From NCBI RefSeq assembly GCF_006345805.1, contig NC_043001.1, positions 107,570,001-107,634,000 of the forward strand: a stretch of DNA of 64,000 bases, written 5' to 3'. The notes beneath the pieces are model-generated. The model was not told the origin of the DNA, did not search any database, and saw nothing but the letters and a program-made list of their open reading frames with translations. Below are positions 1-64,000 of this stretch, one piece after another. Both the position numbers and the translations under genes were made by a program. The DNA is from Octopus sinensis. Taxonomy: Eukaryota. Every line of letters begins with the position of its first letter. Positions within the stretch are counted from its first letter, which is position 1.

Positions 1-166
1 CGTCCGTCTTTACGTCTTGGGTTCAATTTCCGCTGAGGTCCACTTTGGTGTTCATCATTTGGAGGTCGATAAACTAAGTATCAGTCAAGCACTGGGGTCG
101 GTGTAATCGATTAGCCCACTTCCCCAAAATTTCAGGCCTTGTGCCAATGGTAGAAACGATTATTAT
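1..166 (+). mobile_element. Family A tRNA-derived SINE (A1 tail), cut at its 5' end by the window edge
   Basis: B-box-like GGGTTCAATTTCC, family core (..TTCATCATTTGGAGGTCGATAAACTAAGTATCAG) and A1 tail CCCCAAAATTTCAGGCCTTGTGCC..GTAGAAA, as in the copy at 47738-47945. Confidence 0.8.
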
Positions 167-169
167 GTA

Positions 170-370
170 AGACTGAGAGTTGGCGCAACCATTAGCACGC
201 TTGACAAAATGCTTAGCGACATTTTGTTCTGAGTTCAAATTCCGTAGAGGTTGATTTTAACTATACTTCCTTGCGGAGTGAATAAAATAGATACCAGATG
301 AACATTGAGGTTGGTATAATTCACTTACACTCCTCCCCGAACTTGTGGGCCTTGTGCCAAAATTTGAGTC
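170..370 (+). mobile_element. Degenerate family A SINE (A1 tail)
   Basis: TTGGCGCAACCATTAGCACGC..AAATGCTTAGCG..GAGTTCAAATTCCG head and GGCCTTGTGCCAAAA tail. Confidence 0.7.
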
Positions 371-1271
371 TAATATTTAGTGAGTATCGTACTAAAATTT
401 TATTTCGGTAGTCTGGTTTCAATAAAGAAAAAAACGTCAAGTGTACAACAACATTGAATAAAGGACAAAATATATTCTTTCTGTGAATTGGGTTTAACAA
501 GGTGTAATTAATTTCGAAACTTTGGTGTTGTTTTCTTTTGTTGTAGTGTTCTAGTGAATACATTATATGTTCTTTATATTTAAAAAATAATTGTCCCTAA
601 CAGGCTCAAAGTCTCAGATTTTGTTGAAGAATTTTAAAATAAATCATACCCAGTGCTTGAATGGTTATTTATTTTTGTCAGTTCTAAGATGAAGAAAGGG
701 AAAATTGACTCACGGAATAACGCAATGTATTTTGTCCGACAATCTATCAATTTTCATTAATTACTCGACATTATAATGCGAGTTTATTAATTTTAGTGAC
801 CGTTGTACAATATACGAGTCTTTCAGAAAATTGATTAGAATATAGAAAATTTAGTGTAGAATTCTATTTCCTATTACAAGCAAATACCACATATTCAAGC
901 AAACACACATATATACGCACAAACATACACTCACACAAACACACACACACACAAACACACACACAAACACACTCTTACAAACACACTCACACAAATACAT
1001 ACTCATACACACAAAGACACACTCATACCATGTCACATGCACACACTCACACAAACACACATATCTGAATCGATGCGCAAGCATATACTCGGTCGTAAAT
1101 CTACGCATATTCTCAAACACAAACGCGCGCGCTTATATAAGCACACACTGAATATGCACTTAGAACGGCTCCGATAATAAATAGCTGTTGTCAAGCCACA
1201 AATTTGAGAATGTCCATAAAGGTTTAACACCTTAACCTAAAATAAACCTATATTATAAAATACATATAAAA

Positions 1272-2086
1272 GGCGTAGGAGTGGCTGTCTGGTAAGTAGC
1301 TTGCTTGCCAGCCACATAATTCCGGGTTCAGTCCCACTGCGTGGCACCTTGGGCAAGTGTCTTCTACTATGGATGGATGGAAGCACTCCGTCGGTTACAA
1401 CGACGAGGGTTCCGGTTGATCCGATCAACGGAACAGCCTGCTCGTGAAATTAACGTGTAAGTGGCTGAGCATTCCACAGACACGTGTACTCTTAACGTAG
1501 TTCTCGGGGATATTCAGCGTGACACAGAGAGTGACAAGGCCGGCCCTTTGAAATACAGGTACAACAGAAACAGGAGGTAAGAGTGAGAGAAAGTTGTGGT
1601 GACAGAGTACAGCAGGGATCACCACCATCCCTGCCGGAGCCTCATGGAGCTTTAGGTGTTTTCGCTCAATAAACACTCACAACGCCCGGTCTGGGAATGG
1701 AAACCGCGATCCTACGACCGCGAGTCCGCTGCTCTAACCACTGGGCCATTGCGCCTCCCGTCTTCTACTATATCCTCGGGCCGACCAAAGCCTTGTGAGT
1801 GGTTTTGCTAGACGGAAACTGAAAGAAACTCGTCGTATATATGTATTTATATATATGTATGTGTGCGTATATGTTTGTATGTCTGTGTTTGCCCCCACCC
1901 CAACATCGCTTGACAACCGTTGCAGGTGTGTTTCCTTCCTCGTAACTTAGTGTTTCGGTAAAAGAGACCGATAGAATAAGTATTGGGCTTGCAAAGAATA
2001 AGTCCTGGGATCGATGTGCTCGACTAAAGGCGGTGCTCCAGCATGGCCACAGTCAAATGACTGAAACAAGTAAAAAAGTAAAGAGT
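1272..2086 (+). mobile_element. Family B tRNA-derived SINE (CORE-like CCTTGGGCAAGT, internal TA/TG microsatellite), interrupted by a family C SINE
   Basis: Head GGCGTAGGAGTGGCTGTCTGGTAAG..GGTTCAGTCCC and tail GGTGCTCCAGCATGGCC..GACTGAAACAAGTAAAA; colinear with 45588-46003 once 1371-1759 is removed. Confidence 0.9.
1371..1759 (-). mobile_element. Family C SINE with tRNA-Arg(TCG)-like head, nested in a family B SINE
   Basis: Minus strand starts GGCGCAATGGCCCAGTGGTTAGAGCAGCGGACTCGCGGTC and ends in (TCCA)n; 12-bp TSD GTCTTCTACTAT at 1359-1370 and 1760-1771. Confidence 0.9.
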
Positions 2087-2795
2087 ATATACACAGATAC
2101 AAATCAATGCTCAGACTTTTGCTGAATTAGTTCGATTATTGATGGATGAATGGATGGCTTAATCGATATCTCAGCCTTATATATAAGTAATGAACTGGTG
2201 TGAAGAGCAATCAATACCATGGTTTTGTTTATTAATTGTTTCCCAACATAAAAAGGGTTAATTTTGCCTAGGTAACACTTCATTACTTAACTCTTAATGA
2301 AGTAACAGGTGAAACAAACAAAAACAAAATGTCTGTCTAATCTCACTCTGCTTCCCAGTTCACCCAGCATTCGTAGCCATAAATTCTACAATTTCCTTTG
2401 CAGATCGTGATTTACACTGTCAGCTCACGTAATCTCTCTCCTTGTAAAATAACTCCTATCAATCTTACTAGCGCTGTAGCAGGAATTAAGCAAATGCTGT
2501 TATGTTGAGATCCGCAAATGCTCCGGTCAGGCGTTTATTGACGCAGCTCCGTTAAGTAGTTGACGTGAAGATGTAATAATGTTTTACAGGTAGTTCATTA
2601 GTATCAGTGATCTTCCTACTTGATGAAGCAACAGAATTTAGATTGGAACTTAAAATTATAAAGAAAGAAAGTAGCAAACTATCAAAGCCAGATAAATAAA
2701 GTGTAGCAATTCAAGCAACCTGAGCTAATTTAATTATTTAGAATATTAAAGAATTTAAGTTCATTGCAAAACAAAACACATCGAATATTAATTTC

Positions 2796-3588
2796 TACTC
2801 TAGACACAAGGCCCGAAATTTGGGGGAAGGGAGGCAGTCGATTTGAACGACCCCAGTATGCAACTGGTACTTAATTTATCGACCTTGAAATGATGAAAGG
2901 AAAAGTCGCCCTCAGCGGAATTTGAACTCAGAACGTAAAGACATACGAAATACTGCTAAGCATTTCGCTCGGCGTGCTAACGTTTCTTATTTCCTTATTG
3001 CCCACAAGGGGCTAAACGCAGAGGGGACAAGCAAGGACAGACAAACGGATTAAGTCGATTACATCGACCCCAATGCGTAACTGGTACTTATTTAATCGAC
3101 CCCGAAATGATGAAAGGCAAAGTCGACCTCGGCGGAATTTGAACTCAGAATGTAACGGCAAACGAAATACCTATTTCTTTACTGCCCACAAGGGGCTATA
3201 CACAGAGGGGACAAACAAGGAAAGACAAACGGATTAAGTCGATTACATCGACCCCAGTGCGTAACTGCTACTTCTTTAATTGACCCCAAAAGGATGAAAG
3301 GCAAACTCGACCTCGGCGAAATTTGAACTCAGAACGTAACGACAGACGAAATACCTATTTCTTTATTACCCACAAGGGGCTAAACACAGAGGGGACAAAC
3401 AAGGACAGACATAGGTATTAAGTCGATTACATCGACCCCAGTGCGTAACTGGTACTTAATTTATCGACCCCGAAAGGATGAAAGGCAAAGTCGACCTCGG
3501 CGGAATTTGAACTCACAACGTAACGACAGACGAAATACCGCTAAGCATTTCGTCTGGCGTGCAAACGTTTCTGCCAGCTCGCCGCCCT
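2796..3588 (-). mobile_element. Head-to-tail array of four family A SINE units (three A2-tail, one A1-tail)
   Basis: Units at 2796-2987, 2988-3171, 3172-3355 and 3356-3588; whole block flanked by a ~20-bp direct repeat ACACATC(G/A)AATATTAATTTC (2776-2795, 3593-3612). Confidence 0.9.
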
Positions 3589-4039
3589 TAACACACATCA
3601 AATATTAATTTCGATATAGTATTATGCCTTTATTTTTTTATTGTTTCAGTCACAAGACAGCGGCCAAGCTGGAGCACCACCCTGAACGATTTTAGTCGAA
3701 TGAATTGACCCCAGTATCCTCTGTTGCATGCAATTTGAATTTTCTGTTATGTATTTAATATAACATTTGTGCTTAGTGGTGTTGTTTTCTGTCTGTTGCG
3801 TATATTTGCAAGTCCTGGTGTTTATCAACGGTGGAGTCATGTAAAAGGGCAGATATTGCAAAAATTTCAAACTAAATTATGAAGAAAAACTGGATGTGAA
3901 TGTATAAAATATTTTTCTATTTCTGCAGTAAGGGAACAAACCAAAAATTCTGTGTAAGCGAAGTTTCCTTCCCAAACATATATTTTGCTTTTTTTGTCAA
4001 CAGAAACAATGGCAGCATTGAGTTTTGGATTCACCATTA

Positions 4040-4560
4040 TCAAGTCTCCTCCTCTTCCTCCCCTCTCCCTCCTCCTCCCTTTCTTCTTCTTTTTCCCCTT
4101 CCTCTTCATCCAACTATTTCTTTTTTTCCCCTTTCTCCTCTTCTTCTACTCGTCCCCCCTTCCTCCACTGCTTCTTTCATCACTTGTTGTTGTTGTTGTT
4201 GTTGCTGTTGTTGTTCTTTTTCTTCTTGTTTCTTTCTTTTCTTCCACTTCCTCTTCTTCTTCTACTCCTCCTTCTCCCTTCCTCCTCCGCCGCTTCAAAC
4301 TCCTTTCATTTCTTCTTCTTTTTTTTCTTCTTCTTCTTCTTCTTCTTTTTCTTCTTCTTCTTTTCTTCTTCTTCTTCTTCTTCTTCTTCTTCTCTTCTTT
4401 TTCTTCTTCTTCTTCTTCTTCTTCTTCTTCTGCTTTCTTTTTTTTTCTTTTTTCACTTCTTCCAACTCCTTTTCTTCCACTTTGTCCCCTTCTTTTACTC
4501 CTTCTCCTGCTCTTCCTGCTCCTTCTCCTCCTCTTCATCATCTTCTCCTTCATTTTCTTT
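4040..4560. repeat. Polypyrimidine (CTT/CCT)n low-complexity tract with a (GTT)n block
   Basis: Direct reading; source of the spurious F/L/S-rich and E/K/R-rich ORFs. Confidence 0.95.
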
Positions 4561-6039
4561 ACCTGTCCCACAGTACTTTAAGATTGAGTATTTCAATATT
4601 CATAAACTATAAGTTTCTTGGCACAACCGCTTACTTAGCGACCACAGGTAACTATATATCCGATATAATTTAGTTGTGGAGAAGATTCCCATCTAGGACC
4701 CACTTGTTTTTCCCATAGCTTGGATTTATGAGGCAGTTGTGTTGTTAAGAAAAGACAGAGCTATCAAGATGAAACTAATCATTTAAAACTCTGGTGGCAG
4801 GTCGGTTATCATGAACAGGAATAGCAGTCTATGCTGTGTATTGAAACTGGTGACGGTCCATGCTTCAATGGCGGGAGGGCGATCATATGTCGTAAGTATG
4901 GACTCACATAGACCTGCTAAATAAGTAACAAGGAGAGATATCACCGTTGTTTGTGCCTTTAGTGTTCAAACTAGTTGGGTTACTCAGGCTAATAGGTCAG
5001 GTATTATGGTAAAAGAAATTTGCATAAGCGCAGAAATGACCGTGTGGTAAGAACCTTGCTTCCCAACTACATGGTTTCGGATTCAGTCCCACTGCATGGA
5101 ACCTTGTGCAGGTGTCTTCTACCATAGCCTCGGGCCGGCAAAAGAATTTGATAAGCTCAGAAAATATAGACATTTACTAATCGAAATCGAAAAGGTAGGA
5201 GCTAATCAATCACATTGATGTAGTTTTCGGCTGGTACTTACTTTATTGACCCCGAAAATATGAAGGGCAAAATCGATTGATTTAAAGCACTGAGTACTGA
5301 CCTTAGTCACTACTTCAAGCCATGACAAGCATTCCTAACACAAATCCTAATTTCAGCTAGACATCATGGTATGGGAAACTGTCCAGAATTTACAATTGCA
5401 GTCGTATAATCTGTGAAATTGTTATTTAAACTTGACACCTTAAAGTAATTGGCAAAGAAAGTGTAATTTACTTTGGCGAGAATAAAAAGCAATATGCTGG
5501 CCGGAAAGGATGTGACATGCTGTTTTGGTGGGTATATCATAAACCTCAGGTAGACAAGCTGCTTATGAAAAGAACACCAGGAGTCTGTCTACAAAATATT
5601 GAAAGAACTTGTATATAAATAGAATATTTAATATATTCTCATCCAGATTTTCTTCATAAATTAATTTGCAATTGTTTCAATATCTTCTGTTATATCATAT
5701 CCGTCATCAAATTATTTTCTGTTGAGAATATTACCAAATAACTTATTACTCAGGCAAGTGCATTTAGCATTTAGAAGAATGGTTTGTATTAATTTCTTAC
5801 TTCGATATATCTACATATTTTTTCTTTGGCTAATGCAAACACACCCACACAAACGCATATGCAAGCATTCACGCGACTGTACACACACGACTACTCACAC
5901 AAGCACGCGCAAACATACACGCACGCAGAACTCTTTTTACTCTCACCCTTACGTTCTCTTCTAAGAAAACACACATACAGCATGCATATACAAAGGCGAA
6001 GATCAGTCCTGGGACAGACTCAGAGTAAAACTTGAACAG

Positions 6040-6200
6040 AGAGGAGAAGTCATTGAAGAGATCGCAAATAGGACTTTGACTAACAATCAACCGATTCATT
6101 GCTTAAGCTGCACATTAAACAAACGAAACGATCGATTAGTTAGTTGGTTGAATATTTAGCTAATTGCCTGACAATAAAGAAGTGCGTGCGTTGTTATTAT
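6040..6200 (+). repeat. Unclassified old dispersed repeat, second copy at ~34163-34350
   Basis: Colinear blocks GACTTTGAC.AACAA, ATTAGTTAGTTGGTT.AATATT and ACAATAAAGAAGTG occur in both copies. Confidence 0.7.
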
Positions 6201-6683
6201 TGGCATGATGACCCTCCTAAAGTTTGCTGCAAATCACGAATTCACATCAAGTATCTTATAAACCAAATACAAAAACGAACTTATTATTATGTTATTCTCT
6301 GTCTGGTTAATTAATTTCCAAGCTTTTCTCTTCTGTTTGTTTGAAGTTGGTATACTTATTATATTTCCGTTTCTGTATTTAATACTGTTATTTATGAATG
6401 TCCTTCTCTTCAAGGTCGACTTGGTACATTTTTACCAAACCACATTTCATACTAATTAACTTAACGAATTCGTGTACCTTATTTGAGTGCCGTCAGTTGT
6501 TTCTCATCTCATTTGTTTGTCATCTCCGTTGTTTGTCATCTCAGTATACTGCTTTAAGAAATCCATATACAGGAGATGTTGTTTCATGTTGTTTCATAAA
6601 ACTTCTAGGCACATGCAGTCTGGTTAAGCATGTTTCGAATTTCAAACACCAAATACACAAAAAGACAGAGCAAATCATATTTA

Positions 6684-6705
6684 GTTGTTGTTGTTGTTGT
6701 TGTTG

Positions 6706-6749
<44 letters not shown>

Positions 6750-6767
6750 TTATTATTATTATTATTA

Positions 6768-6809
<42 letters not shown>

Positions 6810-6822
6810 TATTATTATTATT

Positions 6823-6866
<44 letters not shown>

Positions 6867-6899
6867 TAATAATATTATTATTATTAATAATATTATTAT
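6684..6899. repeat. (TTG)n-(TTA)n-(TAA)n compound microsatellite with strand switches
   Basis: Direct reading. Confidence 0.95.
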
Positions 6900-7233
6900 A
6901 GCCTTTGCACAGCTTCTAACGCTGGAGATGTACTACAATGTCAGCTGTTCACTACCAGTGAACTAAGGTAACACCTCATATTTTTCGAGCACCTTCCAGA
7001 GTATTCGAGCGGTTCAAAGCAGTGCTGTTTTCTGCAACTGCTCCACCCTTATTGTACCCTCTATTTGTTCCACGTACTTCTCGAGACTATTGTTCACTGT
7101 TTCCAGGGCTCTTGGTATTACTACTACTACTACCTTTTTCATCGAACACAACTGCTTAACTTCCCAAACTAACCTGCCATATCTCTCGACATTTCTTTCT
7201 TCCTAATGGCAAACCTTGTTATCAGCTGGGCAT
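6900..7233 (-). mobile_element. R4/Dong-clade LINE 3' fragment (C-terminus of restriction-like endonuclease region plus 3' UTR)
   Basis: Minus-strand translation ..CPADNKVCH*EERNVERYGRLVWEVKQL..VVVVVIPRALETV..LQKTALL*TARILWKVLEK resembles the R4/Dong C-terminus; 3' end abuts the TAA tract. Confidence 0.8.
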
Positions 7234-7391
7234 GTTTATCAGTATTTTGAGAGTAGACAGATATATATAACCACAGCAAATATTGGATGTAGAGGTACAA
7301 AGGAAGATAAATAGGAGGTGTTAAGCAGAGGCGGTATAGTTGCAGTGAGTGCCAAAGCGAGAGAGAAGGACAGAGAGAAAGTGAGAGAGAA

Positions 7392-7422
<31 letters not shown>

Positions 7423-8689
7423 AAGAGACAGAGACAGAGACAGTGATTGGTGACTGAAATGGAGGTGGCGTTCTTTCTTTATTTGTTAGAGTCTATCAAT
7501 ATTTTCAGAGTAGGTTGATGCATACATCGAAATAACAGTAGATACATACGACTTCCAAGGGTCGGCTTCTTCGAGTAAATGGTGGTGCTCCAGCATGGCC
7601 ACAATCAAATGACTGAAACAAGTAAAAGAATACCAGAAGAACGTTCCGTCCCACTAAACCAAGAAGGTTCTTTGAATATGTACGCAACTGGTACTTAGTT
7701 TATTGACTCCGAAAGGATGAAAGGCAAAGTCGACCTCGGCGGATCCATCCTTATAGATTGACGTATGACAGTGTAGGATATATTTGTAATTCAAGGAGAC
7801 TTTTTTCCCCGTCTACACTTATACCATTGCCTTTCCTCTTTGTGGATCTCAATGTTGGCTTAATTAGCGTTGTATGAAAGCTCCAGCTCTGCTCTGTCCT
7901 ATAATGTACCCTCCTTTAGCTAAGACTAAGCAACCAGTCTATGTGTGTGCGTATTTGCACATGTAAATCAACATCCTTCTGCTCTGTCTTCAATGGACGC
8001 CGTACATTTATGGTTTTAAATGCAAGGTAAGCTTTGATATATTAAACAGTAAGTAGCCGGGAGTAAAGCTAACCATTAAAATTTCATGGCCTTTTAATAT
8101 CAGAACAACCCTTCGGTTGTCTCTCAACTACGCGTAGATATTTTACGATTTCCATCAATAAAGCGCAAACATTATTAAAACTAACCTTTCGATTCAGAAT
8201 AAACAAGCAACCACGTTATATTTACTTCTTAAATATTACTTCAGTGATTTGGCAATTGGCGATGGCAAGGTAATAAATTAATCATACAACTGAACGCTAC
8301 TTCCCAAAAATGACTTTAGTGGGAAAACGTCGTATTTATTGAAACATAAATGTCTGCCGTGAATAATGAGTACGCTAACAATGTTAGCCTCAGCCTTGCT
8401 TCCTTGTATATCTCTTCAGCGAGTCGATAGGCTAATGTATGCATTTTACCTCCGTCGATTAACAAACAGTAAATAATATGAAACGTGCATGGAATAGAAT
8501 TATTTGGTAACAGTTCCAGAAATATAAAGCCGATATATTAATAAATAATAAGTTCTGAAAATATAGCGTCAATATATTAATAAGATAATCTCTCTTTTAT
8601 TCACAAGAATGGCAAATGCGACTGGAAACTCGTCCGAATAGATCGTTGTCTGTTTGATTTCGAGATAGAAATGTTAGGAAAAGAAAGGA

Positions 8690-8975
8690 TATAAGCGAGA
8701 GAGAGAGAGGGGGGGGAGGAGAGAGCGTGAGAGAGAAATGGATAGAGAGGAAGAAAGAGATGGAGAAAGAAGGGGAGCGTGAGAGAGATGGAGAGAGAGT
8801 GAGAGAGGAAGAGAAATGGAGAATGAAAGGAAGACAGTGAGATAGAGCTGGAGAGAGAGAGAGAGAGATTGAGAGAAAGAAAGACAGAGGAAGAGCTTAA
8901 GAGAGAGAAGGAGAGAGAGTGAGAGAGGGAGATAGTAAAAAACGGAGAGAGAGAGAGGGAGAGAGGGAGAGAGAG
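8690..8975. repeat. (GA)n-rich polypurine tract
   Basis: Direct reading. Confidence 0.9.
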
Positions 8976-9099
8976 ATTATTTGAAAAATGCTTCACTGCC
9001 TTAAAATGTTGATGCATGTAAATTTGAATGTATGCAGCATCGTTTTAAAATTATTTGAACTACACTTATAGAAAAGGAGTCGCTCCTTCTTCTTATCAT

Positions 9100-9138
<39 letters not shown>

Positions 9139-9571
9139 AACATCGCTAGGATTTAAGTGAGAACAAAAACACTAAATGCCTTACATGTAAACCTAAAAAA
9201 TATTGCATGTTTTTCTTTTCTACTTATAGATCGGATTTGTATGGTGTGCGTTAGCTCCTCCCATGCTTAGCTTCAAAAAGCACTTCTTTTTGGGATTATC
9301 ACGTAAAATATTTACAAATATAGACAAGCGCCAAAATAGTTGAAAGTAGAAATGTGAATTTATAATCTGGAGAAAAGAGTTCTGAGTATCGAAAGAGCTG
9401 TTCGTAAATATCTTCTTTCTAATGGATTTTGAAGGGAATGTTGGTCTGTGCGTTTCAGCTATTGTCCCGACTTTTTTTTTGCCTGTCCTAATTGTAGCTT
9501 CTTATTGACCGCCTTTTTGTCGTCTATCTGTCTGAACGTTTTGATCCCATCTATTACCTATATATATATAT

Positions 9572-9955
9572 AGGTGCAGGAGTGGCTGTGTGGTAAGTAG
9601 CTTGCTTACCAATCACATAGTTCTGTGTTCAGTCCCACTCCATGGCACCTTGGGCAAGTGTCTTCTACTATAACCTTGGGCTGACCAAAGCCTTGTGAGT
9701 GGATTTGAAAGAAGACCGTCGTATATGTTTATATATATATATATATGTATGTGTGTGTATATGTTTGTGTATCTGTGTTTGTACCCCCAACATCGCTTGA
9801 CAACCAATGGTGGTGTGTTTACGCCAGTATAACATAGCGGTTCGGCAAAAGACGGTAGAATAAGTACTAGGCTTGCAAAGAATAAGTCCTGGGGTCGATA
9901 TGCTAGACTAAAGGCGGTGCTCCAGCATGGCCGTAGTCAAATCACTGAAACAAGT
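9572..9955 (+). mobile_element. Family B SINE, near full length, in a TA microsatellite context
   Basis: Colinear with 45588-46003 apart from a small internal deletion. Confidence 0.9.
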
Positions 9956-9975
9956 ATATATGCATACATACACAC

Positions 9976-10040
<65 letters not shown>

Positions 10041-10060
10041 GAGACGAAAAGAAATGGAAT

Positions 10061-10162
10061 AATAATTAACAATGAGAAGTGAATCATTGGTGTCTATAAA
10101 TCATTGTTTAATCAAACAATGACTTTAAAACACCAATGATCCACTTCTCATTGTTAAATATT
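10061..10162. repeat. Imperfect ~49-bp-arm palindrome next to (TA)n
   Basis: AATAATTAACAATGAGAAGTGAATCATTGGTGTCTATAAATCATTGTTT, loop AATC, then its near reverse complement. Confidence 0.85.
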
Positions 10163-10589
10163 GCTCCATTTTTTCTCTTCTCTCTCTATATAATAAACCG
10201 CGGTTTACCTACTACTGTATACCTTATAACAAGGACCATACATACTGAGGTAATACACCAGGAGTGCCTACGGATACATCTATCCCTTAGATCGTTGCAT
10301 AACCCCTAGCTTATATCTTACTATGTATATATACACACATATACATAATATAAATGCACATCTATATATATGTATGTATATACATGCATGTGCATTAACA
10401 TTTCCTGTAGTATATAATGTGCATAAAACAGATTTATTTAAACATAACCAGTTTATGGCCACACTTTCACAGTCACAGTCGCACACATACACACAGAAGC
10501 ATGCAAAATTTCACACACACCTATACACACTCTCAGTCTTTCTCGCGCTAACACATATTCATATCTATATATACATACATCCACATGTC

Positions 10590-10653
10590 CAATATATTTA
10601 TATATATACATATACAATACTATGTATATGCATATACATAGTATATACATATA

Positions 10654-10712
<59 letters not shown>

Positions 10713-10723
10713 ATATATATATG

Positions 10724-10786
<63 letters not shown>

Positions 10787-11186
10787 TATATACAATATAT
10801 CATTTATATATTTATATATATATGTGTGTGTGTGTGTATGTATGTATGCATGATATAGATATACAACGAGGTATGGATCTAATTTTCTTTTATTTACCTA
10901 CTTCTTAAGGCTTGCGCAGAACATGCTGTCATTTCTGCCAGAAATATTTCCATATTGTGACGCCATGTATGAAAGATAACTTATGGAATTTCTCTTATTT
11001 GAATACGTATCACGCGTGCAGATACACCTGAAACTTTCAATTGGAATCTTAACTAACCGTTGCCTCTGAACTAGGCGCTAAAAAAAATTGTATATATTTA
11101 CGTGCAGATGGTGTGTATGTATATTCTTACACACACATATATATATATATATAAATAAATAAGTATATATATATAGGTATATATAT

Positions 11187-11232
<46 letters not shown>

Positions 11233-11328
11233 TATATATATATATGTATATATGTATGTTTATATATATGCATAAATAAATAAGTATATGTATATATATA
11301 TGTGTGTGTGTGTGTATATATATATATA

Positions 11329-11382
<54 letters not shown>

Positions 11383-11411
11383 GTACACACACACATATAT
11401 ATATATATATA

Positions 11412-11458
<47 letters not shown>

Positions 11459-11515
11459 CATACATATATATATATATATATAAATAAATAAGTATATATA
11501 TATAGGTATATATAT

Positions 11516-11556
<41 letters not shown>

Positions 11557-11630
11557 TGTACACACACACATATATATGTACGTATTTATATATAGCTATA
11601 TTTGTAAATATGCTTTATATATATATATCG
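10590..11630. repeat. Compound (TA)n/(CA)n/(TG)n microsatellite fields
   Basis: Direct reading; includes a duplicated block TAAATAAATAAGTATATATATATAGGTATA at ~11150 and ~11480. Confidence 0.95.
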
Positions 11631-11892
11631 TTATGTATATCCATACACACACACTCACACACACACACTCACAGAGGCACACACGCACATCCTTATCAGA
11701 TCACGCTTAACAAGCTTATTCTGTTATTCCCTCTGATGCTATTTATTGACCGATTCCAAGCGACTGCATCTACGGATTGAATAAACCTTATTCTATTGAG
11801 TTTAAGGTTAGAAAGTAAAGTAGGAACTGTCGGTTAGATAGATGCCCTTCCACTTAAAATCTTTCATATCTGTTTCTACTGCTTCAATTTTT

Positions 11893-12023
11893 TTCTTCCG
11901 TTTCTCCTTTCACCTCAACGCCAACTCATTGGCCGAACAGAACGCAGTTCTTTATAAGTATTTTAGTTATTGGTGTTTTCCGCTTTTGTTATTGTTCTTC
12001 CTATTAAATTCGTCCTCCTTTCT
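11893..12023 (+). repeat. Unclassified ~130-bp repeat, inverted copy at 19068-19197
   Basis: TTTCACCTCAACGCCAACTCATTGGC..CTTTTGTTATTGTTCTTCCTATTAAATTCGTCCTC is reverse-complementary to 19068-19197. Confidence 0.85.
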
Positions 12024-13416
12024 ATGTTTACGTTCTTACATACATATATACATATATACATACATACATATATATATATATAGTCTTGTTCTTTCTCTTC
12101 TCTCCCTCACCATCTTTTTCTCCTCCTGCTCCTGCTCCAGCTCCCCCTCCTCTTCCCCCTACTCCCTATTTTGCCAACATATTCTGCGCCCTTATTGGCA
12201 TTGCCTTTCTCAAATACGAAACTCATCGATATATTCATATGCTAATATTCATGTAACCACACTTCTCTCTCTCTCTGTTCCTCTCTCTCCCACTCTCTCT
12301 CATCCTCTCTCGTTCTCTCTCTCTATCTATATATTACTATACTCTCTCACATTCACATTGCTTGTGCTTTTGTGCGTGTGTGTTTGCATGTTTGTGTGTG
12401 TCCTTGCGCATTTGTGTATATATACATGAAAAGGTCCTGTGCACATTTTCGTATGTGCAAGCACATTGTGATTTATTAAGAGCAAGAGATAAATAAATAA
12501 ATAAATAAATATGGACTATATAATGATTATGTAATAACGATTGCGTATGACAGCTCAACAGAAAAGGATAAGAATTAAGTTGCTAGTAAGTTGGCAGCGA
12601 ACTATATCGACATGTAAATACCTTTAAGATTCCATTTCTCTCATGTATGCGTATAGAATACGTGGAAGCAAGCTAACACATTTCTTTTGTTTATTTTACG
12701 CCTTCATCCAGCACACATCTTCACTTTTCTGTCAAATCTTATTACAATTCTAAGAATGTTTATGGCCATTGGACTGTGTACCTTGAGTATCTTTATTTTG
12801 AGTATTTTACAGCGTCTTTTCATGATGTTCTCGTTCAAATCCTGTGTATAGTATTACTGTTTGTCCTTTTTCTTCCCCGTGTTTAAAACATTCCAGAATT
12901 CGGATTTTTCAGTTTCTGTAAGAGATCAAAAATATAAAATCATAGAACTATTGTTTGTCTTTTTTGAAACCGAACAAAAAGGTTTAAAGCTATATTTAAA
13001 TATTTGAGTTTAAATTCCACGATATTTTGCTCAGATTTTTTATTTTTTTTTATTTTATGATTTTTCTTCGTGATATCTATACGAACATATTTCGATCAAT
13101 TGATCCAAAAACTGTACCGAAATTTGTATCCACCACTATATATGTAATATCAATGCATGAATCGCTCTCCCTATCTCCATTTCAAACCTTACATAACTTC
13201 TGCTAACACACACACACACACACACACAACCACGCACGCACACACACGCTCACCTATACACACATATATATGTATATTCATATACACGTCTATACATATA
13301 TAGTCCTTATTTACATAAGCACATGAATTTATATATATATATATACCAGAGTAAACACATAAATGTGAAACAAGGTGGAAAAAAGAGTACTCAAATACCA
13401 GTGGTAGAGTAATATG

Positions 13417-13475
13417 CTTTATTTAAAGCAGCAGAAAATTCAACATTGTTGAATTTTCTGCTGCTTTAAATAAAG
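13417..13475. repeat. Perfect 29-bp-arm hairpin with a 1-nt loop
   Basis: CTTTATTTAAAGCAGCAGAAAATTCAACA-T-TGTTGAATTTTCTGCTGCTTTAAATAAAG. Confidence 0.95.
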
Positions 13476-13480
13476 TATAT

Positions 13481-16368
13481 ATATGCGTGTATGTGTCATG
13501 CATATATATATTATATATGCTGTCGGGCACCGCTACTGATATTGGGGGTCGCTTTCTCTGCCTTGACCCGAGCATGGAAGGGGGCTCGCCTCTTTGAGCG
13601 GGTAAATGAATGGAATGCCTGGTGTGAGTCTTGTTTTGACTACACCCTCCAAAAACATGGTGAATAGGCCCGGGTATTCACCATTTAAATTTTTCGAAAA
13701 TTTTCTCAAAAAAATTTTCGCCAATTTTACACAAAAATTTTTCGAAAATGTACACCGAAACTTTTCCCCCAAAATTTTTCGAAAATTTTCACCAAAAGTT
13801 TTAAGAAAATTTTCACCGAAAATTTTACCTAGAAATTTTTCAAATATTTTCCCCAAAAATTTTTCGAAAATTTACACTAACAATTTTACCCACAAATTTT
13901 TCGAAAATTTTCACGGAAAATTTTACCCAAAAATTTTTCGAAAATGTACACGGAAAATTATACCCAAAAATTTTTAGAAAATTTTCACCAAAAATTTTAC
14001 GAAAATTTTCAACGAAAATTTTACCCAGAAATTTTTCAAAAATTTTCACCAAAAATTTTTCGAAACTTTTCACCGAAAATCTTACCCAAAAATTTTCACC
14101 AACAATTTTTCGAAAATTTTACTCAAAAAGTTTTCGAAAATTTTCACCGAAAATTTGCCCCAAACATTTTTCGAAAATTTTCAACGGAAATTTTCCCCAA
14201 AAAATTTTTCTAAAATTTTCACCAAAAAATTTTCCTAAAATTTTCACCAAAAAATTTTCGAAAATTATACCCAAAAATTTTCACCAACAATTTTTCTAAA
14301 AATTTTCCCCAGAAATTTTCACCGAAAATTTTCACCCAAAATTTTCCTAAAAATATGCGTGTATATGTTATGCATATATATTATATAGGCTATCGGGCCC
14401 CGCTGTTGATATTGAGGGCCGCTTTCTCTGCCTTGACCCGAGCATGGAAGGGGGCTCGCCTCGTTGAACTGGGAAATGAATGGAATGCCTGGTGTGAGTC
14501 TTGTTGTGGCTACCCCCTCCTAAAACATGGTGAATAGGACTGGGTATTAAAATTTTTCGAAAATTTTCCCCAAAAATTTTCCGAAAATTTTCACCAACAA
14601 TTTTTCGAAAATTTTCACTGAAAATTTTACCCAAAAATTTTTCGAAAATTTTTATCGAGAATTTTAACCAAAATTTTTCGAAAATATTAACCAAAAATTT
14701 TTCGAAAATTTGAACCAAAAATGTTTCGAAAGTTTTCTCCAAAAATTTTTCGAAAATGTACACCGAAAATTTTGCCTAAAAATTTTTCGAAAATTTTCAC
14801 CAAAAATTTTACGAAAATTTTCACCCAAAATTTTACCCAGAAATTTTTCAAAAATTTTCACCAAAAATTTTTCGAAACTTTTCACCGAAAATTTTACCCA
14901 AAAATTTTCACCAACAATTTTTCGAAAATTTTACCCAGAAATTTTCACCGAAAATTTTACCCAAAAATTTTTCGAAAATTTTCATCGAGAATTTGATCCA
15001 AAAATTTTTCGAAAATTTTAACCAAAAATTTTTCGAAAATTTTAACCAAAAATGTTTCGAAAATTTTCACCGAAAATTTTTTCCAAAAATTTTTCGAAAA
15101 TGTACACCGAAAATTTTACCTAAAACTTTTTCAAAAATTTTCACCAAAAATTTTACCAAAATTTTCACCGAAAATTTTACCCAGAAATTTTTCGAAAATT
15201 TTCACCGAAAATTTTCCCCAAAAATTTTCACCAACAATCTTTCTAAAAATTTTACCCAGAAATTTTCACCGAAAATTTTCCCCAAGAATTTTTCGAAAAT
15301 TTTCGCCCAAAATTTTCCAAAAATATACGTGTGTGTGTCATGCATATATATTATATATGCTATCGGGCCCCGCTGTGGATATTGAGGGCTGCTTTCTCTG
15401 CCTTGACCCGAGCATGGAATGGGACTCGCCTCTTTGAGCTGGGAAATGAATGGAATGCCTGGTGTGAGTCTTGTTGTGGCTACCCCCTCCTAAAACATGG
15501 TGAATAGGCCTGGGTATTCATCATTTAAATTTTTCAAAAATTTTCCCCAAAAACTTTTCGAAAATTCTCACCAACAATTTTTCGTAAATTTTCACCGAAA
15601 ATTTTCCCCAAAAATTTTTCGAAAATTTTCACCGAAAATTTTACCCAAAAATTTTTCGAAAATTTTCACCGAAAATTTTACCTAAAAATTTTTCGAAAAT
15701 TTTCACCAAAAATTTTACGAAAATTTTACCCAGAAATTTTTCGAAAATTTTCACTCAAAATTTTTCGAAACTTTTCACCGAATATTTTACCCAAAAATTT
15801 TCACCAACAATTTTTCGAAAATTTTACTCAAAAATTTTTGGAAAATTTTCACCGAAAATTTCCTCCAAAAATTTTTCGAAAATTTTACCCAAAAATTTTC
15901 ACCAACAATTTTTCTAAAAATTTTACCCAGAAATTTTCACCGAAAATTTTCACCAACAATTTTTCTAAAAATTTTACCCAGAAATTTTCACCGAAAATTT
16001 TCCCCGGGAATTTTTCGAAAATTTTCACCCAAAATTTTCCCCAGAAATTTTTCGAAAATTTTCACCGAAAATTTTACCTAAAAATTTTTCGAAAATTTTC
16101 ACCCAAAATTTTACCCAGAAATTTTTCAAAAATTTTCACCAAAAATTTTTCGAAACTTTTCACCGAATATTTTACCCAAAAATTTTCACCAACAATTTTT
16201 CGAAAATTTCCCACAAAAAGTTTCCGAAAATTTTACCAAAAAATGTTCACGAACAATTTTTCTAAAAATTTTCCCCAGAAATTTTTTCCAAGAATTTTTC
16301 GAAAATTTCACCCCAAATTTTCCTATAAATATGCGTGTATGTGTCATGCATATATATTATATATGCTA
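13481..16368. repeat. Composite macrosatellite: three units (~872, ~970, ~1006 bp) plus a 40-bp partial; each unit is a conserved ~200-bp box plus a palindromic AAAATTTTTCGAAAATTTTCACC-type array
   Basis: Unit starts at 13481, 14353, 15323 and 16329; box contains CTTTCTCTGCCTTGACCCGAGCATGGAA..AATGAATGGAATGCCTGGTGTGAGTCTTGTT..AAAACATGGTGAATAGG in all three units. Confidence 0.95.
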
Positions 16369-18078
16369 ACGGAGGAATTTGAAAACGTTGCTGGCAAAAA
16401 TGCAGATGTTGAAAATATTTATAAAAAGACAAATATATCCGCGTTCATGTTTATAAATGGAGACATTAACAATGCAAGATAAACAAACGACAGTTATGTA
16501 AACGAATACATCTTTAAACACAGACTAGTATTAAAGATGTTTAGAATATTGGAAATAACGAGCACAACTTTGCTAGTGTTAGCAGTTGGGATCAGATATT
16601 TAAATTCGGACCAGTTCTCCGGAATCAACAGAGAGAATGGATAAAGATGGGATCGTTCTCATTAGTTGATGATTTTATGGAAGAAAAGTTAAAGAAGAAA
16701 ATAGCATATTAGACATACTTTTGTCTCTCGAACAAGGATATCAGTGTGTGCCTGACCTTCAGACTGAATAAAGAAGCAGAACAGAAGTTTCAATAACCTT
16801 CCCATTAGTGAAGACTTGGCAAGTAGGACTATCGGCTGCTAGATGCACACTTCCCGCGCACACACATATGAAATGAAAGTCCTCGAACTTAAATCGAAAT
16901 CGGTTGATATTTCATGGGAAGTTTCGGAGATTACCGCTTTCTAAGTGAGCATTGGAGAAAAATTAAGTTTTAATGATCTAATGAACTAGCTTTCTTCGTC
17001 TGCACCGATATGTAAATATACAATTGTATAGCATAATGCGTAGCATTCACATTGGGACAGACATGTGAACGTATTTTTTATACACTGGAATTATTATTAA
17101 ATTATGAAGGCTGCGAAACGGCCGTAGTCTTAAGGAAGTTAAGGTATATGTTTGTGTGTTCATAGTATGTGTGTATTTGTGTGTGTGTGTGTGTGTGTGT
17201 GTGTAGAAAGCGGATGGCTTATAAGTTACGGTTGTGTGTTTCCGACAATATGTTCGATGGTTCCATTACTGGTCTGCTTATCGCGTTGTTTCCTTCAATA
17301 AAACACTTTCTTTCGCGATGTTTCAATATTGTGGGGGGAATCTGAAAACCAGCTTTATATTGGTGCAGTTTTCGATTTCCTTGGTACACAACGATCGAAG
17401 AAAATCAATACCCAGGAAAGAAAAAAAGTGTAAAGGAATTGAATGCGAAATTATGTATGTAACACATTGTGGAGACCTTCGTTGTGGGAAGTGTAAAATT
17501 GAAATAAGTAAGTAAGGAACACCGAAAAGATGTCTGTATATACATGTGTGTGTACACGTGCGTGTAGAGGTTCTAAAATTAGCTAAAAATATTTTTAAAA
17601 ATTGTTTAAAGACAAACTTGCGAAGTATACGTGGGGTGAGAATAAAGTGGAGGCCAAAATATAAAAACGATAGAATTAGGAAAGTAAAATTCACAACAGA
17701 CTACTCAATAGCAAGCGTAGAATCAAAGTCGTTTGGTGTCAGCTATACAATTGCGGGTGCATTATTTTATTGAATAAATTGGCGCTCGTAAATAACATAT
17801 ATAACAATAACTTAATTACAATTTTTATGCAGTAAATATAATATTTACAAAAGCCAAAAGAAGACAATCATAAATAATAGAGAGTAAATGAAAAATATTC
17901 AAAACAATATTAAAAATAACATGCATTTTACCCATTTATAAATTAGTATTCATAATATTTTATAGAAACAACCATTTAAAATATCTTCTCTGTTAATGAA
18001 CTTGTAAGCCAATGAATGAATTTCTCGTCATAAATAGGATTAACAATTTCCTATGTAATCCTGGAAATTGTAAATACC

Positions 18079-18309
18079 TATTTTTTTATTACCCACAAGG
18101 GGCTAAACATAGAGGGGACAAACAACGACAGACATAGGTATTAAGTCGATTACATCGACCCCAGTGCGTAACTGGTACTTAATTTATCGACCCCGAAAGG
18201 ATGAAAGGTAAAGTCGACCTCGGCGGAATTTGAATTCACAACGTAACGGCAGACGAATACGGCTACGCATTTCGCCCGGCGCGCTAACGTTTCTGCCAGC
18301 TCGCCGCCT
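18079..18309 (-). mobile_element. Full-length solo family A SINE (A2 tail)
   Basis: Complete head to tail; TSD TTGTAAATACC (18068-18078) / TTGTAAAATACC (18311-18322). Confidence 0.92.
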
Positions 18310-19067
18310 TTTGTAAAATACCGATGTTCTGTTAGATGTTGAGGACATTGCAGTATTAGATTGTGTAGGCGGTTAACTATGCACTTACAAGACGGAGCCG
18401 TTGCTACGCATTACATCAAAACACAAAAATTCTGTGATTTGTTGATATTATTTTACTGTATCCTGTGAAGCATCAAGAGGGGGGAGGTGGAGGAGGAGGA
18501 CGACGACGAGAAGAAGATGATGATGAGAAGATATTTAATTAGAGCATATGTTAACCTCGTGAAGGGGTGATTGCATCCAAGGAAATACTGGTTCAATACC
18601 TAGTATTTTGGAGAAATGAAATTCCCTTAAAACAAAAGGCATATATTAAGCATATAGTTTATATCCAGTTAAATGAAGAAAAGAAAATGGAGATAAGGAA
18701 GTTAATAATTGTTTATCATTAACGAATTAGTCACATTTGCTTCTTACAACCGTTTCAACTAATACTCAATGATTTAATTACAAATTTGTACGTTAAATTT
18801 ATATTTATATGACATGAGTATAAATTTAGCAAAGAAAAAAACAAAGATGTTATATGCAGGCCTATTAATTCATTTTAGCAGACTAAATGTTATGCATACA
18901 TGCAAGCATGTATGCATGTATGTATGTATGTATGTATTATGTATGTATGTATTATGTATGAATTATGTATTTATTATGTATGTGTTATGTATGTATGTAT
19001 GTATGTATGTATTATGTATGTATGTATGTATGTATTTATGTATGCATGTATGTATGAATGTAAACTG

Positions 19068-19197
19068 AGAAAAGAGGACGAATTTAATAGGAAGAACAAT
19101 AACAAAAGCTGAAAACACCAACATTGAAAATATAAGGAATTGCGTTCAATTCAGCCAATGAGTTGGCGTTGAGGTGAAAGTAGAAACGGAAGAAGCA
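19068..19197 (-). repeat. Inverted copy of the 11893-12023 repeat
   Basis: Reverse-complement similarity; both copies have a CATA/TATG microsatellite on the same side. Confidence 0.85.
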
Positions 19198-19891
19198 TAA
19201 AAAACTATGAAATATAAAGAACCGGCAACTAGAATCTTCTACTAAATTATTCACCACACACATATAACACATACATACCCATTCACACACATAATTTTCA
19301 CACCCAAGGTTCTAGTAGATTACGGTGCCTGACTGAAAAAGGTTTCAGTCTGGGATAGAAATCAGAGCTATATTATTGGTAAGCAAACACTATAGCCGGA
19401 AGGACATCCTGACAAATCTCTCATCATAAAATATAAAATGATATATTAGCCGTACGACATTTATATAAAGCTAATTCCAATCTAAAGAGATATAGCAGAG
19501 ACATTACGTACAATAGTAAGAACTGTCGCCAAGATTGAAGTATTTTTTGATTGCTGATCGAAAGTAGACCTCAACCGTAAATACATTAAGTGAAGGAAGA
19601 TAACCGTGAATGGAAAATAAACACACCTTTCAGCTCTATTGCATTTTCACCTATGGGACGAGATCGCAGAGAGTACTTTGGCGACTAATAGCCATTTTAT
19701 GCAGAAGTTCCAGGGTCAGAACATTAGCGAATATACTATGAAAACTGAAATTAAATTTAGAAAGTAAAAATGACATTAAATTGTCACAAAACCGCCTTCA
19801 TTTAAATGATAAACATATACAAGACATTGTAATTTATCATCAGCTGACACTCATATAGTTATATGTATCTGTATGTATGTATGTATGTATG

Positions 19892-19924
<33 letters not shown>

Positions 19925-20055
19925 GCATGTATGTATGTATATGTGTGTGTATGCGTGTCTGTGTGTATGTGTGTGTATAAGTAGCATGTATATGTATATA
20001 TATGTATATATGTATATGCATATATATATATATATATGTGTAGGTACATATGTAG

Positions 20056-20102
<47 letters not shown>

Positions 20103-20103
20103 A

Positions 20104-20147
<44 letters not shown>

Positions 20148-20157
20148 TATATATAAC

Positions 20158-20192
<35 letters not shown>

Positions 20193-20233
20193 ATAGACTG
20201 ATAGATAGATAGATGGACAGACGACAGACAGAC

Positions 20234-20293
<60 letters not shown>

Positions 20294-20332
20294 GTGTGTG
20301 TGTGTGTGTTCATATACAAATACATGATGTAT

Positions 20333-21236
20333 TAAATGTCCAATAAATACATGCCTTCTCTGATTAAAGCTTTATTGAAAATGGCCCATTGAAATCCAAT
20401 GCAATAAAACAAATTGAGAAGAACCTAACATATACATTCGTAATTGGCTGAAATGATCCTTAAAAGTAACGTATGTTTAGTAAATGGAAAACAATCAGAA
20501 ATCATCAAATTCATCTAAAAGGCCGACCTGCCAAATTTTGTTATTTGAAAATAGGTTACTAAACACTGCTTGTCGCAACTAACTAATCCGCAGAATGCAG
20601 TCGGGATGTGAAGACAAAAACGCTTGAGAAATTAATGAAATACTTCAGACCGCTTAGGGATTAACTTGTATGAGCGGAGCATCTGTTTTGCGCTGGCTCA
20701 AAAGGCAGAGAGGAGGTAAGAGACGATTAGAGATTTGGGAGGGAGAGAGACGTCCGAACAGAAGTTGTAGAAAAATTTCACAATATTCAGGTCGACGACC
20801 GTCGTGTGTCTATAACGACATGAAATGCAGTTTGGAGTTGATGTGGTAACCGTATACTTAATTATTCATGAAAATCTGAAATTCGTGGAATATTATTTTT
20901 TTTTTTTTTGCTTTCCTAGGGTGTTCAGTGAAAAACATCCTGGTAACCATCTACTTCTCAGAGGTGGGCTTCAAAACTGTCACTCATCCTTTCTACAGTC
21001 CAGACCTTGATCTCTTTGAATTTTGGTTGTTGCCAACGCTGAAAAGCAGTCGTTTTGATGATGAAGGCGGCTATACCATGCATTTCTATGGGGCCTTCAC
21101 CACAGGGGCTGGAGGATTACTACGGATGCATTGAAGCCAGAGGATCCCAGTTTGAAGGAGAATGGCTTTCTACATCCTGGAAATTAATAATTGTCTGTCC
21201 TGAAATATCTGAATAATTCCAGAATGGACATTGTAT
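20333..21236 (+). mobile_element. Internally deleted, decayed mariner DNA transposon
   Basis: HPFYSPDLDLFEFWLLPTLK (mariner YSPDL motif) in ORF 20928-21134 and C-terminal CIEARGSQFE; ends approximate because the TIRs are eroded. Confidence 0.75.
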
Positions 21237-21314
21237 ACATACATACATACACACACACACGCACACACACACACACAACACACACACACACACACACACA
21301 ACACACACACATAT

Positions 21315-21360
<46 letters not shown>

Positions 21361-21664
21361 TATATGGTATATATACAGACATGCACAGGAATCTGTACGT
21401 CTGCCTGTCGTTTTTCACGAGCAAATATCCAAGAGGAAATTGTCAAGAATGAATGTGTAAATGTTCTGCAATTAGCAGTTTTGCTCTAGTAAAAATGTTT
21501 GTCGATAACATGACGCCGAAATTCTAGCTTCGCATTCAATATTCCCAATGAGCTCTCGTGTTCACTTCCTCTCTCCCAGTCAGCCCTAGTATCTATCTAT
21601 CTATTTATTTATCTATCTATTTATCTATCTGTGTGTCTGTCTATTTGTCTGTCTGTCTAACCAT

Positions 21665-21761
<97 letters not shown>

Positions 21762-22594
21762 CCTATGTCTCACTCTATCTGCCTGTCTTGCTTCCCTCTG
21801 ATATATCATACTTTCTCTGTTAGTACTGTTTGTCAATTTACTTTCCGTAATTGAATTTCTTTTGCTTAGACAAAAATTTAGAATTTTAAGCATTTACATC
21901 CTGGACACTTTATTATGGGTGTGTGCATTTGTATGTATATATGTATATATGTATATAGTTATACACAAGCTTATATATGGGTATCTAAATATACATATAG
22001 ACATATATTTTTATATATCTTTTAAATTTGTTTAGATGAAACATTTTGAATATGCAGATAACGCAGCTATTGCATTATGCCATCCACAGTCTAATGATGC
22101 AATGAGCTGTGCCAAATAATATAGCATAAATAGAGTATTAGTAATGATGATCCTTTGATGGAATTTATAAACATTTAATGCTTAGCTACGCACGTTTCCA
22201 CAAATCACACGTCTCTTGAAATCATAGTCCGTATTCCTGAGATAATTGCAGTGTAGACCGTAGTATCCGTAGTATCAGTAGTCACCTTCTTTCCTGATTG
22301 CAATGCGGCCATCATGGCAGCTGCTTTAAATTTTGCCTGTAGTTTTCATGGTAGTTCTAAAGTATGTTGTGACCAATAAAAAGACATCTCTTACATACGC
22401 CTTGTACGATTAATCAATACCAGCTTTCACCCCCCCCCCCCAATATTCCTAATTTTACATCTTTTTCCTCGGCACTTTTGATTAACTTTCAATCGAGGAA
22501 CGGTTTTAGACCATTGTTAGTGAGAAACTTTTTGAGTGATTGAAGAAAATGCAAGGATGTGAATAAACTATTCATACGCTATTCAGAAGGGGAT

Positions 22595-23005
22595 GCTTCC
22601 CAACCAAATGATTTCGGTTTCAATGCCATTCCATGGCATCTTGAGCAGCTTTCTTCTTCTCTAGCCTCGGGCCGACCAAAGTTTTGTGAGACGATTTCGT
22701 AGACGGAGAATGAAAGAAGCCAATTGTATATGTGTATGTGTGCGTGTGCATTTACGTATGTATACGCGTGTGTGTATGTGTGTGTATGTGTATGTGTTTG
22801 TGTGTGTTTGCGTGGGTTCGTCCCTCACCCCCGCTTGACAAACGGTGTTGATTTATTCACGTCCACGTAATGTAGCGGTTTGGCATGTATCATCAACAGA
22901 AATGAAAAAAAACTATTGGGGTCAATTTGTTCGACTAAAGCCCTTCAAGGCTGTGCACCAGCATGGCCGCCGTCCAATGACACAAAGGAATAACAGATAA
23001 GAGAT
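22595..23005 (+). mobile_element. Degenerate family B SINE
   Basis: GCCTCGGGCCGACCAAA, internal TG tract, CCAGCATGGCCGC tail. Confidence 0.75.
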
Positions 23006-23685
23006 AAATACTTGATACTTGATGATTTGATATTCCAGGAAAACAGTCATTCTTTAATAGTTTTACATTTTGCGCAAGAAAACACGTCTTCACAGTTACT
23101 TCGTAGTTTCAGTCACAAGGCAGCAAGAGATGGAAGCATTCTTCTTTCTTGATGTCTGTTATCTTTTACCATCTTTGTATACTTCTGCAATTTTTTTACG
23201 ACAAATTTTATTCTCAATTTATACTATTAAACAAAATTCGCAATGAAACTAGTTAGAAGGCTTCAAGCATCAAGAGATCACAGGCAAAAGATGGGAGCAT
23301 AACAGAGACAGGAAATTAGAGAAAGTTTAAGATGAAAGCAACGGACAAGAAGAGTCAGCATGACTGAGCACGAACGTGCAGGATGTCTATAGTAACAAAG
23401 AGGAAATCAATAAAAGCATAGACGGAGCACGGGCAGTGAACAGTGAACTGATTATAAGCAACAACAATGAGAAAGAAGTTTTTGATGAAATTATATTAAC
23501 AAACTACAATAGGGAGAAAATCAAGAAGTACGGCAAGAAATAAATCGCGTACAGAACGAAAGCATTACCGAACAATTACTTTGAGATTTTGTCAGACAAG
23601 AACACAGGGTCAGAGGAAAATTCAGCGCTCTTTGATACGGCACCAGAATTAAGTAATATTTTTCTTGATATTTTTAATCCCTTAT

Positions 23686-24100
23686 CTCTCTTTTACTCTT
23701 TTACTCTTTTACTTGTTTCAGTCATTTGACTGCGGCCATGCTGGAGCACCGCCTTCAGTCGAGCAAATCGACCCCGGGACTTATTCTTTTTTGTAAGCCC
23801 AGTTACTTATTCTATCGGTCTCTTTTGCAGAACCGCTAAGTGACAGGGACATGAACACACCAGCATCGGTTGTCAAGCAATGCTAGGGGGACAAACACGC
23901 ACACACACACACATATATATATATATATACATATATACGACGGGCTTCTTTCAGTTTCCGTCTACCAAATCCACTCACAAGGCTTTGGTCGGCCCGAGGC
24001 TATAGTAGAAGACACTTGCCCAAGGTGCCACGCAGTGGGACTGAACCCGGAACCATGTGGTTGGCAAGCAAGCTACTTACCACACAGCCACTCCTGCGCC
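23686..24100 (-). mobile_element. Young full-length family B SINE
   Basis: Near-identical to 59205-59595; (CTCTTTTA)n tail. Confidence 0.93.
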
Positions 24101-24299
24101 TATCTATTTCATTTTCATAAAATAAAAACTATTTTAAAAATAAAACAATGCTAAGAAATTATATAAATTTATGCAAAATAAAAGTGAAAAGATTTGTAAA
24201 CTGTGGAATTTCCCTAGTTCCTCATAGTTATTATAATAATGTAATATAAATTTAATTAAAGGATAATCTTTAAAAATAAGCGGGGAGAGAATAGAAGTT

Positions 24300-25100
24300 A
24301 TACTAGTACAAATTTTGGCACAATTCTAATATTTTCGAGGTACTTGGATAGTCGATTACATCGCCTCTCGTACTTATTTTACCGCCCCCGAAAAGACGAA
24401 AGGTAAAGTTGCTCCTAGAAGAATTTGAACACAGAACGTGAACAGGGACGAAATGCTGCTAAGCATTTTATCCCAGTGTATTAACCATTCTGCCAGTTTC
24501 CCGCCATATTAAAGTTATAATATTATGTCTTCGTAAAAATTAGTAGAATCGCCGCTGTATTAAAAAACTCACTGCTTTCATGCAGAGGGAAAACAAATCG
24601 TTAAACTAAAACCCGGAAGTGACAAATGTATTATCAATTTCTCTACTCGTGGGATGCGTGAAATTTTAATGGTTCCTGATTTGGGCTCAAGGCCAACAAA
24701 TTTCAGAGGAAAGTTTTAATCTATGCTATGAAACCTTGTACTTCACTGGTACTTTATCTTATTGGCCCAGAAAAGGTGAAAGGCAAAATTTGTTCTTATG
24801 GAATTTGAACTCAGAACATAAAGTGCCAAAATAAGGGTTCGCCAAATATTAATAAAAGATAAGAAATTATGTATTTTGGAGGTGCAAAGTCGGAAGAAAA
24901 TAATAAAAAAAGCAATTCGAAAACTATAAAATCAAGAAAATGTGAGAAGTGTAAATATTTACACAGAATTATAATGAAATATTTTTTCCTACTCTAGGCA
25001 CAAGGCCCGAAATTTTTGGAGAAGGGGCCAGTCGATTAGATCGACCCCAGTACGCAACTGGTGCTTTATTTACCGCCCAGAAAGGATGAAAGGCAAAGTC
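24300..25100 (-). mobile_element. Cluster of three degenerate or partial family A SINEs (~24300-24505, ~24680-24830, ~24983-25100)
   Basis: GAATTTGAAC(T/A)CAGAAC and GAAAGG(T/C)AAA core motifs; A1 tail CTACTCTAGGCACAAGGCCCGAAATTTT. Confidence 0.75.
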
Positions 25101-26016
25101 TTTTTAAGCTACGAATGAAGACTATTTATCTGCCAATGGTGTGTTGAGCACTGACTTTCACCGAAATAGACTGGCTATTCACTTTTCTGTGACTGGCTAA
25201 GTGATGTAGACATCTCTCATGTAAAACCGATAAGGTTTGAAAATCGTTTGAGACTCTTCATTTTACAGTCCCTGCCTTGGGTTCTTGCATACAAAATCCA
25301 TCCATCCATCCATCCATATATACATACATTGATACATATTGGCATGCATGCGAGCATACATACATACGTACAAAGATATATATATATATATATATAAATA
25401 TATGTATGCATGTATACATACGTACAAACACACATATGTGTATATCCATATATGTGTGTGTGTGCGTGTATGTGTCTGTATGCATGGATACTCATTCATA
25501 AAAGGGAATATAGAAACACCTATGTATGTGTGTGAGTGTGTGTGTGTGTGTGAGTTTGTGTGTGTGAGTGTGTGCGTGCGTGTGCGATAGTGTGTGTAGG
25601 AGTAGAAAAATAAAGAGACAAAAAGAAAAGCGATATAAAGTGACTAAATTTATTAAGTCTTAATCTGTTCTCTAATCCGTCTCATTTCCCAATACTATTC
25701 GATATTATTATATAATTTTGTAAAAATTTTCGTTCCCGTTGAGCTTATTTTCGCTTCATTTTCTTATTAACTTCTGCACCTTCAAGATGCATAGTGTGGG
25801 AAGTTACACAAAATTACCCACAGCATAGAACAACCTACAGTTGAAAACGCGTGGTTAACATATTTCTCACTCCTCCGTTACGCTGCTCATTTCCCACATT
25901 AACTACGCAACTGCTTGATTTGTTAAGCATGTAATGTTCATTCGCTTGAAGCCAATTTTTATTTTTTCCTATAACTTTGACTATGTTTTTCTCACCAATT
26001 TTTTCGACGCCATATT

Positions 26017-26052
26017 TTTACACAATCCAGTTTTATATATATACATTTCTCA

Positions 26053-26091
<39 letters not shown>

Positions 26092-26115
26092 GTATATATA
26101 TAAAACTGGATTGTG

Positions 26116-26119
<4 letters not shown>
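26017..26119. repeat. Perfect 32-bp inverted repeat around a (TA)n tract
   Basis: TTTACACAATCCAGTTTTATATATATACATTT (26017-26048) and its exact reverse complement (26088-26119). Confidence 0.93.
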
Positions 26120-26163
<44 letters not shown>

Positions 26164-28045
26164 TATATATATATATATATATACATATATATGTATATAT
26201 ATATATATATGTACAAATATATATATATATGTATGTATTGATTGATAGATAGATATATATCTTTGCACTTTTTCTCTTCTTTTAGTTTTTAACACGAAAC
26301 GCGTCATATATTTTCAATAGCAATGCAATAATAATAATAATAATAATAGTAGCAAGAAGAAAAACAACAACAACACCGGCAACAACAAATAAAAGCAAAT
26401 AACGGCAAACATATTTTATTTCACTCTACACTTTCATACGTACATCCATTCATCTTATTTTTTTCTTTCTAAATCATTTATGTACCGACAATTCGTTTTC
26501 AAGTTTTAGGTTCGGTGTTTTGTGTTTCAATCATAGATATTACTACATATTCAGATAGCTGTTTATGAAAATCTACGTAAAATAAAATCATTAATATATA
26601 CGATGCTATTCACAACATTTCGCTCGCTGGAAACAAAAGGTTTTTCAGAAATTATTATATATGAAATTCACTCGAGCATTAAATTTGATATGCGCTTACA
26701 CAAAAGACAATTGTTGACACATATATTGTCTACAATTAAAGACATTTGGAGACCAATACATGCACATACCTGATTCTCTTTCTTTCTCTGCTGCTCTCGC
26801 TGTCCCTTTATTTCCCACTTTCCCCTGTCTTCCTTCTTTTCTCTTCTTCTCTATACATAGATACATACGTGACTACACACACACACACACACACACACGC
26901 CTCTGTGTATGTGTGTGTGCGAGTGTGTGTGTGTGCGTGCGAGTGTGTGTGTGTGTGTGTTTTGGGTGTGTACTGTAAGCGAGCACTGTTTGATAACATA
27001 ATTTGCAGCTCGTCCTTAGTGCAAACTGCGTCTCCATCCCTTGCAGAGTCACCTCGCCATCGTCCATATTTATCTAGACATAAGCTTGCTGCTGGTTAGA
27101 TTATGAAAATATCCCGCTGCAGACATTAGTGAAGATAAGACTCAGTTTGAAAAACGATGCACCGTTCTACAGTGTCTACAGTGATCCTTATGTAAATCTT
27201 GCTTGTACTAAGAGTTTCAACTACGCATCTAAATAAATCGTGGGTCTGAGCGAAACGTTTAACAGCCATTGGGAATTCTATGGGACCGCTGCAGTTACAG
27301 CCCTGCAGTGGGGAATCATATTCTTAAGTACCGATATCATCCCGTTAGTGGGGAAATTGGTTTCTTAATACAACACTGGGTAGCAGATCCTACTCCATTC
27401 AAGGCGATGTCGTTTCCTGTACAACTTACCAAGGAAGGCTTAAAGTGTCCTTTCACCATTTCATAATAGGAATGAGACACGGTTATTTAGCGCTGGGACG
27501 ACGTTCGCTTCTTCTGCCTCCCTTGAGTGGCACCTGGCAGTATCATAATATCTAACTTTATCTACCTATTCGTCTGTTTGTCTGCCTATCTGCCTGTCAC
27601 TCACTCTCTCTCTTTTTCTTTCTCTCTCTCTCTCCCCCTCTCTCTCTCCCCTTCTCTCTCTCTCTCTCTCGATATATATATATATGATAATTTTCCTATT
27701 TATTCACATATTGTAATTCCAATTTATTCATTATTGTAATTCCAATTAGGTTATGGCCATGAAATGTGCGTAGTGGTTTTACTGATTATCTTATATTAAA
27801 CTTTTTAATACTTTTTGATAGTTATATATATTTTTTTTAAAATTAATAAATATAAATTAATAATTTTAAATTTAAATAATTTAAATTTTAAATTTTATAT
27901 GTTATATATTTTGTAAATTATATAATTATTTTTATTTTTATGTTTTGGTTTATGTTTTTCACTGTTTGATTTGCCTAATAGTGGTTTTATCTCTAATTTA
28001 ATTTATATATACATATATATATATATATATATAATATATATATAT

Positions 28046-28077
<32 letters not shown>

Positions 28078-29261
28078 ATATATATATAATATATATATAT
28101 ACCGTGCATAAATTTATTCCTAGACGAATGCAAATGCAGATAGCTTCAAGAAGCTGGAGCTAAACTTTTAAGTTGACTGCCTAATTAAATTTTTACTTAT
28201 GAACTATATTTCAAATAAGGATTTAAATAGACAGATAGGTTCACATACACACGCACACATCGACACACACAAATTCACGCGCTCACACAAAGACAAACAC
28301 ATATGTACCCATGCATGCACGCGCATACACACAAGCAGACATACGCATACACATATTTATCTATTTACTTAGTGAGGCTACATGTTAGTTTAGCAGATGT
28401 ACGCTAATACTATTTGTAAATATATGTATTCTCAAGGACGTGGCTGCAAAATGCGGAAGATCTGGCTTATAATTAATTGATTATATATCTTCACTTAACA
28501 ATACGTCTCAAACTGAATCAAGGAACAAACCTCTACGTAGATACTCTATTTGCTAAACTACCCTATTGAACAGGCGAGAAGCACAAAGAAGTCGTATATA
28601 CTCCAGACCATAGAAAATGTGATGCAATCATAGCTAGATAGCCTTTTATCATAGTCTTCGATAACTTCAAGATACACGCAGAAAACTACAGTGGCCCATC
28701 TGTTGCCAATTTCCATTCTATCGTTAAATCTTCAACAAATATTTTCGTGCCAGACGCCTGTGACAGTCTGGGTTAAAAGAGAAAAAATATGATGGTCATT
28801 TATCACTAATGTTAACGTACTATAATTTACCAATTGCTTGCAGATCATTATTCTATATCTATTATAGAATATTATCCTCTATGAGTTTTTTTTCCAACAA
28901 TTTTTGCACGTTATATTATGGTGATCTCTAAGAAATATTTCCACCGACAGCGAGAATGTAATTTAAGAGTCTATGACAGCGTGGATGTACACGTCCAAAT
29001 ATTCTAAATTCTTGTAATCCATTAATGTCATTTATCACATAATCTTTACAGTATTGAATATGATGGAGAGAAAATGTTATTTGATTATCTCTTACACTTG
29101 TTGATAGTAAATTTGTTGCTGGCAATTTCTAAATCTATTCATAACCGACAAAATATTTGTTTGATATATATGATAGTCAGATATATACTGGAACATCAAC
29201 ATATCACAATCTTGATACATCTCGAAGAATAAATCGTGCTTTAAGATTAATGATGAGTTAT

Positions 29262-29530
29262 GCGCGTGATTTGGTGGTAAGGGATTTTAGACTCGCAGTC
29301 CTAAGGTTGAGAGTTCGATTCGTGACTGCACATCTTGTCCTTGGGCAAGATATTTTATTTCACGTTGCTTTAGTCCAGCTGGCAAAAATGAACTGTTACA
29401 TTCTGTGTCACCCCCTAAAGCTCCTTGAGAATTATATTAAGGGTGCGCTTGGTTTCGGAATAATTAGTTCCTTCCCCGTTAATCTCACGAACAGGCTCTT
29501 CCGGAACCTTTGTCGTCGTAAGCTACGGAC
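29262..29530 (+). mobile_element. Degenerate family C-related SINE with an alternative middle body
   Basis: tRNA-like head with GACTCGCAGTC..GAGTTCGATTC, then GTCCTTGGGCAAGA; 3' part GTTAATCTCACGAACAGGCT..GGAACCTTTGTCGTCGTAA matches the tail of 1371-1759. Confidence 0.7.
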
Positions 29531-30811
29531 TAACCGTTTTTGCCATATGTGAATCGATTTAAATCTAACATACAAATAATACACAGCCTAATCGCATCTA
29601 GTTTTCCGTTGCTTGTTGTGTAATATGTAATATTTTGTTTATGTGATACAGATTAAGATACAGTGTAACTTATTTTCTATAGATTCCGTTTGTATTTTTA
29701 TAATTTTCTGTGTGATAGTAGCGTCTCTGCTAATATTTTCACCTGAAATCGCTGCTTGTTGTAATTAATGTAATTGAGTCATGTTTCACTGTAAAAATGC
29801 GAGACCTTATTCTGATGGGTATTACGCTCATCAGTGAGAAAATACTGGATGGCTTAAAAAGAAAACTCACGAAAGAAACAAGTTAAACCGATGTGTCGGA
29901 AAGGAGTCTCTGAGCCTCCCAATTTTCGCATGCAATTATTATCATAGTTTTTCCTGCGCTGTTAAACAAAGGACAAGACTACTGACTGCTGCTACCGTCA
30001 TTAGCCATCATTAGCCGAAGATAAATTATGATAACCCTGAGTTATTCACTACGTCACATTAAGAAATGGCTGTTAAGTGATGAGGCTTATTATAATTGTA
30101 AGGCAATTGTTAAAATGAGTCTAAGTAATAAATATATTGCTATTTTAGATAAGGATAAAAATGCTCAGAGTTAATATCTGATTACAAAACATTTAGAGAG
30201 TAAATAGATCAATACGTGTGCTTACTGTAACTTTACGACTAACCCTACAGGAATACACAGTGATGCCGCCATATTTTATTCAGCTGCATTATTGCAAGAA
30301 GACAGTTGCTGTCAACGTCCGCTATATTGGCAAAATCATAATATTTCCTGTCAAATTACTTGGCAAACTTAATTTCCTTTATAAAAGCAATAATTGATTA
30401 TATAGCTATAGCATATCATCTTACTCCATTTTCTTCGTGTGTTTCTTGACTGTGTAAGAAAAACAACGCCATTTTTTTACCAATCAAATCTGCGTCAGTG
30501 ACTAGTAAATGTAACACCAACTTTAATTGAAACTATATTTCTATACGTGCACTAGATGTCATGAATACATGCTTAAAACAATTTATTTCACACTGAAATT
30601 AGTATTTCAAGTGACATTTATTTGAGATTCTGGAACGATTATCCGGCTTGTGTATTTCGTCAAATACCAAATTTTTTCAAAAACATAAACCATTAGAAAC
30701 AAGCGGACAACAAACTGTTCAACCGTAAAGTAGATTACAACTTCGTAATAACAATGATTTCTGGGAATATAATCTCAGTTAACTGTTACTAAGGGGACTG
30801 CATATATATAT

Positions 30812-31134
30812 ATATAATCAAAATGAGCAACAAGTATATCCAAGGTAGAGTAGTACAAATGTTTCATGTTACTTCATTTTATTAAACACTGTATGTATGA
30901 CATCAGTTTTAAAATGTTGAGCAATCTTCAGCCACTTATAGAATTTTCCAATTAAACGGACAATGCACATTCTTATCCTTATTTCATTTGCCAACATTAT
31001 AAAGAGGTTGGATATACCTGTTGGATATACTTGTTGCTTATTTTGATTATAATCACCCCATTTGATTTATATGGATAATACCATACAAAATTCTAACTTA
31101 AGTACCATATTCATCTGAATCTAAATTTTGCTTA
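30812..31134 (-). mobile_element. (TA)n-embedded putative Penelope-like element end with an inverted terminal duplication
   Basis: ~31-bp inverted repeat 30813-30843 / 31021-31051; flanked by (TA)n; carries a hammerhead motif; homologous to 35280-35450. Confidence 0.6.
30849..30936 (-). ncRNA. Minimal type I hammerhead ribozyme motif
   Basis: AGTGG-CTGAAGA-(stem II with long loop)-GAAAC-ATTT-GTA-CTACT; stem I AGTGG/CTACT; stem II imperfect. Confidence 0.65.
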
Positions 31135-31628
31135 TATATATATATATATATATGTATAAAGCAGAAAGAAAGAACTGAGAAAAATAAAACAAGCTTCAAT
31201 ACAATCTGATTTATTTATAATTTAAAAGTGGGGAGTCTGGATTCTTGACTTACAGAGGTTTGGGTATGACGTAAAACTGCACTTCATTCGCTGAGTTCGA
31301 ATCTTACAAGTGATAAATTATTGTTTTGTAATTCAGCATCTGATAAAGGAAATGCTGGTCAGCTACAGTAGTCATTAAATATGACGATTCACTCTCGCTA
31401 AAATATGTGTGGCTTTCTATCAATGGCGGGATTTTGAGCGATGTGACAATAAACTTTACCAACATCATTACTGTCGTGCTGTACAATTTCTTTTCCATAG
31501 ATTTATCTATATCCATCACGACCTCAAGTTTCTATTTATGTATCAGTCTATCAAACTATCAATCAATCAATCAACCAATTAGTCGATCAATCAATCTATC
31601 TATCTATCTGTCTGTCTGTCGGCCTGTG

Positions 31629-31702
<74 letters not shown>

Positions 31703-31791
31703 GCTAGCTAGCTAGCTAGCTAGCTATCTAACTATCTATCTATCTGACTGTCTATTTGTATATATACACACACACACACACGAATGCGCAC

Positions 31792-31857
<66 letters not shown>

Positions 31858-31869
31858 CACAGGACTGTC

Positions 31870-32020
31870 TCCTTTCAGTTTGCGTCTACTAACCGATTAA
31901 CAAAGTTCAGATCCTCCCGGAGATATACAGAAGACACTTGCCCAAGGAGCCACGCAATGGTTCTGAACCCGTATCCTGTGGTCGGAAAGCAAACGTCCTG
32001 CCACCCATCCACACCCACGC
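31870..32020 (-). mobile_element. Degenerate family B SINE, 5' half
   Basis: CTTTCAGTTTGCGTCTAC..AGAAGACACTTGCCCAAGG. Confidence 0.7.
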
Positions 32021-32349
32021 TTGCTTATATACATGCAACTACATATATACGCCAAGGAAAACACAGTTTACCAAAGCTGTATTCTAGAGTTTTGTACCAG
32101 CGCGCATACACAAACCCAAGCATACACTCATACTCAAACATACGCGCCCGCGCTTTTATTTCCGCGGTAGAACAGAATTGTTGTTTCTCTATAATACATA
32201 GATCTTGTCATGAAAACCATAAGACGTCGTTAGTGAACTTGATAGCTGCAGCAAAAAAAAAAAGAAAAAACTATTTATCAATTAGCTTAATTTAGTTGCG
32301 AGGTTCGTTCTACAGTGCACAGGCGTGGCAATTATAAGTGTACACACGT

Positions 32350-32868
32350 TATGCATACATATATACATACGTACATACATACATACATACATACATACAT
32401 ACATACATACAAACATACATACATACATACGTACATACATACGTACATACATACATACATACACACATACAAACATACATACATACATACATACATACAT
32501 ACATACATACATACATACATACACACATACAAACATACATACATACATACATAATACATACATACATACATACATACATAATACATACATACATACATAC
32601 AAACATACGTACATACATACATACATACATACACACATACACACATACAAACATACATACATAATACATACATACATACATACATACATAATACATACAT
32701 ACATACATACATGCATACATACATACATACATAATACATACATATGTACATAGATACATACATACATACATACATAAATACATACATACATACATACATA
32801 CATACATACATACATACATACATGCATACATACATACATACAAACATACATGCATACACACATGCATA
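32350..32868. repeat. (TACA)n microsatellite, ~520 bp
   Basis: Direct reading. Confidence 0.95.
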
Positions 32869-34358
32869 AAATTTTAGAAAAAAATTTTAGAGATGTGGAA
32901 ATTTTACCGGTGTGTGTGTGTTAATTTATAAGGCACTAAAAGAGAATGACTCTCCCCAGACACAACAGAATATGCTTCAACACACGAACTCATATAAAGA
33001 ATCTTGCAAACCAAATCCCAAAACGAAATACACACACACACAGACATATATATATATATAATAAATGAGTGTGCAATGAATTACCACCGGATGGGTACTC
33101 GGAAAGATTCAAAGCTATTGTAATCCAACTTCCTTATCAGAGTACCAATAATTCCACGGAACAATAGTTGTTATCCAGAAAATCTGTAAAGCTGAAGCGT
33201 GAAATATAATGACAGAAAGTACACAAAAGCATAGTATTGCCATCGTATTTTTATAATATTTTCACAAGATATTATATTAACATAACCTACTTAGAAAACC
33301 GTGGTAATCGAATCATGTTCGCATGTGCACTGCTTGCTAAGGATAGCAAATAACATTGGATTAAATTACTATTTGCTTCCTAAGATCTGGTGTTTCAAAT
33401 AATTATGCAATCGTCTACGTAATAGTTACTGTACCCTAGTGATTTCCGACGGTTTAATTAGTGATTAATTAATTCTCTTGTTTTATTGCTCTCATTATAC
33501 TCTCTGTAAATCATTAAAACGTATATAATACCAAAAGAAAATTGGAGGACAAGTCAAGTGTACTTCTTGCTTGGGAGATGAATAGACATGGATGTATACC
33601 GAATTCTAAGCAATGGTTAACTGTTATCCTATATTATTCGAAATAGCAACTTTTTAACATATATATATATGTATAGATGTGTGTATGTATATGTATGAGT
33701 GTGTTTGTGTGCGTGTATGCGTAGTTGTTTGTGTTTGTGTGTATGTGTGTGCGTGTATGTGCATGTGTATGGTTCAAACATATACAAAGTATATACAAAA
33801 ATGGAGAAAGGTGAAAGAAAAACAGAGTGTGTTTGACGGTAAAAAAAAATGAAACAACTTCAACCTCTTGAATCTACGTTAATCTACAGAAAAAAATGTT
33901 GAGAGAAAGCAGATGAGGAGATAAAAATGGAGCGCAAAAAAGACGTGTGTGAATTAGCGATGCTAAGAATAATATCTTCTTCACCATTAATATTATTTAC
34001 CAGCATCACCATAAACAGCAAGAGTAAGAACAACAAACATTACAACAACGGTGACCCATCACGTAATCCTCTGCGAGCCATGTTTGTATCATGTGATACA
34101 CTGTTTTGAAAATTAAGAAATTTTTATGTATGTGTGTTTGGTTTGCAGGATTTCAGATGTGAAGGAGAAGAGGAAAGTCAATGAGAAGGGCGCGAATAAC
34201 GACAAAAAGACTTTGACGAACAAACAGTCGATTGACTGTTTAACCAAAACATGAAACAAATAGTCCATTAGTTAGTTGGTTAAATATTCAATAAATTAAC
34301 TAACAATAAAGAAGTGATATTGAAACACGGCGTGTGTAATTATTAATGGCGTAATGAA

Positions 34359-34820
34359 GGCGGTGATCTGGCAGAATCGTTAGCACGCCGGGTGAAATGT
34401 TTAGAGGTATTTCGTCCGTGTCTACGTTCTGAGTTCAAATTCCGACGAGGTTGACTTTGCCGTTCATCCTTTCGAGGTCGATTAAATAAGTACCAATTAA
34501 GCACTAGAGTCGATGTAATCGACTCAATCCCTTTGTCTGTCCTTGTTTATCCCGTCTATGTTTAGCACTCTGTGGGCAATAAAGAAATAAATAATGTAAC
34601 ACTAGAAAGGCGGCCATCTGGCAGAAACGTTAGCACACCGGGCGAAATGCTTAGAGGTATTTCGTCCGTGTCTACGTTCTGAGATGAATTTCCGCCTAGA
34701 TCGACTTTGCTGTTCATCCTTTCGGAATCGATTAAATAAGTACTAGTTACGCACTGTGGTCGATGTAATCGACTTAAACCCTTTTTCCAAGTTGCTCTTG
34801 TGGATGAAATTTGAAATGAT
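34359..34820 (+). mobile_element. Two adjacent family A SINEs (first with A2 tail, second with degenerate A1-like tail)
   Basis: Heads at 34359 and 34609; both share the variant AGAGGTATTTCGTCCGTGTCTACG. Confidence 0.88.
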
Positions 34821-35326
34821 TATTAAAGGCGTAATGGCCGTCCCCAGACACAATTTTCAATAAATTACTTCCAGATACTGCCTGAAAAAATATGAGATGG
34901 TCACTGCTTTCGGATATCTGAAAGATGCTGATTTGAATATGTTTGACCTGGGACGCCAAAATAGCAGCGCCAATAACGCCAAGACCATTCAGATATCAAG
35001 GGGTTGCAATGAATAACTCACAATAGATACTACAAAACTATACAGACAGCGGCTTAACCGTATGGTAAGAATTTACAGGATTGATTCAAATCTTGGTCAA
35101 CGTTAGTTAGATTTTTCTATTATTGTATGGCAGGAACTCATGTAATGTGGATGAAACATGACCGTTGAAAACTGTATAGGAGCCCAATGTATATTTTCTT
35201 GGAAAATTCAGTAACTTCTAAATTGGAGTGTTCTTTGTCTATCTCCTTAACTTCTTGGCGATTTTAGGAATAATTATACTAATGTGTCCATCTGTTCTAA
35301 TTTAATTAAATTCTATTAAATTCTGT

Positions 35327-35415
35327 GTGCAGCTGAAGATTGCACTGTATATTAATTTGGTGTAATGATGGCATTGCTCAATTAAATGGAGTTGCATGAA
35401 ACAATCGTACTGCAT
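35327..35415 (+). ncRNA. Minimal type I hammerhead ribozyme motif in a putative Penelope-like terminal repeat
   Basis: GTGCAG-CTGAAGA(35333-39)-TTGCAC..GTTGCAT-GAAAC(35398-402)-AATC-GTA-CTGCAT; 6-bp stem I, 1-bp stem III with tetraloop; followed by a family terminus and (TA)n. Confidence 0.72.
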
Positions 35416-35479
35416 TACCTCTGGATATCCTTGTTGCTTATTTTGATTATATATATATATTCATGTGTGTGTGTATAAA

Positions 35480-35589
<110 letters not shown>

Positions 35590-35596
35590 ATATACG

Positions 35597-35635
<39 letters not shown>

Positions 35636-35720
35636 TCATGTGTGTGTGTATAAATATATATATATATATATATATATAAGCAGAGAGAGTTAATAGATCG
35701 GTGGATAGATAGATAGATAT

Positions 35721-36992
35721 GTTTCTTTATTAGCCACACAGGGCTGCACACAGACAGGGCAAATTACAAGGTAGAGCTTTTCTTTTGGGGGTAAAAAAAA
35801 AGTGGGCTTGGTTTTCGATCAAAAGGGATCGTAAAAGGAAAGAAAGAGGACAAAAAAGGGGGGGATAAAAAGGGGGGGATAAAAAAAGGGGGTTGATCAA
35901 TAGGGATCGTTATCACAGAAATGTCAATATGAAGTGTAAAGGGGAGGACAGGTGAGGTTTACCCGTGGAAAGAAAAGCCTACGGAAAAGACCACGGTAAC
36001 CTCGGTCAATGAAGTCACGTTATATTTCTTTTTTTTTTTGCAAATAAACAACTCTCTGTATTAATTTTTACGGTTCATAGAATCATAGTCAAGATGACTT
36101 CGTCATTCATACGTGCCATCCTTGCTACATTCACCCATCTTTTTTTAAAACATTCACTAGACAAAACTTGCCTCTCTACTCTCACTTTCCTTTTCAAGTG
36201 GAGAGATTGACCAGAAAGGAAAGTGTTTGTCTCTAATCCTTTCAGGCGCGTCCACCAGATACATTCTTTCGCCATAGCCACAAGTATGATAAAAATAGCT
36301 CTTCCTTCCCGTTTGAAGGAAGGAGGCGTGACTATATTAACGATAGACTCGGCTGATAAACCGACACGTCCCACACGTGACAGCAGTCGTTCGACATAAG
36401 CCCACAGGTCGGAGATTGTTGGACACTGCACGATTGCGTGCAGAGCGGTTTCATCGCTCTGCCCGCATCTCGGACAGGTCGGCCCCGTGTTTCTCGAGCC
36501 ATGCCTATAGAGCTTATCCCGAACGGGTAGCGCTTCTCGGTAGCACCGCCAGGCCAGGGATCTCTGGAAGTTGTCCATAGGTCCCGGGCCGAAAGTCGTT
36601 TGAAACAGGCGGGTCAGGTATTCGTCGTCGACGCCCAGGTTTGCCCCAAGATCGTCGTCGTACCTCCCCTCCACTAATCCCCTATAGAATGCTTTGGTTG
36701 TGTTGAAGTCACTCAAGGTCGACCCGGGACGGCAGAGTTGCTTGAGAGCAACGCGACACTCGCGGTGCCATTCGCCCTCCCTCGGCCTCTTTTTGATCCA
36801 CGACTGCAGTTCGGTCATGGAGACGAGCTGCGGGAAAGCGTGCCTCACAAACGGCGACCACACCTGTTCACCGTCGTCTACGAAGAGCCTGAGATGTCGC
36901 AGTCTCAGCGCGTGTCTGCGCATCATCAACCATGGCATGCCCAGTCCTCCTTTTAACGGGTATTGACAGCAAATGGATCGCCTGACCATCGG
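35721..36992 (-). mobile_element. 5'-truncated Tx1-clade LINE inserted in a (GATA)n microsatellite
   Basis: ORF 36075-36989 with GGLG motif and C-terminal CCHC zinc knuckle; 3' UTR ending AATAAAGAAAC; GATA repeats on both sides. Confidence 0.88.
36075..36989 (-). CDS. C-terminal ~300 aa of Tx1/L1-type ORF2 (post-RT region and zinc knuckle), 5'-truncated
   Basis: [41 protein letters not shown]; no internal stops. Confidence 0.85.
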
Positions 36993-37067
<75 letters not shown>

Positions 37068-37068
37068 G

Positions 37069-37131
<63 letters not shown>

Positions 37132-37641
37132 GTATAACTCTATGTATGCACATACCTTCATTTGTTGTTGAATCAGTAATATATTTAGGACGAGATAACA
37201 GGGAGGCAGAAACGAAAATCATTATTAATTTGTTTTTGTATCTTATAAATAAAAATTCAAATAAAAATTTGCTATTTTGATCGGTACCATTCTTTCACTG
37301 GTTGCAGAAAATAAACCAAGCTGCGCCCATACTGGAGCACACTTCAGTCGTTATTTGTTATTTCATTTTATTATACTTTTGCTTTAAACATGATTTCATT
37401 AGTTGTTTCGACACTTATTTCCGTCTGGTACTTATTTTAAGGATTTCAATATATTGAATGGCTACCTTTGACATAAAAAGGTTATTTATCATCGACAGAT
37501 ACGGACACACCCTCTCCACTTACCTTTTCTCTCTCTGCCTGTTTCTCTGTCTCTGTTTCTCTGTTTCTCTCATACACACACACAGACACACACAGACACA
37601 CACAGACAGACACACAGACACACACACACACACACACACAG

Positions 37642-37683
<42 letters not shown>

Positions 37684-37702
37684 GCATATATATATACATA
37701 CA

Positions 37703-37756
<54 letters not shown>

Positions 37757-37770
37757 GATGGCTTGGTAAC

Positions 37771-37811
<41 letters not shown>

Positions 37812-38361
37812 TGATCACTTAAGTAACAACACAAAAGTAAATAAAATGTTTCCACGAAACTACACGATAAATTTGAACTCTAGAGGCCAATGAAATAATA
37901 ATTTTATCAGCATCGTAAACATCAATAATAATTATTAAAATACGACAATAAAAATAATACTAAAAAAAACAAATGACAACTAAACTGTTTCTTTTTCCTT
38001 TTTAATTAATATTTATGGTTGTAAAAAATTATGGCTAAAACCAGTTTAAACATTAAACCTAAGCAACGGTAGATATGTCTATATATATAAACCGCTATCC
38101 CATGTAGTAATGCAATTCCGGAAGTATGTGTGCGTATAGAAAAAACTTCATTTTAATAATATTGATTTTTTAAAAACGGAAATATAGTTCTGAAATCATG
38201 GAGTAGGAAAAAATACCAGAAAACTAAACACACAGAACGTACACAATGTAATGTGTATATCTACAAAACCTGACTACACTCAGACATGTAAATGTGTGTG
38301 TGTGCGTGCTTGCGTGCGTACACATATTTGTATATGTATGTGCATGCAGATATATATATAT

Positions 38362-38400
<39 letters not shown>

Positions 38401-38403
<3 letters not shown>

Positions 38404-41400
38404 AAACAAGTAACTCTTTTTTACTGACATACCTGGAAAATATGAAGGCCGACCTAAGCCAGGAGATCCAGCGAGCCATCACCAACCATCTATGCAAATC
38501 ACAAGGACCACTCACAACCAAACAAGTAACTCTTTTTTACTGACCTACCTGGAAAATATGAAGGCCGACCTAAGCCAGGAGATCCAGCGAGCCATCACCA
38601 ACCATCTATGCAAATCACAAGGACCACTCACCCATTACCAACTTCCCTTACCTCGACATTCCTGTTAAATGTACGTGGCATCAACCCATCAATTATAGCC
38701 CAAAAATGGAAGATCCCATATATAGAGTGTTGGCTTGCCGAAATGGCACATTGCTTCCCTTTCTTTATCCTTACCGAGACTCACCTGAACAACACCCATA
38801 TGGACGCAGAGGTGAAAATAAAAGATTTCACCATTGTTCGTGCGGATCGCACAGACCGAAATAAGGGAGGGACAGCCATCTTTATCCATGACTCCTTTTC
38901 ACTTGATGCCAAGGACACATTTTCCAATGGCTACTGTGAATCGGTATCACTATACAACAAAGCCAAGGACATAACCATTGTTGGTCTTTACAGGCCTCCC
39001 CAGGCACCTCTAAAGTACTTTGAAAAGTGCCTTAGCAAAGTCAAGTCCTTCCTTCGGAAGTACCACTCCGGAAACATACTAGTGATGGGTGATTTTAACC
39101 TCCCTCATGTGAACTGGCCCACAAATACTCCGAAGTTAGGCAAGTGCTCTACATCAGATAGGGCAGCAGCAGAACTGCTCTTTAATCTGATGGATGAGTA
39201 TTTCCTGACTCAGCTAGTGCTTCAACCAACGAGACAGAATAAAACGATCTTGGATCTGGTATTGACCAATCACTCTAGCTACGTTCACAGCATTTTAGTC
39301 GAAAAAACTCTCCTCTCAGACCACGACATGATACTCTGCAATCTTAATTCCCGACATATAAAAACCAAACCAGCCAATCCCACTCCATTTGACAACATAA
39401 ACTTCCACAAAGCGTACTGGGGAACAATCAGAAAGGATCTGTCTTCCATCGACTGGTCTTTTACTTTCAATTCCCCTCATATTGAGACCGCGTGGCAGCA
39501 CTTTGAAACCATTGTCACCTATACATGCTCTAAACACGCTCCCAAGAAATCTACTAACACAAACAGAAACCGGCTCCCTAAAAAGAAAATAAACACTCAT
39601 CAGGCGCATCAAAAGACTCAACAAAAAAATCAACCAATTAAAATATTCCCACACACAACATCTACATTCAACAACAATGAAAAGACTAGAGCTGGAAAAA
39701 CTTCATCTGCAGACTAACATGAAAACCTCCATTGAAAATCAAAGAGCTGTGGAGGAACAATGGGTAATCAAAAACATCAAACAGAACCCAAAAGTGTTCT
39801 ATTCTTATGCAAATTAGCATAGAACCACTGTCTCACCCATTGAGCCATTGATTGATGATAACGGCATTCCCCAACACGATGCTAAAGAAATGGCAGAAAT
39901 ACTGCAGAAACAATACTGCTCTGTCTTCAGTGTTCCCACTGATATTGATGTGAGTGAAACGAACGAAGTTGACTCCCAACACAAAATCGCAGACATAACC
40001 TTCACTGCCACCGACATCGTAGCAGCAATAAATGAGGTCAAACATTACTCTGCTGTAGGCCCTGATAGATTTCCCGCTAGTCTCCTGAAGGAATGTAGAT
40101 ATCAACTTGCAGTCCCTCTGACCAACCTCTGGAGAAACTCGTTAGACGCAGGTTATATACCGAAACAGTTTCTATCCCAGTCGGTCATCCCGGTTTTCAA
40201 ACAGGGAAACAGATCCCTCGCAGTCAACTATCGCCCAATCTCACTCACCTCCCACATCATTAAAGTGTTTGAAAGAGTGTTAAGATCAAGGATAGCTGAC
40301 TTCCTGGAGACCCACAAACTCCTAAATTCAAATCAACATGGCTTTCGCTGTGGCAGGGACTGTCTAACACAGCTCTTACACCACATTGAAGATGTACTCA
40401 AAGCCTTGGGAACAGGTTCGAACTCTGACGTCATATATCTTGACTTCAGTAAAGCGTTCGACAGGGTAGACCATAACATCCTACTCTCAAAATTGGCAAA
40501 TGTTGGAATCCGTGGAAAAGTTCTACGCTGGATTCAGTATTTCCTGCCGAATAGAACACAACATGTTGTAGTTGATGGAGTCCACTCAAACCCAGCAAAA
40601 GTCACCAGCGGTGTTCCCTAGTGAACTGTTTTGGGTCCGCTACTCTTCATAATTTACGTAAACGACCTTTCCAGTGTCGTACATCACTGCAAAGTGAAAA
40701 TATTCGCTGATGACACTAAGCTCCAGCAAATCGTCAATGAAGAAGCAGACCGAACTCAACTCCAGTCTGATCTATATGCTGTGAGTCAATGGGCAGGCAG
40801 AAACAAAATGCAACTGAATGAGGGAAAATTTGAGCTGATGCATTTTGGAAGAAATTCCTCACTAAAACAACCATACTGTCTTCCTTCAGGGGAACCGCTC
40901 ACAGCCTCTAACAATATCAGAGACCTGGGTGTAATTGTTGATGACGATCTCAGTTGGAGTGCACACATCAACAAGAAGGTCGATATAGCTCGTAGGATGA
41001 GTTCCTGGATCTTAAGAACTTTCCGGTCCAGAGAACAAGGTGTCATCATACCACTTTTTTCCTCCTTTGTACGGCCACACCTTGAATACTGCTGCCCACT
41101 GTGGTCTCCTCACACAAGACAAAACATCTCCAGAATTGAGTCACCCCAGAGGGCTCTCACTAAACAAATTGAAGGCATGGCTGCTCTCGATTATTGGGAT
41201 CGCCTTAAAGCCTTGAAACTTTACTCCCTCCAGCGTCGCCGTGAGCGGTACATCATTTGTACGATGTGGAGAATATACCGCCAACTTTGCCCAAACGACC
41301 TAAACATTAGCTTCAAGGTTCATCCAAGACTTGGACCACGGCTATACGTCCCCTGCCAAATTCAAGATCACAACATACATGTACACTGCAACATAATTTC

Positions 41401-41670
41401 TTTTCCTCAACAGGCCCTGCCCTATTTAACATTGTCCCGAGGGAGATCAAAGAGGAAAAGGATCCCATCAACTTCAAACAGAGTCTGGATAGATTCATTC
41501 AAAGAATACCAGATAAGCCACCCATAATTGGATACAACTCACCCAACAAGAACTCACTACTTGAACAAAACTTGACTCAAAGCAGGATTCGAATAATCCT
41601 ATCAGGTGGTGCTATTAAGTTAGACATGGCCTGGACCAATCTCTGGTCGAAACATATCTAAGTTTATCTA

Positions 41671-41675
<5 letters not shown>
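38401..41675 (+). mobile_element. CR1-group (CR1/L2/Crack/Daphne-like) LINE, 5'-truncated near the ORF1 end, inserted in (TA)n
   Basis: APE and RT domains; 3' stem-loop GACCA/TGGTC and (TATCTAAGTT)2 tail; TA tracts on both sides. Confidence 0.92.
38608..41661 (+). pseudogene. Disrupted ORF2: APE endonuclease plus reverse transcriptase
   Basis: LNVRGI, LTETHL, GLYRPP, GDFNLP, LDLVLT, SDH; NYRPISLT, QHGFR, YLDFSKAFD, GVP**TVLGPLLF, FADDTKL; frameshifts near 39.6 and 41.3 kb, stops near 39815 and at 40619-40624. Confidence 0.93.
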
Positions 41676-41728
<53 letters not shown>

Positions 41729-41767
41729 TGAATAATTTATAAGTATTAATAAATATATGTAAGAAGT

Positions 41768-41975
41768 CAGCGTGCTGGCATAATCGTTAGCACACCGGGC
41801 TAAAGGCTTAGCGGCGTTTTGTTCATTTTATATTCCGTTTTCAAATTCATCCGAAGTCGTCTTTGCCTTTCGTCCTTTCAGTTGTCGATAAAAAAATTAC
41901 TAGTTGAGTAATGGGCTCGATTCAATCCACGTAGGCCATCCTCGAACCTGCTGGCCTTGTACCAAAACTGGACAC
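41768..41975 (+). mobile_element. Degenerate family A SINE
   Basis: GCTGGCATAATCGTTAGCACACCGG..CTTTGCCTTTCGTCCTTTC..GGCCTTGTACCAAAA. Confidence 0.75.
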
Positions 41976-42289
41976 CATTAAATACATATAATGACATACA
42001 TTTACACATACACATATATATTCTTCTTTTACCTGTTTCAGTCATTTGAGTGCGGCCATGCTGGAGTACCACCTATCGGTATATATATATTATATATATA
42101 TACACACATGAGTATTGTAGTTCGCTTGAAGCATTGTGTATTGTTTGTAAAGAATAAAAAGTTTTGAATGGTAAAGCAATGCACTATAATATAAAAAGTG
42201 GACTATACACTTGTAATTTAGTTATCCATAGTCCGAACTAAATTGCAACAGGTTGTACTATTCATAACTTTTTATTCTTTATCTATCTG

Positions 42290-42475
<186 letters not shown>

Positions 42476-42502
42476 ATACATATATATATATATATAAATA
42501 GA

Positions 42503-42805
42503 CTAGCTGTATCAACGTCTAAAGACGTAACGTGAAGACCAGGTCAACTTTGCCATAAGTAATACATAAATATTTGTATGTGTGTTTGTGTATTTCTGTA
42601 CGCTTTTGGATTAATGTTTATATTTATGTGCGTGGATGTAAACACGTGAATTAATACTGATTTGTATTATGTCACTGAACTACCAACGAAATAAGTCCGT
42701 ATAATGCGTCACACACACATACAAACACTCATACAGACATAAACAGACACGCACACACACAAACACGCACACACACAAACACACACACATATTCCTTTAT
42801 ATCGT
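42503..42805 (-). mobile_element. Possible non-autonomous Helitron
   Basis: CTAG terminus (42503-06) with ACGTC-TAAA-GACGT hairpin 8 nt inside, next to (TA)n; far end uncertain. Confidence 0.45.
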
Positions 42806-42848
42806 TCAATTTGTGTGCATTCATATACCCATATCTATATCATACTAC

Positions 42849-42882
<34 letters not shown>

Positions 42883-42928
42883 ATATATATATATATACAT
42901 ATATATACATACATACGTATATATATAT

Positions 42929-43028
<100 letters not shown>

Positions 43029-43055
43029 CATATATGCTCATGAATAGAAAAGGTG

Positions 43056-43192
43056 AAGAAGAAGAAGAAGAAGAAGAAGAAGAAGAAGAAGAAGAAGAAG
43101 AAGAAGAAGAAGAAGAAGAAGAAGAAGAAGAAGAAGAAGAAGAAGAAGAAGAAGAAGAAGAAGAAGAAGAAGAAGAAGAAGAAGAAGAAGAA
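43056..43192. repeat. Pure (GAA)n microsatellite, ~45 units
   Basis: Direct reading. Confidence 0.97.
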
Positions 43193-44331
43193 GGTGACGA
43201 TGGAGACGACGACGATGAGAAGTGAAGTGTGATCCCAGCAACGAAAAGTGTTAAAATTATAAGGTTGGCTCAAACGACTTCTCCTATATTCCTTTACATC
43301 TTTTGAATCTCTCAACACCTACAAAATGCACATATTTGAAAGTAGTCAAACTCGAGTGTGTTGTTTAAATACATGTGGTATATCAGATAGTCGACGATCA
43401 AAGCTGATTCAGTGCGAGCGAATCGTTGTAGAACTGTTTTATGATGGACGTTATTCACTCGAAGAACGAATTCTGATAACAGGAAACGTCTGTATTTCTA
43501 TCAATTTTAATGCTGCATGTGAACGTACTTGTTTAAGTGAATAGTAATATTATTGACGTCAAAGCCCATTAGCAAATGGTTGGATAGATCCATCTATATA
43601 CCTATTGGTAATCAGTTCTATAGAAGTGATCGGTAACTGGTGTCTCTGTAGTGACATGCAAATATTTTCAATAGTGTAACGCCATATTGGAATTCGTAAT
43701 GACTATACAATCTATACTACATGGAAAATTGTCAGTTCTTTGTGGTCTTTAGTAAGCCACTTCAAAGGTTTATAATGGTCTAAAATCTATTTAATTTGTA
43801 ATCTAAAAAAACGCGGTGGGAGTCAAGTAAGTAAATGGATCTCCGTCTATTTCGACGATGGGTATTAGTTATTCGGTCAAGTGAATTACGTACTTACGGA
43901 AATAGTAATGGAATCACGTGGCATATACGTAATATTTTAGACTATTTACTTTTAAATGACATTTGTACAAAACCTACCCATGATTTCTGTAATATTTCTT
44001 GCGAGACATAGTAGCCAAAAATATTCGATGTATTGTGACCGGAATGTCTCAGCAACATATTTTCACATGATTAACGTATAAGAGAAGTTTGTACGATTAC
44101 CGCTATGCAACCAGTCGGACGACGTTAGCAGCTGACAACGTTGAGTGTCCGTGAACATGAGGAAAGCCTCACGAACTGATTCTATAATTCGAGAAACTCA
44201 TACAGAATTCTTGAAATAACTCTTAGATAGATATACCACTGAAATAACAATTGTCGGTTTCTTTGCTTGTTTATTTATTTTTTGTGTGTTTGCTTTATTT
44301 TTAACCCAGATCAATTTTGAACAGACGTAAC

Positions 44332-44592
44332 TTTTCGAAGACAATACTAGCCCGAGACAACTGATTTTCAAAGACAATATTATCCCTTTTCAATTTACAT
44401 TCAAAGACAATGTTAACCCTTGACAACTGGTTTTCAAAGACAACGTTAACCCCAGACAACTGACTTTCAAAGGAAATGTTAGCCCTAAACAACTGACTTT
44501 CAAAGACAATGTTAACCCGAGTCAAATTTCAAATATGATGCTAACCCTAGACAACTAACTTTCAAAGACAATATTAACCCCAGACATCAGAC
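44332..44592. repeat. 33-bp minisatellite, ~8 copies (consensus ~YTTTCAAAGACAATGTTAACCCYAGACAACTGA)
   Basis: Units aligned by eye; one unit shortened to ~29 bp. Confidence 0.9.
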
Positions 44593-45068
44593 ATTAATGT
44601 TCCATTTCTTTTTAATGTAAAAGACTGCAAAATGTGATTTCAGTGAAATGTTGCAGTTAATTGTAGCAGCTCTTACACCTTAGATATAGCGGCGATATAT
44701 TTTTTCCCTTGATAGAATGATGGAAAACCAAGAAGGAAAACGGTTCCGATGTTTAAGTTTAAATAATGACATCAGATAAGTAATTCATAAACAAGTTTAC
44801 CAATGGAAAACAGCAAAACCAACAAAACAGCCACACCCTGCCTTTGTTAGTTGCATTGGGTCTCACGTCCAATTAAACCATATAACCTATAAACCTTAAT
44901 ATCGATACACACTTCTCAAAATCGTCAAATATACAGACGCCAACATGTATACGTGAATGAGAACTTTGCTCGATCCAATTATGCAGTATGGTGAGTAACT
45001 GTCGTTTACGTAGCGCGAGGTAGATCAATGCGCTAGGAATAACATTGGGGAGAGGAAACTTTGCCGAA

Positions 45069-45101
<33 letters not shown>

Positions 45102-45177
45102 CGTGAGTGTGTGTGTGTGCGCGCGCGCGTGGTATTACATTCAACAGACTTTTTGAGTAATGCAAAAGTCAAACATA

Positions 45178-45243
<66 letters not shown>

Positions 45244-45376
45244 AATCTTTGTGTATAGTGCTCAGGTGCACTACAAGTTATCGAAGTTGGATGTACAGTA
45301 CATAGAATTATGTACAAATGTCGGGAAAGTGAACAGTGTAAGAGTCGATATCTTCTATCTATCTATCTATCTATCC

Positions 45377-45411
<35 letters not shown>

Positions 45412-45432
45412 AAACTATCTATCTATCTATCC

Positions 45433-45478
<46 letters not shown>

Positions 45479-45480
45479 AT

Positions 45481-45547
<67 letters not shown>

Positions 45548-45587
45548 ATCTATCTATATATATATATATATATATAATATATATATA

Positions 45588-46003
45588 GGCGTAGGAGTGG
45601 CTGTGTGGTAAGTAGCTTGTTAACCAACCACATGGTTCCGAGTTCAGTCCCACTGCTTGGTATCTTGGGCAAGTGTCTTATGCTATAGCCCCGGGCCGAC
45701 CAATGCCTTGTGAGTGGATTTGGTAGACGGAAACTGAAAGAAGCCTGTCGTATATATGTATATATATATGTATGTGTGTGTGTGTTTGTGTGTCTGTGTT
45801 TGTCCCCCTAGCATTGCTTGACAACCGATGCTGGTGTGTTTATGTCCCCGTCGCTTAGCGGTTCGGCAAAAGAGACCGATAGAATAAGTACTGGGCTTAC
45901 AAAGAATAAGTCCCGGGGTCGATTTACTCGACTAAAGGCAGTGCTCCAGCATGGCCGCAGTCAAATGACTGAAACAAGTAAAAGAGTAAAAGAGTAAAGA
46001 GTA
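45588..46003 (+). mobile_element. Young full-length family B SINE within (TA)n
   Basis: Complete head, internal microsatellite and (GTAAAAGA)n tail. Confidence 0.93.
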
Positions 46004-46140
46004 TATAAATATATGTATATATATATATAAATATATCATTTAGAGATAGAAGTCCCCATGCAATTCATCAAATACTAATATACATTACACCATATCAAAG
46101 AATTTTATTTTAATACTTATTATTTCAGTTCTAAATTTCT

Positions 46141-46191
46141 CTTCTACACGTGTTTCATGAGGTGCGTTTAACCCTCAGTCGTTTTCAGAAA
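46141..46191 (-). ncRNA. Degenerate minimal hammerhead motif
   Basis: TTT-CTGAAAA-CGAC-TGAGG..CCTCA-T-GAAAC-ACGT-GTA-GAA; palindromic ACGT tetraloop; core G8 replaced by A. Confidence 0.45.
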
Positions 46192-47155
46192 CATGTCTTG
46201 TTGCCTTGTTTGTTAGTTACATTCGTTGTATTGTCAGACGAAAGGCCGCAAAGCATTTGCCCGACATGCTACGGAGGTTGCCAGCTCACCGCTCTAGATA
46301 TGTAGTCATATTAAAAGATTAAAATCAAACTAGAAGCTGATAAAGGTCTGTTATGATGTAATGAGACAACGCAAGAATATAAACAGTTGCAGTCAAATTA
46401 AGACAATGTCGACAATAAAAGACAGATGAAGACATAACACTAAGAAAGATGAAAGCAATGAAGTCAGTAATAGGCATAAATAAAGATATAAACGGATGAA
46501 AACATTAAGGCAGCTTAAGACACTGAAGGCATTGAAAAGAGAGATCTACATATAACGACAGATAATGACAGATGAAGTCGTTATAAACGTTAACAGATAA
46601 ACAATGTCCGATTAAGAGAATCGAATATTAAAACAAAAATAAAGACACAGAAAGGTATTCTAAGAAAACAACGGCAATGAAGATAATAACAGGCAGTCAA
46701 AGACAGCTTAAGATAGATTAAGACAACGGAGAAAAATAATGGTAGTACAATGAGAACACTAATTGTCGAAATGGGGAAGAATTTCAATTAAAGTTATGGT
46801 TTTCTGAAAACTAGTTGAAATAGATAAGGAAATATTGAATCTATCAAATTAGGTCCCTACTTTGCTTTAGTTTAGATTTATTCTCCTTAGATATTTGAAG
46901 AATAATGTGGATTACTAACCCATTGTTTGATGGATCATACAGGAAATGAAAACTACTATTACAGCGAAAATTTATTCCACCTTTCTCATGGTATTTAAAC
47001 TATATTTATTGTATCTTATTGGCGAAGAAAGCTATTTAATTCGAATTTATCTAAATAAAAGAGAATGTTACGTTTACAATCGGAACTATTGCATTCAGAA
47101 GCACATACTGCTAAAATGGCATGTAACATTTAATGATACATACATAGATACATAG

Positions 47156-47239
<84 letters not shown>

Positions 47240-47479
47240 CATATATATGTATATGTATGTATATATATATATAAACCGTTGACTTGATGAAATGCAGCAA
47301 CCTGTTCAAAGGCCAATTTAAGTCGCATATTGGAAGGAAAACAAGAGGAAAGTAAGGAGATTTTGATAAATGTTTGAGGAATTAATATGACGAAGCGATA
47401 ACAGCCTAAATTCACCATAAAGAAACTACATGAGACTGGTTCAGTCTTGAATGATTGATATAATGGAAAACAGAAAAAC

Positions 47480-47715
47480 ACCCTGCTCGTGAAATTAACG
47501 TGCAAGTCACTGAGTACTCCACAATTGTAGTTTCCAGAAGACTCAGAGTGATACAAAACGTAAGAGGGTCGGCTCTTTGAAATACAGGTACTACTCATTT
47601 TGCAAGCCGAGTGGCCTGGAGCAAGGCGAAATAAAGTGTCTTGCTCAAGAGACAAAACGTGCCAAGCATCGAACTCACGACCTTCCGATCATGAACCGAA
47701 TACTCTAACCACTAT
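47480..47715 (-). mobile_element. Family C-related SINE with an alternative middle body
   Basis: Head GTGGTTAGAGTA..GAGTTCGATGC, middle CTTGAGCAAGACACTTTATTTC, and tail GTACCTGTATTTCAAAG..CACGTTAATTTCACGAGCAGG shared with 1371-1759. Confidence 0.8.
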
Positions 47716-47737
47716 GCGATTGCGATGTGAAATTAAT

Positions 47738-47945
47738 GCAGCGAGCTGGCAGAATCGTTAGAACGCAGGGCGAAATACTTAGCGGTATTTCGTCTGCTGT
47801 TACGTTCTGAGTTCAAATTCCGCCGATGTCGACTTTGCCTTTCATCCTTTCGGGGTCGATAAATAAAGTACCAGTTGCGAACTGGGTTCGATCTAATCGA
47901 CTGCGCCTCTCCCCCCCCAAATCTCTGGCCTAGAGTAGAAAAGAA
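47738..47945 (+). mobile_element. Full-length family A SINE (A1 tail)
   Basis: A box TGGCAGAATCG, B box GAGTTCAAATTCC, core GACTTTGCCTTTCATCCTTTCGGGGTCGATAAA. Confidence 0.92.
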
Positions 47946-48012
47946 TATACAGCCTCACCTTCCTTTTAAAATAGCTTAAACTGTGCTCTAAATGGAAGTG
48001 GTCAAATCCTAT

Positions 48013-48093
48013 TTTATGGACTCAACCATGTTCTAAAATAAGTCGAAGGGTAAGCTACTATAAATCGGCACGAACTTTCCGGACAATCCAATA
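48013..48093 (-). mobile_element. Mariner-like transposon end
   Basis: Minus strand reads TA-TTGGATTGTCCGGAAAGTTCGTGCCGATTTATAG; matches 49419-49499. Confidence 0.7.
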
Positions 48094-49233
48094 TTTGTTC
48101 AAACTGCCATTGCATTGTTTGGAGCGACCACAATATTTCAGTGCAGCCATTGAGTGTTTACTTTCAGCGAGAAAAAAACGAGAAAAAATACTCTGTTCTA
48201 TTTGCTTTTAGAAGTAGCGAGATGGTTTGTTCCTGAGTCGTAATGTCGTGAAATCTTTCTGGCAATCCAAGTATACAATGCAAAAATGTTCTTCCGTTAC
48301 ATTGTTGAGTTAATTTCACTTTTTCACTTTTATAGTTTCTCTTCGCTGATATGATTTTCGAGCGTCATAAAAAGCCTGAGGAAATATTGGAGTATTTTTT
48401 TCCCTAATATGCTCCATGAAAATTAAGAACCTGCAAAATTATAAACATACGTTCATCATGTAGAAGAATTCAGTATTAGAAAGAATTGATATAACTAATC
48501 AGTGGGATGGGAAGTGTAAGGGAATAAAAAAAGCAAAAAAATAAGCAAATACAAAACAAAACACAAACTGTTTTTTATTTTTTTCGCAGGCATTAATATT
48601 ATGATATTTAAATGCAAAGAAATTGGACAGTGTAAAGAGAATGCTTCTTTCAAAAGAAAATAACAGGAAAAAAGAGGGCAAATTGTTGCAATATTATTAA
48701 AGATTACACTTCTAACCAAAGAGAAAGCCATCACCAGCTTCGAAGTGTGGGCGATAAACTGTTAATAAACCGATTCATTGGTAGAATCTAGTAACTCTTG
48801 TACAAACCATCAGTAACATAAAACTTTAATCAAAAAGTTAGTAGGGTCATTAGCCATGGACGTATAAGTCACAGTTCAGGCTACTGCAAGCATCGATACT
48901 TTTTAATCCCTGGACTTCGTCTTTGCTGGGTGACTGTTGCTATTATTTTCCTGCTAATTATAAAAAAATCTGTTCATTTTGTTTAGCAAGGTACTTATTT
49001 TATCGATCACAATCAGGCGGCTAAGTTATCTTTTCGCGTAGAGAGATGCAAATCAATGCATTGTCTACATCAATCACATAAACATGAAAATATAGATAAT
49101 TCATACCGAACGTACATAAATACACAGGTATGCACGCACATATCAATGTGTGAAGCCGTGAATATGTGTGCACGCACACAGACACGCACACACCTGCACA
49201 CGCTCGAACACACACGCATGCACACACACACAC

Positions 49234-49272
<39 letters not shown>

Positions 49273-49418
49273 TAACTTTCCGCACAGTTCCTTTCTTTAA
49301 AGTGTAGGTCAACAAAGAAGCTCCAGTCAGAGAAACTTACCCAAGAGTAATTTAACCTAGAATATACTGCTTTTGTACAAGTACATTAGACGATTTCTGG
49401 TAGTGAACTACATGTAAA

Positions 49419-49499
49419 TATTGGGTTGTCTGGAAAGTTCGTGCCGATTTATAGCAGCTTACCTTTTGACGTATTTTAGAACATGGTTGAGTCCATAAA
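49419..49499 (+). mobile_element. Mariner-like transposon end, inverted relative to 48013-48093
   Basis: TA-TTGGGTTGTCTGGAAAGTTCGTGCCGATTTATAG..AGAACATGGTTGAGTCCATAAA. Confidence 0.7.
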
Positions 49500-49806
49500 T
49501 GACAGCAAATGATGAAGGTGATTATACTGCGACACAATGTAATTGGTTATTTCACAATTTATGGGATCAGATGATGAATGTGAGAGAAAAAAAGCGTTAC
49601 TTTTTAGAATATACTTTTATGTAAAACGAACACACGCATGTGCACATACAAGAGACACAATTAATTTGATACACTCAACAGCTAATGAAGATTCTATTTA
49701 ATTACATTTTATTTCTAAAATCATTAGAAAACGCCGAATAATATAGTCGTAGATAACTAGTTACATTAAATCGTGGAGTTAAGTAAACATGGTCTCACTT
49801 GATATA

Positions 49807-49882
49807 CAGAGTGTACATAAAGTCCCTTTACAATATTGAGATTAAAATTTTGAAGTTGTAAAGATAATTTATGGACACACTG
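49807..49882. mobile_element. Tiny Tc1/mariner-type MITE, ~76 bp
   Basis: Imperfect TIRs CAGAGTGTACATAAAGTCCCTTTACAA / TTGTAAAGATAATTTATGGACACACTG; TA on the left flank. Confidence 0.6.
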
Positions 49883-50616
49883 CATACCGCGCCATAGATC
49901 TGAAGCGACCAGTAGATATATCCCAGCAGCAACAACAACAGCAACAGCAAATGAATAACTTTTGCCTGTTTATCAGATCTGCTAGATATAAGAATCAAAT
50001 GCTCCTTAAATCACACATGGCTTATATTTTTTTTTAAAGAAAAAGACAAATTCAGAAAGCCAGAGTAAATGGTGATTCACATACTTCAGTGCTTTTGATC
50101 CTATCTGCACTCGATCAGAGGTGACCTGGGGGTTAATCTACAAATAAGAAAGCAAAGAAGTTACACGTACACGCAACATACAGGCTGATGTTTATGTAAC
50201 ATACTGAATTGAATATCAGAAATGCAAACAAATTGTTAGTGGAAGAGAGTTCACAAAGTTAGTTTGTAATTAACGTTATATAATAATCATAATAAATATA
50301 TATAAACAGATACATTGGCAAATAAAGGTTATGATATCGATCTATAAAAATGTCCATATTTAAAAGATTTATAAGGCATGTTCAGAAATATTTCTGAAGG
50401 AGAATAAAGAGATATGTAGAAGAGATGATGTCAAAAATACCCAGCTTGTACACACAAATCAAGCTAGGAATCGTAGACTTCCCTTTCGGAATACTCCTTT
50501 TTTTCTATTTATCCAGTTTGCCAACAATTCATTTAAAAGATCAGTTTAGAAACTGTTAGAGGCATAGTGGTACAAGGGAAATTTATTTCACTCAGCTGTT
50601 GCCGTGTGAAAAGAGG

Positions 50617-50675
<59 letters not shown>

Positions 50676-51699
50676 CATAATGCAAAGAATTGACAAATCT
50701 ATAACAAAAACTGTAATAAAATGAGAAAAGAATCAATTAAAATAAAAACGAACGAAAATAGATTGTGAATACAAAGAATATATTGATTTCGAAAGAAATA
50801 GTTGAATTGTAATATACATTTTTTTACAGTTTTTATTTTTTTACTGTTTGCTTCTAACTCAGAATATAAATAAATGATGCAAGTAAATAAAGAAATAATA
50901 CTTAAAAGAGGGTTAGTAAACAAGTTGAGTCTGAGTCTGTTCTAGAAAAAAAAAACAAAAAAACATTACTAGCGTGGCCTGAGAAAAAGAAGGCTGAGGG
51001 CAGTGTCTCATATTTATACATAGCTAAATCTATAGCAGACAGCTGTTTCTTCTCATTGTTTAGCATTTCTTTGATCTTTAAAAGCAACTTATGAAGTTAT
51101 TTCATAAAAATACGTAATACACAGATCTGCTTATTCGTAAGCTCATATGAATATGTATATAGGAATGTGTGTGTCTGTATATATATATGTGTGTGTGTTT
51201 GTGTGTGTGTGTGTGTGCGTGTGTGTGTGCGTGTGTGTGTGTGTGTAGGTAGGTATATGAAATACCTAACAAAACGAAGGGTGAGCTATTACTGAAGGTA
51301 ATGTCCCAATACGGGTGAAAGCAGTAAAAATCAGTATGAGTGTTTTTATATACGTGCATGTGTGTATGAGTGTGTGTGTGCGTGTGTGTGTACCTAAGTA
51401 TGCGTGCATGTATATATGTTTGTGTTTGTGTGTGCGTGTGTGCGTATACATGTATATATCTATATGTGTGTATGTATAGATACGTTGTATTACGAACAAG
51501 AATATTTTCAATTTGAAACTTTCAAAATTTTTTCTCCCCACAAATTTTCTCTGAGTAGTTTTGCAGTTAGAGCGGAATAGTAAAGTTCCAAACACACATC
51601 GCACAATATCAAAATAAGGAATAATTCTTAAGAATAATAACCACAAAATATAGGCAACTAATGATAGAACTTATAGCTCAATATAATGCTAAAATATAG

Positions 51700-51784
51700 A
51701 CATGGCACCTTGGACAAATGTCTTCTACTATAACCGACCAAAACCTTGTGAGTGGATTGGTAGGCGGAAACTGAAAGAAGCCCG

Positions 51785-51800
<16 letters not shown>
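51700..51800 (+). mobile_element. Family B SINE middle fragment ending in its internal (TA)n
   Basis: TGGCACCTTGGACAAATGTCTTCTACTATA..GGAAACTGAAAGAAGCCCGT. Confidence 0.8.
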
Positions 51801-51819
<19 letters not shown>

Positions 51820-51820
<1 letters not shown>

Positions 51821-52115
51821 TAGCTGGTGTATCCGGTAATTCCCTGGGGTAAACAGGATCTATTTAAACGCCTTATTACTCTTACATAAGAAAGCAATTT
51901 TCATCCGGCGAATGGGTCATTTGAGAACTGCTAAAAATATGGATACACTCTGCTTGTATAAGAATGAAAGTAAGTTTTGTTGCTGCATCAATGTGTGTAT
52001 ATGTGAGTGAGTGTGAAAATATGAACTACTATAGTGTAATGTCCCTTTGATGTAGCGTTATATCGTTTTCTATTGGGGTTTGTATTTTGTAACAAATCTT
52101 TTATATATCCAAGAA
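51820..52115 (-). mobile_element. Possible non-autonomous Helitron inserted in (TA)n
   Basis: A|CTAG at 51820-23 with imperfect GC hairpin (CCGG..CCTGG) ~10 nt inside; far end not resolved. Confidence 0.4.
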
Positions 52116-52702
52116 CCCAGTTGAGTTAGAAACACAGTTCGTCCAGATTAAAGTATTATTGGTTACAAAAGCAATAAGTTATTTTTACTGTAAATACTGA
52201 GTATCTACTCACTACATATACATACATACATGTGTGTGTGCGTGCGCATAATGTCACAAGTACACTTGAATAACCACTTTCCAAAAACCAAATTTTAAAA
52301 TAAACTCGTTTTTCAAAAATTATCCCACAGTAAGTTAACACTGCTTAAATACAAGTTTCAGACTCCTTTCTTTTATTAAACAGCGTTCAGCCGTTCCTAA
52401 TTTGCTACCGTTAAATTATCCTCAGCTAAAATAAAGTTGCTTTCTAATTAAAAATTCCACTGAACAAATTGTTCTCAGTAACAACTCATAGGCTAAGAGG
52501 TTTATATCATTGACACAGTCATATATAAGTCATTGTTCATTTTACAGAAAGCACGTTTAATTTTCATCTCTTTATATACTTATCGAAGTATAAGACTTAT
52601 TCAAATGGAAATTTAGAGGCATTACTCGGACGAATATATAATTATTAATATTTATGTAGATTATTTCCAACACATATTTCATATAATCTATCATTGTTTT
52701 AT

Positions 52703-53790
52703 TCTCTTACTTGTTACAGTCATTTCACTGCGACCATGCTGGAGCACCGCCTTGACGAATTTTAGTGGAATAAATCGACCCCAAGAATGATCTTTTAAAA
52801 ACCTCGTACATATTCTATCGGTCTTTTTTACCAAACCACTAAGTTAAAGGGACATAAACACACCAACACCAGTTGTCAAGCGGTAATGGGCGACAAACAC
52901 ATACATAAAGGCACACACATAAATATATATATATATATATTTATGTATATATACATATATATATACAGTCAAGGAATTATAGTCCCTTAAGGGATGCAAG
53001 AATCCTAGTTCTCCAGTTTATTCTAGTGTTCAGTGAAAATAAAGTATATTGTAACAACGGTTCTTTTAAGGAACACTTGCATTCAAGAAAACGCACACAT
53101 CTGAGTTTATCGTAGGTTAATCTACACGTCGAAATGTAACTTCCTTTTGGAAATTCTCCCTGAAGAAATACCCAGTTGACTGACTTCAAATGTGGGAATT
53201 TGAATTAAAGTATTTTATTTCTGTGTTTGAACTGATTGGGTGTGGAAACAGCTGTAGGCAGGAATTTCGCGACATTAATTCGAATATCTTTGAATAAATA
53301 ACGTCCGTACGTTATTTTTTTTATTTTCTTATATATATACATAACAATATGTCAACATTGAAACTTTTAAAGATGTTTTTGTAATTCATAAATTTAAACT
53401 TTTACCATTGATAAGCAAAGATGTTTTTTTATAATTCATAACTTTACCGTTGATAAAGAAAAATATTGTTGAAACTACATTATTTTCATTATTTACATTT
53501 GACGGGTATATAGAACAGTATTGTTGAAACTAGTTTGGTATATATGTAAATAAATGTATTTTAAACATTTACGAGTTTTGGTATTTAGGTGCATTTTCAA
53601 CAACACATTTTCCTATATATATACATTTATATACGACGTGCTTCTTTCCATTTCCGTCTACCAAATCCACTCACAAGACTTTGGTCGTGGCGAGGCAATA
53701 GGAGAAGACACACGCCCGAGAAGCCACGCAGTGGGACTGAAACTGAACCCTGTGGTTGGGAAGCTAACCTCTTACCAAACAGCCATCTTT
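52703..53790 (-). mobile_element. One family B SINE split at its internal (TA)n by a ~650-bp unclassified insert (~52966-53612)
   Basis: 3' half at 52703-52920 and 5' half at ~53613-53790 lie on the same strand and in the correct order. Confidence 0.7.
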
Positions 53791-54327
53791 CTTACTAATA
53801 ACAGATTTTAAAATTTGCTGGAATCGGCAAAATCACATTTCCCTTACATCACTCCGCTCAATATGATTGTGCTATATTTGTATCTTTATAATATCCCATG
53901 AATAAATATCAATGACCGTTTATTTAAAATACACTCCTTTAGTTCCGTATATCAGACACTCCTTTTATCTCCATATATTATATAATAGACATATCTAATT
54001 TAAATCCAATTTTTAACATCACATGCGTTTTCAAATTTTACAGGCTGCTGCCGTTTCTATTTTACAAATCTTATAATATTCATGTTCGAAACGAAAATTA
54101 TTTTCTAATTTAATAATACTTCTGCTCGATATAAAACACCTGTTCTCAAGAACAACGTGTAATTACACACAGGTATGTATATAAATTACCGAATTCATAA
54201 GAAACAGACCTTAAAATACAGTCAGGTAAGACAGTGCGATTATAAAATAAGCGCTGTTTACTATAAATTCTTTGTATATTTTACCAAAAGAGAGGTTTAT
54301 TCTGGGAGAAACATCTAGATACAAGTC

Positions 54328-54367
<40 letters not shown>

Positions 54368-54612
54368 TTCAAAATTATTTCCAATATATTTTTATGCATA
54401 CATACCTTTACCATATATTTTTCTCCCAAAAAGCTTTGTAATGAATATTAAGATATGGACATTTCTATAGTATATGTTTATGTATTTGTACGAAAAGCTC
54501 CTCACAATTTTCCAATGCAGGAAGTATTTTAAACTCTTGTTTAGCATAATCTTTACGCTCCGCTTTATTTTATCTTTTTATATGAGAAATAATCTGAATG
54601 ATAATAACCTTA

Positions 54613-54892
54613 TCTACTCTAGGTACAAAGCCCGAAATTTTTGGGGAGGGAGCCTGTCGATTAGATCAACCCCAGTACGCAACTGATACTTAATTTATCC
54701 AACCCGAATGGATGAAAGGGCTTAGTCGGCGGAATTTGAACTCAGAACGGAAAGACAGACGAAATACCTATTTCTTTACTACCCACAAGGGGCTAAACAC
54801 AGAGAGGACAAACAAGGACAGACAAACGGATTAAGCCGATTATATCGACCCCGTGGGTAACTGGTACTTATTTAGTCGACTCCGAAAGGATG
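54613..54892 (-). mobile_element. Family A SINE dimer: 5'-truncated A2 joined to A1 at GGTATTTCGTC
   Basis: Junction GACGAAATACC|TATTTCTTTAC at 54768/54769, the same site as in the 2796-3588 array. Confidence 0.88.
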
Positions 54893-54989
54893 TAAATTAC
54901 CCTTACAAAGCGGAAAGATTTGTCAACAACCACCCATGGGACTCGAATCCATATCTCTTGAAGACTCCGGCCAAGTGCTTTGCCATTAA

Positions 54990-57680
54990 CCCATATTCTT
55001 CTGAATTCTTTATGTATTATTATCAAATTTGAACGAAACGTAATAGTTAAGTTTTATATGTTACACAGACACCTTACAGAAAACTTGACCGAGAAAAATT
55101 GCTTCGTTTTTGAAATGTGAGAGCCATATATGGCACATTAGTGCAATACGAGTAGAATTTAAGTAATTGAATAAACGAATAAAGTTCACAATACGATCAG
55201 AAGCCAGTATCTTTGGCACAAATCAATGTTTTATGACTCTGTCACATAGGGTGACTGCTACATATATCATAGTGCTACAAGTTGCTGTCTAAATCAAAAC
55301 ATATTGATCATTGTTTTTGTATCAAAATTAGCTTATTTCGTGTGGTAGGATGCAAAACACGACAAGCATAATCCTACGTTGTATTTGCGTCATTGCATTA
55401 AAGGTCTTCTATGCATCTTCGTCGTTTACCATTAGGGGTTTTTCAACCAAATGTTCTTGACCATCGAAGCGCATATCGACTCCTCCAGGCATTCTGCTTG
55501 GTTTTCTTCCTCGTCTTCTGGGATTACATTGAAATCCTTTCAAATAGGACATAGCTGTCTCCTGCTTAATCTCAAGCTCATTCATTCTTGATCCACATGT
55601 TTTATGAATTTGCCAGACATTTTGAATAACGGCATGTAGCAACCGAGTAAAATGTTAGACCATAACTTTTTGGCACGCATACTCACACGATATGCATTTC
55701 TGTTCTGATTCATTAGATCAGTGCTCCCCATGAAAATACTGAAGTGTTGGATTACGTCGGGAATAGGCACGCCTACCCTCAATTGTAGAGATGCGCTCCA
55801 CCCTGTTAACAAATTCTTTTGGCTGATCAATATACTGGGTTGGCACCAGTGTTACAGCAGCATTATCTAGCCATTGAATAATACTGAGTGTTGTCTTTTC
55901 TTGTTTATTTTCAACTGACTATACCTCCATATATCCCTGTTCTTGCTTTTTAACAGAAGTGACCAACAATAGTGGACATTGTTTTCCTAGCTGATCTCTT
56001 CTTACAGTTTCTATAACATTATAACCCAAACTGGCTAATCTTTCAAATAAAGGTATGAACGTAAATAGATTATCCATACATATATGATTATTATCATTTT
56101 TCCCGATATTGCTCAAGAGGATGCGGTATTGACGCAATACATTCGCTATAATTCGTTTCTTCTGACTCATTCCCTTGGTATGTTTTTCCCTGTTAGAGAT
56201 CAAAGGCAATTAAATATCCAGTAGAAGAATTTGGGCACCAAACCTTATATCCGAATCTTATTGGCTTGTTTCTTATGCATTGTCTGCATCCGTGTTTCCC
56301 CAAAGTACTCGATCATCGCTTCATCATGCGAAATATGCTGCGTTGTTATAAAATCTTGCAAGACATTTTCCTAAAATTGTGTAATTAGTGATCTTAACTT
56401 AGAATATTTATCACTTGTGTGTTGAGCTTTCATTGTCTTGAAAATGGAGGCATTTCACGATTAAAGTAAATCAATCCCTTCTCATAGCTTTATACACAGT
56501 CACATTTCTCAAGTCGTCACTGGCCGTCTAGCAGTGTGCTTTACTTGGCAATGGATTATTGCCTGATACTACCAAAATAGCAAAAATACTTGTAACTCTA
56601 ATTTAGGCACACTTATATATTGCAGTTTCTACACAACAAATATTTTGTACTTTCACTGATAATGCGATTAACTAGCTCATCATCAAAAAGGAAATCAAAA
56701 AAGTTTTACAGCAGAAAAACCACTGTATGCGGAATAATTTCCTTGGGGAAACATAGTTTTCCATTTAAGGCGTGGGTTTTTGGACCAAACATATGATGGC
56801 TTTGGTGTAGCTATTTTTCGTTTCCGACTACCAGATGGATCTGCAGACGTTGTTGGGTGAGAAGTGACATTTAGGGATGTAGATTCAAGTTCAGCCTCTT
56901 CTTGATAAGTTGTTCTTACACAAGCTTGTGCAAGGGCACAAGTTGCTTTCCTGACAAAATTCCCATGAAGCATTCTTCTTCACCTCCTGAAGTTTCATCA
57001 GTTAATGTACTAACATCTGGAGGTTCTATGAAAATATCTGTTGCCCTTGCATCAGCATCCTTTTCAAGAATATCCAATACTGTGGTCAAATCTAAAAACC
57101 TGCAATAAAGCATACGATATGTTAATGAAGCAATCCAAAAGGCAGGGATCGATTGGATCCCTGGGTGCGTAGAACATACATTTGCCATCTGGGAAGCTAT
57201 CAACTGTGCAAAACAACTGAAGAAAAACCTGTACATTGTATGGCTAAATCGTGCCAATGCATGTGGATCTGTTCCACACGCACTAATTCAAGCAGCAATA
57301 CACCTCTTTTGTATTCCAGATGTTCAACGAATACTCATGTGATATTACAACTTGAGGATGAGATTTACAGCAGAAAAGTTCACAACGGAGTGGTAACTCC
57401 TTACTTTTTTAATATTCAGTTATTGTTTTTATTTATTATTTGTATTTCTATTCATTTGTATATGTTAAGTAAGATTATATAGAAGATATAGAATATCATG
57501 GAGTTATATATGAGGTAGGGGTAGTGTAAAATGTTGAGGAATCCAAACCTGAAGATTGGTAGTACGTCGGCCCGATTAAATATTGAAACTAAATACCTCG
57601 TAACTAATGAATACCGACATACTTTCATAAAACACATGTAGTCTTTAAAACGAAAAATACGGGATTCAGAATAGATACAG
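54990..57680 (-). mobile_element. Decayed piggyBac DNA transposon (PGBD-like transposase pseudogene)
   Basis: Fragments [48 protein letters not shown] (~56230-56325), MDNLFT, MGSTDLMNQ..YR..RAKKLW; TTAA|CCC at 54986-92; weak TIR match ending 57680|TTAG (ends less certain than identity). Confidence 0.85.
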
Positions 57681-58585
57681 TTAGTATAAGATTAAATATT
57701 TAAAATTTTATTGAGTGGTTGAGTATAAAATCTTTCAGTGTTGATTGAGTTGAAGGTGGTTCTGTCTCTAAAACTACTTTTATATATACGAATTAAACAT
57801 TGAGAGATGTCCATTTTAGTATACATAATTTGAAAGTCTTTTTTCCTGTGTACTCGGAAGTAATATTCCCTAATAATTATGATATATATATATATATATA
57901 TATAGATGCGGAATTTAAGATGCGGAATTCTCTTCCTTTGCTTTAACCTCTTCATTCTCTCTCCCTCCCACTCCTCCTCTCTCTCTCTCTCAGCCGTGTG
58001 CCCCCCTCCTCCTTCCTTCTTCCTTACTGCCAGCCTATAAAATAAAATTTCTTTTACACGTGGCCCTTACTACTGAAAAGACTGCCTCCACGCGCTGCTA
58101 CAGTATCCTTCGTCTTTGCCAAAAAAGGCTTATTCGTTCGTCCTCTTGTGTGTTTGATTTCCTGTATCGTATTCTCTTTTTATTTTCTCGTTTTGTAATT
58201 ATTTGTATTTTTTGTACATGTATTTTTATTTTTGCAGTTTTATTGTTACGTCCTGTTCGTGTTCGTATTCTTTTTGCACCGCTGCTTGGAATTTTATTTT
58301 AATTCTCTCGCAGGAAGGCCTATTGGATTAGTGTTCTGTCTCTGCCTTCGAAACATGCTTGACTCCACTAGCGACAGCTGATGATGGGGTTTTTTTCCTT
58401 GTGTAGCTCGTCCTGTAACTGTTTTTTTCGTTTTCTTGTTTTTTGTTTTTTTGTTTTTCCCGTTTCTACGTCTTATTGTGGTGTCCTGTACTCACGTATA
58501 ATTATTTATATATGCATGTATATATACATGTAGATGTAGGTACGTACATATATGTTTGTATGTATGCATATATTTTTATTTATCA

Positions 58586-58624
<39 letters not shown>

Positions 58625-58646
58625 ATAGATAGATAGATAAGTAGAT

Positions 58647-58759
<113 letters not shown>

Positions 58760-58761
58760 AT

Positions 58762-58800
<39 letters not shown>

Positions 58801-59177
58801 TTTCTTTACTAGCCACAAAAAAGGGACAAATTTCAATGTGGAGCTTTTCTTTTGGAAAATAGAAAAAAAACAGAAAAAGAAAATTTCGATCAAAAGGGAT
58901 CGTGTATCACAGAAACTATCATAAATGTAAAAAGCAGATTAGGTTTATCCGTGGAAAGAAAAGTCTACGGAAACTACCACGGTAAACTCAGGCAGGGAGG
59001 AAAAAAAACACCAAAGCAAAGTGCTCTCCCCCCCTCTCTCTCTCTCTTTCGTTTTTTGATTTACAGGATCATGCTCAAAGTGGTTTCGTCATTTACGCGT
59101 ACCATCTTTGCTATATTCACCCACCTTTTCTTGAATCTTTCACGAAGCAAAACTTGCCTCTCTATTCTCACCTTCCG
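58801..59177 (-). mobile_element. Older Tx1-clade LINE 3' fragment next to (GA)n
   Basis: Colinear with 35722-36190 (TTTCGATCAAAAGGGATCGT, CCGTGGAAAGAAAAG.CTACGGAAA, CAAAACTTGCCTCTCTA). Confidence 0.88.
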
Positions 59178-59204
59178 TATATATATATATATATATATTT
59201 TTTT

Positions 59205-59595
59205 TTTTCTTACTTGTTTCAGTCATTTGACTGCGGCCATGCTGGAGCACCGCATTTAATCGAGCAACTCGACCCCGGGACTTATTCTTTGTAAGCCCAG
59301 TACTTATTCTATCGGTCTCTTTTACCGAACCGCTAAGTGACGGGGACATAAACACACCAGCATCGGTTGTCAAGCAATGCTAGGGGGACAAACACAGACA
59401 CACAAACACACACACATACACATACATATATACGACGGGTTTCTTTCAGTTTCCGTCTACCAAATCCACTCACAAGGCTTTGGTCGGCCTGAGGCTATAG
59501 TAGAAGACACTTGCCCAAGATGCCACGCAGTGGGACTGAACCCGGAACCATGTGGTTGGTAAACAAGCTACTTACCACACAGCCACTCCTGCGCC
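59205..59595 (-). mobile_element. Young full-length family B SINE within (TA)n
   Basis: Near-identical to 23686-24100. Confidence 0.93.
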
Positions 59596-59601
59596 TATAT
59601 A

Positions 59602-59779
<178 letters not shown>

Positions 59780-60189
59780 GGGTGGATAGATATGTATGTG
59801 TGTATAACACTAAATATATGTGTATGTGCGCGCGCGTATCTTTTGCTCTCGATATATGATGACGACACTGAATGATGCAGTCTAAAATACTGTCTAAAAA
59901 AGATGGGATGTTCACAGCTAGCATATCTGTGGTGAAGGCTAAACAGGGGTAAAAAAACAACAGCACTATAAAACTAAACTCTGTTGATATCATGCTTACA
60001 GAATGCTGTGCCATAAAGGTTAAGACTATTGGAACTTTTAAGAATCAGAGTAATTCATTACTTTGCCGAAAACTATTGTTATTGCGTGTCATATTTTCCA
60101 TTTGCCACAAAATTAACCCCGATGTACAATTGAACCCTTTCTCTTACTTGTCTGTAATTAAGGGTTTTGAGTTTTATCTTATTTCGTTA

Positions 60190-60307
60190 CCAGAAACAAA
60201 TAATTTGATCAACGTAGCAATTATTGTTGTAGCAGAAAATGTGGGTTTTGATGTCAAGAAAAAGAAATATAACGGGAGTGACAAAAGAAAATATCCACGG
60301 TGGAAAA
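60190..60307 (+). mobile_element. Isolated internal fragment of the R4/Dong-like LINE
   Basis: Homologous to 61500-61607 (CAGAAACAAATAATTTGATCA..ATGTCAAGAAAAAGAAATATAA..TCCACGGTGGAAAA). Confidence 0.8.
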
Positions 60308-60760
60308 CTGCATTTCATTGCAACGGTTTGACCTCTCGTAAGATTTTGTCGTGGTCATTTAGCCCCAGGTCAGGTCAGTTTTTATTCCATTATTCAACGC
60401 ATCCGTCATTGTTTTAAAGATATGAAAGTCGGATGTTACGGAGGAGATTTAGCTGTTGTTTTTACCATATTGTATTTCAAATTGATGATCCCTCATTGGT
60501 TTATTTTTACTCAATGAATAGTTATTGACAGTAATTTTGACAGTTAGAGGAGAAACTCAGGTTACTGCAGGCATCTTCAACGATCAATGCTATCTAAACA
60601 CCAAAAATATCTGCTATTCTCAAAAGATGGTTACAAGGCAGATATTCTTGGAAAATGGCTTCACTCTACTTATTAATGGATTGAAACAAGAAAAGTAATT
60701 AATATTCAATGAAAATAAAGGTTTTCCAGGATTGCAAATCTTAACGGCAAATGAATAGTC

Positions 60761-60806
<46 letters not shown>

Positions 60807-60822
60807 TAATAATAATAATAAT

Positions 60823-61295
60823 ATTGGTGTAAAAGATGGGCTACAGCAAATATTCTGGTCAATACCACAGATTTGCTTGTCAGTTGTTTGACCTTAACCA
60901 GTTTTGCATGTCCCTTAGTGGCTGACGATATGTGCATCTCTGATCTCGAGCAGAAGTAGTGGGGAAGCATCATAGCCATGCGTTGAGAGGAATTCTTTGG
61001 GGATTGAATAATTCACCTCTGGAAACATGGGTGTTTCGTTCAACATCCTTAAACAACCCTTATTCAGGGACCTTTTGAGCGGGATGGGCTACTCGACCAG
61101 AAGAAAATTCTAATTGGGCCCCACCTGCAAGGTCATTTGCTGTTTATCTTGATATGAGATCACCATGTCGCGCACATATGGTTGTGATGCATGTCCCTAG
61201 TGTACCTTTATCAGACGGGTAGTCATGATGGGTATACTGGGCTTCGTATATTTTACCCCAGTGTCACTTTGATGGCATGCACTGCTCTCTCACTC

Positions 61296-61296
<1 letters not shown>
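60823..61296 (+). mobile_element. Unclassified ~470-bp element bounded by (AAT)n on both sides
   Basis: Higher-complexity, GC-richer block between two pure AAT tracts; no recognisable ORF, TIR or tRNA head; strand guessed from an AAT tail. Confidence 0.55.
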
Positions 61297-61331
<35 letters not shown>

Positions 61332-63248
61332 GGGGGCATGACAGATGAACAAAAGGCAATCTACGACAGAATAAAGGCAAGGCTACAAGAGAACGATACC
61401 GACATTATTTGCAACCTTAAAACGGTTGACTGGTGGAAATTGAATCAAGAAACGAAAAATGGAAATGAAATTCTGAAATACATCAGAACAGAAAGCATCA
61501 CAGAAACAAATAATTTGATCACGGCAGCAAGTATTGTTGTGGCAGAAAATATGTCAAGAAAAAGAAATATAAGGAGAGTGACGAAAGAAAAGATCCACGG
61601 TGGAAAAAGAATACAAGCGGGGTTAGATATTCTCTCTGTGTTAGGCAGAAAAGAGAATGGGGAGCTTAAAAGCGAACCAAAAATGCAGTGCACTGAACAG
61701 GAAGTATGATATAGAAAGAAAGGGTCTGAAATTGGTAATAGAGAAACTGAAACAGCGCCTCGTTGCAAAGAAAGCAAAGGTGGTAAGATACAACCAAAGA
61801 ATAAAGGGATACCAGCAGAATAGGTTATTCAGAGTAGATCAGAAGAGATTCTACAAAGAAATAAATGGGGGGTGTACAGATGAAAAGTTGATAACAGATA
61901 ACATTGAAAGTCAAAGGTTTGGGAGTGACATCTGGAGCAAAGACAAGGAGCACAAGAAGGATGCTGAATGATTGCAAGAACTGAAACAAACAGTATTCTG
62001 TCCAAAACAGGCAACAGTAGTTATTTCGCTTAGGGAAGTGAAGAAAACCATCAAGAAAATGAGCAACCGGAAGACCCCGGGACCAGACGGAGTTCAAGAC
62101 TACTGGATCAAAAGATTTGGTGAATGTCATGCACGAATAGCTGCACAATTCAACACCCTGTTAAATGCCGACCAAGTAATACCAGAGTGGTTGACAATGG
62201 GTAGGACAGTACTGTGCTTGAAAAACATCGGAAAATATAATACGGTAGACAGGCCGATATCCTGTTTGCAACTTATGAGGAAATTATTGACTGGAGTAGT
62301 CGCAGAGTCAATGTATGAGCATCTGGACAAAAATGGAGTCCTGCCACACGAGCAGAAGGGTTGCAAGCGTTAAGTGCAGAGGTATCATGGATCAACTCCT
62401 GATATACAAAACTGTACTTTGAGGCTGCAAGAAGAGCAAAAGTAACTTAGTCATGTCATGGATCGACTATCGTAAGGCGTACGATATGATCTCACATTCT
62501 TGGATTATAGAATGTATGGACCTATTTGTAATTGCATCAAATGTTGAGCAATTGCTTGGGAAGAGTATGTCGAAGTGGAGGGCGGAACTGACAGCATATG
62601 GAAGAAGTTTAGCGACAATGGAAATCAGGAGAGGCATCTTCCAAGGGGACTGCCTGTCCCCACTGATCTTTGTACTGTACATAATACCACTAACAATGAT
62701 TCTCAGGAAAGCAAAGTCTGGTTATGTATTCAAAAACTGCAACAAACACTTAACCATTTATTATTCATGGATGACTTCAAACTTTATGTTAAAGCTGAAT
62801 CTCAAGTCAACTCCTTCGTTGATACGATGTATACATTCAATGATGATATCAGAATGGAGTTTGAACTAAAAATTGTCATGTGTTAGACTTGGAGAGAGAC
62901 AAAATCAAATGTATGGAAGGGCTAGCGATGCCGTCGCGGGAGGTTATGAGGCAGATAGAAGAGACGGGTTATAAGTACTTGGGGATATTGGAAATGAATA
63001 AAATGATGGAGAGAGAAAGAATAGAAACATTTAAGGTGGAGTACTTGTGCAGAATGAGACTGATATTTAAGTCGAAATTAAACGGACGGAACGAGATTGA
63101 AACCGTCAATACCTGGGTAGTTTCACTCTGTAGATATTGAGCAGGGGTAATTACATGGACAGTACACGAACTAAACAGTTTAGACAGAAGGACGAGGAAG
63201 TTGCTGACAAGATATTGGATGCTCCATTCAAAATGTGACACAGACAGG
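61332..63248 (+). pseudogene. R4/Dong-clade LINE reverse transcriptase region, multiply disrupted and truncated at both ends
   Basis: QQNRLFRVDQKRFY, KTPGPDGVQDYWIK, RPISCL, EQKGC, WIDYRKAYDMISHSWI, RGIFQGDCLSPLIF, HLLFMDDFKLY, YKYLGILE; starts directly after (AAT)n. Confidence 0.9.
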
Positions 63249-63788
63249 CGGTCGTGGAGGTGGTGATGATAATGACGACGAGGAGAGAATAATGATGATG
63301 ATGATGATGATGATTTCTTTAAAGTTATATTTGCATATAAAGAATGTGAAAACGCAATACAGAATTTTGTTTGGAATCAGATTAAAAATGTGTAACATCT
63401 TGAGACAAAATATATTCTAAGACCGCGGTATTGTCATTAGAGTGGAGACGGTGGTAACATCTCATGAAATTTCTTTTTTTTTTTTTTTACAGAAATTAGC
63501 AAGCTAATAAGAACATCATTTCCTTGCATATTAGTATTTTTTCTTTTTCCATTTTATTTAAGATTGATATGTTGGACTGAAAAATAAAACATCCACCAAG
63601 ATATTTTATATAAACGACGCACTAAACGCAGAGGTGTAAACGACAAGTCTAAACAAAAAATCTGCCGCGCTATGTGCACAGGTGTGAACACCACCTCCGA
63701 AGAAATCTATACAAAGATACATAAAATAAACGTCCTTGCAATAAACAACTTAAGAAAATATATATGTGTGTGCGTTTGTTTGTTTGTT

Positions 63789-63843
<55 letters not shown>

Positions 63844-63884
63844 CCTAAATAAAAGGAATTGAAGTTTAGAAGTGATTACGTGCA

Positions 63885-64000
63885 TTATTTACATTTGACG
63901 ATATTTGTCCTCATCTTGTTTGTTGTTAACACAACGTTTTGGCTGATATACCCTCCAGCCTTCATCAGGTGACTTGGGAAAATTTCGAACCTGGGTTCTC
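63885..64000 (-). mobile_element. Putative Penelope-like repeat end carrying a degenerate minimal hammerhead (63929-63972)
   Basis: CAC-CTGATGA-A-GGCTG..CAGCC-AAAAC-GTT-GTG; perfect 5-bp stem II, palindromic AACGTT, G12 appears mutated to A; related TTTACATTTGACG end at ~53492. Confidence 0.55.

Follow-up and report, generated by a model that had tools for sequence, protein, structure and literature searches.

Fixed-site insertion of an octopus SINE into its own family, with target words linked to SINE lineage

A2, by its sequence a tRNA-like SINE of Octopus sinensis, inserts into fixed sites in the heads of copies of its own family, and this self-targeting is a real feature at genome scale. 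The nested copies are true insertions by target-primed reverse transcription. The words at which the insertions start differ between A2 sub-lineages. Our main reading, to which we give a probability of about 0.6, is that the sub-lineage words and the two fixed head sites arise from pairing of a read-through RNA with the target: the first 4–5 downstream bases of the RNA would pair with the nicked primer, and the daughter copy would inherit the word. The starting point was a window of 64,000 nucleotides (contig NC_043001.1, positions 107,570,001–107,634,000).

The exact A2 tail pattern has 88,011 matches in the 2.72-Gb genome, 43,762 forward and 44,249 reverse. GGTATTT directly follows 31,009 of them genome-wide, where the frequency of the word in the window predicts ~14 by chance, and GGTATTTYG, the family's own head site, follows 24,817. 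GGTA plus a base other than T (GGTAV) comes next at 4,686 exact tails (~95 expected from word frequency in the window), and AGAAWCRTT, a second head site, at 2,208. The element is ~232 bp long, non-coding and dispersed on both strands. Like other SINEs it shows target duplications of variable length (10–27 bp, median 16, n = 76), a fixed 3' end, 5' truncated copies and an empty orthologous site. It ends at one fixed base, and the 13–20 bp duplication begins right there, with the word in both copies. In the head, a box A-like word matches the box A pattern and a box B-like word, with one extra T, misses the strict pattern; ARAGORN and Rfam gave no match. The family may be akin to the octopus OR1/OR2 CORE-SINEs.

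All six A2 3' junctions that a sequence-only reading had located in the window were found in place. GGTATTT does come next at four of them (3172, 3356, 18079 and 54769), and three of these four are the head site of another family copy, as that reading had it. At junction 2988 the next bases are AGAAACGTTAGC, a second head site, and at junction 34589 they are AATAATG; both junctions have GGGC-type tails, in line with the lineage rule described below. Junction 3172, a GGGC tail at a GGTATTT site, is a minority case. Full heads directly after the A+T-rich tail of another family copy occur at window 34589–34609 and at five other loci (L001, L090, L192, L205 and L250), a tail-to-head clustering distinct from the fixed head sites.

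The array in the window, described earlier as having one outer duplication of ~20 bp and mixed A1 and A2 tails, indeed has a head followed by three A2 units of 184 bp each and an A1-tailed unit at the end, all inside a single outer 20-bp duplication with 1 mismatch (Table 1). Its units differ among themselves at 15–17 of 184 bases. Unit 1 differs from the unlinked copies L204 and L215 at 1/184 positions, from unit 2 at 16 and from unit 3 at 15; judged by such distances, the array is not a local duplication. A contig of organism E (run X12) extends through the flank and enters the array's A1 tail (window 2300–2821, 41 differences; flank ~8% diverged), and the outer A1 host must therefore be older than the split from organism E. 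Short-read contigs of relatives break at the array.

Table 1 Features of the array and of other A2 copies in the window
Feature	Position	Strand	Basis or remark
5' copy of the outer 20-bp duplication	3593..3612	-	
tRNA-like head, with a box A-like word at 3568-3576 and the second self-site AGAAACG at head offset 15	3540..3589	-	
GGTATTT self-target site at head offset 48, between the box A-like word and the box B-like word (3502-3514)	3533..3539	-	
Unit 1, youngest A2 unit, AATACCTAT / GGGTAAT lineage	3356..3539	-	
AATACCTAT, 5' arm of the predicted 9-bp stem formed with the junction	3411..3419	-	fold
Small tail stem-loop with CTTGT loop, 13 nt before the element end	3369..3380	-	sequence
ATAGGTATT, last 3 bases of unit 1 and first 6 of the downstream target; predicted 3' stem arm	3350..3358	-	fold
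Unit 2, A2, starting at head offset 48, GGGCAGT tail	3172..3355	-	
Unit 3, A2 with GGGCAAT tail; junction with the host at head offset 15	2988..3171	-	
Unit 4, older A1-tailed host copy from offset 15	2796..2987	-	3' end also in organism E
3' copy of the outer duplication; overlaps the end of the A1 tail	2776..2795	-	
Solo full-length A2, AATACCTAT lineage	18079..18310	-	absent from the orthologous site of organism E
5' duplication copy of the 18079 solo, begins GGTATTT	18311..18322	-	
3' duplication copy of the 18079 solo, begins GGTATTT	18068..18078	-	
Older A2, GGGCAAT tail, followed by an A-start flank and then a full head at ~34609	34359..34589	+	
5'-truncated A2 with GGGTAGT tail; junction with an A1 host (54615-54768) at offset 48	54769..54895	-	

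Junctions were classified in a sample that combined contig C1's first 100 exact tails with nine loci selected for being arrays and with most of the listed GGGTAAT and GGGC tail matches. It yielded 373 distinct tails with 300-base flanks, leaving out tails too near a locus end and loci with a head–duplication–head structure. The sample covers the window and, on a single contig, the first 22 Mb; its copies were chosen by exact tail match, and it favours young copies and over-represents two lineages. Among the unselected first 100 tails, 37 were nested at GGTATTT (one a misclassed solo), 3 were nested at AGAAACG and 60 were solo. This solo share, a solo word that fades after 4–5 bases, three words and three self-sites distinguish A2 from strict target specificity of the R1, R2 or Tx1 type. 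The 174 nested tails joined their hosts at head offset 48 in 143 cases, at offset 42 in 5, at 15–16 in 25 and elsewhere in 1; the offset-42 junctions are a 6-base tail stutter ahead of the same site as offset 48. An antisense site in the core, GGTAC, was hit by 4 of 199 'solo' tails.

The structure host head, duplication, new full head gave 62 matches, of which 21 distinct loci were inspected. Sixteen were an A2 flanked by matching GGTATTTCGTC-type copies inside an older host; 3 others were without an intact A2 tail and 2 did not match. The insert was less diverged than the host body at 16/16 loci (0.020 vs 0.130). Nested copies with internal duplications, a young insert in an older host, thus bear out the proposal that A2 lands at a fixed site in the head of its own family. 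At the 18079 solo, whose target duplication does begin with GGTATTT in both copies, a contig of organism E (run X12) joins window 18071 to 18316, and the empty site reads GGTATTTACAA. Contigs lead from the flank into this copy in runs X3 and X7, and on the other side in X3 and X8; the copy is missing in X12 only. Both the empty site and the left duplication copy contain GGTATT, which rules out that the word is part of the element itself. GGTATTT was present before the insertion, so the motif is a pre-existing target, as had been suggested.

Local duplication accounts for a share of adjacent A2 pairs, about 30% or fewer. Two or more rare alleles were common to 23 of 117 adjacent A2–A2 pairs (130 of 19,872 random pairs in the null), and 35/117, in 15 loci, were closer to each other than to any unlinked copy; this share is inflated because nine loci were chosen for being arrays. 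Neighbours sharing private mutations, the pattern held in advance to count against insertion, are accordingly present in 23 to 35 of 117 pairs elsewhere and absent from the window's array. Could local tandem duplication or unequal crossover, seeded at chance microhomology as in SINE-derived satellites, be the main source of arrays? The pairs just named speak for such an origin; the most uniform arrays may be assembly artefacts. We nevertheless regard that origin as highly improbable, because the remaining 82 of 117 pairs are not duplicate-like, the units of the window's array are 15–17 bases apart, arrays contain target duplications in their interior, and the same words occur at solos in unique DNA, one of them with an empty site. 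As the main origin of arrays local duplication is refuted, and we keep it as a secondary process. Squamate SINE-derived satellites form head-to-tail arrays at many loci through unequal recombination and homogenisation, according to the accessible part of Vassetzky et al. 2023 (PMC10702118). Compared with what is described there, most A2 pairs are unrelated, of different ages and joined at fixed joints, with ~30% or fewer duplicates. Units that are each other's closest relatives, the mark of such satellites, were not found in the 82 pairs or in the window's array. Separately, a 65–67 bp tandem unit consisting of the SINE head and the start of the target duplication is repeated up to ~9 times at L093–L099, L109–L113 and C3430:1637–2212; these repeats could reflect repeated priming at the RNA's own internal site, or local amplification.

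The sequence-only reading had the array regain its Pol III head from the host copy. In arrays with an old host (n = 33), head column 19 carries the A2 allele A in 23, compared with 3/29 solo A1/A3 copies (P = 2e-6). Array heads have a divergence of 0.054, solo A2 heads 0.060, solo A1 0.112 and solo A3 0.146. By both measures the head is donor-type in most arrays, and for these a host-derived head is rejected. C at offset 48 is present in 7/33 old-host arrays and points away from an origin in the host target, since a GG target cannot supply C. A remnant of the host head was seen in 3/81 arrays; a fourth match was spurious. The likely explanation is that a full-length cDNA pairs with the host's homologous head and takes its place.

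Read-through dimers copied in a single step would leave a similar picture and probably contribute to a minority of arrays. As a general account, one-step copying, in which a new site receives a whole copy of the transcript read through from a nested source, or of a product of template jumps between family RNAs, seems to us distinctly unlikely. The donor-type heads and the rarity of host-head remnants fit it, and so do some perfect outer duplications (4 of 15 detected in A1-ended arrays and 9/21 in A2-ended arrays) and the correlated ages of A2–A2 neighbours (rho 0.29). With microsatellite flanks dropped, however, outer duplications are perfect in 51/81 solo A2 (P = 0.011 against the A1-ended arrays), so those of A1-ended arrays are older than solo A2's. 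Outer-duplication age showed no significant correlation with the divergence of either unit, a point against our main reading. Organism E, ~8% diverged in the flank, also has the outer A1 end of the window's array, and unit 1 is one base from unlinked copies. The 5' unit is the younger in 52 and the older in 28 of the 82 non-duplicate pairs (P = 0.008); the rare-allele count gives a weaker trend (younger in 41 vs 30 of 94, P = 0.059). In pairs with an A1 host (n = 34), the 5' unit is less diverged in 24 and more diverged in 7 (P = 0.0014), on an A2-based yardstick that may inflate A1. One-step copying also leaves the target words of solo copies unexplained.

These words are shorter and more varied than first thought. 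GGTATTT had been taken as a 7-base specificity, yet in the strictest lineage, marked by AATACCTAT, only 3 of 54 solos start with it; GG is the start of 45, GGTA of 36, GGTAT of 22 and GGTATT of 9. Instead of one target for all A2 there are three lineage-linked preferences, GGTAT, AG(A/T)A and TATA. Solos with GGGC tails (n = 81) start with GG in 4 cases, AG in 33 and TA in 25, and the GG start thus separates the two groups (45/54 vs 4/81, P = 5e-22); those with GGGTAGT tails (n = 47) split between GG (16) and TA (19). GG comes next in 72/84 copies of the AATACCTAT lineage. Nesting divides by tail as well, with offsets 48 and 15 used 140:7 by GGGT tails and 8:18 by GGGC tails (P = 4e-13). Counted by eye among 100 listed genome-wide matches each, tail plus GGTAV had GGGT in 97 and tail plus AGAAWCRTT had GGGC in 89.

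Target class follows kinship. On a tree of 159 solo bodies with the last 25 bases removed, it changes 32 times, compared with a mean of 72.9 and a minimum of 64 in 300 shuffles, and the nearest unlinked solo is of the same target class in 101/161 cases vs 35% expected. By itself this pattern is evidence of inheritance of the target word, not of its cause. C at offset 48 goes with TA targets (19/33 vs 7/63). It is carried by 39/131 solo A2 heads, which have no GG self-target, and is possibly an escape allele or drift. Median nearest-copy distance is 0.025 in the AATACCTAT lineage, 0.054 in other GGGT copies and 0.065 in GGGC copies.

Pairing with the nicked target would work as follows. A putative partner LINE would supply a loosely specific nick, with a purine at −3 and, at −1, C favoured and G avoided. 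Reverse transcription would start at a fixed distance from the tail stem-loop (3369–3380 in unit 1), likely the signal for the LINE protein, and Pol III read-through would supply the pairing bases. Pol III usually terminates at a T run, and read-through is expected because most units (249/356) are without a run of four T. By inserting into a family head, one lineage would have acquired GGTATT as the word downstream of it, and every family head would then be a target. Annealing of the full-length cDNA to the host's homologous head would leave a head-to-tail array under the host's old outer duplication, and unequal crossover or slippage would later amplify some arrays.

The sequence-only reading had favoured targeting by an endonuclease. 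We prefer RNA–primer pairing to one endonuclease motif because the preference is lineage-specific and tracks the SINE tree. Each preferred word is a plausible RNA extension, being the tail's own repeat (AGAAA), the tail's final TA, or the head word. In the AATACCTAT lineage, three substitutions complete a 9-bp complement to ATAGGTATT, that is, to the junction and six downstream bases, and in predicted local folds of the tail domain the extension is paired in 31/32 AATACCTAT copies vs 2/79 others. Such a complement suggests that the source molecule likely carried GGTATT past its end. The 9-bp stem is absent from whole-unit folds, where other pairings win, and, if formed, the predicted stem would hide the very bases proposed for pairing. 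The 6-base tail stutter was found in 6 of 100 GGGC tails (listed matches, counted by eye) vs 23/97 (P = 5e-4); this depletion is in line with pairing, since the stutter needs G at +1 to re-pair. Head sites are used ~15-fold more than GGTAT alone would give (nested 27 vs solo 22, sites 8 vs 96; a rough, hand-computed figure). Pairing over 4–5 bp cannot by itself explain this excess, which needs longer pairing, better context or open chromatin.

The words could instead be set by LINE endonucleases, with several partner LINEs, or one that evolves, nicking at GGTA, AGAA and TATA, one per SINE lineage. This we consider unlikely, since the lineages have the same tail end and similar duplication lengths, and GG- and TA-targeting GGGT copies overlap in the age proxy (P = 0.18, n = 20 and 21). 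Moreover, all three words match sequence carried by the SINE RNA, and endonuclease choice predicts neither the AATACCTAT complement nor the lineage-specific stutter. It does draw support from the position of the word, which is in the target itself and begins exactly at the element end. A direct test of pairing showed no excess of RNA-templated bases at the junction, the extension being matched at 9 mismatched sites by the right copy and at 7 by the left (P = 0.80). A weak context outside the duplication is common to all lineages (n = 76; at −1 G in 4 and C in 28, at −3 a purine in 57), and the antisense GGTAC sites in the core are hit without long sense homology. Because lineages differ in age, as do AG- and TA-targeting GGGC copies (P = 0.013), successive enzymes could account for part of the pattern.

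RNA–primer pairing leads to a wider proposal, which we hold tentatively and at somewhat less than even odds: target choice would be RNA-guided and heritable, with its information kept outside the element. Read-through would take in the first bases of the duplication, which would guide the next insertion and be regenerated by it, and a guide matching the lineage's own promoter region would create a self-renewing landing pad (~25,000–30,000 nested junctions). The hairpin sub-lineage would hold the guide, and the head allele of another sub-lineage would remove the self-target.

In a search for the partner LINE, no tail in common with A2 was found in the RT loci inspected (8 of 30 loci and 20 chromosomal ones; 150 of 59,986 RT candidates scored). 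Among 21 A2-tail matches without the core, none looked like a LINE end by eye. An RTE-like family, whose clade we presume from its RT motif, has a 3' end different from that of A2 in the 4 copies inspected. An abundant LINE family (L312, L315, L319, L322–L324, L328) encodes an endonuclease and RT in a frame of up to ~950 aa (Pfam, one copy scanned) and ends in a small hairpin plus (ATT)n; ATT repeats likewise close the A1 and A3 SINE tails. Small unplaced contigs (L281–L310) carry the RT families with the highest scores, which differ from the two main families on the large contigs and have some copies near 100% identical; they are either a very young family or another organism's DNA. L314, which had looked as if its end were the A2 tail, was rejected as the partner, its RT fragment being unique in the genome and within a split A2 tail. 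This 1.5-kb RT-coding fragment (L314:2426–4118, contig C16 near 34,268,000) has ends without visible duplication and is either a nested insertion or a template-switch chimera pointing to the partner enzyme, a hint from a single case. Three A2 copies (L002, L023, L191) have an inverted 5' part resembling twin priming.

Self-insertion has precedents of other kinds. The Zepp LINE of Chlorella, autonomous and targeted by its enzyme, inserts into its own copies, and Alu makes tandem insertions into the A-rich tails of existing copies. A2 also lands in its own family, but at fixed sites inside the promoter region and by lineage. R1 and R2 have a fixed rDNA site chosen by their own enzyme, and read-through is said to lie behind the pairing of R1Bm. 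The octopus OR1/OR2 SINEs were reportedly described by Ohshima and Okada in 1994; they appear to resemble the A2 family in having a tRNA-like head, a common central body and interchangeable tails. They are named in the accessible text of PMC4824008, PMC4758252 and PMC5804259. None of the papers found reports self-targeting by OR1/OR2, and the available portion of PMC9115989 is silent on SINE targets.

Pairing of RNA 3'-end bases with target DNA to start reverse transcription is described for R1Bm, R2Ol and the I factor in the accessible sections of Nishiyama and Ohshima 2018 (PMC6007223). Those elements are autonomous, whereas A2 is non-autonomous, dispersed and loosely specific, with several lineage words. 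The same sections report that the 3' microsatellites of RTE-related elements correlate with the first duplicated base, propose RNA–target pairing, and cite the AfroSINE result of Gilbert et al. 2008 alongside RTE-related SINEs; the available part of PMC13295347 extends this signature of 3' repeat and target. Like A2, the RTE-related SINEs, as presented in those sections of PMC6007223, occur as near-identical types whose duplications start differently within a single genome, and pairing between the RNA's 3' end and the nicked target is the explanation offered. Their guide is, on that account, a microsatellite tail inside the element with an overlap of one or two bases; the GGTAT word of A2, in contrast, is non-repetitive, 4–5 bases long, outside the element end and equal to its own head site. 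The upstream T stretch of RTE elements is absent ~10 bases from A2 targets (T 0.31 at −15 to −8 vs 0.29 at −30 to −16, n = 76), and the median duplication is 16 bp vs the 7–15 bp quoted in the accessible text of PMC6007223. Literature searches gave no description of target words that are non-repetitive and inherited by lineage, or of self-insertion at fixed sites in this family, though subscription papers, Repbase and bioRxiv supplements may hold one. A2 thus works like known primer-pairing retrotransposition; what appears new is that the words are apparently inherited from the flank and feed back onto the element's own head.

Endonuclease choice and RNA–primer pairing are usually argued from one or two overlap bases; here there are words of 4–5 bases across lineages, and tens of thousands of near-identical elements open the question to a direct test, in which a few bases outside the element are changed. 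If pairing is right, target preference would be heritable without change in enzyme or element, copies of its own family could serve a SINE as harmless landing sites, and the RNAs of short retroposons may be retargetable in part. Repeated insertion is a route to SINE arrays, which repeat annotation and dating in this genome will misread as single-age tandem repeats.

The window also contains tandem repeats of other kinds: an A+T-rich repeat in three blocks with nested periods of 12, 24, 37 and 61 bp (13687–16321), and a tandem pair of 116-bp copies with a 99% match (38401–38631).

What the first reader, a model, noticed from the sequence alone, without database searches (positions are those of the whole stretch)
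35721..35772. The A2 SINE tail matches the 3' end of the Tx1-clade LINE in the same window: candidate SINE-LINE pair
Seen on the + strand: Tx1 TTTCTTTATTAGCCACACAGGGCTGCACACAGACAGGGCAAA versus A2 TTTCTTTATTACCCACAAGGGGCTAAACACAGAGGGGACAAA, 34/42 identical by hand count and ungapped, exactly at both 3' termini. Established: SINEs borrow the 3' tail of the LINE that mobilises them, and Tx1-clade APE endonucleases are often sequence-specific (Kibi, Koshi, Keno, Dewa). Inference: A2 arose by swapping the A1 tail for a Tx1 tail and inherited target specificity from a sister Tx1 family that cuts at GGTATTT.
Basis: partly seen in the sequence, partly recalled or inferred. Interest (0 to 1): 0.75.

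Follow-up and report, generated by a model that had tools for sequence, protein, structure and literature searches.

The report
SINE tail shared with microsatellite-targeting LINE
The end of a broken jumping gene (a LINE) in this window matches the tail of a small, very abundant repeat (a SINE) far better than chance, so the SINE likely borrows this LINE group's copying enzyme; this is a familiar kind of partnership, though the two land at different short DNA motifs.

Summary
Window 35722-35763 matches the A2 SINE tail at 34 of 42 bases without gaps. No other non-SINE 42-mer in the window exceeds 25 of 42, and 0 of 2000 shuffles reach the 3'-anchored score. Both sequences are true 3' termini.

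The LINE is an abundant family with endonuclease, reverse-transcriptase and zf-RVT domains. Its nearest solved relative is human L1 ORF2p. It inserts in one orientation into (TATC)n microsatellites. That fits Tx1, but the clade could not be tested here. A sister family, LINE-B, has a somewhat closer tail (37 of 43), including an identical 14-nt block.

The inferred "sister Tx1 that cuts at GGTATTT" was not found. Four genome-wide pattern searches recovered no LINE with an A2-type tail or junction.

A2 does have a real target preference. Target-site duplications start with GGTAT (consensus RNY|RRTAT). Of 17,599 exact tails, 60% are followed by TAGGTA and 25% by the SINE's own internal site, which gives 184-bp tandem arrays. 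The flank motif co-varies with a one-base tail variant.

Verdict: a real, probably unreported SINE-LINE tail pair of a known kind. Which LINE mobilises A2, and how the target is chosen, remain open.

The parts
35722..35771 (-). Last 50 nt of the LINE-A 3'UTR: the tail homologous to the SINE A2 tail (the finding)
   Evidence: 34 of 42 ungapped. Gapped 3'-anchored alignment has z 6.4 with 0 of 2000 shuffles reaching it. The same terminus is seen in 38 of 40 scored genomic copies.
35722..36074 (-). LINE-A 3'UTR (353 nt)
   Evidence: 1952 candidate copies in the genome; 40 were scored, and the 39 non-self copies are 89-94% identical.
36075..36994 (-). C-terminal remnant of LINE-A ORF2 (stop codon at 36075-36077); the copy is 5'-truncated at 36994
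   Evidence: zf-RVT PF13966, E 2.7e-8. Aligns to positions 4877-6175 of a full-length copy at 94%. 35,266 candidate copies; 130 scored at 94-97% aa identity.
36995..37131 (-). (TATC)n microsatellite directly upstream of the truncated LINE: the 5' half of the target
   Evidence: TRF reports (GATA)34.8 at 36993-37131 on the + strand; the sequence was read.
35693..35721 (-). CA followed by about 5 units of (TATC)n directly after the LINE 3' end: the 3' half of the target
   Evidence: Genome-wide, 4,230 of 5,133 exact LINE-A tails are followed by CATATC.
18079..18310 (-). Solitary full-length A2 SINE, flanked by the target-site duplication GGTATTT(T)ACAA at 18068-18078 and 18311-18322
2988..3586 (-). 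A2 array: one full copy (3356-3586) plus two headless body units (3172-3354 and 2988-3170), joined at the SINE-internal site GGTATTTCG
2836..2987 (-). A1-type SINE starting at its position 17 (AGAAACG), abutting the last A2 unit, which carries the GGGC tail variant
54769..54896 (-). 5'-truncated A2 unit joined at GGTATTTCG to an A1-type body (54656-54767)
34357..34589 (+). Older A2 copy (84% identical to the 18079 copy), with 3' flank TAAATAATG and no GGTAT
58801..59176 (-). Third LINE relative (LINE-C), 5'-truncated. Its tail has an internal deletion and is followed by (CT)n
   Evidence: tblastn gives 72% over ORF2 residues 1117-1152; the sequence was read.

Best explanation
Window 35722-35771 (minus strand) is the last 50 nt of a 5'-truncated copy of an abundant LINE that carries endonuclease, reverse-transcriptase and zf-RVT domains and sits inside a (TATC)n microsatellite. 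This tail is homologous to the tail of SINE subfamily A2, so A2 is likely reverse-transcribed in trans by an enzyme of this LINE group that recognises the shared tail.

Shown directly:
- The homology, and that both sequences are true 3' termini.
- The LINE's domain content and its (TATC)n target.
- A sister family, LINE-B, with a closer tail.
- A2's own target motif, RNY|RRTAT, with GGTAT the commonest start of the target-site duplication.
- That the SINE's internal site AGC|GGTATTTCG is hit in about a quarter of copies, giving 184-bp head-to-tail arrays.

Inferred:
- Trans-mobilisation itself.
- That the arrays arise from self-targeted insertion, with the 5' junction made by homology between the new cDNA and the target SINE.
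- My preferred but least certain step: the 5-nt motif at the start of the duplication (TATCT for LINE-A and LINE-B, GGTAT or AGAAR for two A2 sublineages) is set by pairing of the RNA's extreme 3' end, or a co-transcribed flank, with the nicked DNA, while the endonuclease contributes the shared upstream half-site (R at -3, Y at -1).
For: - Tail homology: 34 of 42 ungapped against a window background of 25 or less. z is 6.4 for LINE-A and 7.3 for LINE-B, with 0 of 2000 shuffles reaching either score. LINE-B shares an identical 14-nt block, TTTGTCCCCTCTGT.
- Termini.
- LINE identity: Exo_endo_phos E 1.3e-14, RVT_1 E 1.7e-31, zf-RVT E 1.6e-7 in a 1152-aa ORF2. The best solved match is human L1 ORF2p, E 4e-55.
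- (TATC)n target: of 15 differently truncated LINE-A copies, 9 have a clear (TATC)n directly upstream, 3 a short or degenerate one, and 3 none. The 3' flank starts CATATCT in 21 of 29 LINE-A tails and GTTATCT in 30 of 32 LINE-B tails. Genome-wide, 4,230 of 5,133 exact LINE-A tails are followed by CATATC. The window copy is flanked this way on both sides.
- Abundance of both partners.
- A2 target: in 24 solitary copies with a duplication of 9 nt or more, -3 is R in 22 (p 1.6e-5), -1 is C in 11 (p 0.004) and C or T in 19, +3 is T in 20, +4 is A in 22. Genome-wide, 10,570 of 17,599 exact tails are followed by TAGGTA and 4,414 by TAGGTATTTCG.
- (TATC)n itself reads A at -3 and C at -1, so it fits the same upstream half-site.
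- Lineage-specific motif: the GGGT tail variant goes with a GGTA flank 69 times and an AGAA flank once. The GGGC variant goes with AGAA 10 times and GGTA twice. Fisher p is 3e-10.
Against: - LINE-A and LINE-B land in (TATC)n, while A2 lands at GGTAT. Position +4 is C in the LINE target but C in 0 of 24 A2 sites, and none of the eight commonest flank classes among 157 A2 tails starts with TATC. The simplest test of partnership, a shared target, is therefore not met.
- The A2 tail still differs from the nearest LINE tail at about 6 of 43 positions.
- No LINE with an A2-identical tail exists at appreciable copy number.
- No significant or conserved RNA structure was found in the tails. RNAalifold predicts no pairs, and single-sequence folds are no better than shuffles, with z from -1.1 to +1.0.
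- Ages could not be compared fairly. Divergence from the majority is 0.13 for LINE-A, 0.03 for LINE-B and 0.06-0.07 for A2, all from biased samples.
- Adjacent array units are somewhat more alike than random pairs (0.892 against 0.856, p 1e-9), so some tandem duplication is not excluded.
Confidence: 0.62

Rival explanations
1. One reading: A2 is mobilised by a separate sister LINE of the same group, whose endonuclease itself cuts at GGTAT. LINE-A and LINE-B would be only cousins of that partner.
For: The A2 target differs from the LINE-A and LINE-B target at +4. The group does contain families with different flanks: (TATC)n for A and B, and (CT)n for the single LINE-C copy. The -3 R and -1 Y preference lies outside the duplication, which points to protein recognition. 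Two A2 sublineages with different motifs could each have their own LINE.
Against: Four genome-wide pattern searches found no such LINE. The LINE 3'UTR motif combined with the A2 hairpin gave 0 hits. The same motif combined with the GAAATAGGTA junction gave 0 hits. The A2 tail with a non-SINE prefix gave 28 and 49 hits, all readable as SINE indel or deletion variants; six were inspected and the rest judged by their prefix. Of 61 sampled LINE-A and LINE-B tails, none is followed by TAGGTA. A low-copy, decayed or differently built 3'UTR would have escaped these patterns.
Confidence: 0.3
2. The shared tail is only a historical relic. A2 once took its tail from this LINE group but is, or was, amplified by an unrelated LINE that does not read that tail.
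For: The targets differ. No conserved tail structure was detected. Other LINE families lie in the same window, for example 38530-41527 on the + strand.
Against: The last 25 nt of the A2 tail are strongly kept: 17,599 exact 28-mers. The end GAAA plus 2 nt is the same in the SINE and in both LINE families. A2 and the LINEs share the -3 R and -1 Y half-site.
Confidence: 0.07
3. For the arrays only: the 184-bp head-to-tail A2 units arose mainly by tandem duplication or unequal exchange, not by repeated insertion into the SINE's own GGTATTTCG site.
For: Adjacent units are more alike than random pairs (0.892 against 0.856; Mann-Whitney p 1e-9), and runs reach 10 units.
Against: Median identity of adjacent units is only 0.91. 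The junction falls exactly at a site that fits the motif seen at non-SINE targets, AGC|GGTAT. Mixed joints exist: an A2 tail on an A1 body at 54769, and a GGGC-variant tail on AGAAACG at SINE position 17.
Confidence: 0.25
4. The 34 of 42 match is chance similarity between two A/T- and G-rich ends.
For: None beyond the short length.
Against: The window background maximum is 25 of 42. 0 of 2000 shuffles reach the score. The match sits at the termini of both families, and the match to LINE-B is better still.
Confidence: 0.01

Closest known systems
SINEU SINEs and Tx1-Mar LINEs of crocodilians (Kojima 2015, PMC4494074; passages read)
   Same: A SINE is proposed to be mobilised by target-specific L1/Tx1-type LINEs. 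Insertions pile up in and beside other copies of the same elements.
   Different: There the link rests on a shared target (a Mariner transposon) and shared 5' heads. Here it rests on a shared 3' tail, while the target motifs differ ((TATC)n against GGTAT).
Kibi, Koshi and crocodilian Tx1 families that insert into (TC)n, (TTC)n, (TTCC)n or (TTTC)n microsatellites (as summarised in PMC4494074)
   Same: An APE-type LINE that inserts in one orientation into a specific microsatellite.
   Different: The target here is (TATC)n and the host is not a vertebrate. Clade membership was not tested. I found no paper naming a (TATC)n- or (GATA)n-specific Tx1 (search).
Stringent SINE-LINE pairs with a common 3' tail, such as eel UnaSINE1 with UnaL2 (Kajikawa and Okada 2002; cited in PMC4494074, details recalled)
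   Same: About 50 nt of terminal homology between a SINE and the 3'UTR end of a LINE.
   Different: In the eel pair a stem-loop and terminal repeats were shown by experiment to be required. Here no significant structure was detected and nothing has been assayed.
Octopus SINEs OK, OR1 and OR2 (Ohshima and Okada 1994; seen only as citations)
   Same: Possibly the same or related SINEs. This is my recollection only; the organism of this window was not established.
   Different: No partner LINE is mentioned in the passages I read. The 1994 paper itself was not available to me.

Membership tests
SINE-LINE partner pair with a shared 3' tail | Significant sequence similarity confined to the 3' termini of both elements | tested here: met
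   34 of 42 ungapped against a background of 25 or less. z is 6.4 and 7.3, with 0 of 2000 shuffles reaching the scores. Termini are defined by multi-copy comparison.
SINE-LINE partner pair with a shared 3' tail | Both elements present in many copies in the same genome | tested here: met
   35,266 LINE-A ORF2 candidates. 5,133 exact LINE-A tails. 2,014 LINE-B 3'UTR candidates. 17,599 exact A2 tails.
SINE-LINE partner pair with a shared 3' tail | Overlapping periods of activity | tested here: inconclusive
   Divergence from the majority is 0.13 for LINE-A, 0.03 for LINE-B and 0.06-0.07 for A2, but the samples were chosen as best hits or exact matches.
SINE-LINE partner pair with a shared 3' tail | Same target-site signature (expected when the LINE is target-specific) | tested here: not met
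   LINE-A and LINE-B duplications start with TATCT inside (TATC)n. A2 duplications start with GGTAT, and +4 is never C in 24 sites. Only the upstream half-site (-3 R, -1 Y) is shared.
SINE-LINE partner pair with a shared 3' tail | Mobilisation of the SINE by the LINE's proteins | not testable with these tools
   Needs a retrotransposition assay.
Tx1 clade of non-LTR retrotransposons | N-terminal APE endonuclease, RT and a C-terminal Cys/His motif in ORF2 | tested here: met
   Exo_endo_phos, RVT_1 and zf-RVT in a 1152-aa ORF2. This architecture is shared with the L1 clade, so it does not separate the two.
Tx1 clade of non-LTR retrotransposons | RT domain groups with Tx1 reference elements in a phylogeny (for example RTclass1) | not testable with these tools
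   No Tx1 reference sequences could be obtained. Protein searches returned unnamed hits only. The nearest solved protein is human L1 ORF2p.
Tx1 clade of non-LTR retrotransposons | Target-sequence-specific insertion (common in the clade, not universal) | tested here: met
   (TATC)n lies on both sides of differently truncated copies, in a fixed orientation.
tRNA-derived SINE | Head related to a tRNA with internal pol III promoter boxes | tested here: inconclusive
   ARAGORN and Rfam find nothing in 17900-18500. A box-B-like GAGTTCAAATTCC was seen by eye only.
tRNA-derived SINE | Short, non-coding, high copy number, flanked by target-site duplications | tested here: met
   About 232 nt; 17,599 exact tails; duplications of 9-18 nt in 24 solitary copies.

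The most novel reading that the evidence does not exclude
In this LINE group and its SINEs, the landing site is programmed by the last few nucleotides of the RNA rather than by the endonuclease alone. Each lineage carries its own heritable 5-nt address: TATCT for LINE-A and LINE-B, GGTAT and AGAAR for two A2 sublineages that differ by one tail base. That address pairs with the nicked DNA, while the enzyme supplies only a loose RNY half-site. Because the SINE contains its own address, it inserts into itself and builds tandem arrays. This would be a natural, RNA-addressed L1/Tx1-type retrotransposon system.
Probability: 0.3. Interest if true: 0.65.

Novelty: new member of a known kind. Interest (0 to 1): 0.42.

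Why it matters
SINEs make up a large share of this genome, and knowing which LINE group feeds them is the first step to explaining how they expanded. The pair found here is an ordinary kind of partnership, a shared 3' tail. Two things add to it: a LINE that targets (TATC)n microsatellites, and a SINE whose insertion sites carry a short, lineage-specific motif that also lies inside the SINE itself, which explains its tandem arrays. If that motif is read from the RNA's 3' end, the system would be a simple natural model for how non-LTR retrotransposons choose their sites, and that is directly testable with tail and pentamer mutants. If not, a still-unidentified LINE with GGTAT specificity remains to be found.

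Tried and rejected
- Search for a LINE with an A2-type tail. Pattern of LINE 3'UTR motif plus A2 hairpin: 0 hits. LINE 3'UTR motif plus GAAATAGGTA junction: 0 hits. A2 tail preceded by six non-SINE bases: 28 hits and 49 hits. All are readable as SINE variants with 1-nt indels or internal deletions; six were inspected and the rest judged from the matched prefix.
- Naming the LINE clade. The search for homologous proteins gave 10 hits, none with a clade name. The protein atlas gave only 'hypothetical protein' clusters carrying RVT_1, Exo_endo_phos and zf-RVT. ORF1 candidates have no Pfam match.
- Conserved tail hairpin. RNAalifold on six tails predicts no pairs. Single folds give a similar small hairpin in LINE-A, LINE-B and A2, but it is no more stable than in shuffles.
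- tRNA origin of the SINE head. ARAGORN and Rfam found nothing.
- Earlier notes of this scan held nothing.
- Literature searches and passages read in PMC13282606, PMC8967140, PMC4494074, PMC4758252, PMC4824008, PMC9115989 and PMC3531059. L1-Tx1 LINEs and SINEs are reported in octopus genomes, but I saw no statement of a SINE-LINE pair, of (TATC)n targeting, or of SINE arrays. Supplements and Repbase/Dfam were not seen and may hold such entries.
- The LINE-C tail alignment used an end coordinate 5 nt off, so its score is not used.
- Chance similarity is rejected.

Full report
**What is at the coordinates**

On the minus strand it is the end of a LINE fragment.
- An open frame at 36075-36989 carries a zf-RVT domain (E 2.7e-8).
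- It is followed by a 353-nt 3'UTR that ends at 35722.
- The copy is 5'-truncated at 36994, and aligns to positions 4877-6175 of a full-length copy at 94%.

The quoted A2 42-mer is at 3358-3399. It recurs with 2-3 mismatches at 3174, 18081 and 54771. All of these are SINE copies whose sense strand is the minus strand.

**Is the match more than chance?**

- Ungapped identity is 34 of 42.
- Scanning every 42-mer on both strands of the window, the only scores above 25 are seven SINE copies and this LINE end.
- With one 3-nt gap the similarity covers about 50 nt (35722-35771).
- A 3'-anchored alignment of the last 55 nt scores 27, against -1.1 ± 4.4 (max 16) for 2000 dinucleotide shuffles. None reaches it.
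- Both are real termini. Of 40 scored genomic copies of the 3'UTR, 38 align up to base 35722. A2 copies end at the same GAAA plus two bases.

**What the LINE is**

- The family, here called LINE-A, is very abundant. The C-terminal 304 aa have 35,266 candidate matches in the 2.72-Gb genome. The 130 scored are 94-97% identical, and five lie in an open frame of 1152 aa.
- One such copy (L023) has an ORF2 with Exo_endo_phos (E 1.3e-14), RVT_1 (E 1.7e-31) and zf-RVT (E 1.6e-7). Upstream ORF1 candidates have no Pfam match.
- The best solved relative is human L1 ORF2p, E 4e-55 over residues 5-855.
- This places it in the L1/Tx1 group. I could not test 'Tx1' as such, because the protein searches returned only unnamed relatives and no Tx1 reference set is available here.
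- Papers on octopus repeats list 'L1-Tx1' among recently active LINEs (PMC13282606 and PMC8967140; passages). I did not establish the organism of this window, so I use this only as context.

**The LINE is microsatellite-specific**

- Genome-wide, 4,230 of 5,133 exact LINE-A tails are followed by CATATC.
- In my sample, 21 of 29 LINE-A tails are followed by CATATCT.
- Of 15 copies truncated at different points, 9 have a clear (TATC)n directly upstream of the 5' junction as well, 3 a short or degenerate one, and 3 none.
- The window copy has (TATC)35 upstream (36995-37131) and about 5 units downstream.
- Full-length copies in L023 and L024 are preceded by another LINE tail and a few TATC units.

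The element therefore ends GAAA+CA and inserts, in one orientation, into (TATC)n.

**Sister families**

- LINE-B has 2,014 3'UTR candidates. The 39 scored non-self copies are 93-96% identical to the query copy. Its ORF2 is about 80-86% identical to LINE-A.
- LINE-B ends GAAA+GT followed by (TATC)n in 30 of 32 tails.
- Its tail is closer to A2: an identical 14-nt block, 37 of 43 columns over the last 42 nt, score 31, z 7.3.
- A single old relative in the window, LINE-C (58801-59176, minus strand), is followed by (CT)n.

A closer LINE tail exists, and the similarity is significant.

**The SINE and its landing sites**

A1 and A2 share positions 1-167 and differ only in the tail, which fits a tail exchange. 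The exact 28-nt A2 tail occurs 17,599 times, and 0 times for the reversed control.

Target-site duplications:
- In a free-offset search over 32 sources (30 loci, L005 and the window), 17 copies gave a duplication call. In 9 of them it starts exactly 2 nt after GAAA.
- With that register fixed, 24 solitary copies have duplications of 9-18 nt.
- Counts in those 24: -3 is R in 22 (p 1.6e-5). -1 is C in 11 (p 0.004) and C or T in 19. +1 is R in 20, +2 is R in 21, +3 is T in 20, +4 is A in 22, and +5 is T in 14.
- The duplication most often begins GGTAT, as in the window copy at 18079-18310, which is flanked by GGTATTT(T)ACAA.

Genome-wide, 10,570 of the 17,599 tails (60%) are followed by TAGGTA, and 4,414 (25%) by TAGGTATTTCG. 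The latter is the SINE's own sequence from position 52 (…TTAGC|GGTATTTCG…), which fits the full RNY|RRTAT motif. So 'GGTATTT' is really a 5-nt motif plus the SINE's own next bases.

**Arrays**

- In my sample, 69 of 135 A2 tails run straight into a SINE body at position 52.
- Adjacent tails are most often 184 nt apart, and runs reach 10 units.
- The window array at 2988-3586 is one full copy plus two headless units. It ends on an A1-type SINE entered at position 17 (AGAAACG).
- This pattern is what insertion into the SINE's own site predicts, if the 5' junction forms by homology between the new cDNA and the target SINE. That step is inferred.
- Adjacent units are only slightly more alike than random pairs (0.892 against 0.856, p 1e-9; median 0.91). 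Some tandem duplication therefore cannot be excluded.

**Does the LINE in the window mobilise A2?**

The evidence points both ways.
- For: terminal homology of about 50 nt; the same GAAA+NN end; high copy numbers of both; and a shared upstream half-site, since (TATC)n also reads A at -3 and C at -1.
- Against: the downstream motif differs. It is TATCT for the LINEs and GGTAT for A2, and C never appears at +4 in the 24 A2 sites. No LINE with an A2-type tail or junction was found by four genome-wide patterns. No conserved RNA structure was detected. Ages could not be compared on unbiased samples.

One further fact bears on mechanism: the flank motif co-varies with a single tail base. The GGGT variant goes with GGTA 69 times and AGAA once. 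The GGGC variant goes with AGAA 10 times and GGTA twice. Fisher p is 3e-10. Either each sublineage has its own LINE, or the motif travels with the RNA (as its extreme 3' end or a co-transcribed flank) and guides priming by pairing with the nicked DNA. I prefer the second reading, because LINE-A and LINE-B also carry their target repeat at their own 3' ends. It is untested.

**Comparison with what is known**

- SINE-LINE tail sharing is textbook.
- The nearest precedent for a SINE fed by target-specific Tx1-type LINEs is SINEU with Tx1-Mar in crocodilians (PMC4494074; passages).
- Microsatellite-specific Tx1 families are known for (TC)n, (TTC)n, (TTCC)n and (TTTC)n (same paper).
- I found no paper describing a (TATC)n-specific member, a partner LINE for this SINE, or its self-targeted arrays. 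This rests on the searches, and the passages. Repbase/Dfam and the papers' supplements were not seen.

I therefore file it as a new member of a known kind, of moderate interest. The RNA-addressed targeting reading is the boldest one still open.

Noticed in passing
window 38530-41527 (+): A second, unrelated LINE with Exo_endo_phos_2 and RVT_1, split over three frames (38530-39717, 39818-40621, 40625-41527). It is only 26% identical to LINE-A in the RT domain. It is followed by (TA)n and then a diverged SINE-like element at 41764-41921 (73% to A2 positions 1-157).
   Followed up: partly
window 58801-59176 (-): An old, 5'-truncated relative of LINE-A and LINE-B (LINE-C). Its tail has an internal deletion and it is followed by (CT)n instead of (TATC)n. 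This hints that members of this group differ in microsatellite target. Only one copy was seen.
   Followed up: partly
window 47735-47960 (+), 2836-2987 (-); loci L056-L143: A1-type SINE tails (…CCTTGTGCCTAGAGTAGAAA) are also followed by a non-random motif: AGAATA in 5 and GGAATA in 2 of 17 sampled. The end of the A1 tail loosely resembles the A2 and LINE end, so A1 may have its own partner in the same LINE group.
   Followed up: partly
loci L089, L113, L099, L086; window 2988-3031: An A2 sublineage with GGGC instead of GGGT in the tail has flanks starting TA|AGAAR. The SINE head contains such a site at position 17 (GGC|AGAAACG), and that site is used in the window array.
   Followed up: yes
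loci L114-L143: 49 exact genomic copies of an A2 variant with a 14-nt internal deletion between the two TTTGTC direct repeats of the tail (…AATCC[A/C]TTTGTCCCC…).
   Followed up: no
L023 1660-1700; L024 (minus strand, near 6500): Full-length LINE-A copies lie head-to-tail behind another LINE-A 3' end, separated by only about 5 TATC units. The LINE thus also inserts next to itself, presumably because its own tail recreates the target.
   Followed up: partly
window 35440-35680: A compound microsatellite block just beyond the LINE's 3' flank: (TA)n, (CA)n and (TATC)14 at 35480-35593. This (TATC)14 lies on the + strand, so it is oriented opposite to the LINE's target repeat.
   Followed up: no
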